Shown here piece after piece: positions 1-54,643 of a stretch of DNA of 54,643 nt. How positions within the stretch are numbered: the stretch's first letter is position 1; each line of letters begins with the position of its first letter. The translations under genes and the position numbers were made by a program. The notes under the pieces are model-generated. The model saw only the letters and a program-made list of their open reading frames with translations. It was not told where the DNA came from and did not search any database. Source of the stretch: Desulfuromonas sp. (lineage in GTDB: Bacteria; Desulfobacterota; Desulfuromonadia; Desulfuromonadales; Geopsychrobacteraceae); assembly GCA_002869665.1 (NCBI GenBank), contig PKUG01000183.1, forward strand, positions 1 to 54,643, given 5' to 3'.

Positions 1-33
1 ATAATTCCTAGTTATCTGTAAGTTATAAGACCA

Positions 34-81
34 GAAAAACAAAAAACCGTCCAAATGATTAACAACCCATCACTTGAACGG
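34..81 (-). terminator. Hairpin plus T-tract downstream of hemB, possibly bidirectional
   Basis: CCGTCCAAATGAT (47-59) pairs with ATCACTTGAACGG (69-81) at 11 of 13 positions with a 9-nt loop. On the minus strand it is followed by TTTTTTGTTTTTC. Confidence 0.4.
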
Positions 82-171
82 TTTTTCCTTCCCCCCTATC
101 AAATTATTGTTTTAACGTCTATTTCTTATAGCAAAACCTCTTTATTCCCGCAAGAAAGTTTCTCAGTCGGA

Positions 172-1089
172 TTACCCCTTCAGCAACCTCGCCGCTTCCT
201 TGGCGTGATAGGTGATGATCAGGTCGGCCCCGGCGCGCTTCATGCTGAGCAGGGTTTCCATCATCACCCGATCGCCATCAACCCAGTCGTTGGCGGCGGC
301 GGCTTTGACCATGCTGTATTCGCCGGAGACGTTGTAGGCGACCAGCGGCAGGTCGAAGTTGTCCTTCAGTTCGCGGAGGATATCCAGGTAGGCCAGGGCC
401 GGCTTGACCATGAGGAAGTCAGCCGCTTCGGCGAGATCCTGGTTCGCTTCGCGCAGGGCTTCGAGGCGGTTGGCCGGGTCCATCTGGTAGGTGCGCCGAT
501 CGCCGAAGGCCGGGGTGCTCTCGGCGGCGTCGCGGAACGGGCCATAGTAGGCGCTGGCGTACTTGACGGCGTAGCTCATGACCGGAATGTGTTCAAAACC
601 GTTTTCGTCGAGGATATCGCGCAGGGCGGCAATACGACCGTCCATCATGTCAGACGGGGCGACGATATCGGCACCGGCCTGGGCGTGGGACAGGGCTTCC
701 TTGGCCAGCAGCTCGAGGGTCGCGTCGTTGTCGACGTCACCGTCCTTGATGATCCCGCAGTGACCGTGGTCGGTGTATTCGCACATGCAGACGTCGGTAA
801 TCACCAGCAGCTCCGGCACTTCTTCCTTGATAGCGCGGATGGTGTTCTGGATGATGCCGCTGGCGCAGTAGGCGTCAGAGCCAACGGCGTCCTTGGCTTC
901 GGGAATGCCGAAGAGGATCACCGCCGGGATACCCAGCTCGTAGACCTCTTTGGCCTCGGCAACGATATGCTCAATCGACTGCTGATAGATACCGGGCATC
1001 GAGGGGATTTCTTTTTTGATGTTTTCGCCAAAGGCGCTGAACATCGGATAGATCAGATCGTCAACCCGCAGGTGGGTTTCCCGGACCAT
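172..1089 (-). CDS. hemB: Porphobilinogen synthase (delta-aminolevulinate dehydratase). This is the longest uninterrupted part; the conserved N-terminus continues upstream to ATG 1146 but is broken by an in-frame TAA at 1102-1104.
   Basis: The 305-aa ORF carries PBGS hallmarks: [23 protein letters not shown], and the active-site Lys context [13 protein letters not shown]. It lies at the end of the hemA-C-D cluster. Confidence 0.9.
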
Positions 1090-1173
1090 GCGGCGGATAT
1101 TTTAATTGCGGCGCAGACGGCGCGGACGATAACTGGGAAAGTACATAATTGAATCTCCTGTTATGTTTGTAAC

Positions 1174-1252
1174 GATACTGCTGGTATCGGTATCGCAAAC
1201 AATCCTATTTACAGAAAGTGAAAATTCGATTCCGATTTCGATAGCGATCCCG
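1174..1252. repeat. Degenerate hexamer repeats (GGTATC / GGAATC type) in the hemD-hemB spacer
   Basis: GATACTGCTGGTATCGGTATCG (1174-1195) and ATTCGATTCCGATTTCGATAGCGATCCCG (1224-1252). The 6-nt periodicity matches the arrays at 34.26, 38.58, 40.27 and 50.66 kb. Confidence 0.6.
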
Positions 1253-1325
1253 AAAAAACAAAAAAATACTTACAACCTTCAGAACTAGTTCGCTTTTTCT
1301 CAGAAACGAACCTCTGCCTGCGCCC

Positions 1326-2108
1326 CTACTTCGAATAATACCCGACCATCGCCTGAACCAGGGAATCGAGGGTCCAGCGTTCCGGTTCAAGATCGACCTG
1401 GTAACCCTGTGTGCGGATCGCTTCCGAGGTCTGAGGGCCGATGGAGAACAGTCGCGTTCCGGCGAGCAGCTCCCTGGCGTCAGCGCCGAGCATTTCGAGC
1501 AGGTTATTGAACGTCGAGGGTGAGCTGAGGCAGATGGCGTCCAGCTTGCCGTCAGCGAGTTCCGCCCGAATCTGCGTGGCGTTCTCCTCCGGCATGAGCG
1601 TCCGGTAAGCGATCGGCGCGACAACCTCGGCACCGGCAGCGGTCAACTGCTCGATGATATAGGGGCGGGCCAGTTCGGCACGCGGATAGAGAATGCGCTT
1701 GCCGGCCACCCCCTGCTTGAGCAGCTCCGCGACCACCCCTTCGGCGCGGTGATCCTCCGGCACAAGATTAGGGCGGATGCGATTCTCGCGTAGCGCCTCG
1801 GCGGTTTTGGGCCCGAAGGCGACCACCTGAAGCATGGTCAGCACACCGATATACTGATTGTTTTCAAACAGGCGCTCGAAAAAAGCCTCGACCCCATTGG
1901 TCGACGTGAGGATGAGGATATCGAACTCATCCAGATCGCGCATGGCGAGATCGAGCGGCGCCCAGCTGACTGGCGGAACGATCTCGATCGTCGGGATGCA
2001 GACCGCTTCGCCCCCCTGCGCTTCGATCAGGGCGGCAAATTTGGCGGCCTGCTCCTGCGCCCGGGGGACCAGGAAACGGTGCCCGGAAAGTGGCTGTTCA
2101 GCACCCAA
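1326..2108 (-). CDS. hemD: Uroporphyrinogen-III synthase
   Basis: The 260-aa ORF has a HemD-like N-terminus (L.G.RFLVPRAQEQ) and sits between hemC and hemB. The apparent TTG start lies 2 nt after the hemC stop. Confidence 0.8.
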   Translation of the reverse strand: MGAEQPLSGHRFLVPRAQEQAAKFAALIEAQGGEAVCIPTIEIVPPVSWAPLDLAMRDLDEFDILILTSTNGVEAFFERLFENNQYIGVLTMLQVVAFGPKTAEALRENRIRPNLVPEDHRAEGVVAELLKQGVAGKRILYPRAELARPYIIEQLTAAGAEVVAPIAYRTLMPEENATQIRAELADGKLDAICLSSPSTFNNLLEMLGADARELLAGTRLFSIGPQTSEAIRTQGYQVDLEPERWTLDSLVQAMVGYYSK

Positions 2109-2110
2109 AA

Positions 2111-3058
2111 TCAGTCCTTGAAGGTTTCGCAGCCGTAAACTTCGTTGAGAATCTCGCCGGCACCCATGGTCAGCAACTCTTTTGCCAAGGCGACGCCGGT
2201 CGCTTCAGCCTCGTCGACATGGCAGGTGACGGTCTTCTTGAGCATCCGCTGCCCTTCGACGTCGGACACCAGGGCAGTCAACTCCAGCTGGTCACCGGTC
2301 ACGGTACCGAATGCCGCGATCGGCACCTGGCAGCCCCCTTCCAGAGTCGCCAGCACCGCGCGCTCGGCGATGACGGCACAGGCTGTCGGCGGATGGTTAA
2401 AGAAATCGATCAGTGCGTTGATTTCGTCATCGTCAATGCGGCTCTCAAGTCCCAATGCCCCCTGGCCGATGGCCGGCAGGCAGGTTTTGGGGTCGAGGTA
2501 GGCACCGATCTGGTCACCGAAGCCCAGGCGATGCATCCCGGCAGCGGCCAGCACCACGGCGTCCAGATTGTCTTCGCTCAGCTTGTTGATCCGCGTTTGC
2601 ACGTTGCCGCGGATATCGACCATCTCCAGGTCGGGGCGCAGGTTGAGCAGCTGGGCCTTACGGCGCAGGGACGAGGTCCCGATCCGGCCGCCTTGGCGAA
2701 TATCGTTGAGCTCCTTGTAGCCCTCCTTGAGGACCAGAATATCGCGCGGATCTTCACGCTCGGTGATGCAGCGCAGCCCGGTCCCTTCGGGGAAAAAGGT
2801 CGGGACATCCTTCATCGAGTGGACGGCGATATCGACCTCTTTGCGCAGCATGGCCTCCTGGATCTCCTTGACGAACAGCCCCTTGCCACCGACCATCGCC
2901 AACGGCACATCAAGGATCTTATCCCCCTGCGTTTTGATTTTGACCAGCGTAACCTCGAGGTCGGGGTAGCGCTTTTCTAGTTCTGATTTGACCCAGTTTG
3001 CCTGCCAGAGCGCCAGTGCGCTGGCACGGGTCCCGATTTTCAGTGTACGAAGAGCCAT
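2111..3058 (-). CDS. hemC: Hydroxymethylbilane synthase (porphobilinogen deaminase)
   Basis: MALRTLKIGTRASALALWQANWV and the cofactor-Cys context LEGGCQVPIAAFG are present. The start was moved to ATG 3058, which has AAGGAG upstream, so the gene no longer overlaps hemA. Confidence 0.92.
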   Translation of the reverse strand: MALRTLKIGTRASALALWQANWVKSELEKRYPDLEVTLVKIKTQGDKILDVPLAMVGGKGLFVKEIQEAMLRKEVDIAVHSMKDVPTFFPEGTGLRCITEREDPRDILVLKEGYKELNDIRQGGRIGTSSLRRKAQLLNLRPDLEMVDIRGNVQTRINKLSEDNLDAVVLAAAGMHRLGFGDQIGAYLDPKTCLPAIGQGALGLESRIDDDEINALIDFFNHPPTACAVIAERAVLATLEGGCQVPIAAFGTVTGDQLELTALVSDVEGQRMLKKTVTCHVDEAEATGVALAKELLTMGAGEILNEVYGCETFKD

Positions 3059-3077
3059 GCTATCTCCTTGTTGATGA

Positions 3078-4376
3078 TTATTCGTCGGCCAGTTCCCCGG
3101 CGTTGTCTTCTTCGACCGGGAGCGCGAACAGGGTGCGTACGGCGTCCAGATAGCTGTCGCCGTCATCGTTGTTGCTCGCCTGCTTCAGGATACTGGTCGG
3201 TTGATGCAGAATCTTGTTAACGATCGCCGCGCTCATCGCCTCGATGGCCCGGCGCTCCTTCTCCTTCAGCTCGCCAAGATTGGCCAGAGTCTTCTCCAGC
3301 TCGGCCTGACGGATCTCGTCCATGCGTCGACGCAGAGCGACGATCGTCGGCTTGACCTCGAGCGAAGCGAGCCAGGTCTGGAACTGACGGACCTCCTCCT
3401 CGACGATGACCTCGGCCTTGGCGGCCTCCTTCTGCCGCTCCTTGAGGTTGGCCTGAACCACCCCCTGCAGATCATCGACATCGTAAAGGTAGATGTTGTC
3501 GATCTTGTTGGCAGCCGGATCGATGTCACGCGGAACAGCGATATCGATGAGGAACATCGGTCGGTAGCGGCGCTCCTTGCAGACCTCTTTGAGCTTCTTC
3601 GCCGTCAGAACATAATCGGGCGAACCGGTCGATGACAGCAGGATATCGACCCGGTGCAGCTGCTCGCGGAAATTCTCGAAATTGACCGCCGTACCGTCAA
3701 ACTCGGCCGCCAGTTTTTCGGCCCGGCTGAAGGTCCGGTTGGTCACCAGGACTTTGGAGACACCGTTGTTGACAAAGTGCTTGGCCGCCAGCTCACACAT
3801 CTCACCGGCGCCGACCAGCATGACCGTCTTGTTCTCCAGAGTGTCGAAGATCTTGCGCGCCAGTTCGACCGCGGCGAAGGAGACGGATACCGCGTTGCTG
3901 GCGATACCGGTCTCGGTGCGGACGCGCTTGGCGACGGAGAAGGCCTTGTGCATGAAACGGTTGAGGATCGCCCCTGAGGTATTGTGCTCACAGGCGTAAC
4001 CGTAGGCGGTCTTGATCTGCCCGAGGATCTGCGGCTCGCCGACAACCATCGAATCAAGACTGGCCGCAACCCGAAGGACATGATGGATCGCCTCAACCCC
4101 GGCCAGATCATAGAGGTGGGCATCCAGCACCGCCGGATCCAGATTGTGAAAGTCCGCCAGGAAGGCCTTCAGTTCAATCACCGCACGCTCCGGCTGACGG
4201 CTGGCGGCATACAGCTCGACCCGGTTGCAGGTCGAAACGATGACCGCTTCAGAGACCGCCGGCAGGGTCACCATCCGCTGCAGCGGATCACCCATGGCCG
4301 TTGGCGGGAACGCGACTTTTTCTCGTATTTCTACCGGGGCGGTCTTATGACTCAGCCCTACGACAATGATATTCAT
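3078..4376 (-). CDS. hemA: Glutamyl-tRNA reductase
   Basis: [23 protein letters not shown], the catalytic Cys context [10 protein letters not shown], and the NADPH site VMLVGAGEM are present. Confidence 0.95.
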
Positions 4377-4397
4377 CGATCAATTCGCCAGATCTGA

Positions 4398-5234
4398 TCA
4401 AACAGCAGAGAAAGATTCAAAGGTGTGATAGCCGCCCAGAAGCAGGCTCACCCCGAAGAACGTGAACAACAGGAACATAAACGCGATGATGGAGAAAAGC
4501 GCCGCCGTCCGCCCCCGCCAACCGACGGTCAGGCGGCCGTGGAGCAGACCGGCATATAGGAACCAGGTAATAAGCGCCCAGGTCTCCTTGGGGTCCCAGC
4601 TCCAGTAACTCCCCCAGGCGGTATTGGCCCAGAAGGCGCCACTGATAATCCCCAGGGTCATGAGTGGAAAGCCGACGCTCAGGCAGGTGTAGTTCACCTT
4701 GTCTAAGGTGTCGAGCGATGGGAGCAGCTGATAGATGCCGGTAAACCGTTTACTTTTCAGCATCCGGTTCTGAACCAGATACATGACCCCGGCACCAAAG
4801 GAGAGCGCAAAGGCGGCATTCCCGAGAAAGGCGAAAATGATGTGGACGGGAAACAGCCAACTTTTCAGCAGCGGGCTGAGCTGAATGACGACATTCGGGC
4901 TCAGCCCGCTGGCGATCATCAGGATAAAGGCAACGGGGGCGGCAAACGCCCCCATGACCGAAAGGTGAAAACGCAGGTCGAGCAGCAGAAAAAGCAGAAT
5001 CAGGCACCAAGCGAAGAAGGCCAGGGATTCGTGCAGGCTGGTGACCGGGGTCCCGCCGGTCGAAGAGTGGCGAAGAGCGAAGCAGGTCGCCTGGAGCAGG
5101 ATACCGACCAACAACAGCCAGCGCCCGGTACGACCGGCCTGGGGACGCTTGGCAATCATCGCAATCAGATAAAGAATACTTGCCGCGAGATAAGAGGCGG
5201 TCGTCGCGACAAATAGAAAGTTCAGGGAACCCAT
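4398..5234 (-). CDS. ccsA: Cytochrome c assembly protein, CcsA/ResC (HemX-like) family
   Basis: This is a polytopic membrane ORF with the Trp-rich heme-handling motif WGSYWSWDPKETWALITW. The start was chosen at MGSLNF (ATG 5234), which has GGAAGGA upstream. Confidence 0.8.
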   Translation of the reverse strand: MGSLNFLFVATTASYLAASILYLIAMIAKRPQAGRTGRWLLLVGILLQATCFALRHSSTGGTPVTSLHESLAFFAWCLILLFLLLDLRFHLSVMGAFAAPVAFILMIASGLSPNVVIQLSPLLKSWLFPVHIIFAFLGNAAFALSFGAGVMYLVQNRMLKSKRFTGIYQLLPSLDTLDKVNYTCLSVGFPLMTLGIISGAFWANTAWGSYWSWDPKETWALITWFLYAGLLHGRLTVGWRGRTAALFSIIAFMFLLFTFFGVSLLLGGYHTFESFSAV

Positions 5235-5359
5235 GGTTTTCCTTCCGTCATATTCTTGAGCGCTCCCCTCCTTAAAGGGCAAAGCCCCAATCGATTATTT
5301 TATTTTCCCCACTCGAGCGAGGTCAACATCTATTAAACAAAAAACGTCTGTTTCTCTCA

Positions 5360-5938
5360 CTATGACCTGAACAATTCGCATTCAACCAGTTCGCACAGCA
5401 GGTGTCCGGCGAACTGGGCCACCTCCAACATGCGCGGAACGGAGGCAGTCCCGAGGTCAAGGCACAGTTCAATGTCAGACCCGACCAGCGGATCCTTGGC
5501 CGGATCGAAGGTGATCAGAGCCACCTGCTGCCCGTTATCAAGAGCATCGTCGCGCAGGGCGGCCAAGGGTGCCGGATCGGATCCATCGTTCAACAGCAAA
5601 ACGATATGGCGTTCACTGCTTAGCGCCCGATAGTGCCGGGTCAGGATTTGCGCTTCGCGACCATCGGCATTCATCCTGCCGACCAGCAGCGGGTCATTGC
5701 CAAGACAAATTGCCGGCAACGCCGGGCGTTCGAAACTGAGGCGATAGGCGAACTGGCTGGCCATCAACTGGGCCACCGATTGCAGGCAACCATTGGCGGC
5801 AATGAGCAACTGCCCTCCCTCGGTGAACTCTGCTGCAATCCGCTTGGCCAGTCGTTCAAGTTGGGCATTCTGGTCATGACAGAAACGCTCCAGCAAAACC
5901 ACTGCCTGATTACAGACTGTCAGAATTTGCTGATTCAT
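5360..5938 (-). CDS. SIS-domain protein (GmhA/DiaA-like, degenerate sugar-phosphate motif)
   Basis: The layout resembles phosphoheptose isomerase/DiaA (..QLLIAANGC.QSVAQLMASQF..IVLLLNDGS..). However, ANGC replaces the usual GNGGS. The start is at MNQQIL, with GGAGG 9 nt upstream. Confidence 0.5.
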   Translation of the reverse strand: MNQQILTVCNQAVVLLERFCHDQNAQLERLAKRIAAEFTEGGQLLIAANGCLQSVAQLMASQFAYRLSFERPALPAICLGNDPLLVGRMNADGREAQILTRHYRALSSERHIVLLLNDGSDPAPLAALRDDALDNGQQVALITFDPAKDPLVGSDIELCLDLGTASVPRMLEVAQFAGHLLCELVECELFRS

Positions 5939-6097
5939 ACACACAACCTCCACTGCCGAAGAAATCATCCCGGGCGCCATGAGCCCTGCTGACCCGGCAT
6001 GATATGGGGTGAAGTCACCACTGTCAAGCAGACTGTCCCATCTGACGGCATGATTCTTGACAACAGGACTATGAAATTGCTTACCTTGAATACTGAC

Positions 6098-6125
6098 TTG
6101 ATTTTTCTAATTTTTTCTATATATT
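6098..6125 (+). promoter_or_regulatory. Candidate sigma-70 promoter of trxA
   Basis: TTGATT (6098-6103), a 16-nt spacer, then TATATT (6120-6125), about 65 nt upstream of the trxA ATG in an AT-rich spacer. Confidence 0.25.
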
Positions 6126-6190
6126 TGAATCCGTATGTCTACTGGATAAGTCTTATTTTCCGATAATGATTAGCTCAAAGGAGAATCTTA

Positions 6191-6520
6191 ATGGCTAGCG
6201 AAAAAGTTCTTGCGTTCACCGATGCCCAATTTGATGCCGATGTTCTGCAGTCCGACATGCCTGTTCTGGTCGATTTCTGGGCAACCTGGTGTGCACCCTG
6301 TCTGGCCGTCGCCCCGGTCCTCGACCAGTTGGCTGAAGACTATGACGGCAAGGTCAAGATCGGCAAGGTCAACGTCGACGAGAACCCCTCCTCCCCCAGC
6401 CAGTACGGTGTTCGCGGCATTCCGACAATGATCCTGTTCAAAGACGGCAAAGTTGTCGATCAACTGGTCGGCGCAGTACCGAAGAACCAGATCGAAGCCC
6501 TGCTGCAAAAAGCCCTGTAA
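6191..6520 (+). CDS. trxA: Thioredoxin with an atypical WCAPC active site
   Basis: The 109-aa ORF reads VLVDFWATWCAPCLAVAPVLDQLAE ... GIPTMILFKDGK, a canonical thioredoxin fold pattern. Confidence 0.92.
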   Translation: MASEKVLAFTDAQFDADVLQSDMPVLVDFWATWCAPCLAVAPVLDQLAEDYDGKVKIGKVNVDENPSSPSQYGVRGIPTMILFKDGKVVDQLVGAVPKNQIEALLQKAL

Positions 6521-6550
6521 TCCGGGCTGACAATTCGCGTAACAATGGAA

Positions 6551-6578
6551 AAGGCTCCCACATGGGAGCCTTTTCTCG
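6551..6578 (+). terminator. Rho-independent terminator after trxA
   Basis: AAGGCTCCCA..TGGGAGCCTT stem followed by TTCTCGTT. It lies between the convergent trxA and dtd genes. Confidence 0.7.
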
Positions 6579-6608
6579 TTAAAGCCACACAGACCAGCAT
6601 TATCCCGC

Positions 6609-7058
6609 TTAAAAAATCCGCAGACTGTCAAGCAGGATCGTCACCGGCCCATCATTCACCAGATCGACGGCCATATCTGCCTGAAAGCGCCCGGTCTGAA
6701 CCTCAAGCCCCTGCGCTTTGAGCCGGGCCACAAAGTAGTCGCAGAGGGGAGCCGCGATATCCGGAGCTGCGGCAGCACTGAAACCGGGGCGGCGCCCCTT
6801 GCGACAGTCGGCCAGCAGGGTGAATTGAGAAACGACCAGTACCGCGCCACCACAATCGCTGACCGAGAGGTTCATCTTCCCGGCCTCGTCCTCAAAAATT
6901 CGCAGGCCGGCAACCTTGTCCGCCAGATAATCCGCCGCTTTACTGTCGTCTCCGCCCTCAACCCCGAGCAGAACCAACAGCCCCGGCCCGATATCGGCTA
7001 TTTTTTCGCCGGCGACAGTCACTCCCGCCCGGCTGACCCGTTGCAAAACCGCACGCAT
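6609..7058 (-). CDS. dtd: D-aminoacyl-tRNA deacylase
   Basis: [15 protein letters not shown].., SQFTLLAD and GRRPGF motifs are present; 149 aa. Confidence 0.92.
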
Positions 7059-7064
7059 TCCTCT

Positions 7065-7943
7065 TTACTCCCTCAACTCACCAGCCAGGCGGCGCAGCAG
7101 AGCCAGATTTTCAAGATCATGACAATGATTCTCCCCGCCCGGCGTTTCCAGAATCCTGGGGACGGCGGCAAAACGCTCATCCCGCATCAGGGCTGCGAAA
7201 CCGACCGTACCGACAAATCCCTTGCCGACATGTTCGTGGCGATCGACCCGTGAGCCGAGGGCCTTCTTGCTGTCGTTAGCATGAAATAAAGCCAGGCGCT
7301 CACAACCGATCAGTCTGTCGAACTCGGCCATGACGTCGACATAGCCAGCCGCGCTGGACAGATCGTAACCGGCAGCAAAAGCGTGGCAGGTATCGAAACA
7401 GACGGCAAAATCCCCTTCAGGAACCAGCCGTATGATCTCGGCCAACTCCTCAAACCGCGCACCAAGACAGGTCCCCTGCCCGGCAGTGTTCTCCAGCAAC
7501 ACCCTCACGCCGCCAGGCGCTTTCTGGAAAATCTCGTGGAAACTCTCGGCGACACGCGCCAGCCCCGCTTCGGTTCCTGCCCCCATATGGGCACCGGGAT
7601 GCATGACCAGATCACCAATCCCCAACTGGTGACAGCGCCCCAATTCATCCAGAAAGGTGGTAATCGATTTACGCCGCAGGGCCTCATCCGGACTGGCCAG
7701 GTTGATCAGGTAACTGTCGTGGGCCGCGACGTATTGGATGCTGCTCAGTTCCCTGGCCTGACGGAATGCGCTCACCACCTCAGGCTTCAGCGGTGGAGCC
7801 TGCCAGCGACTGGCGTTGCGGGTAAAGATCTGGATTGCCGTGCAGCCGATCTCTTCCCCCCTGGCGAAAGCCTTTTCGATCCCGCCGGCGATCGAGACAT
7901 GGACGCCGAGCAACAGTGGGGTTTGTGTTTCTTCAGCAACCAT
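7065..7943 (-). CDS. nfo: Endonuclease IV (deoxyribonuclease IV)
   Basis: LGVHVSIAGG, HDSYLINLASP, ENTAGQG, CFDTCHAFAAGYD and HANDSK are present. ATG 7943 overlaps the stop of the upstream HAD gene (ATGA). A GTG at 7961 is also possible. Confidence 0.9.
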   Translation of the reverse strand: MVAEETQTPLLLGVHVSIAGGIEKAFARGEEIGCTAIQIFTRNASRWQAPPLKPEVVSAFRQARELSSIQYVAAHDSYLINLASPDEALRRKSITTFLDELGRCHQLGIGDLVMHPGAHMGAGTEAGLARVAESFHEIFQKAPGGVRVLLENTAGQGTCLGARFEELAEIIRLVPEGDFAVCFDTCHAFAAGYDLSSAAGYVDVMAEFDRLIGCERLALFHANDSKKALGSRVDRHEHVGKGFVGTVGFAALMRDERFAAVPRILETPGGENHCHDLENLALLRRLAGELRE

Positions 7944-8590
7944 CAGGAGGCATTCCGCCACGAATTGAGCAACGGCTCGATTTCGGCCACCCGCCCCAGG
8001 CGAACATCGATATAGGGATGCGCGACCTCGGCCTCCAGAGCGACGAGAACCGTTTTCATGCCAAACTGCTTGGCGGTTTCCAGGTTCTGGTGCTGATCTT
8101 CAACCATGACACAGGTCTCGCCTGAGAGGTTGAGCGCTTTCAGCACTTCGCGGTAGGGTCCGGGGTGGGGCTTCGGCTGGTACCCGGCTATCCGGATATC
8201 GAACACGCCGGAGAACAAGCCATCGAGGCCGAGCGCGCTGACGACACGATCGACATGACAACGAGAACCGTTGGTGAAGACGTAACAGGGGAGGGTCAAC
8301 TGCTCCAGGACCTGCTTCAACTCCGGATCATGAGACAGACGACTTCCGACGTCGACCGCGTGAACATAATCGAGGTAGTCCTCGGGATCGACAGTATGAT
8401 GGCGGATGAGACCCTGCAGGGTCGTGCCGTAATCCTGCCAGTAACGCCGCCGCAGGCCGTCGACCTCCTCCGGAGCGATGGCGACGATCTCCTCCATGTA
8501 ACGATTGATCCGCACATCGATCAGGGAGAAGAGATCACGTTCCGCCGGATACAGGGTGTTATCCAGATCAAAAAGTACCGCTTTTAACAT
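7943..8590 (-). CDS. HAD-superfamily hydrolase (pyrimidine 5-prime-nucleotidase-like)
   Basis: MLKAVLFDLDNTLY (DxDxT motif) and a C-terminal VMVEDQ..N segment are present. The start was set at ATG 8590 to avoid overlap with dapF. Confidence 0.8.
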   Translation of the reverse strand: MLKAVLFDLDNTLYPAERDLFSLIDVRINRYMEEIVAIAPEEVDGLRRRYWQDYGTTLQGLIRHHTVDPEDYLDYVHAVDVGSRLSHDPELKQVLEQLTLPCYVFTNGSRCHVDRVVSALGLDGLFSGVFDIRIAGYQPKPHPGPYREVLKALNLSGETCVMVEDQHQNLETAKQFGMKTVLVALEAEVAHPYIDVRLGRVAEIEPLLNSWRNAS

Positions 8591-8600
8591 AGCTCTGTTT

Positions 8601-9440
8601 CTAGGAAAGATGGTATTCACCACTGAACACTTCGACCGCCGGACCGGTCATCATGACCGGCCCTTCTTGCAGCCATTCTAGCTCCAGGTCGCCACCACGC
8701 AGATGGTTGACAATCTTGCGTTGCGTCCGACCGGTCAACACCCCGGCAACGGTCACCGCCGAAGCACCGGTCCCGCAAGCCAGGGTTTCGCCGGCCCCGC
8801 GTTCCCAGGTTCGCTGGATGACCTCGGTCGGTGAAAGCACCTGGACAAATTCAACATTTGTCCGCCGCGGGAACCAGGAGTGATTTTCGATCAGCGGTCC
8901 GATCTCGGTGACGGGAAAAGCTGCCACGTTGTCGACATAGATAACCGCGTGGGGGTTCCCCATTGAAACGCAGGTCAACGCAAAGGTCTGCCCACCAACG
9001 TCGAGGGGTAGCAGCAGTGCCTGCTCCTCAGCCGGGCCGACCATCGGCAGATCGCCCCGCAGCAGACGCGGTGCCCCCATGTTGACCCGGACCCGCTCGA
9101 TTTTCCCCGCCCCCCCGGGATACAGCTCCAAGGCAAGCACCCCGTTCCCGGTCTCGACGGAGATATCAAGTTTGTCGACGAGGCCATAATCATAAGCATA
9201 CTTGGCAACACAACGGATCCCGTTTCCGCACATCTCCGCCTCGCTGCCATCGGCGTTGAACATGCGCATGCGCACATCTGCCTCCCGCGACGGCAAGATA
9301 AGAATAAGACCGTCCGAACCAATACCGAAGTGACGGGCACTGACTTGCCGGGCCAGTTCGGCAGGGTCGTCAACCTGCTCGATAAAGCCGTTTATATAGA
9401 CATAATCATTTCCGGCACCATGCATTTTGGTAAATTTCAT
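8601..9440 (-). CDS. dapF: Diaminopimelate epimerase
   Basis: [16 protein letters not shown] is present, along with the two catalytic Cys contexts MCGNGIRC and ACGTGASA. Confidence 0.95.
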
Positions 9441-9541
9441 TTTTCACCTCACCGAGCGGTTGTTGAGACGGGAAAGACTTTGTTACTATAATCCCCGCTG
9501 CAACACGACTCAACCGTTAACGCTAAAGATGTGGAGACCCC

Positions 9542-9757
9542 ATGGCATTCAATCTGAAAACTAAAATCTGGCAAACCGGCGCCCTTGATTGGTGGGCCAT
9601 GATCAACAACGAAGACGTCTACCTCGGCAACCGGGAATTCCCATTACCCCCGGAAGAGGGGGATGAATGGCTGGTCCGCTCGACCGGTGACCGATTCAAG
9701 GTCATCGATATGGAAATTTGCCTGATCGCCAAAGAGGATCCCGTCACCCCATGGTAG
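9542..9757 (+). CDS. Hypothetical small protein (71 aa)
   Basis: GGAGA lies 7 nt before the ATG. The stop overlaps the start of the next gene (ATGGTAG), which suggests translational coupling. No family was recognised. Confidence 0.5.
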   Translation: MAFNLKTKIWQTGALDWWAMINNEDVYLGNREFPLPPEEGDEWLVRSTGDRFKVIDMEICLIAKEDPVTPW

Positions 9758-10368
9758 AACTGGAGATCGTCCAGCTGGCCGCCAGCGAGATGAAGAATTT
9801 TTCCTATCTGATCTACTGCCCGGAGACATTGATCGGCGCGGCGGTCGATCCATCCCTGCGTCCCGAGGTCCTGATCGCCGCTGCCGAAGAGCGGGGCGTA
9901 ACTCTCAAGCTGCTGCTCAACACCCACGGGCATCGCGACCACACGGCCGGGAATGCCCTTATTCGCGAACAGAGCGGTGCCCAGCTCGCCGCTCACAGGG
10001 ATGACGTCCCCGAAGCCGAAATTCCCCTCGGCGACGGCAATACGCTCGAAATGGGGAGCGGTCGCATTGAGGTGCTTCACACCCCCGGACACAGCCCGGG
10101 TTCGCTGGTATTCAAATGCGGCGCGCAGATCATCACCGGCGACACACTGTTCGTCAGCCGCTGTGGCCGCGCCGACCTGAACGGCAGTGACGTCAGGAAA
10201 CTCTACACCAGCCTCCAGAGGTTGAAAAAACTACCACCGGAAACTCACGTCTGGCCGGGGCACGATTACGGACCGACGCCCTCATCCACCCTGGGCTGGG
10301 AACTGGAGCATAACGACTTCATCCGCTGCACGGATCTCGAAAGCTTCATTCGGCTACGCATGGGCTGA
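9751..10368 (+). CDS. MBL-fold metallo-hydrolase (glyoxalase II-like)
   Basis: The HxHxDH motif is present as NTHGHRDHTAGN, followed by HTPGHSPGS and a later GHDY. Confidence 0.85.
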   Translation: MVELEIVQLAASEMKNFSYLIYCPETLIGAAVDPSLRPEVLIAAAEERGVTLKLLLNTHGHRDHTAGNALIREQSGAQLAAHRDDVPEAEIPLGDGNTLEMGSGRIEVLHTPGHSPGSLVFKCGAQIITGDTLFVSRCGRADLNGSDVRKLYTSLQRLKKLPPETHVWPGHDYGPTPSSTLGWELEHNDFIRCTDLESFIRLRMG

Positions 10369-10372
10369 ACGA

Positions 10373-10414
10373 AAAAAAGCCGCTCCTTCCTGATGGTGGG
10401 AGCGGCTTTTTTTC
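10373..10414. terminator. Bidirectional terminator between the convergent MBL and RDD genes
   Basis: AAAAAAGCCGCTCC ... GGGAGCGGCTTTTTTT, with an A-tract and a T-tract on either side. Confidence 0.75.
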
Positions 10415-10435
10415 GTTCATGAGCAGTGCGAAATG

Positions 10436-11851
10436 CTACTGATCGTTCACCACCTGCTTACGTAGTCGGATCAGCCGTGTACCGGCAATCTTGTCATTCC
10501 ATCCCCGCCGTTCCTTGCTGGCAAGAATCGTCAGATAGCCCAAACCAATCGGCAGGATCTGTAACAGACCACCGACGCTACGCAGGAACGCGTGGGAGAA
10601 AGACATCGGCGCCCCCGAAACAGTCTCGACCTGCAAACCGAGCAACATCTTGCCAAGGGTCTGGCCGGCAAGGAAATGGAACAAGGTAAAATAGCCAAAA
10701 GCCAGAAAGAACATGACCAGGAAATAGGGAATTGAGAGATCGATCAACGTCTCCAGGCTCGGCAACCAGTGATCCCCTTTGCCGGTCATGGCCAGCTCAG
10801 CAGCAATAATAAAACAGGCCCCAACCAGAGCGAGCAGGACGACATCGCAGAGAAAGGCCACGATCCGCCCCCCGAATGAGGGGACGGCAACAGCGGCAGC
10901 ATCTACAGGCGTCTGGTCATATGCGCTCTCCTCCACTCCTTCAGAGAAGCCAATCTCTTCTTCAGCAAAGGGATCTTCGGCGGCGGGAGTCTCGGCATCA
11001 TCCAGAGCGGCAGCTGCTGCTAAGGACCCATGAACAGGCACCGCTCCTGTCGCCGGTTCGACAGTCGGGCTTGCCGACGGGGCGACGTCAACAACCGTGG
11101 GCTGTTCGTCTTCAAAGACAAACGACTCCTCTTCCGGAATCGATTCATCCTCATCGGTCCAGAAAGCGTCCTGAAGCGGCTCGGAAAGGTACTCGTCCTG
11201 AGTCACAGCAGCAGGTCCGGCGGACGCAGCGGTTGCGTCGGCAAATCCCTGATCAGCTACCGGAGCCCCCTCATCAGGAGAAAGCTCCGGTAATTCAAAA
11301 GGGCTTGGGGAAGCCTCCCCACTTCCTTTATCCCCTTTATCATCGGGTTCATCATCACTGCCAAAACCGAAATCATCGTCGAGATCGTCATCTCCCTCCG
11401 GGACGTCAAAGGAAAAATCGTCAGCCGTCGGTTTGATCTCGGAGCTTTCGCTCTTGGGCTCGGCGCTACGCTCCTCTTCGTTTTCAGGCATTTCCTCGAA
11501 CAGTTCGTCGAAGGAAAGGTCTTCCTCCTCGCCTTCTTCACCCATAAAATCGAAGCCGAAGTCGTCACCGGCCGCTTCCTGCGGGGCCATCGGGGCGACA
11601 ACGGGGGCATTCTGATCTGCCGCTGCGGGGGTCTCCACTGAGACCTCCTCGGCCGCGGTTTCGGCAGCCACCGTCGCTGCAGCCTCCATAACGCCTTCCG
11701 ATACCGCCGGCGCCTCATTCCCCTGCGGCTTGTTCGGGAAAAGTATGCTCCTGATGCCGAAACGTTCCTTGAATTCGGCCAGATCCTTGCCGCACTTCTT
11801 ACAGGTGTCGAGGTAATCGAAACTCGTGTAGCCACACTTGGGACATTTCAT
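10436..11851 (-). CDS. RDD-family membrane protein with an N-terminal zinc ribbon and a long acidic low-complexity linker
   Basis: MKCPKCGYTSFDYLDTCKKCGKDL (CxxC..CxxC) is followed by about 300 aa rich in D/E/A/P. The C-terminal RDD-type membrane domain follows (GGRIVAFLCDVVLL...GWNDKIAGT). Confidence 0.8.
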   Translation of the reverse strand: MKCPKCGYTSFDYLDTCKKCGKDLAEFKERFGIRSILFPNKPQGNEAPAVSEGVMEAAATVAAETAAEEVSVETPAAADQNAPVVAPMAPQEAAGDDFGFDFMGEEGEEEDLSFDELFEEMPENEEERSAEPKSESSEIKPTADDFSFDVPEGDDDLDDDFGFGSDDEPDDKGDKGSGEASPSPFELPELSPDEGAPVADQGFADATAASAGPAAVTQDEYLSEPLQDAFWTDEDESIPEEESFVFEDEQPTVVDVAPSASPTVEPATGAVPVHGSLAAAAALDDAETPAAEDPFAEEEIGFSEGVEESAYDQTPVDAAAVAVPSFGGRIVAFLCDVVLLALVGACFIIAAELAMTGKGDHWLPSLETLIDLSIPYFLVMFFLAFGYFTLFHFLAGQTLGKMLLGLQVETVSGAPMSFSHAFLRSVGGLLQILPIGLGYLTILASKERRGWNDKIAGTRLIRLRKQVVNDQ

Positions 11852-11972
11852 GACTCATCCTTTCATTTGAACCAACATCTATCGCCCGAGAAGCAGATCC
11901 GCTTTATTACCTTCTAGCATTTATCGCCCCACGCTTCGGGAGCCGTGGCAATTATAACAGGAATTCGCCGTT

Positions 11973-12698
11973 TCAGACACCGGCCATATCCCCATAAAGA
12001 TATTGCAGAATTGCAACAATCGCAAGGCCGGCTGTTTCCGTACGCAAAATCCGCGGCCCCAGGCTGACCGAACGAAAACCGTGAGTTTCCGCCAGGGTTG
12101 CTTCGGCAGCGCTCATCCCCCCCTCGGGACCGACCACCACGACAACGCTACGGGGTTGCGCTGCAGCAAACCCTCCGGCAAGAGCGGCCTGACTCTCTTC
12201 CCAGAGGAAAAGCTTCTCGTCCCCCTCCGCATCGGCCAGGGTCGTTGAGAACGAAGAGGGCAGATCAAGTTGCGGCAAATGATACTGGTGACATTGCCGG
12301 GCCGCTTCCTGAATGATTTTTCCCCAGCGCTCGAGCCGCTCTTCGCGGCGATTGTCGGCAATCCGGCCGACACTCCGCTCCATCGGCACCAGGACAAAAT
12401 GACTGACACCCAACTCGGTCCCTTTTTGCAGAATCAATTCCAGCTTATCCCCCTTCGGAATCCCCTGAATCAGGGTAATCCGGCAGGGCGGGGCCGGTTG
12501 CTCTGCAACCGTTCCAAGTTCAACCTGAGCATCAGCCAAAAGAACCGCTTCAGCATATCGGCCAGTCCCATCAAACAGATGAATACGGGCCCCCGGCTTG
12601 AGGCGCAGAACTTTCTCGATATGTTTTTTGAGCTCGCCCGGCAGTGCGACCCGAGAGCCTGAGACAAAGTCGATTCCGGGAAGGCAGAAACTGCGCAT
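11973..12698 (-). CDS. rsmE: 16S rRNA (uracil1498-N3)-methyltransferase
   Basis: RsmE pattern: ..HIEKVLRLKPG.., LIQGIPKGDKLELILQKGTELGV, VVVGPEGG. ATG 12698 shares 1 nt with the prmA stop. Confidence 0.88.
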   Translation of the reverse strand: MRSFCLPGIDFVSGSRVALPGELKKHIEKVLRLKPGARIHLFDGTGRYAEAVLLADAQVELGTVAEQPAPPCRITLIQGIPKGDKLELILQKGTELGVSHFVLVPMERSVGRIADNRREERLERWGKIIQEAARQCHQYHLPQLDLPSSFSTTLADAEGDEKLFLWEESQAALAGGFAAAQPRSVVVVVGPEGGMSAAEATLAETHGFRSVSLGPRILRTETAGLAIVAILQYLYGDMAGV

Positions 12699-13615
12699 CA
12701 GTCCCGCTGCCGAAAGACCAGACAGACCCACTCTTCGGCATAGCGGGTCTCCAGGTAGGTCAAGGGCAGATCCGAGAATTCGTCGCGCACATAATCCTCT
12801 TTTTCTTTAAGGATACCGGAAAGAATGAGCGTCCCCCCCGGGGCCAGATGAGCGAGGAACTCATGCTTCAGGCGAACATTTTCCTCTGCCAGGATATTGG
12901 CGACAAGAAGGTCATAACGTCCGGGCAAGTCTTCGAGCAACTGATCCGTCACCCGGATACTCTCCTGCAGTCCGTTTTTGGCAATATTCTCCCGCGCCAC
13001 CTGGCAGGCATCCGGATCGATATCCGTGGCCAGAATATTACAACAGCCCAAGGCTGCGGCACCAAGAGAGAGGATTCCCGAACCGGTACCGACATCAAGG
13101 ATAGAGGCGAGCGGCCCACTTTCGTTGAGGATCTCTTCGATCACCTCGAGACACAGGCGGGTTGTTCCATGTGTACCGGTACCAAAGGCCATACCGGGAT
13201 CTATCTCGACAAGCGCCACACCGTCGGGAAGAGGCTCATCTTCCCAGCTCGGACGGATCACCAGGCGACCGATCTGCATCGTTGAAAAGTTCTGTTTCCA
13301 GTTTTCCGCCCAGTCCTCGGCACCGACGACCTCGGCAACACGGATCGCCGGCGGCTGCTGAGCCAGAACGGGGATTCTGACGATGGCCTCATGCAGTGAC
13401 GCAATCAGGTCAGCGGAATCCCCCTCGTTGGGGAAATAAGCTTTCAGGATGTACCTTTTGTCCGGATCAAGCTCATCGTCGGGGACAACAAAGGTATCGA
13501 GAACCCGCTCCTCGACAATGGTTCCGGCACTGCCGCATTCAGCAAGGATCTCGCCGACCAGATCGGCAAAAGCCCCATTAACAGTCACTTCAATGATAAG
13601 CCATTCATTTTTCAT
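12698..13615 (-). CDS. prmA: Ribosomal protein L11 methyltransferase
   Basis: IDPGMAFGTGTHGTTRLCLE and the SAM motif LDVGTGSGILS are present. The start could be ATG 13615 or GTG 13621. Confidence 0.9.
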   Translation of the reverse strand: MKNEWLIIEVTVNGAFADLVGEILAECGSAGTIVEERVLDTFVVPDDELDPDKRYILKAYFPNEGDSADLIASLHEAIVRIPVLAQQPPAIRVAEVVGAEDWAENWKQNFSTMQIGRLVIRPSWEDEPLPDGVALVEIDPGMAFGTGTHGTTRLCLEVIEEILNESGPLASILDVGTGSGILSLGAAALGCCNILATDIDPDACQVARENIAKNGLQESIRVTDQLLEDLPGRYDLLVANILAEENVRLKHEFLAHLAPGGTLILSGILKEKEDYVRDEFSDLPLTYLETRYAEEWVCLVFRQRD

Positions 13616-13966
13616 AGGCACTAATTAACAGATTCTATCACAGAAAGGCAACAGTGAATAACACCGGAAAACCGCGAATCAAAGACAACTTCACCAACAC
13701 AAACCGGGAGAAAGCAATAATTAAAAATATCTATAAAATCTCTTGCACCCCCTTCCGCACTCTGCTAATGTTGCACGTGCTCTCATGAAAGAGTTTTACT
13801 TAAAAAATCTTGCAAAAACCTGTACCATACGGAAGCGGCCAACACCTTGGGCCGATGACCTGCCGCTAAATGAATTCGACATTACAATTATTTAACCCTT
13901 CGGTCATTTCAGTGTTGACGCATTGAAATTGCCTATTCTCATTTTATGTTTCAAGAAGGAGACGCT

Positions 13967-14641
13967 ATGCGCATCCTGGTGGTAGAAGATGAAAAAAAAG
14001 TCGCAGGCTTCATCAAAAGGGGCCTCGAAGAAGAAGGTTTTAACGTCGATGTTGCCTATGACGGTGAAGAAGGCGTCAGCATGGCGATAAATTCGACCTA
14101 CGACCTGATTCTGATGGACGTCATGCTGCCGAAGAAAGATGGCATCAGCGCTGTCAGGGAATTGCGCGAGCAACAGCTCTCTACGCCGGTTTTGTGCCTG
14201 ACGGCGAAAGATGGTGTTCAAGACATCGTCAACGGCCTAGACAGCGGTAGCGATGACTATCTGACCAAGCCGTTCGCCTTTGCCGAACTGGTCGCCCGGA
14301 TCAAGGCCTTGATCCGTCGCGGCTCCCAGGACCGTGGCGCTGAACTCCACTTTGCCGACCTGAGGCTTGATCCGGTCGGTCACAAGGTCTGGCGCAGCAA
14401 CAAGGAAATCGATCTGACGGCTAAGGAATATGCCCTGCTCGAATACTTTATGCGCAATCCGAACCAGGTCCTCACCAGAACCATGATTGCTGAACATGTG
14501 TGGGACTACACCTTTGATTCTTTCACTAATATCATTGATGTCTACGTTAATTATCTGCGCAAGAAAATCGATCGCAATTTCGACCGGAAATTGCTCCACA
14601 CGGTTCGCGGCGTCGGCTATGTGATGAAGGAGTCCGATTAA
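13967..14641 (+). CDS. OmpR-family response regulator (CusR/CopR-like)
   Basis: The REC domain reads MRILVVEDEKK...DLILMDVMLP, and the winged-helix C-terminus includes LHTVRGVGYV. GGAG lies upstream of the ATG. Confidence 0.9.
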   Translation: MRILVVEDEKKVAGFIKRGLEEEGFNVDVAYDGEEGVSMAINSTYDLILMDVMLPKKDGISAVRELREQQLSTPVLCLTAKDGVQDIVNGLDSGSDDYLTKPFAFAELVARIKALIRRGSQDRGAELHFADLRLDPVGHKVWRSNKEIDLTAKEYALLEYFMRNPNQVLTRTMIAEHVWDYTFDSFTNIIDVYVNYLRKKIDRNFDRKLLHTVRGVGYVMKESD

Positions 14642-14642
14642 A

Positions 14643-15764
14643 TTGCCTCCCTGTGGCCAGCAAAATCAGCATCCGCACAAGTGGACCCTGCTGTTTCTTG
14701 CCGCGGTCCTCTGTGGGAGCGGTCTGCTCAGCTTTATCCTTTACCAGCAGTTACTGATGGCGCAGTTGAACGTTCAGACGATTCAAACTGCGGCCGAAGG
14801 GCTGTCGCCGGAAACTGTCAAGAATCGGCTGATCATCTTCGCATCGTTGCTGCTGATTGGAGGGATCGCTATCCTGACCGGCTTCACCTACCTGCAGTGC
14901 AAGTTCGGCAACCCGGCATCAGGCCTCATCAAACACCTGATCAACCAGCTTGAGCGAACGACTCCCGAGCAACGTCCCGGAGCGCTCAGAATCGGAGCAT
15001 TCAACACCCCGGAGGCGGGACGTCTGGCCGATGCATTCAGCACTATGACCAACAGGTTCTACGACAGCCTGTCCAACGCCAACCAGTTCAACGCCAACCT
15101 GACCCACGAGCTGCGTACCCCGTTAACCATCCTGCGGGGGGAAACCGAACTGGCGCTCATGAACGACCGCGACCCGGCACAGTTACGCGCTGCTCTGCAA
15201 TCTAACCTCGACGAAATCAAGCGCATGGGCCTGCTGATCGAGGACCTGCTGTACCTTGCCAAAAGCGATCAGGGGGAGCTGCCTCTCAACCTCGAGTCGT
15301 TGAGCCTGAGGGCGCTTCTGGGAGAGCTGCAGCGCAAAGCCCAAATGCTGGCCGATAGCAAACAGATCACTGTCGACCTGCAACTCCCGAACCCGGCAAT
15401 GCGACTACGAGCCGATGAGCTGCGTTTACGCGAAGCCCTGCTGAACCTACTGAGTAATGCAATTAAATACACACCGGAACAAGGGCGCGTGACGATCAGC
15501 GCACAGGAAACACCTGGCCAGATTGCTCTCTCAGTATCCGACAACGGAATCGGGATCGACAGCAATTTGCTGGAGCGGATATTTGAGCGTTTCTATCGTG
15601 TCGATAAGGCCCGCAACTGCTCCGATGGCGGTTCGGGGCTGGGGCTGTCCATTGTCAAATGGGTCGCAGAAGTGCATGGCGGTCGTGTCCAGGTTCAGTC
15701 GATTCCGGGCCAGGGAAGCAAATTCAGCATAGTGCTGCCCCAAAAAACCGACACAGGGAATTAA
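14643..15764 (+). CDS. Sensor histidine kinase (CusS/BaeS-like: TM-HAMP-HisKA-HATPase)
   Basis: H-box THELRTPLT, N/G boxes LLSNAIKYT, DNGIGI and GGSGLGLSIV. The apparent TTG start lies 1 nt after the regulator stop. Confidence 0.88.
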   Translation: MPPCGQQNQHPHKWTLLFLAAVLCGSGLLSFILYQQLLMAQLNVQTIQTAAEGLSPETVKNRLIIFASLLLIGGIAILTGFTYLQCKFGNPASGLIKHLINQLERTTPEQRPGALRIGAFNTPEAGRLADAFSTMTNRFYDSLSNANQFNANLTHELRTPLTILRGETELALMNDRDPAQLRAALQSNLDEIKRMGLLIEDLLYLAKSDQGELPLNLESLSLRALLGELQRKAQMLADSKQITVDLQLPNPAMRLRADELRLREALLNLLSNAIKYTPEQGRVTISAQETPGQIALSVSDNGIGIDSNLLERIFERFYRVDKARNCSDGGSGLGLSIVKWVAEVHGGRVQVQSIPGQGSKFSIVLPQKTDTGN

Positions 15765-15838
15765 ACGAAAAAAAATATTTTCTTAAATTTTTTGAGTTCA
15801 CTTTTCACTAAAAATCGCCTATAGTTTTTATAGAAACT

Positions 15839-15900
15839 CCTTCGGGGGTTTCGTGCCCCGAAGACCTCCCCCCCCTCCAGGTCTTTGGGGCATTTTTTAT
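15839..15900 (+). terminator. Hairpins plus T-tract after the kinase gene
   Basis: CTTCGGGG..CCCCGAAG, then GACCT..AGGTC, then GGGGCATTTTTTATT. Confidence 0.4.
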
Positions 15901-16029
15901 TCCCCCTCTCAAAGTTTGGTCGCAATGAGAGCTCTCCGGCCAACCGCAGACCTGAACGAGTCGAATCATCGCCCGGCGACTGCGTATCTGCACAGTGCAA
16001 ATATCCCTTTCTCGTGATAATCTGCGCGC

Positions 16030-17406
16030 ATGCGCATAACTATCAAACAACAAGTCCTGTTAGCTCCGGCAACCGTCCTGACTTTATTAGTGTTTTTGCT
16101 GATTTTTATGCACTACACCTACTGGAACCTGTCGAACAAACGCCGCGAAGCCAAAGCCGTCGGTTCTTCGTTCATCGCCCTCGCCGAAGCCGATATGGCT
16201 GCACGCCGACTCCATCTGCTCCTCAGAGGGCTGCAGCAGACCGGCATGGCGGCCCCGGAAGACATGGCCCTCGTCGCAGATCTCTACGAGCGCCTGTTGA
16301 CTGCCGTCGACCGTATCCAGCCGTTCGGACCGCTCAAAGACACCGGACAGATCGATCGCCTCAGAAGCCTCGCTGAAGACCTTAACCCCGCCAGCAGTCC
16401 AGACGAACAACGGATCGCTGAACGCTTCGCCGTTTTTCGAGCGGAGCTCTCGTCATTGTCCAATGTGACCCAGATCCAGCTGAACAAGATGCGCCTGTTA
16501 CACGAGGAGGATGTCACCCGTCTGGTGGAACGAACGACCCAGGTTTCGATCGCCGTTCTCGCGCTGGCGCTGGTTTTGGGACTGTTCCTCTCGATCTATT
16601 TCAGCAGGCGCCTGCTCCAGCGTATCCAGCACCTCTCGCGCAATGCCGTTACCATCGCTGACGGAAGCCTGGTCCTTCCCGAAGCACCGGACCGCATACG
16701 TGACGAGCTCGACACCCTTGCCCTGTCGATCAACCGTATGACCAAACGTCTGATCCGCGTGGTCGGCACCGAAAAGCTGCTTGAAGGCGCAGAGGAAGAG
16801 CGTCGCCGCATCGCCATGGATCTCCACGACCAGTCTTTGTCCGACCTGTCGTCGATCCTGCGTGGACTGCAGGGGCTGCAGGGGCTGCAGGGGACATCAC
16901 TGACCGGAGAGCTGCACGAGAAAACAGCTCATCTGACGCACGAACTGGAACATGCCATCAGCAACCTGCGCGACATCATGAATAATCTGCATCCGCAGAC
17001 TCTCGACATCCTCGGGCTCGGCGCCGCGATCGAAGCGCACCTGGAACAGCACTGCGACAGCATGGAGCTGCCGGAATACCACTTCTATCTCGATCCCAGG
17101 GTCGAGGAGTTACAGCTTGACCGGACCAAGCAGTTGACGCTCTATCGCATCGCTATCGAAGCAATCCAGAATGTCATCAAGCACGCCTCGGCCAGTCGCT
17201 ACGAAGTCAGCCTCGAAGTCCGCGAGCACAATCTCATCCTTGCCGTCGAGGACAACGGTTGCGGTATCATTGAAAAGAGTAATTATCAGGGGCGCGGACT
17301 CAACAACATTCGCGAACGTGCCCGGGCAATCAGCGCCGAAGTCGTATGGAAGCAATCGCGCTTTTCCAGCGGCACCCGTTTTGAACTGACCCTGCACTGC
17401 ACTTAA
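16030..17406 (+). CDS. Sensor histidine kinase, HisKA_3 (NarX/LiaS-like) type with HAMP
   Basis: H-box RRRIAMDLHDQSLSDL, and HATPase motifs IQNVIKHA, EDNGCGI and GRGLNNIRERA. It contains an in-frame LQGLQGLQG repeat. Confidence 0.88.
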   Translation: MRITIKQQVLLAPATVLTLLVFLLIFMHYTYWNLSNKRREAKAVGSSFIALAEADMAARRLHLLLRGLQQTGMAAPEDMALVADLYERLLTAVDRIQPFGPLKDTGQIDRLRSLAEDLNPASSPDEQRIAERFAVFRAELSSLSNVTQIQLNKMRLLHEEDVTRLVERTTQVSIAVLALALVLGLFLSIYFSRRLLQRIQHLSRNAVTIADGSLVLPEAPDRIRDELDTLALSINRMTKRLIRVVGTEKLLEGAEEERRRIAMDLHDQSLSDLSSILRGLQGLQGLQGTSLTGELHEKTAHLTHELEHAISNLRDIMNNLHPQTLDILGLGAAIEAHLEQHCDSMELPEYHFYLDPRVEELQLDRTKQLTLYRIAIEAIQNVIKHASASRYEVSLEVREHNLILAVEDNGCGIIEKSNYQGRGLNNIRERARAISAEVVWKQSRFSSGTRFELTLHCT

Positions 17407-17423
17407 AACCCTTCGGAGTCATC

Positions 17424-18179
17424 ATGGAAAAGCTGGACATTCTCATCGCTGAAGACAATCCGAAAGATTTCGAATTTCTCGAGCAACTGCTGTCCGACTG
17501 GGAAGAACCGGTCAATATCACCCGGGCGCCAAACGGCCGGGTCGCCCTTGAGCTTGGGTTGGCGCGTAAGAACCCGTTGATCATCAGTGATATCCAGATG
17601 CCGGAAATGAGCGGCATTGATTTCGCGAAGAGACTCTGGGAACAGCAACCGGAAGCCCGGATCGTCTTCTGGAGTCAGTTCAAAGATGAGATGTACGTCC
17701 GCTCTCTCGTCAAGGTCGTTCCGCCGGAAACGGTCTACGGCTACATCCTCAAATCCAGTCCCAAGGAACGGATCGCGGCAGCCATTCACACGGTGCTGAT
17801 CGAAGAACAGTGCTGGATCGCTCCCGAGGTTCGTAAAGTCCAGGGGCGTGCCGGGCACAGCCTGACCGCACTCTCAGACATCGAATACGAAGCCCTGCTC
17901 GACATCTCCCTCGGCCTGACCGACAACCTGATTGCCCAACGACGCTATCTATCGCGCCGCGGGGTGCAGAGCCGTCTCAACTCTCTCTACAACAAACTCG
18001 GAATCGACCAGGAGCAGTACCACAGCGAGAAGGTTGGCGACTCGTTCAACCTGCGCAATCGGGCAGTTGCCGTTTCCCTGGCCCGCGGGCTGATCAACGC
18101 CTACGAAATGGAGAAAGAAGAACTGGATTTCCAGGAGTGGTTCCAACGTTTCCAACGCACACACAAATCTAAACGCTGA
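17424..18179 (+). CDS. Response regulator, REC + LuxR/FixJ-type HTH
   Basis: The REC domain reads LDILIAEDNP...LIISDIQMPEMSG. The C-terminal HTH-like segment reads LSDIEYEALLDISLGLTDNLIAQRRYLSRRGVQSRLNSLYNKLGI. Confidence 0.82.
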   Translation: MEKLDILIAEDNPKDFEFLEQLLSDWEEPVNITRAPNGRVALELGLARKNPLIISDIQMPEMSGIDFAKRLWEQQPEARIVFWSQFKDEMYVRSLVKVVPPETVYGYILKSSPKERIAAAIHTVLIEEQCWIAPEVRKVQGRAGHSLTALSDIEYEALLDISLGLTDNLIAQRRYLSRRGVQSRLNSLYNKLGIDQEQYHSEKVGDSFNLRNRAVAVSLARGLINAYEMEKEELDFQEWFQRFQRTHKSKR

Positions 18180-18216
18180 AGCCCTCCCGGGGGACGATTT
18201 TACAAAAACTGAAACA

Positions 18217-18266
18217 AAAGCCGACAACCGCTTTTCACTAGACAGCGGTTGTCGGCTTTTGTTTTT
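18217..18266 (+). terminator. Rho-independent terminator
   Basis: AAAAGCCGACAACCGC ... GCGGTTGTCGGCTTTTGTTTTT. Confidence 0.8.
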
Positions 18267-18394
18267 CATGACGATTTTCGTCAACAGGGCTATGAATCAG
18301 ATGATCTGAACATAGAGTCCAGCAACGATCAGCGTTCTTCCTCAAGTTGCCGGAGTAAGCGCCAGCTTGTTTTAACTCGACAGCTGTGATAAAA

Positions 18395-18403
18395 GGTCTT
18401 ACC
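18395..18403 (+). promoter_or_regulatory. Possible GntR/FadR-type operator half-palindrome (GGTnnnACC)
   Basis: GGTCTTACC lies 20 nt upstream of the GntR-family gene ATG. Only the core trinucleotides are symmetric. Confidence 0.15.
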
Positions 18404-18422
18404 AAAGATTCCGGAGACAATT

Positions 18423-19160
18423 ATGACCACAGTATTCAAGCCGATCAGACCCAAGAAGCTCTCCGAGGAGATCGTCGATCAGATCAAGGAACTGATCTCA
18501 CGCGGCGACCTCGGCCCGGGACAACGCATTCCTTCTGAACGGGAACTGGCTACCGCCCTCGGGGTCAGCCGTCCGTCTGTTCGCGAGGCGATCATGGTTC
18601 TTGAAGCCATGGGGTTTCTTGAGTCACGCCAGGGGGGCGGAACCTTTGTCCGCTCGCTGGCCGATGTCACCATGGCCGATCCTCTGGCTAACATGGTCGA
18701 ACGTCGTGACCCACGTATGCTTCACGCGCTGACGGAGGTTCGCATCGGCCTAGAAACCTGGTCAGCCTACCTTGCCGCGAAGCGGGCAAACAAAGAAGAA
18801 CTTGAGCACCTGCGCAATCTCTATTCGACCATGGAGGAGCAGGCAAAAAACGGCGGTTGGGATCCGGAGATCGACTTTCAGTTTCACCTGACCATCACTG
18901 CTGCCAGCCACAACACTCTGCAGGTGCATGTTCTGAACACGATTCAGAACCTGTTCCAGACCACCATCATGGTCGCTCTCGGCGAGTTCTACAGCAAGGA
19001 GGGCTACATCGACCTGCTGCTCAACCACCACCGGGAGATCCTTGAAGCGATCGAGGCACGTGATCCCAACCGTGCCCGCCAGTGGATGCTTGAGCACCTG
19101 ACCCTGGTCGAGGAGAAGCTGGCGCTCTTCCTTCAAAAAGAGGGCCCGGAAACGGCATAA
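18423..19160 (+). CDS. GntR-family transcriptional regulator, FadR/FCD subfamily (LldR/PdhR-like)
   Basis: The N-terminal wHTH reads PSERELATALGVSRPSVREAIMVLEAMG. An all-helical FCD-like C-terminus with conserved His residues follows. Confidence 0.88.
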   Translation: MTTVFKPIRPKKLSEEIVDQIKELISRGDLGPGQRIPSERELATALGVSRPSVREAIMVLEAMGFLESRQGGGTFVRSLADVTMADPLANMVERRDPRMLHALTEVRIGLETWSAYLAAKRANKEELEHLRNLYSTMEEQAKNGGWDPEIDFQFHLTITAASHNTLQVHVLNTIQNLFQTTIMVALGEFYSKEGYIDLLLNHHREILEAIEARDPNRARQWMLEHLTLVEEKLALFLQKEGPETA

Positions 19161-19180
19161 TAAATTTCCAGATCGATAAT

Positions 19181-19208
19181 GAAGGCTGCCTGTTGGCAGC
19201 CTTTTTCG
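19181..19208 (+). terminator. Rho-independent terminator
   Basis: AAGGCTGCC TGT TGGCAGCCTT TTTCGTC. Confidence 0.7.
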
Positions 19209-19259
19209 TCTTTGCCAATCATGCTAGAATTTCCCGCAATCAACAGAGGAATAAAGCGG

Positions 19260-19523
19260 ATGGAACATATCTACAAAGCGACACTCGAAAAATGGGGAAC
19301 CGAAGCCCAGTACGATCAGGCCGTTGAGGAATGCGCCGAACTGATCGCCGCGCTCAAACACTTTCGCCGTGGCAAAATCGATCGTCAGGCGGTTATCGAC
19401 GAACTGGCCGATGTCACCCTGATGCTCGGCCAGCTGACCTGGATGTTCGGCCAGGAGCAGGTTGACGCCGCCGTTGCTGCCAAGTTGGAGAAGCTGGAGA
19501 ACCTGCTTAACACAACAGACTGA
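19260..19523 (+). CDS. Small MazG-like nucleotide pyrophosphohydrolase-family protein
   Basis: The 87-aa ORF starts at MEHIYK and has the EECAELIAALKHF...DELADVTLMLGQL pattern (EExxE..D of the all-alpha NTP-PPase fold). AGAGGA lies upstream. Confidence 0.6.
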   Translation: MEHIYKATLEKWGTEAQYDQAVEECAELIAALKHFRRGKIDRQAVIDELADVTLMLGQLTWMFGQEQVDAAVAAKLEKLENLLNTTD

Positions 19524-19540
19524 AACCGAGGAGTTGACAC

Positions 19541-20008
19541 ATGGCCATTGAGGAAGGAAAAAAAGCCCCCGAGTTCTCTTTAAGCGGAAGCGACGGCAAG
19601 CTTCACACTCTGGCAGACTATGCCGGCAAGAAGTTGATTATTTATTTCTATCCCAAGGATAATACGCCGGGATGCACCAAGGAATCCTGTGCTTTCGGCG
19701 AGATGTACAATGAATTGCTGGCCATGGACGTCAACCTGCTCGGAGTCAGCAAGGACAGTCTTACAGCGCACGATAAATTCATCGACAAGTTCAACCTCCC
19801 CTTTACCCTGCTTTCCGATCCGGACAAGGTGATGTTGCAGGACTATTCGGCCTGGGGTGAGAAAAAGAATTACGGTAAGGTCAGCATGGGCACGATCCGC
19901 TCGACGGTCCTGATCGACAACGATGGCACCGTCATCAAGCACTGGCCGAACATCAAGAAAGCGGCTGAGCACCCGCAGCAGGTTCTCGAATTTCTCAAGG
20001 AGTTGTAG
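19541..20008 (+). CDS. bcp: Peroxiredoxin Bcp (thiol peroxidase)
   Basis: LIIYFYPKDNTPGCTKESCAF is the peroxidatic Cys motif; 155 aa. Confidence 0.92.
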   Translation: MAIEEGKKAPEFSLSGSDGKLHTLADYAGKKLIIYFYPKDNTPGCTKESCAFGEMYNELLAMDVNLLGVSKDSLTAHDKFIDKFNLPFTLLSDPDKVMLQDYSAWGEKKNYGKVSMGTIRSTVLIDNDGTVIKHWPNIKKAAEHPQQVLEFLKEL

Positions 20009-20497
20009 ATGAGTGACAAACTGGAAACGATCGCAAACTTTCTCGCTTTTCTCCAGCCCCAGATCGGTACGGAAATCCATGTCGGCCCCTGGCTGGAGAT
20101 CGACCAGGAGCGGATCGACCGCTTCGCCGAAGTCACCGGGGATCTTCAGTGGATCCATATCGATCCGGTTCGGGCTGCCAAGGAATCACCCTATGGCGCA
20201 ACCATTGCCCACGGCTACCTGACCCTGTCGCTGCTCCCGTTCCTGACCGAGAGCAACCATCCCGATTTTTTTCAGAAAAACTATCCGGGAATGAAGTACC
20301 GGGTGAACTACGGCCTGAATCGGGTCCGCTTTCCGGCACCGGTCAAGGTCGGTGCTAAAATCAGGGCCAGAACAACCATCCAGAGTGTCGAAGAACTGAG
20401 CGGCGCGGTACAGATCTGCTACCTGATCACAGTTGAGATTGAAGACGGTGCCAAACCGGCCTGCAGCGCCGAATTTCTCGCCCGCCTCTACCCCTGA
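20009..20497 (+). CDS. MaoC-like (R)-specific enoyl-CoA hydratase / hotdog-fold dehydratase
   Basis: FAEVTGDLQWIHIDPVRA..SPYGATIAHGYL is a MaoC dehydratase pattern. The ATG directly follows the bcp stop. Confidence 0.82.
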   Translation: MSDKLETIANFLAFLQPQIGTEIHVGPWLEIDQERIDRFAEVTGDLQWIHIDPVRAAKESPYGATIAHGYLTLSLLPFLTESNHPDFFQKNYPGMKYRVNYGLNRVRFPAPVKVGAKIRARTTIQSVEELSGAVQICYLITVEIEDGAKPACSAEFLARLYP

Positions 20498-20503
20498 ATT
20501 CCC

Positions 20504-20546
20504 AAAAAGAGAAGCCCCCGGTTTTGACCGGGGGCTTCTCTTTTGT
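20504..20546. terminator. Bidirectional terminator
   Basis: AAAAGAGAAGCCCCCGG TTTTGA CCGGGGGCTTCTCTTTT lies between convergent genes. Confidence 0.8.
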
Positions 20547-20569
20547 CCTTTTCATTTTCAACGCAGTCA

Positions 20570-21397
20570 TCATTCCTGCGTCACACGATAAATCCGGTCA
20601 TACACGCCATGCGGATCGAGTCCGTTCGCTGCACCGATCTCTTTCATCGTCTGTCCGGCGGCAGCGCTAATCCCCTCTTCGGCCAACCCAGCAACGATTT
20701 TCTGTGGATCAAGCCCATACATCTCGCACAGCGTTGCCAGCGTACGGTTGCCCGTCCCACCCGGTGGCGTCTCGGGCATCGCCTCTTTCTCCTCGCTGGC
20801 GACCGGCGGCCTCATGGTTTCATAGATCTGCTGCGGCGTCACATTGTTGCTTTCGGCGATCTCGGAGATGGTCTGCTCGTTCGATTCCACACGGATACCC
20901 GCAGTGCTCAGCGCTGCAAGTCCGGCATCCAGATCAACACCAACCTTGTTGGCAAAGTCGGCCAGTGGCGACATTTCCGCATGTCCATACGGGGGCTCAC
21001 CGTACTCCAGATTAGCTTTTTCGCTGATCGCCGCCCCGAGTTCGATGATCGAGCTCATCGGTGGAATCCCTGCCAGGGTGCCGAAAAAAACCACCAGGGT
21101 CAGAACCAGTGCGATATTGAAATCGGCCGTAAAGATCCGCAACTGTTTTGTTTTGCTCTTCATGTAGCTGATCATCGGCGTCCAGTTGTAAAAGATGTGA
21201 AGGATGATCGAAATCAGCAGCAGAACGCCAAGATTGATGTGAACTTCGCCCCAGTCTTCTTTGCTCAAGCTCCAGAGTTCGTAACCCGACCAGTAGGCGA
21301 CGCGACCGGCAGGAACAATGTAGAGAATGATGCTGGTCATCATCAGCAGAACGAAAGAAATCAGGGCGGTCAGTGAAGTAATCTTACGCATATTCAT
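20570..21397 (-). CDS. DUF4405-type membrane protein with two copies of a roughly 50-aa soluble C-terminal module
   Basis: The N-terminal 4-TM region has conserved His residues (..WGEVHINLGVLLLISIILHIFYNW..). The C-terminus carries two related modules (ADFANKVGVDLDAGLAAL.. and LATLCEMYGLDPQKIVAGL..). It is a paralog of the 44592-45089 gene. Confidence 0.65.
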   Translation of the reverse strand: MNMRKITSLTALISFVLLMMTSIILYIVPAGRVAYWSGYELWSLSKEDWGEVHINLGVLLLISIILHIFYNWTPMISYMKSKTKQLRIFTADFNIALVLTLVVFFGTLAGIPPMSSIIELGAAISEKANLEYGEPPYGHAEMSPLADFANKVGVDLDAGLAALSTAGIRVESNEQTISEIAESNNVTPQQIYETMRPPVASEEKEAMPETPPGGTGNRTLATLCEMYGLDPQKIVAGLAEEGISAAAGQTMKEIGAANGLDPHGVYDRIYRVTQE

Positions 21398-21591
21398 AAG
21401 CACAGGGCTCCTTCTTTTGTGAGGTGGCGGGACTATAGCAACATTTCCGCCCGGAGGTTGTTAAGTTTTGTAAAAAAAGGATAAGTGAACTTTGCATACG
21501 CGGAGAAGAGGGGGAGGAGGTGATTCACGTTCATTCAGAAGGGGGGAAAGGGCATAAATTAACGGCAGGGAAAGGAGGATTTCATTCTGAA

Positions 21592-22128
21592 TCAGAGAAG
21601 ATCGAGCATTCCTCCACAATGACGATGAGTATAGCTGCGGGTCCGGTTCAAACGCCTGACCCGGTAAAATTCAAAGCCGCAGGTCCGGCAGACTGCAACC
21701 AGCTTCAGCCGTCGTTCATGTAACTCTTTGAGCGCGGCACTCTCCCCCGTTCGAACCGGCTCGATAGCGAGTTCTCTGGCCCAGCGTCGCCATTCCGAAC
21801 CATGGGCACGCGGCCGCCGGCGCCCGGGTTTCCGGGACAGGTGTTCACAGGCGTGCGCAACCTCGTGCAAAAAGGTTTTCGGCAATGAGTCCACTTCCTG
21901 AGCATACTGCAGACGGATACAGACCGGCACATCCCCCCGAGAAACATACAGCCCCAGACAGCGGGTAGCCCGACTCGAGACCACGGGAATCTGCCCCAGG
22001 CGTTCGAGAAACGGAACCGGCTCGCTAACCAGGCTCGCGACCGCACCAACGATGCGCTGCCAGAGTTCCAAATTTTCAGCCAATTGCTGCAGGGTTGTCG
22101 CTTTGATTCCGCTCAAAAAAACTCGCAA
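21592..22128 (-). CDS. SprT-like zinc metalloprotease-domain protein
   Basis: HExxH is present as FLHEVAHACEH, and the C-terminal zinc-ribbon-like segment reads CRTCGFEF...HRHCGG. Confidence 0.65.
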   Translation of the reverse strand: MRVFLSGIKATTLQQLAENLELWQRIVGAVASLVSEPVPFLERLGQIPVVSSRATRCLGLYVSRGDVPVCIRLQYAQEVDSLPKTFLHEVAHACEHLSRKPGRRRPRAHGSEWRRWARELAIEPVRTGESAALKELHERRLKLVAVCRTCGFEFYRVRRLNRTRSYTHRHCGGMLDLL

Positions 22129-22197
22129 GATCCTGTTGAAGACAAGAAAAAAGCCACAGGCATTAACCCGTGGCTCACAAAACAGCTGATAGACAAA

Positions 22198-22626
22198 CTA
22201 GCCGATAGCCATCAATTCAAGGTCGAAGTTCAGTGCCTTCCCGGCCATCGGGTGGTTGGCATCGAGGACAATCGCGTTCTCGTCCACAGCCTTGACCGTC
22301 AAAATCATCGGTGTGCCGTCTTCCAGTTGGGTTTGAAACTGCTGCCCGACTTCGGGAGTCAGACCGGTCTCAAACTGATCGGGCGAAGCGTTGATCACCA
22401 TCTCCTCGTTATAGGGGCCATAGGCCTCATCCTCTTCCAGACGAATTTTTTTGGTCTCACCCACCTGCATTCCAAGCACGGCTTTATCGAAACCGGGGAT
22501 AACCTGCCCCGCGCCGGCCTCGAACTCGAAAGGATCGGCATTGCGCGAGGAGTCGAAAACCTCGCCATCGTCGAAGGTACCGGTGTAATGCAGTTTGATC
22601 CGGTCTCCCGGGGTTACAACTTTCAT
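22198..22626 (-). CDS. slyD: FKBP-type peptidyl-prolyl cis-trans isomerase (SlyD-like, no His-rich tail)
   Basis: MKVVTPGDRIKLHYTGTFDDGEVFDSS..., GAGQVIPGFDKAVLGM and an IF-domain insert are present. Confidence 0.9.
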   Translation of the reverse strand: MKVVTPGDRIKLHYTGTFDDGEVFDSSRNADPFEFEAGAGQVIPGFDKAVLGMQVGETKKIRLEEDEAYGPYNEEMVINASPDQFETGLTPEVGQQFQTQLEDGTPMILTVKAVDENAIVLDANHPMAGKALNFDLELMAIG

Positions 22627-22788
22627 GATGACTCCTGTCGTGAATAATTTTAAATTCTGCTGGATACCCAGCGGATTCAGGGTTCAGACTGCCATGTCCA
22701 TGACAATAAGGCAACCCCCCCCGGCTCAATATCGAAGAGTCCGGGCAAAGTGAGATAGCGCAAAGTAAAGGAGAAAAGGACAATTCTT

Positions 22789-22962
22789 ATGGAGGAAAAC
22801 CGGGAACAACCCTGCTGTGCTGTTTGCGCACAACCTCTTAGTGAAGAGGAAATCGAGATCTGCGCCAAGCAAGCCGGACGCTTTGACAACAAACTGCTGT
22901 GCTTCGCCCACCAGCGCTTGTTTTGCGGCTGTCCGGGGGTCCGAGGCCAGAAACTACCCTAG
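22789..22962 (+). CDS. Hypothetical Cys-rich small protein (57 aa, not in the supplied ORF track)
   Basis: The ATG is preceded by AAGGAGAAAAGGA. Translation: MEENREQPCCAVCAQPLSEEEIEICAKQAGRFDNKLLCFAHQRLFCGCPGVRGQKLP, with 7 Cys and 1 His. It overlaps the convergent nitroreductase gene by 4 nt. Confidence 0.35.
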   Translation: MEENREQPCCAVCAQPLSEEEIEICAKQAGRFDNKLLCFAHQRLFCGCPGVRGQKLP

Positions 22963-23498
22963 CAGAGCGACTCGGAACTGCGGAAGCTATTCAAATGAAG
23001 CTTGTTTCTCTTGAGCGTCTCGCTGCCATGGCCGGCCTTATTTTCATCCGGATAGCCGATGGCAATAACGATCGGAACTTCCATCCCGGCAGGCAAGTCG
23101 AGCAGACTCCGGACAAACTCACTGGCGCTCTCATCCCCGGAGTGGGGGCGTAAGCGCAACTGAGCCCAGCAACTCTTGAGCCCCAACTCTTCAGCTGCCA
23201 GCTGAACAATGATCGCGGCAATCGCGCAATCCTCGATCCAGACATCAGACACCTCCGGGTTGGCAGCGACAACCACGGCGAGGGGAGCGGTGGCAAAGAA
23301 AGCTGTACCGTGAAGTTTGGCCGTAGCCAACGACATCAGTTTGTCCCGGTCGTCGACAAGAACAAATTCGCAAGGCTGAAGGTTTCGTGATGTCGGCGCA
23401 CGCAGCAGCGCTTCCTGGAGCAGGTCAACCTTCTCCGGGTCAACCCCCTCAGCAGAAAATTTACGTATACTTCTGCGCTCGCGCAGTAAATCCAGCAT
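22959..23498 (-). CDS. Nitroreductase-family protein
   Basis: MLDLLRERRSIRKF is the classic nitroreductase N-terminus. The start was set at ATG 23498. Confidence 0.85.
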   Translation of the reverse strand: MLDLLRERRSIRKFSAEGVDPEKVDLLQEALLRAPTSRNLQPCEFVLVDDRDKLMSLATAKLHGTAFFATAPLAVVVAANPEVSDVWIEDCAIAAIIVQLAAEELGLKSCWAQLRLRPHSGDESASEFVRSLLDLPAGMEVPIVIAIGYPDENKAGHGSETLKRNKLHLNSFRSSESLC

Positions 23499-23512
23499 TG
23501 GAACCTTCTCTT

Positions 23513-23860
23513 CTATTTGCGCCGGGTTGAGACCCGGTCGATCAATCCGTAAACCGTATCCAGCATATCCGAAGTGTCGCAATTGGTCTGCTGAACGATG
23601 CCGAGCATGAAATTTTCGATCGGAAAAACATAAAAATCACTACTGTCCGCACGCCCGAAGCAGATGTGCTGACAATCGGAGCAACCGATCATACGCATCA
23701 GACTGTCGGCCTCTTTGCGCCCGGCCGCCATCAGCGACGCATAGGTTGCTGCGTCTTCAAGAGTCTGATCGATCAGGGTTCCGTCCGTTTTCATCAACAG
23801 ACAGCCGGCGACACCCTCAATTTTATCGATTCGTGCGACGAAATCTTTTGCAGTTGCCAT
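23513..23860 (-). CDS. Roadblock/LC7 (MglB-like) domain protein
   Basis: IDKIEGVAGCLLMKTDGTLIDQTLED..YASLMAAG fits the Robl/LC7 pattern. It is the last gene of the HK-RR operon. Confidence 0.6.
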   Translation of the reverse strand: MATAKDFVARIDKIEGVAGCLLMKTDGTLIDQTLEDAATYASLMAAGRKEADSLMRMIGCSDCQHICFGRADSSDFYVFPIENFMLGIVQQTNCDTSDMLDTVYGLIDRVSTRRK

Positions 23861-23976
23861 ACAGCTTACCTTTCTGAGAATCCGCAGGGTCACCACCGGA
23901 GCAGATCGTCCGGCGGACTAAAAGCCCGTCGTGCCGGCGAAAAAACGAATGGCAACGAGCCCCTGACCTGCTCTTA

Positions 23977-25062
23977 TCAGTCGAGCGCCCGATCGATCTC
24001 CTTAAGCAACAGGCGCGGCTGGGTTCCCGGTTTGATCTTGGAGATAACGCTCTTCCCCTGGCTGCGGAACAGCAGGAAACGGTTACGGCTACCGGCGTGG
24101 AGAACAATGGAACGATAGGCGCCGCAGCCGAGGTCTTCCGTCAGTGCCTCGGCAATTTCTTCAAAAACCGCCGGATTGATATGCGTCAGCGAACAGTTAC
24201 GGCTGCTTTTGCTCGCCGGTTCGCCCGGATTGTCAAACACCGCAAAGCCCACAACCGGAGGCATCTTTTCCAGCGCCGCGACAAGTGGATCGTCATCGCC
24301 ACCAGCCGGTGCAGCAGCAGCCGCAGGTGCAGCAGACTGTTCCTTGGCAGCTTCCTGGCCACCGGCACGCTCCTGCTCAGCCGCTTCGTCCTTGATCCGG
24401 AAAGACTCCATCAGGACATGCTCGAGCGACATCTGGATTTTATCTTCCTGGCGCCGACAGACACCGTCCATCTCGATTTCGGCATCGTCCCAACTGACAA
24501 TTTCCAACGCCGCCGGCATCCCGGAGAGTTTGCCGCACTCGGCATCAATCAGATCACCACGGCGCAGGAACAGGTAAGCAGGCTTCCCCTCTTCAGAGAG
24601 AACCTTGAGCGTGCAGGTTTTCTGCTCAGCCTTAACCAGTTGCAGGAAGGTCGCCAGGGTGATCCCACGGATAAAACTCTTCTCGACGACATTCAGACCG
24701 TTGATGATCCCCTCTTCCAGCATCTGCAGATCAAGCGGCTTTTCCAGGAACTGCAGGGTATCCATCTGTTTGCAACGCGCCTCGATCTCCGGGGTTCCGA
24801 ACGCCGTCATAACGATGACCGGCAGCTGCGGAAGATATTTGCCGACCCAGGCCAACAGCTCAAAGCCGTTCATTTCGGGCATCTTCAGGTCGGTCACCAG
24901 CAGATCGATCGCCGTCTTGCGCAGCACCTCGACCGCCTCACGACCATTGTGAGCAGTTACGACTTCAAACTTGTCCTTGTGCTTCTGGAGTCCGTCCTTG
25001 AGGGACAACAGAAATGATTTCTCATCGTCGACAATCAGAATTTTTTTCACAATATCACCCAT
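23977..25062 (-). CDS. Response regulator: REC + DUF4388/PATAN-like + Ala-rich linker + Roadblock-like C-terminus
   Basis: The REC domain reads KILIVDDEKS..DLLVTDLKMPEMNG. The DUF4388-like block reads GITLATFLQLVKAEQKTCTLKVLSE..GDLIDAECGKLSGMPAALEIVSW. The C-terminal segment VVGFAVFDNPGE.. resembles Robl. Confidence 0.8.
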   Translation of the reverse strand: MGDIVKKILIVDDEKSFLLSLKDGLQKHKDKFEVVTAHNGREAVEVLRKTAIDLLVTDLKMPEMNGFELLAWVGKYLPQLPVIVMTAFGTPEIEARCKQMDTLQFLEKPLDLQMLEEGIINGLNVVEKSFIRGITLATFLQLVKAEQKTCTLKVLSEEGKPAYLFLRRGDLIDAECGKLSGMPAALEIVSWDDAEIEMDGVCRRQEDKIQMSLEHVLMESFRIKDEAAEQERAGGQEAAKEQSAAPAAAAAPAGGDDDPLVAALEKMPPVVGFAVFDNPGEPASKSSRNCSLTHINPAVFEEIAEALTEDLGCGAYRSIVLHAGSRNRFLLFRSQGKSVISKIKPGTQPRLLLKEIDRALD

Positions 25063-25088
25063 TAGATCATGCTAGCGAAGCGCCTGTT

Positions 25089-26162
25089 TCAATTACGCCG
25101 TCTGCTCTTGGCAGCAAACGGCAGCCTGATGGTCACCTGTGTACCGCAATCGGCACGGCTGCTGACACTGATATCACTGTTCATCATGGCCAGCAGCTTG
25201 CGTGAAATTACCATGCCGAGGCCCGTTCCATTGACCTTGCTGGTATTGAAAGGCTGGAACAGGTATTTCATATTCTCCGGCGAGATCCCGCAGCCGTTGT
25301 CACTGACACTCAACCAGACCAGTCCGCCGCGCGCTTCGGCGCTGACGCTGATGGTCGGTTCTTCCTGGTTCGCCAGGGCGTCCGCCGCATTACCGAAAAC
25401 ATTCAGTAACGCCTGGTGCAGCGCCCGTTCATCGATCCTCACCTGCGAAATGTGGCGCGGGATGTCGGTCACGATCCGGATGCCACGAGAAAGGAAATCT
25501 CGCTCGACCAGAGTGATGAAGCGCTCCATGAACTCGGACAGGGAGATGTCCTTGAGCTCGACATTATCGTACATGCTGAAGGTTTTCAACGACTTCAGCA
25601 GGTATTCGACACGCCCGATATCGGCCAGTCCGCGTTCAAGATATTCACCGAGCATCTCCGGCGACGCGGTTGCCAGGTTCGACTTGAGAACACTCAGAGT
25701 CATCTTGAGCGAGTTCAGCGGATTGCCGATCTCATGGCGGATCCCGGAAAAGATAAAGCCGATATTCTCCATCGTGTTGACCGCCTGGGCGATCGATTCC
25801 AGCCGCACCTTTTCGGTGATGTCACGGACAAAGATACAGCAATAGCGTGAAGCAACCTGGTAAACCGAGTAACCGAGCAGGCGCCCCTTGTACGTCAACT
25901 GGTTGGAAACGCAAGCCCCTTCGGCGAAGCAGATCTGGTTCTCTAGCGCGCCGATGAAAAAGTCGTGCAGACGCTTGAAATCAGTACACAGCCGCCCCTC
26001 CTGCAAAACATCGGAAAATGCCGGATTACAATAATCGATCGCCTTTTCCTCCAGATCGAGAACCATGATTCCGACGTCCAGATGTTCCAGCAGCTGGGAG
26101 AATCCCCAGGTGTTGTGCAAAGGCTCATTCCTTTCGCATGCTTCCAGCTTGTTCTGCGCCAT
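25089..26162 (-). CDS. Cytoplasmic sensor histidine kinase (PAS-like + HisKA + HATPase)
   Basis: H-box GIRHEIGNPLNSL, N-box LLNVFGNAADA, and G-boxes DNGCGI and GTGLGMVISRKL. No TM segments are apparent. Confidence 0.88.
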   Translation of the reverse strand: MAQNKLEACERNEPLHNTWGFSQLLEHLDVGIMVLDLEEKAIDYCNPAFSDVLQEGRLCTDFKRLHDFFIGALENQICFAEGACVSNQLTYKGRLLGYSVYQVASRYCCIFVRDITEKVRLESIAQAVNTMENIGFIFSGIRHEIGNPLNSLKMTLSVLKSNLATASPEMLGEYLERGLADIGRVEYLLKSLKTFSMYDNVELKDISLSEFMERFITLVERDFLSRGIRIVTDIPRHISQVRIDERALHQALLNVFGNAADALANQEEPTISVSAEARGGLVWLSVSDNGCGISPENMKYLFQPFNTSKVNGTGLGMVISRKLLAMMNSDISVSSRADCGTQVTIRLPFAAKSRRRN

Positions 26163-26264
26163 GATGAAGCACTCCCTCCCAGCAACCCAAGGAAAATTCA
26201 GTGCAGACCATTATAGCAACCAGACTAATTAATTCAAGAATCCTAATTTCCACCAAATCGCAGT

Positions 26265-26738
26265 TCAACTATCTGCGGGAGCGCAGATTTCAGCCACTTC
26301 GGCGCCGGTCAACTCCTTGAGCTGCTCCAGAGTCACCGGAACGGCGGAATGACTGCTGCCGCCAGCGGCATAGACAACCGGAAAGCGTGCCAGCGAAGCG
26401 TCCAGTCGAACCGGCAGGTCGGCGGGCAACAGAAACGGACAGACGCCGCCCGGTGCGTAGCCGGTATAACGGATCACATCCTCGGCCTCAGGGAGTTTCA
26501 CCTTCCCCGAAAGCGAAAACGCTTTCTTCAACGGCGAACTCTTGACCTTCATATACCCACAGGTGACAACAGCAACCGGGTTGCCTCCAACCATAAACAG
26601 CAGGGTTTTGGCAATCTCGGCGACCGTGCAGCCGACAGCCGCAGCGGCTGTCGCCGACGTCGCTGTTTCCTGCTCATATTCCCACAACTCGATCCCGCAC
26701 TCGGCGAGATACGCCTTGAGTTCCGCGACCTCGGCCAT
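26265..26738 (-). CDS. YbaK/EbsC-family aminoacyl-tRNA deacylase
   Basis: YbaK pattern (..TLLFMVGGNPVAVV..GYAPGGVCPF..). The start was set at MAEVAELK (ATG 26738). Confidence 0.75.
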   Translation of the reverse strand: MAEVAELKAYLAECGIELWEYEQETATSATAAAAVGCTVAEIAKTLLFMVGGNPVAVVTCGYMKVKSSPLKKAFSLSGKVKLPEAEDVIRYTGYAPGGVCPFLLPADLPVRLDASLARFPVVYAAGGSSHSAVPVTLEQLKELTGAEVAEICAPADS

Positions 26739-26742
26739 TCCC

Positions 26743-28002
26743 TTACCCCGCCCGCTGCGCCAGTAACTCCTGCGCTTCACGGGCCAGGGCCGGATCGAGG
26801 CGCGGGTCATCGGCGACCTTGCGCAACAGCTTCAGACCGTCCTTGTTCCATTTGCGCGCCATATAGGTCTGGGCGACCCGTAACTGCCAGCGCGGGTTAT
26901 CCGGCTCCTGGCGACAGGCGCCGTTAAAGGTATCGAGGATCTTGCCCAGCTCACGCCCGTGCCGCAGATAAAACTCAGCCAGCGGCAGGCTGATCGCGCT
27001 GCCTCCGCAACCGGATGACGGGACACGCTTGAGGATCGCCTCGGCCTTTTTGTCATCACCTGTGCGCTCGACGATAGCCGCCGCCTGCATCAGGAAATTC
27101 GGGTCGCTGTTACCGGCTGCCAACCCCGCATCGGCCTGCTCGACCGCCGACTCCAGTTGCCCCTGGCGCGCATAAAGCTGCATCAACTGGGCATGGCAGT
27201 AGGCCGGATTGATCCCCTGGGCCAGCCCCTGCTGCAGGAGCGTCTCCGCCTCGGCAAAAGCTTTCAGACCGATGAGGACAGGGATCAGGGCGTCAAGGGC
27301 AAACAGGAAACCCGGTTGTACCGAAAGAGCCTTTTCCAGTAACTTCCTGGCCTTGGCGAGCTGTCCCGCGCGGGCCAGCAGCGAGCCGAATTCAAACGCG
27401 TAGAGTTCATCCCGCTCAGCCACCAGAACCTTGTCCCAAAGCTTCCGCGCCTCTTTGTCTTCACCCGAGTGGGAAAGAAGAAAGGCTTCGCGGAACAGCG
27501 CACTCTTGGCCAGATAACGCTCGGCAAGCTCAGGCGGATAGGAGGTCAGAATCAGCTCCAGCTGCAATTCCTCATCATCCGGGGCAACAAACTCATCGGA
27601 CATGACCGGTGTCGCACAGGAGGCACAGGAGGCCGCCTGCACCGGTTTGGCGGCCTTGGGAACCTGCGGCACGACGGGAGCGTCGCTGTCTGCAAACGCC
27701 TCAATCTCGGCCCGCAGTTCGGGGTCGCAAACCTGCTCCAGAGCCAGCTGAATATGATCGACGGCCTGTTCTTCACGCCCGCAGGCGCGCTGCCCCCGGG
27801 CCTCATCAAAATTCATCCGTGCCAGGCAATCACCGGCCTCGGCGCAAAGCCGGGCGATCTCTTCCGCGTCACCAGCTTCGGGGCTTTTAGCGAGCAGTTC
27901 GTCACCGATCAAACGTGCGTCTGCGTAACGCTTATCCTTAACGGCCTTGCGCAGGCCCTCGATATTGCTTCCACCGCCAAACAGTTTTGCAAAAAATCCC
28001 AT
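26743..28002 (-). CDS. TPR-repeat protein
   Basis: The 419-aa ORF has multiple 34-aa helical repeats (A..Y...G....A...). No enzymatic motif was seen. Confidence 0.7.
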   Translation of the reverse strand: MGFFAKLFGGGSNIEGLRKAVKDKRYADARLIGDELLAKSPEAGDAEEIARLCAEAGDCLARMNFDEARGQRACGREEQAVDHIQLALEQVCDPELRAEIEAFADSDAPVVPQVPKAAKPVQAASCASCATPVMSDEFVAPDDEELQLELILTSYPPELAERYLAKSALFREAFLLSHSGEDKEARKLWDKVLVAERDELYAFEFGSLLARAGQLAKARKLLEKALSVQPGFLFALDALIPVLIGLKAFAEAETLLQQGLAQGINPAYCHAQLMQLYARQGQLESAVEQADAGLAAGNSDPNFLMQAAAIVERTGDDKKAEAILKRVPSSGCGGSAISLPLAEFYLRHGRELGKILDTFNGACRQEPDNPRWQLRVAQTYMARKWNKDGLKLLRKVADDPRLDPALAREAQELLAQRAG

Positions 28003-28061
28003 CTAGCCCTTCCTTCTTTCCTGATTTTGTCTGTCATGCGCCCGGAACCCCGGCGCTGTTG

Positions 28062-29153
28062 TTAAAAAAGTGAATCGATCAGGGTGAAATCGAGTTCGTC
28101 TTCCGCCAGCTGCTGAATCAGGGCGATCTTTTCCTCGTCATCGGCCCTGATCTTGGCCACGTCTTCCTGAATGGTCGTGTAAATCTGCGCCATCGTCCGG
28201 TCCAGACGCAGATAGGGGATGCCGCCATCGTCCAGGACCCGCTGCACCACCGCAGAAAGCGGCGTCCGGCCGTTGATCACCAACCCGGCCAGTTTGTGCT
28301 TGTACTCGGGGAGATGGTAAAGGGTGGCCAGCATGACGATCACCTCGTCGCGACTGCTCGGAACGATCACCAGGGTCGACTCCAGCAGCAGGTCAACGAT
28401 CCGTTGGGTCGCAGCAGCCCCCAACTGAACATTATGAACAATCCGCCGCGCCTGGGCAGCGTCGGCCTTGAGGTCCGACTTGAGCAGTTCGGCGAGGTGA
28501 GTCATGGTCGGATCGGCGAGGATCGGAGAGTAATTGAAACCACCGAGGACTTCAATTTTCGGGTCGAGGAACGCCAGCTGCAGATAGCGCAAGGAGGCTT
28601 CGCGTTTGCTCTTGGACAGTTTATTCGGCAGGATCAGCCGCACTTCGGCGCCGGTTTCACGATAGAGGGCCAGATTCAGGTGCAGGGCATCGATGACACT
28701 TCCGACGCCACCACCGGCGACCATCAGTACCGGCGCGTCCAGTGTCCGTGCCAGTTGCGCGTTGTTCAACCCCATCACCGAGCCGACACCGCTGTGCCCG
28801 GCCCCCTCAATGATGAGAAAATCGCACTGCTTCTCCAGCTCCGCCGTTGCCTGCACAATCTGCTCAAGGTAATGCTCCGGCCGGCCGCGCCCTTCAAGGG
28901 TATCGCGGGTCGTATGGGCATCGAGCACCACCGGGGACATCAGCTCAAGCTTGTCGTCCATACCGTAAACATGGGAGATCAACGCCGTATCCACGTCGAC
29001 GGCGCGGCCGAGGTAGGAGGTCCGTTTCGGGCCGAAGGGCTTGATGAAACCGATCCGGGGGTATTTTTTTCGGGCGAGATGTAGCAGGGAGAGGCTGGTC
29101 GTAGTTTTTCCGCTGTGCTGACCGGTTGCCGCAATAAAGATTTTCTTGCACAT
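28062..29153 (-). CDS. BioD/CobQ-like P-loop + DRTGG domain protein, equivalent to the N-terminal regulatory half of phosphotransacetylase without the catalytic PTA_PTB domain
   Basis: The P-loop reads IFIAATGQHSGKTTTSLSL, followed by FLIIEGAGHSGVG and a C-terminal DRTGG-like segment LVIVPSSRDEVIVM. The start is at MCKKIF (ATG 29153). Confidence 0.65.
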   Translation of the reverse strand: MCKKIFIAATGQHSGKTTTSLSLLHLARKKYPRIGFIKPFGPKRTSYLGRAVDVDTALISHVYGMDDKLELMSPVVLDAHTTRDTLEGRGRPEHYLEQIVQATAELEKQCDFLIIEGAGHSGVGSVMGLNNAQLARTLDAPVLMVAGGGVGSVIDALHLNLALYRETGAEVRLILPNKLSKSKREASLRYLQLAFLDPKIEVLGGFNYSPILADPTMTHLAELLKSDLKADAAQARRIVHNVQLGAAATQRIVDLLLESTLVIVPSSRDEVIVMLATLYHLPEYKHKLAGLVINGRTPLSAVVQRVLDDGGIPYLRLDRTMAQIYTTIQEDVAKIRADDEEKIALIQQLAEDELDFTLIDSLF

Positions 29154-29340
29154 GCCCAGCTCCTGAAAAAAACAAACCGCCAGGGAACCCATCCCCCGAA
29201 CATAAAAAAACCCGCCTTCGGGAAAAAGTCGGGGCAGTCATTTTCCGGGAAATTCCTGAAGAAACAGCCCGAGTTTCCCGTTCCCACACAATGCTTACGC
29301 TGTCTGAGAAGATAACAAAAGCCACCCGGCAGGTATAGAA

Positions 29341-29376
29341 AAAAAGGGCAGCAGCGTCCCGGCGCTGCTGCCCTTT
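29341..29376 (-). terminator. Rho-independent terminator after the CoA-binding protein gene
   Basis: Minus strand: AAAGGGCAGCAGCG CCGGGA CGCTGCTGCCCTTTTT. Confidence 0.75.
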
Positions 29377-29412
29377 AAGCAATCGTTTCACGTGTCGCGG
29401 ACGACCGGGAAA

Positions 29413-29817
29413 TCAGTGCTCGTGATAGCCAAGAACCACCAGCAGGCAGCTGCCATCGGCGATCACGTTAAGCCCCTGTTCCTCACAATACTTGACCGCA
29501 GTCGGGCTCTCCGCTCCGGGCTGCATCCAGATATTCTTGATCCCCTTTGCCGCCGCCTGCTCAACCACCTTTTCGGTCACCCGCGGCGGAGTGATAATCG
29601 AGATGCTTTCGACTTCATCCGGCAGATCCGTAACCGAAGCAACACAGTCCAGATCCTCAATCTCCAACTCGAGCGGGTGAACAGGAATAACCTTGCGCCC
29701 GTTCATCTGGTAACAACGCAGGCACTTGTTGCCGTACTTGCTGCGATTGGATGAAGCACCAACCACTGCGAATGCCGGTGATGCAAGAAATTGTTCGATC
29801 TGCTGGTCAATCGTCAT
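29413..29817 (-). CDS. CoA-binding domain protein (YccU/YneT family)
   Basis: FAVVGASSNRSKYGNK..., IWMQPGAES; 134 aa. Confidence 0.85.
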   Translation of the reverse strand: MTIDQQIEQFLASPAFAVVGASSNRSKYGNKCLRCYQMNGRKVIPVHPLELEIEDLDCVASVTDLPDEVESISIITPPRVTEKVVEQAAAKGIKNIWMQPGAESPTAVKYCEEQGLNVIADGSCLLVVLGYHEH

Positions 29818-29917
29818 GGCTCTCTCCTTGGCTAACTCTGAGGGGGGAATCTATACATTCATAAATCTATATATATCGCCCTCGGCTGTCCAGTGGCTTT
29901 CAGCATCTCGGAAAAGT

Positions 29918-30376
29918 TTATTCTCCAGAATCGGCTGCTCGCGTAATTTCAGACCGCGCCAGTTCGTCGCAACGCTCGTTCTCCTCGTGTCCGGCGTGCC
30001 CCTTCACCCAGACCCATTCAACCTGGTGCTTCGCCGTCAGCTCCAGCAGCCGTTCCCAAAGATCCCGATTGGCCACCTCTTCTTTTTTGGAATTCTTCCA
30101 CCCTTTTTTCTGCCAGCCGGCGATCCACTCGGTCATCCCCTTGACCAGGTACTGGGAGTCGGTCGTCAGGCGCACCCGGCAGGGTTCCTTCAATGCTTCG
30201 AGCCCACTGATCGCACCGAGCAACTCCATCCGGTTGTTGGTCGTTTCCGGAGCGTAGCCAGAAAGCTCACGAACGTGCTCGCCAAAGCGCAGGATAGTGC
30301 CGTAGCCGCCGGGGCCGGGATTACCGGAACAGGCTCCGTCGGAGAAAATCTCGACATATTTCTGAGGCGTTGACAT
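29918..30376 (-). CDS. rnhA: Ribonuclease HI
   Basis: [30 protein letters not shown] and [18 protein letters not shown] are present. Confidence 0.95.
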
Positions 30377-30395
30377 GTTTGCTACCTTAAACGCA

Positions 30396-30432
30396 AACAG
30401 CCTCTTTCACAACTGAAAGAGGCTGTTGTTTT
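30396..30432 (-). terminator. Hairpin between tRNA-Glu and rnhA
   Basis: AACAGCCTCTTTC ACAACT GAAAGAGGCTGTT lies immediately 3-prime of the tRNA. The U-tract on the minus strand is weak (TGCGTTT), whereas a T5 run follows on the plus strand. Confidence 0.45.
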
Positions 30433-30510
30433 TGGCGTCCCCAGGGGGATTCGAACCCCCGTCGCCGGCGTGAAAGGCCGGTGTCCTGGGCCAGGCTAGA
30501 CGATAGGGAC
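30433..30510 (-). tRNA. tRNA-Glu (anticodon UUC), CCA encoded
   Basis: Minus strand: GTCCCTATCGTCTAGCCTGGCCCAGGACACCGGCCTTTCACGCCGGCGACGGGGGTTCGAATCCCCCTGGGGACGCCA. It forms a cloverleaf with anticodon stem CCGGC/GCCGG, loop CTTTCAC and a GTTCGAATC T-loop. Confidence 0.92.
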
Positions 30511-30543
30511 CTGAGACAACCGCACTGTGGTGCGGGAGAACGT

Positions 30544-30572
30544 TTAATACCCAAAGCGCTGAAAAGTTGCAA
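30544..30572 (-). promoter_or_regulatory. Candidate sigma-70 promoter of tRNA-Glu
   Basis: Minus strand: TTGCAA, a 17-nt spacer, then TATTAA, about 30 nt upstream of the mature tRNA 5-prime end. Confidence 0.45.
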
Positions 30573-30719
30573 GCAAAAAGTTACGGCAAGGAGCGCTCGC
30601 CTGGAAAAGAAAATCTTTTCGACCGTATTTTCTCCCCCGGCTCACCGAATTGCGGGACACGGAGCCATGGCAACGATTCACTTCACCTTCGCAGCATCGA
30701 AAACCTCAAGAGCAGAAGC

Positions 30720-31832
30720 TCAAATGCCGGCCAGACGGTTGAGCATGATGATGTTGTTGATTTTCTGATAATCGTAAAATGCCTCGTCTGAATCACGCAG
30801 AAGGATTTTCTTGCGCAATGCTTTCAACCTTGGCTCATCGTTCTCCGTACTATAGATACCCATGGCCTCGTAGCTCCCCTCCTCCCCCTCGGAGTCGAGC
30901 AGGACAGTGTATGCGCTCAGGAAAGCGTCGGCTGACGTTATTTTCTTCCCGGCGAAATCGGCAACAGCGGCCTTCATCGTCGCCATGTTATCCAGGGTCT
31001 CGTGAGCAAATATCAACAACTGCTCATCTTTTTCCTTCTCCGTGATCTCTTCGAAGACACTCTTCATCCGGGACAAATCCAAAATATTTTTTTCGAGAGA
31101 ACTCAAAATAATCCCTCTAAGCTCTCTATCATCTTCAACCCAATAGCGCTCCAGCAAATGGGAGGTGGCTTCGGGTGCAATGAGCCAATGGCCCAGAACA
31201 TTTATTGCGTTGGCTCTCACATTCCGGTTCTCGCTGTTAATGTGCTCAATCAGAAACGAGGTCGCCGGATCGCCCATTTTCCCGAAGACGAGGATCGACT
31301 GCCAATAGTACTGATTCGGATCTTTCTCGAGAATTTCTTCTGTGAATGGCAAAACGGCTTCACACTGCATCTGCCCCAGCAAATTCATAAGATCGAAGCG
31401 CGCTTCACCATCCTCGCTGCCTTGCAATTCTGCCAGCAGGAAATCTTCTGCCGGTTTTCCGCCGATCACGGCAAGAGCATACAGACAATTGCTCTTGACC
31501 AGATCTGAACTGCTCTGCCGATAGACATCCTGAATCGGCTTGACCGCAGTCTGGCTCTTCGCCAATCCCAGAGCCCAGACATAAACCGCCAGTTGATTAT
31601 CGCTGGTGCTATCGCTACCGAGCTTGGAAAGCAGGGCGACCGCAACGGGCTGCGGATTCTCTTCAATCATTTCCACAACAGATTGACCGAGCGCCGGATC
31701 TATCGTCTCATCGCTGGTCGCCATGAGCTCAATTTTATCCAGAATATCAATTGTCTGGTTCTCTGCCAGGGCCGACAAAGACAGTAATGCTGTCAGCATG
31801 AGAGCGACAAGCAGGGCAAAAGACTTCTTCAT
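30720..31832 (-). CDS. Secreted HEAT-repeat protein
   Basis: The signal peptide reads MKKSFALLVALMLTALLSLSALA, followed by repeated helical HEAT/PBS-lyase-like units (..VRANAINVLG.., ..ALAVIGG..). Confidence 0.55.
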   Translation of the reverse strand: MKKSFALLVALMLTALLSLSALAENQTIDILDKIELMATSDETIDPALGQSVVEMIEENPQPVAVALLSKLGSDSTSDNQLAVYVWALGLAKSQTAVKPIQDVYRQSSSDLVKSNCLYALAVIGGKPAEDFLLAELQGSEDGEARFDLMNLLGQMQCEAVLPFTEEILEKDPNQYYWQSILVFGKMGDPATSFLIEHINSENRNVRANAINVLGHWLIAPEATSHLLERYWVEDDRELRGIILSSLEKNILDLSRMKSVFEEITEKEKDEQLLIFAHETLDNMATMKAAVADFAGKKITSADAFLSAYTVLLDSEGEEGSYEAMGIYSTENDEPRLKALRKKILLRDSDEAFYDYQKINNIIMLNRLAGI

Positions 31833-32162
31833 TATGATTTCTCCCTTGTATTGTTCGAGCACGTTGTCCGCTTCAATCATTTAGCCATAACAGCAAACAG
31901 GATCGCCGTCAAAAGAAGTGGCGGCATTCTAAACCGGAAAGCAAAAAAGCCATCAGTGGACTGTTCCGACCGATAGCTTTGCAGCGAATGACCTCACCGT
32001 GCAATCCCCGATAGAATTTAGGTTTGCGCTCTTATAACAGCTTTCCCCCAGATCCTCAAGAATTCACGGGAAAACAGAAGGAGATACAGAAGATGTATTC
32101 TCGCCGCCAACGTCAGAGGGAACCAACGGAAGGGTTGAATCAGGGGTAGTAAAGAAAAGGCA

Positions 32163-32190
32163 CGCCGGGCGCCTTTGCCCGGGAGTCTTG
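32163..32190 (-). terminator. Possible terminator after the cowN-like gene
   Basis: Minus strand: CCGGGC AAAGGC GCCCGG followed by CGTGCCTTTTCTTT. Confidence 0.4.
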
Positions 32191-32216
32191 CGTGTGTGAG
32201 GGGAGGGAAAAATGAT

Positions 32217-32513
32217 TCAGCAGCACTCGACTTCAATCTTGTGAAGCAGCGCCAGCGCTTCTTCGTCTTCCATCTCTTCAAAATACTCAAAGAGATTGTT
32301 GATATAACTGTGAATCAGAAACAGGTAGTCCTTGCCCGATTTACCGCTCTCGCAATCGGCCAGCATCTGCTTATACTTCTCCCAGAACGGGTTGGTCTTT
32401 TCCGGATCATCGATATGACGGCGCAGCATGCGGATCAATTCGGTGCTGTTCTTTTCCTCTTCGATCCCCTTGAACGAGACATAACGGTCCGATTTCTGCC
32501 CGGTTTGGTTCAT
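32217..32513 (-). CDS. cowN: CowN-like protein (N2-fixation sustaining protein, protects nitrogenase from CO)
   Basis: The 98-aa ORF has [10 protein letters not shown] near the N-terminus, [15 protein letters not shown], and an acidic helical C-terminus. This is my recollection of the CowN family signature and has not been checked by search. Confidence 0.5.
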
Positions 32514-32744
32514 TGGTACTCCTTTTGAAGAAATTGATTTTCCACTCTACAACTCTCTCCCATTCATCCATCATGACAGAGAAAACTCAGCCAAGCGGAA
32601 AAAAATCCTGACCGGTGGCAAAACCATAGCAACCGGCGAAAATTAGAGCAAGTCAACCATCGGCTCAAAACTGCGCAAGAATCGGGTTGGCGCGCTTTCA
32701 ACGACAGTGGTAATTTCAGAATCAGGAGAGATAAAGGAGCAGAG

Positions 32745-33578
32745 ATGACGGACTATCAGCTGATCGCCGCAGCAATAAACTTTATCCGGGAGAACCGGCT
32801 CGCCCAGCCGCCGCTGGAGGAGATTGCCCGGCACATCGGCCTGAGTCCGTATCACGTCCAGCGTCTGTTCAAACGCTACGCCGGGGTCAGCCCGAAGCGT
32901 TTCCTCCAGCACCTCACCGGAGAACACGCCAAACAGCTGCTACGCAGCTCGGCCTCGGTGCTGGACGTGAGCTTCGCTGTCGGCCTCAGCGGCTCCGGTC
33001 GTCTGCACGATCTATTGATCAGCGTCGAAGCTGTCACCCCCGGCGAATACAAGGCCGCTGGTGATGGCGTGGAGATCCGCTACGGGCGCCACGCCACCCC
33101 CTTCGGCGATTGCCTGATCGCCGTCACCGGTCGCGGCATCTGCCGTCTGGAATTTTTCGATTCGGATAGTTCGGACGACCTCGTCGCCAGGCTGCGCCAG
33201 GAGTGGCCCGGAGCAAAAATCAGGGAAGATGCAGTGGCCACCGGGATTAGTATCGACAGGATTTTTTCCGCAGCAGGAAAAACGGATGGGCAAAGTCTTC
33301 CCCTGCAACTCAAGGGGACCAACTTCCAGTTGAAGGTCTGGCAGGCGCTGCTCAACATCCCGCCGGGGTGCATCACCAGCTACGGCGATCTGGCCGAGCG
33401 GATCGGTCATCCCGGTGCCAGCCGCGCAGTCGGCACCGCCATCGGCAGCAACCCGATCGGTTACCTGATCCCCTGCCACCGCGTGCTGCGCGGCGACGGC
33501 GGAATCGGCGGCTACCGTTGGGGGGAAGAGCGTAAGCTGGCGATTCTGGAAAGAGAATTCGGTAGGCACAAACCTTAA
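32745..33578 (+). CDS. AraC-type HTH fused to O6-alkylguanine-DNA alkyltransferase (Ada/Ogt-like)
   Basis: The AraC HTH reads LEEIARHIGLSPYHVQRLFKRYAGVSPKRF. The MGMT active site reads IPCHRVLRGDGGIGGYRWG. Confidence 0.88.
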   Translation: MTDYQLIAAAINFIRENRLAQPPLEEIARHIGLSPYHVQRLFKRYAGVSPKRFLQHLTGEHAKQLLRSSASVLDVSFAVGLSGSGRLHDLLISVEAVTPGEYKAAGDGVEIRYGRHATPFGDCLIAVTGRGICRLEFFDSDSSDDLVARLRQEWPGAKIREDAVATGISIDRIFSAAGKTDGQSLPLQLKGTNFQLKVWQALLNIPPGCITSYGDLAERIGHPGASRAVGTAIGSNPIGYLIPCHRVLRGDGGIGGYRWGEERKLAILEREFGRHKP

Positions 33579-33599
33579 GGGCGCGATGAATCGCGCCCC
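33579..33599. repeat. REP-like palindrome type A (GGGCGCGATGAATCGCGCCCC) between convergent genes
   Basis: GGGCGCGAT GAA TCGCGCCC. The same element recurs at 38665, 38736 and 41484. Confidence 0.85.
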
Positions 33600-33603
33600 T
33601 GCA

Positions 33604-34206
33604 TCATTTTTCAACCAATTGTTGCCAGAGTCGATCGACCTGGGCAATGGTTGCCGCAAAATCCCCCGAGTTGTCGATCACATCATCGGCCCGCGCCAGT
33701 TTTTCCTCCTGTGCCATCTGGGCGGCGATCCGTTTTTGCGCCTCTGCGGTTGTCGAACCGTCGCGCAGCTTCAAACGCTTGAGCTGCTGTTGCGGATCGA
33801 TCTTCACCACCAGCACCCGGTCGACCCGTCCTTCGGCGCCAGCTTCGAACAGCAGTGGGGCTTCGTAGATCACCAGCGGGATGTCGTCGCGCCGCCGTAA
33901 CTCCTCAAGGCGCGCCACCGCCAGCGCGCCGATGGCCGGATGGATGATGGCGTTCAGGCGGTTACGGGCAGCGGCATCGGAAAAGATGATCTCCCCCAGG
34001 CGGTCCCGGTCGAGATGACCGTCGGCTTGCAGGATTCCCTCACCAAACTCCCCGACCAGAGCGGCCAAAGTCGGACTCCCCGGCTCGACGACCTCGCGCG
34101 CCAACTGATCGGCGTCAACAATCACCGCACCGAGGCGTTCGAACTCGCGGGCGACGCTGCTTTTTCCCGAGGCGATATTTCCGGTGATTCCCAGGACCAG
34201 GGGCAT
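33604..34206 (-). CDS. coaE: Dephospho-CoA kinase
   Basis: MPLVLGITGNIASGKSS P-loop, and the length is typical of CoaE. The start is at ATG 34206. Confidence 0.9.
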   Translation of the reverse strand: MPLVLGITGNIASGKSSVAREFERLGAVIVDADQLAREVVEPGSPTLAALVGEFGEGILQADGHLDRDRLGEIIFSDAAARNRLNAIIHPAIGALAVARLEELRRRDDIPLVIYEAPLLFEAGAEGRVDRVLVVKIDPQQQLKRLKLRDGSTTAEAQKRIAAQMAQEEKLARADDVIDNSGDFAATIAQVDRLWQQLVEK

Positions 34207-34256
34207 GTTGATCTCCTGAAAACTTGATTTAAACGGCCGGCTGACATACAAAATCA

Positions 34257-34298
34257 GTATCGGTATCGGTATCGGTATCGGTATCGGTATCGGCTTCT
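34257..34298. repeat. Hexanucleotide microsatellite (GTATCG) x7
   Basis: Perfect tandem copies lie in the coaE/methyltransferase divergent spacer. Confidence 0.95.
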
Positions 34299-34405
34299 AG
34301 CCTGATAAACTCGAACCCTATTCCGCTAGCGATAGCAATTTATTGCTGGAGCGGAGATACCGGATAACCCGCGCAGTTTATCATTCCCACTCCGGGGAAA
34401 CCAGC

Positions 34406-35221
34406 ATGAGCACCCCTTCAGCCACAGACTACGACTTCAGCCGCTGCAAGCTCTGCGGTAAGCCAGCTAAACCATTCGCCGAGATCCCGGGTGGACAGCT
34501 CTACGCCTGCGGCGCCTGCGACCTGCACTATCTCGACCACATTGACGGCGAGGAGGCCGGGGCCGACGCCCCGCTGTCGGACAAGGCGCGCCGCTACATC
34601 GAACTGCGCAGCGATGAGAGCGCCCTGCTCCACCCGAGCCGCGCTGAATTGGTGCGCCGCACGGCCGGCGACCCGCCATGCAGACTGCTCGACATCGGCG
34701 CCGGAATCGGCCAGTTCCAACTGTTGATGAATGAGGAAGGGTATTCAACCAACGGCATCGAACCGAGCGCCCTGCGCCGCGGCTATGCGGCCGAAACGTT
34801 TAACCTGCAGCTCTCGGACCAGCCGGTCGATGCCCACTTCTGGCAGGATAACTTCGCTGCAGCCTTCGACCTGATCACCCTGTGGGATGTCATCGAGCAT
34901 GTCAACTTTCCGCGCCAACTGCTCCGGGCCGCCGTCAACCTGCTCAAACCAGGCGGATTGCTGCTGCTCGACACCCCGAACCGCGACGGCCTCTCCTACC
35001 GCCTCAGCTGCAGCGCAGCACGCCTGAGCGGCGGCAAGCTCAGCCTCTTCCTCGGCAACTTCTACTCCGCCGCCCCCTTCGGCCACAAACAGATCTTCAC
35101 CCCGGCCCAGCTCGACAGCCTGTTCACCGATCTCGGACTGGAGGTCATCCACCGCGCGGCATCCTACGGCCGTAATCCGCACAAGGGGGACAAGATTATT
35201 CTTTGCGGGAGGAAGAAATAA
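34406..35221 (+). CDS. Class I SAM-dependent methyltransferase with an N-terminal zinc-ribbon
   Basis: The CxxC..CxxC motif reads CKLCGKPA...YACGACDL. SAM motif I reads LLDIGAGIGQF, and DVIEHV is also present. Confidence 0.8.
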   Translation: MSTPSATDYDFSRCKLCGKPAKPFAEIPGGQLYACGACDLHYLDHIDGEEAGADAPLSDKARRYIELRSDESALLHPSRAELVRRTAGDPPCRLLDIGAGIGQFQLLMNEEGYSTNGIEPSALRRGYAAETFNLQLSDQPVDAHFWQDNFAAAFDLITLWDVIEHVNFPRQLLRAAVNLLKPGGLLLLDTPNRDGLSYRLSCSAARLSGGKLSLFLGNFYSAAPFGHKQIFTPAQLDSLFTDLGLEVIHRAASYGRNPHKGDKIILCGRKK

Positions 35222-35222
35222 T

Positions 35223-35344
35223 AGGTTCAAGGCAAAAGGAATAAGGTTAAAGGATAATCAAAAGCTGATCCGCAACCGGCAGACTCCTGAACCCTGCGAT
35301 TTCGCTCTTTGGACCTTGAACCTTTAACCTTGTTCCTTGAACCT
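35223..35344. repeat. Long imperfect inverted repeat (AGGTTCAAGG..AAGGTTAAAGG / CCTTTAACCTT..CCTTGAACCT) between convergent genes
   Basis: The left arm (35223-35253) and right arm (35321-35344) pair as 10 + 11 bp around a bulge. The right arm overlaps the glpK stop. Confidence 0.7.
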
Positions 35345-36833
35345 AGTGTCCCTCCAACACCCGCGAAACCGCCTTGCGCCAACCTTTGAGCAGGGCGTCG
35401 CGGTCAACTTGTTCGATCCGCGGCTCATAGAGAGCGTCACGTTGCCATTGCTTGGCGATGTCGGCGAAGGAGTCGTAGAGCCCGAGTTGCAGACCGGCCA
35501 GATAGGCGGCGCCTAGGGCCGTGGTTTCGGTGATGCGCGGGCGTTCGACCGGTACCCCGAGGAGATCGGCGAGAAACTGGAGGAACCAGTTGTTGGCCGT
35601 CATCCCGCCGTCGACGCGCAACCCCTTGGAGGCCGCGGAGCTGTCCCCCTGCATCGCCGCCATCAGGTCATGGGTCTGGTAGCCGATCGATTCAAGCGTT
35701 GCGCGGACGATTTCGGCGATGCCGGTATCGCGGGTCAGGCCGAAGATCGCCCCACGGGCGTGCGGGTCCCAGTGCGGCGCACCCAGGCCGGTAAAGGCCG
35801 GAACCATGTAAACCCCCTTGTTCGATTCCAGCTGGCGTGCCAGCCCTTCGACCTCCCCCGCCGAGCTGATCAGCCGGATGCCGTCGCGAATCCATTGAAT
35901 CGCCGCCCCGGCAACAAAAATCGAGCCTTCGATAGCGTAGTCGGTGCGCTCACCGACCTGAAAGGCGATGGTCGTCAGCAGCCGGTTCTGCGAGCGATGG
36001 GCCGTCGCGCCGGTATTGAGCAGCACGAAACAGCCGGTACCGTAGGTGCTCTTGATCATCCCCGGCTCGAAACAGGCCTGGCCGATGGCCGCCGCCTGCT
36101 GATCCCCGGCGATCCCGGCGATCGGCAGAGCAACCCCGAACAATTTTTCATCGCTCATGCCGAACTCTGCCGCACACCCTTTGACCTGCGGCAGCATCTT
36201 TTCCGGAATCCGGAACAGTTCGAGCAGCTCCTCGTCCCACTGGCGTGAATGAATGTTGTAGAGCATGGTGCGCGAGGCGTTGGTGGCGTCGGTAGCATGG
36301 ACCGACCCGCCGGTCAAACGCCAGAGGATGAAGCTGTCGATGGTGCCGAACGCGAGCCGCCCCGCTTCGGCGTCACTTCTGGCGCCGGCGACGTTGTCGA
36401 GAAGCCAGTTCAGCTTGGTGGCGGAGAAATAGGGATCGAGCAGCAGCCCGGTCCTGGCGGCGACATCCTCCTCGCGCCCTTCGGCCTTGAGCCGGGCGCA
36501 GAGGTCAGCGGTGCGCCGGTCCTGCCAGACGATGGCGTTGTAGACCGGTCGCCCGGTGATCCGGTCCCAGACCAGGGTCGTCTCCCGCTGGTTGGTGATG
36601 CCGATGCCGACAACCTCGATACCGCGCTCGCGGGCCTGCTCCAGAGCGCTGCGACAGACGGCGACGACCGAGTTCCAGATATCCTCCGGGTTGTGTTCGA
36701 CCCAGCCGTCATGCGGGTAGTACTGGGGAAATTCCTGCTGGGCAACAATGACGCAGCTTCCGGTTTCGGAGAAGATCATCGCCCGCGAACTGGTGGTGCC
36801 CTGATCGATGGCCAGAATGTGTCGTTCGTTCAT
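35343..36833 (-). CDS. glpK: Glycerol kinase
   Basis: [16 protein letters not shown] and [12 protein letters not shown] are present, and the full-length FGGY pattern is intact. Confidence 0.96.
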
Positions 36834-36871
36834 CGCAACCTCCCTCACTTGCAACAGCATAACAAGAGACT

Positions 36872-36900
36872 GAAAACAGACGTGCTTTTCATTGTATAAT
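36872..36900 (+). promoter_or_regulatory. Candidate promoter of glpD (perfect -10, weak -35)
   Basis: TATAAT lies at 36895-36900 and is preceded by TG. The -35 region is only GAAAAC. Confidence 0.25.
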
Positions 36901-36945
36901 ATTTCAGCGTAGAGACCTGCAAGGAAAGAACGACGGGGAGACGGG

Positions 36946-38562
36946 ATGAGGCGGGAGAAACAGCTCGCAAAACTGAAAGATGGCAGTCGTTACGATCTAC
37001 TCGTGATCGGCGGCGGCGCGACCGGGTGCGGAGTCGCCCTCGACGCCGCCACCCGGGGACTCAAGGTCGCCCTGATCGAGAAGAACGACTTCTCCGAAGG
37101 AACCAGCGGCCGCAGCACCAAGCTGGTCCACGGCGGGGTGCGCTATCTGGAGATGGCGATCAAGCGCCTCGACCGCGTGCAGTACAACCTGGTCCGCGAC
37201 GGCCTCCACGAGCGCGGGCTGCTGCTGCAAAACGCCCGCCACCTGGCAAATCGCCTGGCCCTGGTCACCCCCCTCTACAAATGGCTCGACGTTCCCTATA
37301 TCTTCGCCGGGCTGAAATTTTACGACCTGCTCGCCGGCAAACTGAACATCGGCCACAGCCGCCTGCTCAGTCGCCGCGAAGCCCTGCGCCGCTTCCCCGG
37401 GCTCAAGGCCGAGGGGCTGAAGGCCGGCGTGCTCTATTACGATGGCCAGTTCCACGATGCCCGCATGGCCCTCTCTCTGGCGCTGACTGCCGGCCACCAC
37501 GGCGCGACTATCTGTAACCATGTCGCGGCCACCGAACTGCTGAAAGAAGGGGATAAGATCTGCGGCGCACAGCTGACCGATTCACTCAACGGCGAATCCT
37601 GGAGCCTGCACGCGCACGGCGTGATTAACGCCACCGGCCCCTTCGTCGACGGCATCCGCCTGCTCGACAACCCGGCGGCAAAGCGGATCATCACCACCAG
37701 CACCGGCATCCACATCGCCCTCGACAAGCGCTTCGCCCCACCCGACACCGGGCTGATGATTCCCGAAACCGACGATGGCCGGGTGCTCTTCGTCCTCCCC
37801 TGGGAGGATCATGCCCTGGTCGGGACCACGGATGAACCGGCCGAACTGAGCGAACACCCGCAACCGCTGGAATCGGAGATCGCCTACCTGCTGCGCCACG
37901 TCGGCCGCTACTTCAACCTCAGGGTCGAACGCAGCGACGTCAAGGCGGTCTGGTCGGGACTGCGGCCACTGGTCGCCGATCCCCAGGCCGCTGACACCGC
38001 CCATCTCGCTCGCGACCATGTCATCGAAACGAGTCCGTCCGGGCTGCTGACCATCGCCGGCGGCAAATGGACGACCTACCGCAAGATGGCTGAACACACC
38101 GTCGACCATGCGTTGACGACATTCGGCCTGGAAGCGCCGCACCCGGCCTGCCGGACCGAGCACCTGCCGATCATCGGCAGCGCCCTTTACGAGGATGATG
38201 GCGACCGGACGTTGATGGAGAAACACGGCTTCGCCGCTGATATCGCCGCCTATCTCAACCGCACCTACGGCGACCAGGCTGCAAAGATCGCCGCCCTCGC
38301 TGAAGGAGATTACGCCGAGCGCCTGGCCACCGGGCACCCGGTCATCGCCGCCGAAGCGCTGTTCGCCGTCCGCCACGAAATGGCCGAACGGGTCATCGAC
38401 ATCCTCGCCCGGCGCATGCCCCTCGCCCTGCTCGACCGTGCCGCAGCCCACACCGCCGCCCCGCGGGTGCTGGAGATCATGGCCCGGGAACTGGGCTGGG
38501 ATGAACAACGGTGTATAATCGAAAAGGAATGGACCGAGGAACGCCTGACCAAGGCTTTATAA
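36946..38562 (+). CDS. glpD: FAD-dependent glycerol-3-phosphate dehydrogenase
   Basis: The FAD motif [23 protein letters not shown] is present, and the 538-aa ORF shows the GlpD pattern throughout. Confidence 0.93.
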
Positions 38563-38582
38563 CGGAGGACTCGATTCTCCCC

Positions 38583-38690
38583 ATCGGAATCGGAATCAGA
38601 ATCGGGATCGGGATCGAAAAAAAATCGGTTTCGCGCAGAGACGCGGAGGCGCAGAGAAAATCCCCTGTAGGGGCGCGATTCATCGCGCCC
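38583..38690. repeat. Composite intergenic repeat: hexamer tract + GCGCAGAG module + type A palindrome
   Basis: ATCGGAATCGGAATCAGAATCGGGATCGGGATCG, then CGCGCAGAGACGCGGAGGCGCAGAGAAAA, then GTAGGGGCGCGATTCATCGCGCCC. Confidence 0.85.
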
Positions 38691-38735
38691 GGATTTATCA
38701 CATTTTTATGATTTCATTGTTTACACAAACATGAT

Positions 38736-38759
38736 GGGCGCGATGAATCGCGCCCCTAC
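38736..38759. repeat. Type A palindrome, inverted relative to the copy at 38665
   Basis: GGGCGCGATGAATCGCGCCCCTAC. Confidence 0.85.
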
Positions 38760-38804
38760 GATTAAACACATAAAAATTCAAACCTATCAAAACAGGAAAA
38801 CATC

Positions 38805-40220
38805 ATGGAACAAAACAAGGACGTCATCATCATCGGTGCCGGCAGTGCCGGCCTCGCCGCCCTGCGCGAAGTGCGCAAACAGACAGATAACTTCCTCATC
38901 ATCAACGCAGGGCACTACGGCACCACCTGCGCCCGCGTCGGCTGTATGCCATCCAAAGCCCTGATCGAAGCCGCCAACGCCTACCACCGCCGCCACGATT
39001 TCGCCGCCTTCGCTATCAGCGGCAGCGAGCAGCTCAGCATCGACACCGCTGCGGTCATGCGCCGGGTCCGCAGCCTGCGCGACCGCTTTGTCGGCGGCGT
39101 CCTCAAAAGCACGGAAGGGCTGGGCGAACGCAGCATCGCCGGCCACGCCCGCTTCCTCGGCCCGAACTGCATCAGCGTCAACGGCCGCGAGTACAGCGCC
39201 AAACGGATCATCATCGCCAGCGGCAGTCGGCCGATCATCCCCGAACCCTGGCAGGCCTTCGGCGATCGCATCCTCACAACCGACACCCTGTTCGAGCAGG
39301 AGGAGCTGCCACGGCGGATCGCCGTCGTCGGCATGGGGGTCATCGGCGTGGAGATGGCCCAGGCCCTCGGGCGCATCGGCCTGGAAGTCACCTGTTTCGG
39401 TTCCAATCAAAACCTGGCCGGGCTCTGTGACCCGGAGGTCGCCACCACCTTTGCCGAATTGCTGGGGAAGGAGTTGCCGATCCATACCGGCAACAGGGCA
39501 GATGTCAGCTGCAACGGCGACAGCCTGATCGTGACCGCTGGTGACCGGCAGGTCGAGGTCGATGCTGTCCTTGCTGCCCTCGGCCGCCGCCCCAACGTCG
39601 CCGATCTCGGGCTGGAGACCCTGGGGATCGAACTGGATTCCAGAGGAATGCCCTCCTACGATCCGCACACCATGCGCATCGGCAACCTGCCGGTCTTTTT
39701 CGCCGGGGACGTCAACGGCGACCTGCCGATCCTCCATGAAGCCGCCGACGAAGGGCACATTGCCGGCCGCAACTCCGTCGCCGCAACCTGCCACTTCTAC
39801 CAGCGCCGCACACCGCTGGCGATCGTCTTCTCCGATCCCAACGTTGCCGTCGTCGGCCAGCGCTACAAGGACCTCGACCTGGAAACCATCATCGTCGGCA
39901 GCGCCGATTTCAGAACCCAGGGGCGCGCCCGCACCGCCGAGAAAAACAAGGGATTGATGCGCATCTACGCCGAGCGCGACAGCGGTAAACTGCTCGGCGC
40001 CGAGATGTGCGTTCCCGGTGCCGAACACATGATCCACCTGCTCGCCCTGGCCATCGAACACGGCATGAGCGTTGCTGATCTCCTGCGTCTCCCTTTCTAC
40101 CACCCGGTCCTTGAAGAAGGGCTGCGCACGGCGCTCCGCGACCTGTCAGGTCAGCTCCCCTCGGGGCATGAGTCGGATCTGGCGACCTTCGGATCGTTCC
40201 ACTGCGAGGCGTTGGATTGA
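38805..40220 (+). CDS. Dihydrolipoyl dehydrogenase-family flavoprotein disulfide reductase
   Basis: The FAD motif reads DVIIIGAGSAGLAA, the redox-active disulfide reads GTTCARVGCMPSKAL, the NAD site reads IAVVGMGVIGVEMA, and the dimerisation motif reads HPVLEEGL. Confidence 0.85.
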   Translation: MEQNKDVIIIGAGSAGLAALREVRKQTDNFLIINAGHYGTTCARVGCMPSKALIEAANAYHRRHDFAAFAISGSEQLSIDTAAVMRRVRSLRDRFVGGVLKSTEGLGERSIAGHARFLGPNCISVNGREYSAKRIIIASGSRPIIPEPWQAFGDRILTTDTLFEQEELPRRIAVVGMGVIGVEMAQALGRIGLEVTCFGSNQNLAGLCDPEVATTFAELLGKELPIHTGNRADVSCNGDSLIVTAGDRQVEVDAVLAALGRRPNVADLGLETLGIELDSRGMPSYDPHTMRIGNLPVFFAGDVNGDLPILHEAADEGHIAGRNSVAATCHFYQRRTPLAIVFSDPNVAVVGQRYKDLDLETIIVGSADFRTQGRARTAEKNKGLMRIYAERDSGKLLGAEMCVPGAEHMIHLLALAIEHGMSVADLLRLPFYHPVLEEGLRTALRDLSGQLPSGHESDLATFGSFHCEALD

Positions 40221-40267
40221 TACAAGCGTGGATGGTTACCTGACCCCACCCGGCAATCAATCGCCAT

Positions 40268-40374
40268 CGGAATCGGAATCGGAATCGGAATCGGAATCGG
40301 AATCGGAATCGGAATCGGAATCGGAATCGGTGAAAATGAATATCGCGCGGAGGCGCAGAGACGCAGAGAAAAAC
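40268..40374. repeat. Composite repeat: (CGGAAT) x10 microsatellite + GCGCAGAG module
   Basis: Ten perfect CGGAAT units span 40268-40327 plus a partial unit. CGCGCGGAGGCGCAGAGACGCAGAGAAAAAC follows at 40344-40374. Confidence 0.95.
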
Positions 40375-40413
40375 TTTTTTATTGTTTTCAAACCCTAAAA
40401 GAGATTTTGATTG

Positions 40414-40441
40414 TCTCCGCACCACGGCGCCTCTGCGCGAG
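40414..40441. repeat. GCGCAGAG-type module in inverted orientation
   Basis: TCTCCGCACCACGGCGCCTCTGCGCGAG. Confidence 0.6.
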
Positions 40442-40474
40442 AACATATTGCCGAATCGGAACAGGTATAAATTC

Positions 40475-40503
40475 GTAGGGGCACGGCACGCCGTGCCACC
40501 CCC
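40475..40503. repeat. REP-like palindrome type B
   Basis: GTAGGGGCACGGCACGCCGTGCCACCCCC followed by CAATT. It is related to the perfect copy at 41436. Confidence 0.8.
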
Positions 40504-40597
40504 AATTACAATGCAAAAGCCCCCTCATCCGGCATACGTCCACCTTCTCCCCATGGGAGAAGGGATACAGAATTGAGATGAACGAAGGACAAACAAC

Positions 40598-41383
40598 ATG
40601 ACCAGCAAACTGCACCTGATCTACTTCTCCCCGACCGCAACTACACGCAAAATCGTCACGGCGATTGCCGAGGGATTCGGCGCGCCGGATGTTGAACGCC
40701 ACGACCTGACCCGCCAGAAACAGGGGCCGACCTTGAAGCTGACGGAAGGGGTCGCAATCATCGGTGTGCCGGTCTACGCCGGGCGGGTGCCGCTGGTCTG
40801 CCTTGAGCGGTTGGCAGGAATCAGCGCCGACGGCTGCCCGGCGATCCTCGTCGCCCTCTACGGCAACCGCGAATTCGAAGATGCGCTCGTCGAACTGCGC
40901 GATGTCGTCAGCGCCGCCGGTTTCAGTATCCTCGCCGCCGGGGCCTTTATCGGCGAGCACTCCTACTCAACGCCGGAACTCCCCTTCTCCCCCGGCCGCC
41001 CGGATGCCGACGATCTGACCAAAGCCCGTGCCTTCGGCCGCGACTGCGCCGCCAAGCTGGCCGCCGGCTGGGATGGGCTGACTCCCGAAATTGCCGGCAA
41101 CGTCCCCTACCGCGACCGCGTCCCGCTCGGCGGCATCGCTCCGGAGACTGTCATGGAAACCTGCACCCTGTGCGGCACCTGCGCCAGGGTCTGCCCGACC
41201 TTCGTCATCACCCTCAGCGACGCGGAGGTGCTGACCGAGGCTGCGGGCTGCGTCATGTGCTGCGCCTGCGTCAAGAACTGTCCCACCGGCGCACGCGTCA
41301 TGCGCCACCCGGTCATCGGTGAACGCCGCGCCATGCTCCAGAAGATCTGCACCACGCGCAAGGAACCGAGGGTGTTTATCTGA
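40598..41383 (+). CDS. Flavodoxin-like domain fused to a 2x[4Fe-4S] ferredoxin domain
   Basis: The N-terminus LHLIYFSPTATTRKIV is flavodoxin-like. The C-terminus has CTLCGTCARVCP and CVMCCACVKNCP cluster motifs. Confidence 0.8.
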   Translation: MTSKLHLIYFSPTATTRKIVTAIAEGFGAPDVERHDLTRQKQGPTLKLTEGVAIIGVPVYAGRVPLVCLERLAGISADGCPAILVALYGNREFEDALVELRDVVSAAGFSILAAGAFIGEHSYSTPELPFSPGRPDADDLTKARAFGRDCAAKLAAGWDGLTPEIAGNVPYRDRVPLGGIAPETVMETCTLCGTCARVCPTFVITLSDAEVLTEAAGCVMCCACVKNCPTGARVMRHPVIGERRAMLQKICTTRKEPRVFI

Positions 41384-41392
41384 CAATAAAAA

Positions 41393-41507
41393 AGGGCGTG
41401 ATAAATCACGCCCTACATGTATTTGCAGACAACCTGTAGGGGCACGGCGCGCCGTGCCCCTACCCAATTTCTTGACGGAAGACGGGCGCGATGAATCGCG
41501 CCCCTAC
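41393..41507. repeat. Cluster of three palindromes (types C, B, A) in one 125-nt spacer
   Basis: AGGGCGTGATAAATCACGCCCT (41393-41414). GTAGGGGCACGGCGCGCCGTGCCCCTAC (41436-41463), a perfect 28-mer. GGGCGCGATGAATCGCGCCCCTAC (41484-41507). Confidence 0.9.
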
Positions 41508-41508
41508 A

Positions 41509-42198
41509 TCAGATTGGATTCTTCAGATACCGGTAATAACTGTCGTACTGGTAAATCGCCGCCAGCGGGTTGTGCGCCAACAGGCGGTCTTTCGAGGCCA
41601 ACACGGTGTTGAAGGCTTTGGCGTAGCGCAGGAACAGGGCGTCGTGGCCGACGCACAGGCCGAACAGCACGTTCATGTCCGATTCATGATGGTTGGCGGT
41701 CAGCGCCTGCAGGATCGGGTTGCACATCGCCTCGAAATTCTCCGGGTCGATCTGCTGTTCGCGCAGCAGGCCGATCTCCTCCTTCGAAATCGCCCCCGCC
41801 TTGCACATCACCGAAATCGTCTCGAAACCGTTGGTGCGGAATATCTGGTGGATGATCTCCGCTTCCTTGCGCATACCGATACAGAAGATCAGGCAGATGC
41901 GTTTGAACTTCATCTTCTGGGCAAACTCAATCGTCTCCTGAATCCGCGGCTTGATCGGGCGGATATTGGCGTACCCCTTGTCGCGATCGCCATAACCCTC
42001 CCCCTCCTGGATCGAGGCCTGACGGACCGCCTCCATCACCTGCGGGTCCTTGAGAATTTCCAGGGTTTCCTTGATGATCTCCGGGCTGCGCGTCGACGGG
42101 CAATTACCCGGCGCTTTCCCCTCTTCCTGGCGGCAGATCCGCTCGGGAACTTCCACCGGGCAGATCGCACAAGTGGGGATCGGTGTTTTCTTGCTCAT
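41509..42198 (-). CDS. DUF1847-family Cys-rich metal-binding protein
   Basis: The N-terminal CAICP....C......GNCPS cysteine pattern is followed by a CoA/cluster-like alpha/beta body (ICLIFCIGMRKEA.., GLCVGHD). The assignment is from memory of the family. Confidence 0.55.
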   Translation of the reverse strand: MSKKTPIPTCAICPVEVPERICRQEEGKAPGNCPSTRSPEIIKETLEILKDPQVMEAVRQASIQEGEGYGDRDKGYANIRPIKPRIQETIEFAQKMKFKRICLIFCIGMRKEAEIIHQIFRTNGFETISVMCKAGAISKEEIGLLREQQIDPENFEAMCNPILQALTANHHESDMNVLFGLCVGHDALFLRYAKAFNTVLASKDRLLAHNPLAAIYQYDSYYRYLKNPI

Positions 42199-42244
42199 GA
42201 TGTCATGTCCTTTCTATTTCAGACCGAAAATAAAATCTCACCAC

Positions 42245-42394
42245 TAAGACACAGAGGACACTAAGGAAAACAAACCTCAATTTGAATCAAAATCCCACTG
42301 ACTCCTCTTTCACAAAGGGGAGGATTTCGCTTCCCCCTTTAGTGAAGGGGTTTAAGTGGGCTTTGTTTCTCTCTGTGACTCCGTGGCTCTGTGG
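42245..42394. repeat. Spacer containing further modular repeats
   Basis: TAAGACACAGAGGACACTAAGG, then TTTCACAAAGGGGAGGATTTCGCTTCCCCCTTTAGTGAAGGGG, then TTTCTCTCTGTGACTCCGTGGCTCTGTGG (an inverted GCGCAGAG-like variant). Confidence 0.5.
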
Positions 42395-42440
42395 TTATCT
42401 TTCTGCAGGAGAACAGCGCGCCGCGCCCCTACGGTCATTC

Positions 42441-43307
42441 TCATTCCCCAACACCTTCGGCGCTGCGGATCATTTCAAACAACTGCCCGGCGTGCAGATC
42501 GCGGGCCTGGCGGTAGATTCCCCCCAATTCTCCGGCCAGCCGTTTGAGGTTTTTGTTCCCCAGGGCCGTCGAGGCGCTGTCGACGATCAGTGTCTTCAGC
42601 CCGTCCCGGCGCAGCCCGGCGGCGAGGGTGGAAAGTTCATCGAGGACGTTGGCGCCGGGGACCAGCGGCACATTGGCCTCGCCGTCGGACACCAGCACCA
42701 GCAACGGTTCGAGGCGTGGTTCCTTCTGCCGCGCCACGCGGATCAGCTGGCTGGCCTTGACCAGGCCGTCGGCCAGCGGCGTCGCCCCGCCAACGGGGAG
42801 CTGGCGCAAACTCTGGCGCGCCGACAGCACGCTCGATGTCGGCTGCAGCAGCACCTCGGCCCGTTCGCCGCGGAACGCCACCAGGGCGACCAGGTCGCGG
42901 TTCTGATAAGCCGAGATCAGCCAGCCGAGGATCGCCCCCTTGGCCGCCTTCATCCGCTCGAACGCCCCCTGCCCCATCGACTCGGAGGCATCGACGACGA
43001 AGACGATCAGCGCTTTCTGGCGTTGCTGAAAGATCTTGCGTCGCAGGTCACCGCGCTGCAACTGGGTCAGGGATGTGAGCCCGCCGCGGCGCAGCAGACC
43101 GGCTTTCAGAGTGGCGTTGAAATCGAGACGGAAGGCCTCGGTCGTCGCGGAGAGCGGGGTGCTGCGCAGATGACGGCCGCTGCGGGCCTGAACGGTTTTC
43201 TCCGCCGAGCGCCCGGGCTGGCGGCGGGTGGCGCGGCCCCCCTCAAGGGCGAGCGGAGCGAGGCAGAGGTCGTCCGCTATGTTGATGAGCCGCTCAGGGC
43301 TTTTTTT
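42441..43307 (-). CDS. VWA (ChlD/BchD-type C-terminal) coding segment without its own start. It continues the upstream ChlI-like ORF after a -1 shift at an A9 run.
   Basis: The frame is open from 43307, and the only start codon is a TTG at 43061. The MIDAS motif reads ALIVFVVDASESMG, preceded by LDFNATLKAG, which is typical of the ChlD linker/VWA junction. Confidence 0.75.
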   Translation of the reverse strand, partial: KKSPERLINIADDLCLAPLALEGGRATRRQPGRSAEKTVQARSGRHLRSTPLSATTEAFRLDFNATLKAGLLRRGGLTSLTQLQRGDLRRKIFQQRQKALIVFVVDASESMGQGAFERMKAAKGAILGWLISAYQNRDLVALVAFRGERAEVLLQPTSSVLSARQSLRQLPVGGATPLADGLVKASQLIRVARQKEPRLEPLLVLVSDGEANVPLVPGANVLDELSTLAAGLRRDGLKTLIVDSASTALGNKNLKRLAGELGGIYRQARDLHAGQLFEMIRSAEGVGE

Positions 43308-44449
43308 TTAAAGGTCTCGAAGAGCATGCTCCCGGCCGCGGCCGCGCCGGGGAACTCGAAATCGTCATCCCAGTCGTCAAACTCGTCAACCAGCATCTCG
43401 CCGGCCGGCTCGCTGCCATCATCCTGGCGCTTTTCCAGCGCCGTCTTGAGCGTCTTTTCGACATCGGCAGCGGCCATGAACAGCCCTCCCGGCAAACGGT
43501 GCGGCAACACGAACCAGGCCGCCTCGGCGATCTCCGCCGCCCCGACCCGCTCTTTCTCCAGCAGCGCGGCCATGGCCCGGGCCACCTTCAACAGGGTGAT
43601 GTCGGCGCGATGCCCTTGAACTTTCAGATCGAGAGCCAGCTTGACAACCATATCGAGAGCTTCGGCGGGAATCTCGATCGACTCCAGCGCCTGTTGCGCC
43701 GCCCGGATGCGGCGGGCGAGCAGGGCGTCCTCGGCAGCCCAGCGCGCGACGAACCCTTGCGGATCGCGCTCGTAAGCGAAGCGGTTTTCCAGCAGCGCCC
43801 GGCGCTGGGCGACCTCCCCCAGGCCATCGACCGACACCGACAGACCGAAGCGGTCGAGGAATTGCGGCCGCAGCTCCCCCTCTTCCGGATTCATGGTGCC
43901 GATCAGCATAAAACGCGCCGGGTGAATGACGCACAACCCCTCGCGCTCGACGCGGTTGACACCCGAAGCGGCGGCATCGAGGAGCAGGTCGACCAGGTGA
44001 TCTTCGAGCAGGTTGACCTCGTCGACATAGAGGATGCCGCGGTTGGCCGCCGCCAGCAGCCCCGGCTCGAAGCTGCGCTCACCACTCTTCAGCGTCTGTT
44101 CCAGATGCAGGCTGCCGACCACGCGGTCTTCCGTCGCCCCCAGCGGCAGTTCAACCATCGGTGTCGGAATCTTCGTCGTCGCCAGCGCCTCCCCCTTGCT
44201 GAAGCGCGCGTAGCAACCGTCGTGCATCTGCTCCGGTTTTTCCGGCGGACAGTGATAAGCACAACCGGCGACCACCTCGATCTCCGGCAGCAACGCCGCC
44301 AGGGCCCGAACCGCCGTCGACTTCGCCGTCCCCTTCTGACCGCGGATCAGCACCCCGCCGATCCCCGGATCGACGGCGTTCAGCAGCAGCGCGGTCTTCA
44401 TCGCGTCCTGGCCGACAATGGCACTGAAAGGGAAATGGGTTGTTTTCAT
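43277..44449 (-). CDS. Magnesium-chelatase-type AAA+ ATPase (ChlI/BchI family)
   Basis: FPFSAIVGQDAMKTALLL is present. Walker A reads RGQKGTAKST and Walker B reads ILYVDEVNLL. MLIGTMNPEEGELRPQFLDRFG is also present. The ORF ends 8 codons after an A9 run. Confidence 0.9.
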   Translation of the reverse strand: MKTTHFPFSAIVGQDAMKTALLLNAVDPGIGGVLIRGQKGTAKSTAVRALAALLPEIEVVAGCAYHCPPEKPEQMHDGCYARFSKGEALATTKIPTPMVELPLGATEDRVVGSLHLEQTLKSGERSFEPGLLAAANRGILYVDEVNLLEDHLVDLLLDAAASGVNRVEREGLCVIHPARFMLIGTMNPEEGELRPQFLDRFGLSVSVDGLGEVAQRRALLENRFAYERDPQGFVARWAAEDALLARRIRAAQQALESIEIPAEALDMVVKLALDLKVQGHRADITLLKVARAMAALLEKERVGAAEIAEAAWFVLPHRLPGGLFMAAADVEKTLKTALEKRQDDGSEPAGEMLVDEFDDWDDDFEFPGAAAAGSMLFETFKKKALSGSST

Positions 44450-44591
44450 AACTGAGCCCTGAAACCTCTACGGTGTGTATTTCTCACGTCAACAGCAGTT
44501 CAAAATGCCTGTAAACACGGCATGGACAATATCACGTGAGCCGTTCTCGACAAACAGTTTTTGGCTCGCCTGCGCCTGGTTGTGGGGCAAA

Positions 44592-45089
44592 ATGACAACA
44601 CCCGCCCGCCAGTGGATCACCCCCATCACCCTGGGAACCTTTATCGTCAGCGCCGTGACCGGCGGCCTGCTGCTGTTTCATGTCAAGATCGGCTTCATCT
44701 CCTGGTCGCATGAATGGCTGAGCCTGGCCTTTGTCGCCGGCGTCATTATCCACTGCCTGATCAATTTCAAGCCGCTCAAGAACTTCGTCACCCGCCCGAA
44801 AGGAGCCGTCATCGTCGCCACTTTTGTGTTGCTGACCGTCTTTTCAACCCTGCCGCTGGTTGAAAACGGCGACCACGGCGATAGTCATTCACCGACCGGA
44901 AAGATGTTCACCGCCATGGGCAACCTCCCCCTCGCAACCGTTGCCGAAGCGACCGGACACACCCAAAACGAAGTCGTCGCCATCCTCACCGCCAACAATA
45001 TTGTTATCACCGGCGAGACCCAAACCCTCGCCGAACTCGCCGGTCAGAACCACACCCGCCCGGCAGAACTGGTCAAACTGATTCTTTGA
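44592..45089 (+). CDS. DUF4405-type membrane protein with one copy of the soluble C-terminal module
   Basis: ..WSHEWLSLAFVAGVIIHCLINF.. is followed by LATVAEATGHTQNEVVAILTANNI...TLAELAG. It is a paralog of 20570-21397. The start is at MTTPARQW. Confidence 0.6.
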   Translation: MTTPARQWITPITLGTFIVSAVTGGLLLFHVKIGFISWSHEWLSLAFVAGVIIHCLINFKPLKNFVTRPKGAVIVATFVLLTVFSTLPLVENGDHGDSHSPTGKMFTAMGNLPLATVAEATGHTQNEVVAILTANNIVITGETQTLAELAGQNHTRPAELVKLIL

Positions 45090-45137
45090 TGTCGCCGTGA
45101 ACAATGAAACGGCCCTCCAGACAAGAGAGCCCAGTAG

Positions 45138-45170
45138 AAACGGCCCATCCGAAAAAGATGGGCCGTTTAA
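45138..45170 (+). terminator. Rho-independent-like hairpin at the left edge of the AT-rich segment
   Basis: AAACGGCCCATC CGAAAAA GATGGGCCGTTT. Confidence 0.65.
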
Positions 45171-45174
45171 CATT

Positions 45175-51052: not shown

Positions 51053-51850
51053 ATGAAAAATAGAATAGCAAGAACCACTTTACTGATCGGTTTTGTTCTC
51101 GGCGGGATCCTCCTGTTGAGTGGTGTCGCCATGGCCCATGGTGGCGCAGGGATGATGGGAGCTCAAGGCGACCTGATCCCCTGCCAGGGTGAGTCTTTTT
51201 CCGACGGCATGGGCCATGGAATGATGGGTGACATGATGGGAGCCGGCAGCATGGATCACATGGCTAACAACAGCCAGATGCCCTGCCAGAGTGAATCTTT
51301 TTCCGAGGGCATGGATCATGGAATGAGGGGTGGCATGATGGGAGCCGGCAAAATGGATCACATGGTTGACTTTAGCCGGATGCCCTGCCAGGGGGAATCT
51401 CATTCCGGGGGGATGGGTCATGAAATGATGGGGAGCATGATGGGAACTGGCGGCATGGGTTCCATGATGAACCATGGCCGTGGTGGCCACATGATGGATC
51501 TTGATGACATGAGACACGGCAGCATGCTGAGTCAGGCGAACAAACTCGGCCTCTCCGCCGAGCAGGTCAGCAAACTGAACTCTCTTCGCCTTACGGCACG
51601 AAAAGACGTGATCCGCATGCACGCTGAAGTCAATGTAGCGCGCCTGGAACTGTCCGATCTGGTGGCATCTGAGAACTGGACTGTTAAGGATGTGGAACCA
51701 CTGGTTCATAAAGTCCAAAAACTGGAAGGCAATATTCACCTGCGCCACCTTCAGGCCTTGAACGATGCCCGCAATATCCTGACCGCGGACCAGTTGAAGC
51801 TGTACAGCAGTACAGAACACGTCGGCAGTTCAGGCCATTACTGTAACTAG
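51053..51850 (+). CDS. Periplasmic Spy/CpxP/ZraP-family (LTXXQ) protein with three Met/His-rich repeats
   Basis: The signal peptide reads MKNRIARTTLLIGFVLGGILLLSGVAMA. Three units of about 36 aa follow (MPCQGESFS.GMGHGMMG.MMGAG.MDHM). The C-terminal helical domain has LSAEQ and LTADQ motifs. AAGGAGAAGGA lies upstream. Confidence 0.8.
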   Translation: MKNRIARTTLLIGFVLGGILLLSGVAMAHGGAGMMGAQGDLIPCQGESFSDGMGHGMMGDMMGAGSMDHMANNSQMPCQSESFSEGMDHGMRGGMMGAGKMDHMVDFSRMPCQGESHSGGMGHEMMGSMMGTGGMGSMMNHGRGGHMMDLDDMRHGSMLSQANKLGLSAEQVSKLNSLRLTARKDVIRMHAEVNVARLELSDLVASENWTVKDVEPLVHKVQKLEGNIHLRHLQALNDARNILTADQLKLYSSTEHVGSSGHYCN

Positions 51851-52041
51851 CCGGGGCTGACAGGAATAGAAAGGAGACTTCACAATGATGCACTGGTTTG
51901 GTGATGGGGCTGACAGAAATACACTGTTCCGGTTATCAAGACTATCGAGAAGGATGGGGGGGGAACCGACTCATTCAATGAATACGTCAGGTCATGCAAC
52001 AACGAGTTATCACAGAAAATTTCAAGTGAATAGTTTTCTGC

Positions 52042-53271
52042 TCAATCGCTTTGAGAACGAATCAGTGGGACTTTCAAATAAACGAAAAATGCATAAGACA
52101 GGACAATCATCGAATTTGCAATAAGGGCCGTAGACTCCCCCCAATATTCCGCTTCCCAACCAACAAATAACGAGCCGAGAGGGGTTAAAGCAAAAATCCC
52201 AAAGGTATAGAGGCTAACAACCCGGCCCCGAAAGTCGTCTGACACGAGCGACTGAATCAATGTGTTCAACAAATTAAAGGTGAACATGTTCGCCCATCCG
52301 ACACCAACCATTAACAAAAGAGATATCGGCACATAGCGCACAGTGGCGAAAATCAGAAGCATCAGTGGAAAAACAAAGGTCCCGAAAGATAAGAGCCGCC
52401 CTTTTGACTTAAAGCGCCCAAGGGCCGCGATCATGAGCGCTCCGGACAAAGCCCCCAACCCCCTGGCCGAAAAAAGCCACCCGTTTGTGGCAGCATCGCC
52501 GCCTAATACTCTGACTGCCCACGCAGGTATCAGGGTCATATAGACCGTACCAAAGAGGCACAGGATTGCCACAAGGCTCAGCAGGGTGCGGATGATTCTA
52601 GTACCGAGCGCGTAGCGAAGCCCTTCCCTGAAATCATCAAGCGGCGCGGTCGCCCTTGCCCTGGGAACGAATGGCTGCAGCTGCATGGCGCTCAAGGCTG
52701 CAATAACCGCGAGAAAACTCACCCCGTTAATCGTAAAGCACCATGCCGGGCCGAGGGCAACATAAACCAATCCGGCCGCCGCCGGACCGATCAGTACGCC
52801 GAGATTGAACAGAATCGAATTGAAGGAGATGGCATTGGCAATATCTTTTCGATCGACCAGTTCAAGAACAAAGGACAGCCTTGCCGGGGCGTCAAAGGCA
52901 TTGGCGATTCCGAGAACGAATGCCAGCAGGATGATGTGCCAGGGTTGCACCGTATGACTGAAAGTCAGGGTGGCGAGAACAAATGCCAGGAACATCATCG
53001 TCGCCTGGGTGAGGATGATAAGTTTACGGCGCGAGATACGGTCGGCATAAACCCCGCCGAATAACATAAGCAGGATGGAAGGAGCTCCCGTAGCAAAGGC
53101 GACATACCCCAGATAGGCGGATGACTCCGTCAGGTCAAAAACCAGAACCCCCTGGGCCGCCGTTTGCATCCAGGTCCCGACCAGAGAAACGAGTTGCCCG
53201 AGAAACCAGAGCCGGTAATTTCTGTATTTGAGTGCGGCAAACATCTGCCGAAAAAAATGCCCCACTGCCAT
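52042..53271 (-). CDS. MFS transporter (MFS_3 / EntS-like family)
   Basis: FAALKYRNYRLWFLGQLVSLVGTWMQTAAQ is the typical N-terminus of this family. About 12 TM segments are apparent. Confidence 0.85.
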   Translation of the reverse strand: MAVGHFFRQMFAALKYRNYRLWFLGQLVSLVGTWMQTAAQGVLVFDLTESSAYLGYVAFATGAPSILLMLFGGVYADRISRRKLIILTQATMMFLAFVLATLTFSHTVQPWHIILLAFVLGIANAFDAPARLSFVLELVDRKDIANAISFNSILFNLGVLIGPAAAGLVYVALGPAWCFTINGVSFLAVIAALSAMQLQPFVPRARATAPLDDFREGLRYALGTRIIRTLLSLVAILCLFGTVYMTLIPAWAVRVLGGDAATNGWLFSARGLGALSGALMIAALGRFKSKGRLLSFGTFVFPLMLLIFATVRYVPISLLLMVGVGWANMFTFNLLNTLIQSLVSDDFRGRVVSLYTFGIFALTPLGSLFVGWEAEYWGESTALIANSMIVLSYAFFVYLKVPLIRSQSD

Positions 53272-53385
53272 GGTCTATCCAGTTCAGCCCCACTCCAGAT
53301 CACGCTATCTTATTCCGCTCTCTGATTACTGTAAATGCTCTCCTCGAACGTGTGAAGAACTCCTTGATGTTGTGGATCGGATTGC

Positions 53386-53420
53386 ATAAAAATGCCGGGC
53401 CCTGTTGGGGCCCGGCATAT
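53386..53420 (-). terminator. Rho-independent terminator after the dehydrogenase gene
   Basis: Minus strand: ATGCCGGGCC CCAACA GGGCCCGGCAT followed by TTTTATGC. Confidence 0.75.
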
Positions 53421-53473
53421 GAGCTTGTGTGTGGAACGGCGAAAGACGGATGGAAATTCTCCGCCCGCAGCTT

Positions 53474-54478
53474 TTACGCCGACAGTTTCGGCTGCTCGCC
53501 AAGGGCTTTGCTGTTGACGATGCGGACGGGGGCGACCCCCTCACCTTCGAGAATCTGAATGATTCCAAGTACGGCGTCCACTCCAACCCGCGCTGCGGCT
53601 TCATCGGTTACACCGCCGACATGAGGAGAAACAACGATGTTGGGCAATGTGAAGAACGGATGATCCAGTGGTGGCGGTTCTACCGCAAAAGTATCGAGCC
53701 CCGCGGCGCCGATCCGGCCGTCGAGCAAAGCCTTTTCCAGCGCCACTTCATCAATCAGCCCCCCTCTCGCCGTATTGACGATGATGGCGCCATGTTTCAT
53801 AAGATTGATCCGTTCCTCGTTGATCAGTTGGCTGGTTTCCTTCGTTAACGGACAGTGCAGACTGACAACGTCAGCATCCTTGAGGATTGATTCGATTTCT
53901 TTTCTTCGCGTGATTCCGAGCTCCGCAAAGGCTTCATCTGTCACGAAGGGATCATACGCGAGAACATTCATCTCCAGACCCTGGGCAATTTTTCCCATGT
54001 GCCGGGCGATTGTTCCGAAACCGACGAGCCCGAGTGTTTTGCCGGACACTTCGGTCCCTGAAAATTGCGGTTTGATCCATTTCCCTTCGCGTACCGAAGC
54101 ATCCAGCCGCAAGGACTGTTTTATCGCCATGAGCATCAGGGTGATACCATGCTCGGCGACAGATTTTGCATTGGCGCCGACAGCGTTAATGACCGGTATG
54201 CCGCGCTTGCTGGCCGCATTCAGATCGATATTGTCGACACCGACGCCGTGCTTGGAGAGAACTTTCAGCGAGGAGCAGGCGCTGATGACCTCCTCTGTGA
54301 TCTGCCCCATTCTGACCAGAATGCCACTGGGGTCATGCTCCGAAACCATTGCGATCAAGGTTTCCGGCGGTGTATAGGGCGGAACATAGATCGCCTCATA
54401 GCCACGATCCTGGATGACTTTTGTCGCAGCAGGGTGCAACTCCGGCCCTGTTATCATGATTTTCCGGTTATTGCTCAC
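53474..54478 (-). CDS. D-isomer-specific 2-hydroxyacid dehydrogenase (phosphoglycerate/glyoxylate reductase-like)
   Basis: The NAD motif reads LGLVGFGTIARHMG. The catalytic pattern reads ..NTARGGLIDE.., ..DTFAVEP.., ..SPHVGG. The apparent GTG start overlaps the upstream stop (GTGA). Confidence 0.88.
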   Translation of the reverse strand: MSNNRKIMITGPELHPAATKVIQDRGYEAIYVPPYTPPETLIAMVSEHDPSGILVRMGQITEEVISACSSLKVLSKHGVGVDNIDLNAASKRGIPVINAVGANAKSVAEHGITLMLMAIKQSLRLDASVREGKWIKPQFSGTEVSGKTLGLVGFGTIARHMGKIAQGLEMNVLAYDPFVTDEAFAELGITRRKEIESILKDADVVSLHCPLTKETSQLINEERINLMKHGAIIVNTARGGLIDEVALEKALLDGRIGAAGLDTFAVEPPPLDHPFFTLPNIVVSPHVGGVTDEAAARVGVDAVLGIIQILEGEGVAPVRIVNSKALGEQPKLSA

Positions 54479-54643
54479 AGCTCTTCACCTTCCTGCAGGA
54501 CGCCGGCTTTCTGGAGGGTGGGAACCAGCCAGGAGGCATTGAGCTTATCGATCGGTGCGGTTTTGATTTGTTCCATCCGCTTCTCTTCCGCGTCAACTTT
54601 GGCCTGTGCACCCGCTGCCGCGATTTGTGCGTGCTCTTTCGGA
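54475..54643 (-). CDS. 3-prime end of an unidentified upstream gene (partial, runs off the window)
   Basis: An open frame reads ..AHAQIAAAGAQAKVDAEEKRMEQIKTAPIDKLNASWLVPTLQKAGVLQEGEEL-stop, overlapping the next start. The product was not recognised. Confidence 0.45.
   Translation of the reverse strand, partial: PKEHAQIAAAGAQAKVDAEEKRMEQIKTAPIDKLNASWLVPTLQKAGVLQEGEEL

Follow-up and report, generated by a model that had tools for sequence, protein, structure and literature searches.

A run of nine adenines at the junction of ChlI-like and ChlD-like reading frames probably allows one Desulfuromonas gene to encode two products

Two overlapping reading frames on the minus strand of a 54.6-kb stretch of Desulfuromonas sp. 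DNA (the window, analysed at its full length) very probably make up a single gene of the Mg/Co-chelatase ID family, a 'frameshifted chlD' (fs-chlD), which is decoded in two ways at a run of adenines. Standard decoding of the A9 template would give a 390-aa ChlI-like AAA+ ATPase, the small subunit, and a programmed shift at the run would extend the same ATPase through a linker into a VWA domain with a MIDAS, giving the ChlD-like medium subunit of 669 aa. Both proteins would share their N terminus and, by analogy with BchI/BchD, presumably co-assemble in a class I chelatase as its two-tier AAA+ motor, the frequency of slippage setting the ratio of small to medium subunit, as the analogy with BchI/BchD and dnaX suggests. 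The original prediction had offered programmed frameshifting or transcriptional slippage with a dnaX-like logic, an assembly error, and a phase-variable or decaying gene; comparative data support the first of these and speak against the other two. This support comes from the conservation of the run and of the two-frame arrangement, the conservation of the −1-frame protein from the run onwards, the dominance of the short form among relatives and the match to an explanation that has already been published and tested, as fs-chlD or 'magnesium chelatase' recoding (Antonov et al. 2013, PMC3711429; Atkins et al. 2016, PMC5009743; Kuznetsov et al. 2022, PMC9227772). Recoding of chlD genes was thus itself described between 2013 and 2022, and the gene reported here adds a member.

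The anatomy of the locus (Table 1) is as the original prediction had described it, with an A9 run exactly where the ChlI-like frame must shift by −1 to continue into a VWA frame without a start. The run (T9 on the plus strand) is the sole homopolymer of at least 9 in the window. ORF1 carries a Walker A motif (GQKGTAKS) at residue 37 and a Walker B motif (ILYVDE) at residue 139, and its C terminus passes from an acidic linker into KKK and a 7-residue tail, the zero frame reading ...LFETF-KKK-ALSGSST-stop. The −1 frame reads KKSPERLINIADDL...LDFNATLKAG...ALIVFVVDASESMG and places the MIDAS motif DASES (DxSxS) at residue 487 of the fused product. An A_AAA_AAA heptamer lies in phase within the run, and because the −1-frame TAA overlaps the start of the run, the shift is confined to the run itself; the same TTTAAA/CTTAAA arrangement, with a −1 stop at the start of the run, occurs in the related loci L001–L004 and L020.

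Table 1 Features of the fs-chlD locus, in window coordinates
Feature	Coordinates	Strand	Basis
ORF1, ChlI/BchI-like AAA+ ATPase, zero-frame product (390 aa)	43277..44449	-	Pfam, NCBIfam and PDB matches
A9 slippery run, predicted recoding site; zero-frame codons AAA AAA AAA, preceded by TTT	43301..43309	-	Conservation at the junction
−1-frame TAA stop, overlapping the first two A's of the run	43308..43310	-	Frame reading
Zero-frame TAG stop, 7 codons past the run, ending the short product	43277..43279	-	Frame reading
−1-frame segment, 288 codons and stop, ChlD-type linker (SPERLINIADDLCLAPL...) and VWA/integrin-I domain	42441..43307	-	Pfam, PDB, tblastn
DUF1847 gene, immediately downstream of fs-chlD	41509..42198	-	Same strand

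Independent initiation of the VWA frame was considered and rejected, in agreement with the original prediction. ATG, GTG and TTG are all absent from the first 82 codons of this frame; the earliest such codon, a TTG at 43061, lies only 23 codons before DASES, no Shine–Dalgarno-like sequence was found before it, and conservation of the protein begins at the run. ORF1 and the VWA frame are adjacent, lie on the same strand and are separated by a single change of frame (−1), which is the configuration that defines fs-chlD genes. A single added A in the run joins them into a protein of 669 aa, close to the predicted length of about 670 aa. Only A10 gives the long protein (669 aa), and the other registers give short ones (A8, 384 aa; A9, 390 aa; A11, 385 aa), so that a homopolymer of at least 9 is combined with near stops in both alternative registers, the pattern of Thermus dnaX-type slippage.

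The mere occurrence of such a run is unremarkable: 0.70 A9 runs are expected in the window, and at least one appeared in 42 of 100 shuffles, so the count alone is not significant and the argument rests on position and conservation. The run falls inside the 31-nt overlap (43307 to 43277) where a shift can join both frames, in a gene of 66% GC whose longest other A/T run is at most 5. A chance origin is countered by this position together with the recurrence of the run at the same junction in independent genomes.

We compared 70 related genome loci, whose sources include an isolate (Malonomonas rubra DSM 5091), Illumina metagenome-assembled genomes (MAGs) and long-read MAGs; in 31 of them the VWA part lies in the −1 frame. 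Within these 31, the comparison with orthologs that the original prediction had called for revealed a run placed exactly within the overlap in 25, with A9 at 12 loci and A10 at 13, and the lineages with such a junction comprise Desulfuromonadales, Desulfobulbales, Omnitrophota, KSB1, Fibrobacter, Spirochaetes and Anaerolineae. Judged from these loci, the run and the two-frame arrangement are conserved over at least six phyla or orders and are not peculiar to one assembly. In the closest clade, short forms account for 30 of the 33 protein clusters at 60% identity or more, and all 30 end right after KKK. When the −1 frame was compared with relatives by tblastn, the matches started with the residue that directly follows the run, and the frame is 43–59% identical to its orthologs from its first codon.

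The run is also found where both parts are in one frame. Fused orthologs lacking an A-run would have undone the case for a programmed event, as the original prediction had noted, yet the closest fused relatives (P0001/L071 and P0003/L072) carry A10 at the identical site, which favours the programmed reading. Fused genes of Desulfobacterales retain A10 or A13, and in-frame relatives overall have A10, A13 or A9; the run is thus conserved whatever the configuration of the frames. At each locus examined, a protein of 657–685 aa results from just one run-length register, and the other two stop 4–29 codons past the run. One in-frame gene with A9 (L017) is a paralog of a −1/A10 gene (L015) in the same long-read MAG, and an additional indel upstream of the run may explain why it was called in-frame.

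The two segments match subunits of class I chelatases. ORF1 matched Mg_chelatase, AAA_5 and AAA_lid_2 in Pfam and BchI in the PDB (1G8P, E = 1e-92), and the −1 segment matched VWA_2 and VWA in Pfam and the VWA (integrin-I) domain of BchD (2X31_A, E = 1e-20); together they present the AAA+ module, linker and VWA domain with a MIDAS DxSxS motif that make up the medium-subunit architecture. The TIGR02442 model ('putative cobaltochelatase', 641 positions) aligned end to end with residues 6–646 of the fused product. Its score of 670.5 bits is below the curated cut-off of 779.45, and those of TIGR02031 (BchD-ChlD, 413.9 bits, cut-off 499.55) and TIGR02030 (BchI-ChlI, 409.9 bits, cut-off 466.95), whose matches also extend from end to end, are likewise sub-threshold. 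By these scores the fused product is related to all three families and is the equivalog of none. Because the scores lie below the cut-offs and no CobN/ChlH was found in the window or near the gene in its closest relatives, 'chelatase', as applied to this fs-chlD, is a family assignment and a label only.

As to how the shift is made, RNA polymerase is most likely responsible, and we favour this route, on the pattern of run lengths and stops, over ribosomal −1 frameshifting. By transcribing the T9 template reiteratively, the polymerase would make some of the mRNAs A10; a ribosomal −1 slip on A_AAA_AAA is a possible contributor, and either route would lead to ...FKKKSPERL... at the junction. The runs that mark the junction are never shorter than 9, which fits the length of efficient slippage by bacterial RNA polymerase, whereas ribosomal shifting needs only 7 (PMC5009743). 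Further comparative support for a slippage design comes from the retention of the run in both split and in-frame configurations and from the near stops in both other registers.

That ribosomes alone make the shift, with tRNA-Lys in the P and A sites slipping back on A_AAA_AAA of an unedited A9 mRNA to give the same products, is a tentative second reading. Published accounts class the chelatase case as −1 ribosomal frameshifting on A_AAA_AAR (PMC5009743, PMC9227772), the required heptamer lies in phase within the run, and other sites in the family can only be ribosomal: Azotobacter (L060) has A_AAA_AAG with a hairpin, and Negativicoccus (L024 and L026) has T_TTA_AAC in phase. Against it, the clade has no conserved downstream stimulator, the junction runs are all at least 9 and not 7, and in-frame relatives keep A10–A13 with near stops in both registers, which is the transcriptional-slippage signature of Thermus dnaX. 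Because any run of at least nine contains an in-phase A_AAA_AAA, the two routes are inseparable by sequence, and published reporter assays likewise do not separate them (PMC3711429). In those assays, Mg-chelatase cassettes in E. coli shifted at 63% with A11, 40% with A9 and 10% with A7, and this rise in efficiency with run length fits a ribosomal or a transcriptional route (PMC3711429).

A downstream RNA stimulator was rejected as part of the signal in this clade, since single-sequence and 10-ortholog consensus folds gave nothing conserved. In an alignment of 10 orthologs, there were no conserved base pairs in the 100 nt after the run, the run being the sole invariant block, and the downstream fold of the window gene itself was no better than those of shuffled sequences (z = −1.19 and −0.83). 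The Azotobacter control (L060) showed the hairpin reported for Pseudomonas-type chelatase genes (PMC5009743); in this respect the present gene, with no hairpin, is unlike the Pseudomonas-type A_AAA_AAR sites, which have one after the site. Downstream folding does occur at some long-run loci, such as L007 (z = −2.8). The gene thus lacks a feature that has been described as 'usual' for fs-chlD (PMC9227772), and which is usual rather than defining; in the published reporters, long runs gave efficient shifting.

It is unlikely that the split results from a homopolymer assembly or sequencing error, with a true A10 and a plain fused ChlD-type gene in the genome. The two closest fused relatives do have A10 at the site, and some related MAGs are long-read assemblies with unreliable homopolymer lengths, such as that of L018, which shows a +1 arrangement; however, 30 of 33 independent cluster representatives are split at KKK, and the split A9 form is also present in the isolate Malonomonas rubra DSM 5091 (L003) and in several Illumina-style assemblies. 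Even with A10 here, the conserved run and nearby stops would lead to both products, and only the default would change. A DNA-level phase-variable switch that turns the VWA part on and off by replication slippage, or a pseudogene that is losing it, is highly improbable: A9 and A10 do toggle among close species, homopolymers this long are mutable and one locus keeps the −1 arrangement with an interrupted run (AAATAAAAAA, L013), but the 288-codon −1 frame is free of stops with its MIDAS intact and shows the identity to orthologs noted above from its first codon, the arrangement persists across phyla, which argues against decay, and a cytoplasmic metabolic ATPase is unlike the surface or restriction–modification genes typical of phase variation (PMC3711429).

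The preferred reading, a recoded gene that slips at its A run, shares with published fs-chlD genes a ChlI-like frame followed by a start-less VWA frame in −1, a poly-A shift site at the junction, the predicted derivation of small and medium subunits from one gene, a run length (A9, 40%) among those tested, and relatives with a directly adjacent CobN (Fibrobacter). Published examples come from Pseudomonas, Burkholderia, Delftia, Herpetosiphon, Methanococcales, Spirochaeta thermophila, Brevefilum and Anaerolineae, and one supplement of Kuznetsov et al. 2022 (PMC9227772) makes no mention of Desulfuromonadales, Fibrobacter or Malonomonas. The closest parallel for the slippage itself is Thermus thermophilus dnaX, with a 9-base A/T run and close stops in both non-productive registers (PMC5009743, PMC3711429). 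As predicted here, the short and long products there (gamma and tau) begin with a common AAA+ module, enter a single complex and stand in a ratio set by the frequency of slippage. The protein family is different, and so is the polarity: in Thermus, slippage yields the short product from a gene that makes the long one by default, whereas here A9 makes the short product the default; L071 and L072, with A10, share the polarity of Thermus.

The domain architecture and motifs also match those of BchI/BchD (ChlI/ChlD) of Mg-chelatase and CobS/CobT of aerobic cobaltochelatase, canonical systems in which the medium subunit has an N terminus homologous to the small one. The present gene differs in that both subunits would come from a single gene, the short and long forms have one and the same AAA+ module with intact Walker motifs, scores fall below the NCBIfam equivalog cut-offs, and no large subunit was seen in the window. 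For annotation, both frames should be treated as one recoded gene and not as a pseudogene or as an 'ATP-binding protein' next to a truncated 'VWA domain-containing protein', and the same correction applies to dozens of genomes of Desulfuromonadales, Desulfobulbales, Fibrobacter, Omnitrophota and Anaerolineae. A well-populated anaerobic clade is thereby added to a known recoding family. Antonov 2020 (MBE 37:2268) also reportedly describes fs-chlD recoding.

The gene also touches a question already in the literature, the role of ChlI/ChlD-type motors without a CobN/ChlH partner. The window contains no gene of CobN/ChlH size, as the original prediction had it, and no ORF longer than 538 aa. CobN/ChlH was likewise not found within 6–10 kb of the gene in its closest Desulfuromonadales relatives, and all-against-all clustering of ORFs from 36 loci found no CobN near Desulfuromonadales or Desulfobulbales genes. 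Two long neighbouring ORFs were rejected as large subunits and are unrelated: that of 927 aa following the L004 gene encodes a PAS histidine kinase, and that of 887 aa in L017 encodes a malic enzyme/PTA fusion. Fibrobacter is the sole lineage among the 36 loci with an adjacent CobN (PF02514, 1300 bits), directly upstream of an A10-bearing fs-chlD, and cobN with fs-chlD is a published genotype (PMC9227772). An fs-chlD without CobN/ChlH nearby resembles the 'stage 1' genotype, the function of which Kuznetsov et al. 2022 called unknown (PMC9227772).

The DUF1847 gene downstream is possibly co-transcribed with fs-chlD, and in L001 and L071, the closest relatives, a DUF1847 gene likewise comes after it. 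One speculative and, on balance, improbable extension is that fs-chlD of strict anaerobes, including Desulfuromonadales, might be a self-contained two-product AAA+/VWA motor outside the CobN/ChlH chelatase, in which RNA-polymerase slippage would set the ratio of small to long product, the client would be a different one, possibly linked to the DUF1847 metal-cluster protein, and the toggling between A9 and A10 from species to species would be a tolerated evolutionary 'polarity flip' of the default product. The L071 locus also holds LarA-like and DUF169 genes.

The chelatase gene of the window is a frameshifted chlD (fs-chlD) in which a ChlI-like AAA+ ATPase ORF and a VWA part in the -1 frame meet at an A9 run on the gene's strand. 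Our analysis reproduced this junction as the original prediction had described it, including a VWA frame that has neither an early start nor a ribosome-binding site: ATG, GTG and TTG are absent over 82 codons, the earliest start codon, the TTG at 43061, lies 23 codons ahead of the MIDAS motif, with nothing like a Shine–Dalgarno sequence in front of it. One A added to the run gives a computed protein of 669 aa, against a predicted 'about 670 aa'. The A9 run is the only homopolymer of at least nine in the 54.6-kb window; because chance alone would give about 0.7 runs of this kind, the count carries little weight by itself. The telling point is its position, inside the 31 nt where a shift is able to connect both frames, in a gene that has 66% GC and no other A or T run longer than five.

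Coordinates of the fs-chlD junction and of neighbouring genes in the window
Feature	Position	Strand	Description
ORF1, zero frame	44449..43277	-	390 aa, ending ...LFETF KKK ALSGSST-stop
A9 run (T9 on plus strand)	43301-43309	-	uninterrupted; encodes three Lys codons (KKK)
TAA stop of -1 frame	43310-43308	-	overlaps start of A9 run
VWA part, -1 frame	43307 to 42441	-	open; reads KKSPERLINIADDLCLAPL ... ALIVFVVDASESMG ...
DUF1847 gene	41509..42198	-	229 aa, Cys-rich N-terminus; directly downstream of fs-chlD
T5orf172/MUG113-domain gene	45439..45906	-	inside low-GC island

The fused product contains the domains Mg_chelatase, AAA_5, AAA_lid_2 and then VWA, with Walker A, Walker B and the MIDAS DxSxS motif all intact. 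Its alignments to two NCBIfam models run from end to end: TIGR02442 'putative cobaltochelatase' at 670 bits (residues 6-646 of the protein on 641 model positions) and TIGR02031 BchD-ChlD at 414 bits. The N-terminal part scores 410 bits against TIGR02030 BchI-ChlI, and all three values are under the curated cut-offs. PDB matches are BchI 1G8P (1e-92) and ChlI 6L8D for the N-terminal part and the integrin-I domain of BchD in 2X31 (1e-20) for the C-terminal part. The chelatase assignment is putative, and neither the neighbouring genes nor the sub-threshold scores fix its metal, substrate or partner.

A survey with one genome taken per species yielded 70 related loci; at 31 of them the VWA part is offset by -1 from the frame of the ChlI-like part. 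The overlap contains A9 in 12 and A10 in 13 of these (25/31), so the ortholog comparison proposed with the original prediction found both the run and the two-frame arrangement conserved. The Desulfuromonadales loci L001-L004, among them the isolate Malonomonas rubra DSM 5091, have TTT/CTT AAA AAA AAA at the junction, as does the window; A9 or A10 also lies in the overlap in Desulfofustis/Desulfocapsaceae, Omnitrophota, KSB1, Marispirochaeta, Fibrobacter and Anaerolineae. In tblastn searches the C-terminal part matched from its first residue, at the base ending the N-terminal match, and the -1 frame is therefore protein-constrained starting at the run. In the top 120 protein clusters, 33 reach at least 60% identity, and 30 of these are short forms of 371-411 aa, every one terminating just past KKK; since their sources are NCBI, JGI, ENA and Logan assemblies, the split is the clade's normal state and no assembly peculiarity. 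Taken together, the conserved run, the constrained -1 frame and the split clusters support the proposed programmed recoding at A9.

Individual junctions vary. A Desulfofustis MAG has an interrupted run, AAATAAAAAA (L013:7157-7166), with the -1 arrangement still there, which may reflect decay of the site or a miscalled base. Two paralogs on separate contigs of one Desulfocapsaceae long-read MAG have nearly identical junctions, one A10 with the -1 arrangement (L015:7154-7163) and the other A9 and apparently in-frame (L017:7159-7167); the difference is either true divergence of the paralogs or an error in homopolymer or indel calling. In a Nanopore-type MAG (L018:7142-7151) an A10 run is followed by the VWA part in the +1 frame, and the G that comes after the run in L014 and L016, its relatives, is missing. 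A sequencing indel is the probable cause; were the arrangement real, the gene would require slippage of -1 A or +2 A.

[quoted passage not shown] The window gene is a member of a known, experimentally supported kind of recoding, and its clade is possibly newly noted for it. Antonov et al. 2013 described -1 frameshifted genes from Pseudomonas, Burkholderia, Delftia, Herpetosiphon, Methanocaldococcus and Methanococcus as a 'magnesium chelatase' cluster, and measured shifting in E. coli cassettes of 63% for A11, 40% for A9 and 10% for A7, with RNA-polymerase and ribosomal slippage not separated (PMC3711429). The case is covered in the review by Atkins et al. 2016 ('Magnesium chelatase: also regulatory?'; PMC5009743), and Kuznetsov et al. 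2022, who compiled a database of 1,207 genomes, report anaerobes that carry fs-chlD but no large subunit and call the function of these genes unknown (PMC9227772). Given this published recoding, the 'dnaX-like logic' for subunit ratio originally suggested is an existing explanation. The value here lies in annotation and in comparative support for a slippage design, which would not surprise a recoding specialist.

Single-frame relatives retain the run. The two closest fused proteins, P0001 (65% identity, locus L071) and P0003 (61% identity, locus L072 on a SPAdes-style contig), carry A10 at exactly this site; among fused genes of Desulfobacterales the run is A10 (L006, L008) or A13 (L012), and the more distant fused chlD-type genes of Spirosoma, Mycobacterium and Marinobacter have no run. 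The codons flanking the single-frame A10 (L071:9409-9418, L072:11150-11159) are the same as those at the split A9 of the window, and such toggling between close Desulfuromonadales relatives indicates that the default product flipped in evolution while the run was kept. In all eleven loci for which products were computed per run length, one register gives 657-685 aa and the other two stop 4-29 codons past the run; for the window, A8, A9, A10 and A11 give 384, 390, 669 and 385 aa. Thermus thermophilus dnaX, in which RNA-polymerase slippage on a 9-base run yields tau and gamma (PMC5009743), has the same layout of one long register and near stops in the others.

An alignment of ten orthologs covering the run and 100 nt downstream contains no predicted conserved pair and no invariant block other than the run, and the window's downstream fold is no better than shuffles (z -1.19 and -0.83). 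The Azotobacter control (L060) has only A_AAA_AAG, followed after 6 nt by a strong hairpin (z -2.1), in agreement with the hairpin reported for Pseudomonas-type chelatase genes (PMC5009743). In Negativicoccus (L024:1085-1112, L026:7005-7032) the ChlI-like ORF overlaps a long ORF in the -1 frame without an A run, and the VWA match is shifted some 1.2 kb downstream compared with other loci. This overlap has an in-phase T_TTA_AAC (zero frame GTT TTA AAC), a classical -1 ribosomal slippery site. Signals in the family are therefore lineage-specific, and that of the window is a long bare homopolymer.

From these sequence comparisons, the shift is probably made by RNA polymerase, which would slip on the A9 template to give an A10 mRNA and a protein reading ...FKKKSPERL.... 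We favour this because junction-marking runs are never shorter than nine, because no stimulator is conserved and because in-frame relatives keep the run and have stops in the two remaining registers. Slippage of the ribosome by -1 on A_AAA_AAA would produce the same protein and is a plausible but weaker candidate on those three counts. That the window truly has A10 is improbable, the split being normal for the clade, and would change only the default product.

As predicted, the window contains no ORF of CobN/ChlH size, and none turned up in the 6-10 kb around the gene in its closest relatives; Fibrobacter relatives have CobN (PF02514, 1300 bits) directly upstream of the A10-bearing gene. DUF1847 is directly downstream also in L001 and L071 (L071:11889-12578), the two closest relatives with flanks, and in L071 it is accompanied by a LarA-like gene and DUF169, a neighbourhood that may tie the gene functionally to a metal-cofactor pathway. 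In the A10 relative L072, the next gene downstream of the chlD-type gene (L072:12092-14254) encodes a heavy-metal P-type ATPase (HMA + E1-E2 ATPase), which also hints at a metal-handling context. Elsewhere in the window, a perfect intergenic hexanucleotide tandem repeat, (ATCGGA) x 10.8 at 40266-40330, lies between a pyridine-nucleotide disulphide oxidoreductase gene and a ferredoxin-domain gene and causes spurious SDSDSD/ESESES/FRFRFR ORFs. Just upstream of the chelatase gene, a low-GC island at 45000-47000 (40-48% versus 63-69% in its flanks), which carries the T5orf172/MUG113-domain gene and also ORFs lacking any Pfam match, looks like horizontally acquired DNA.
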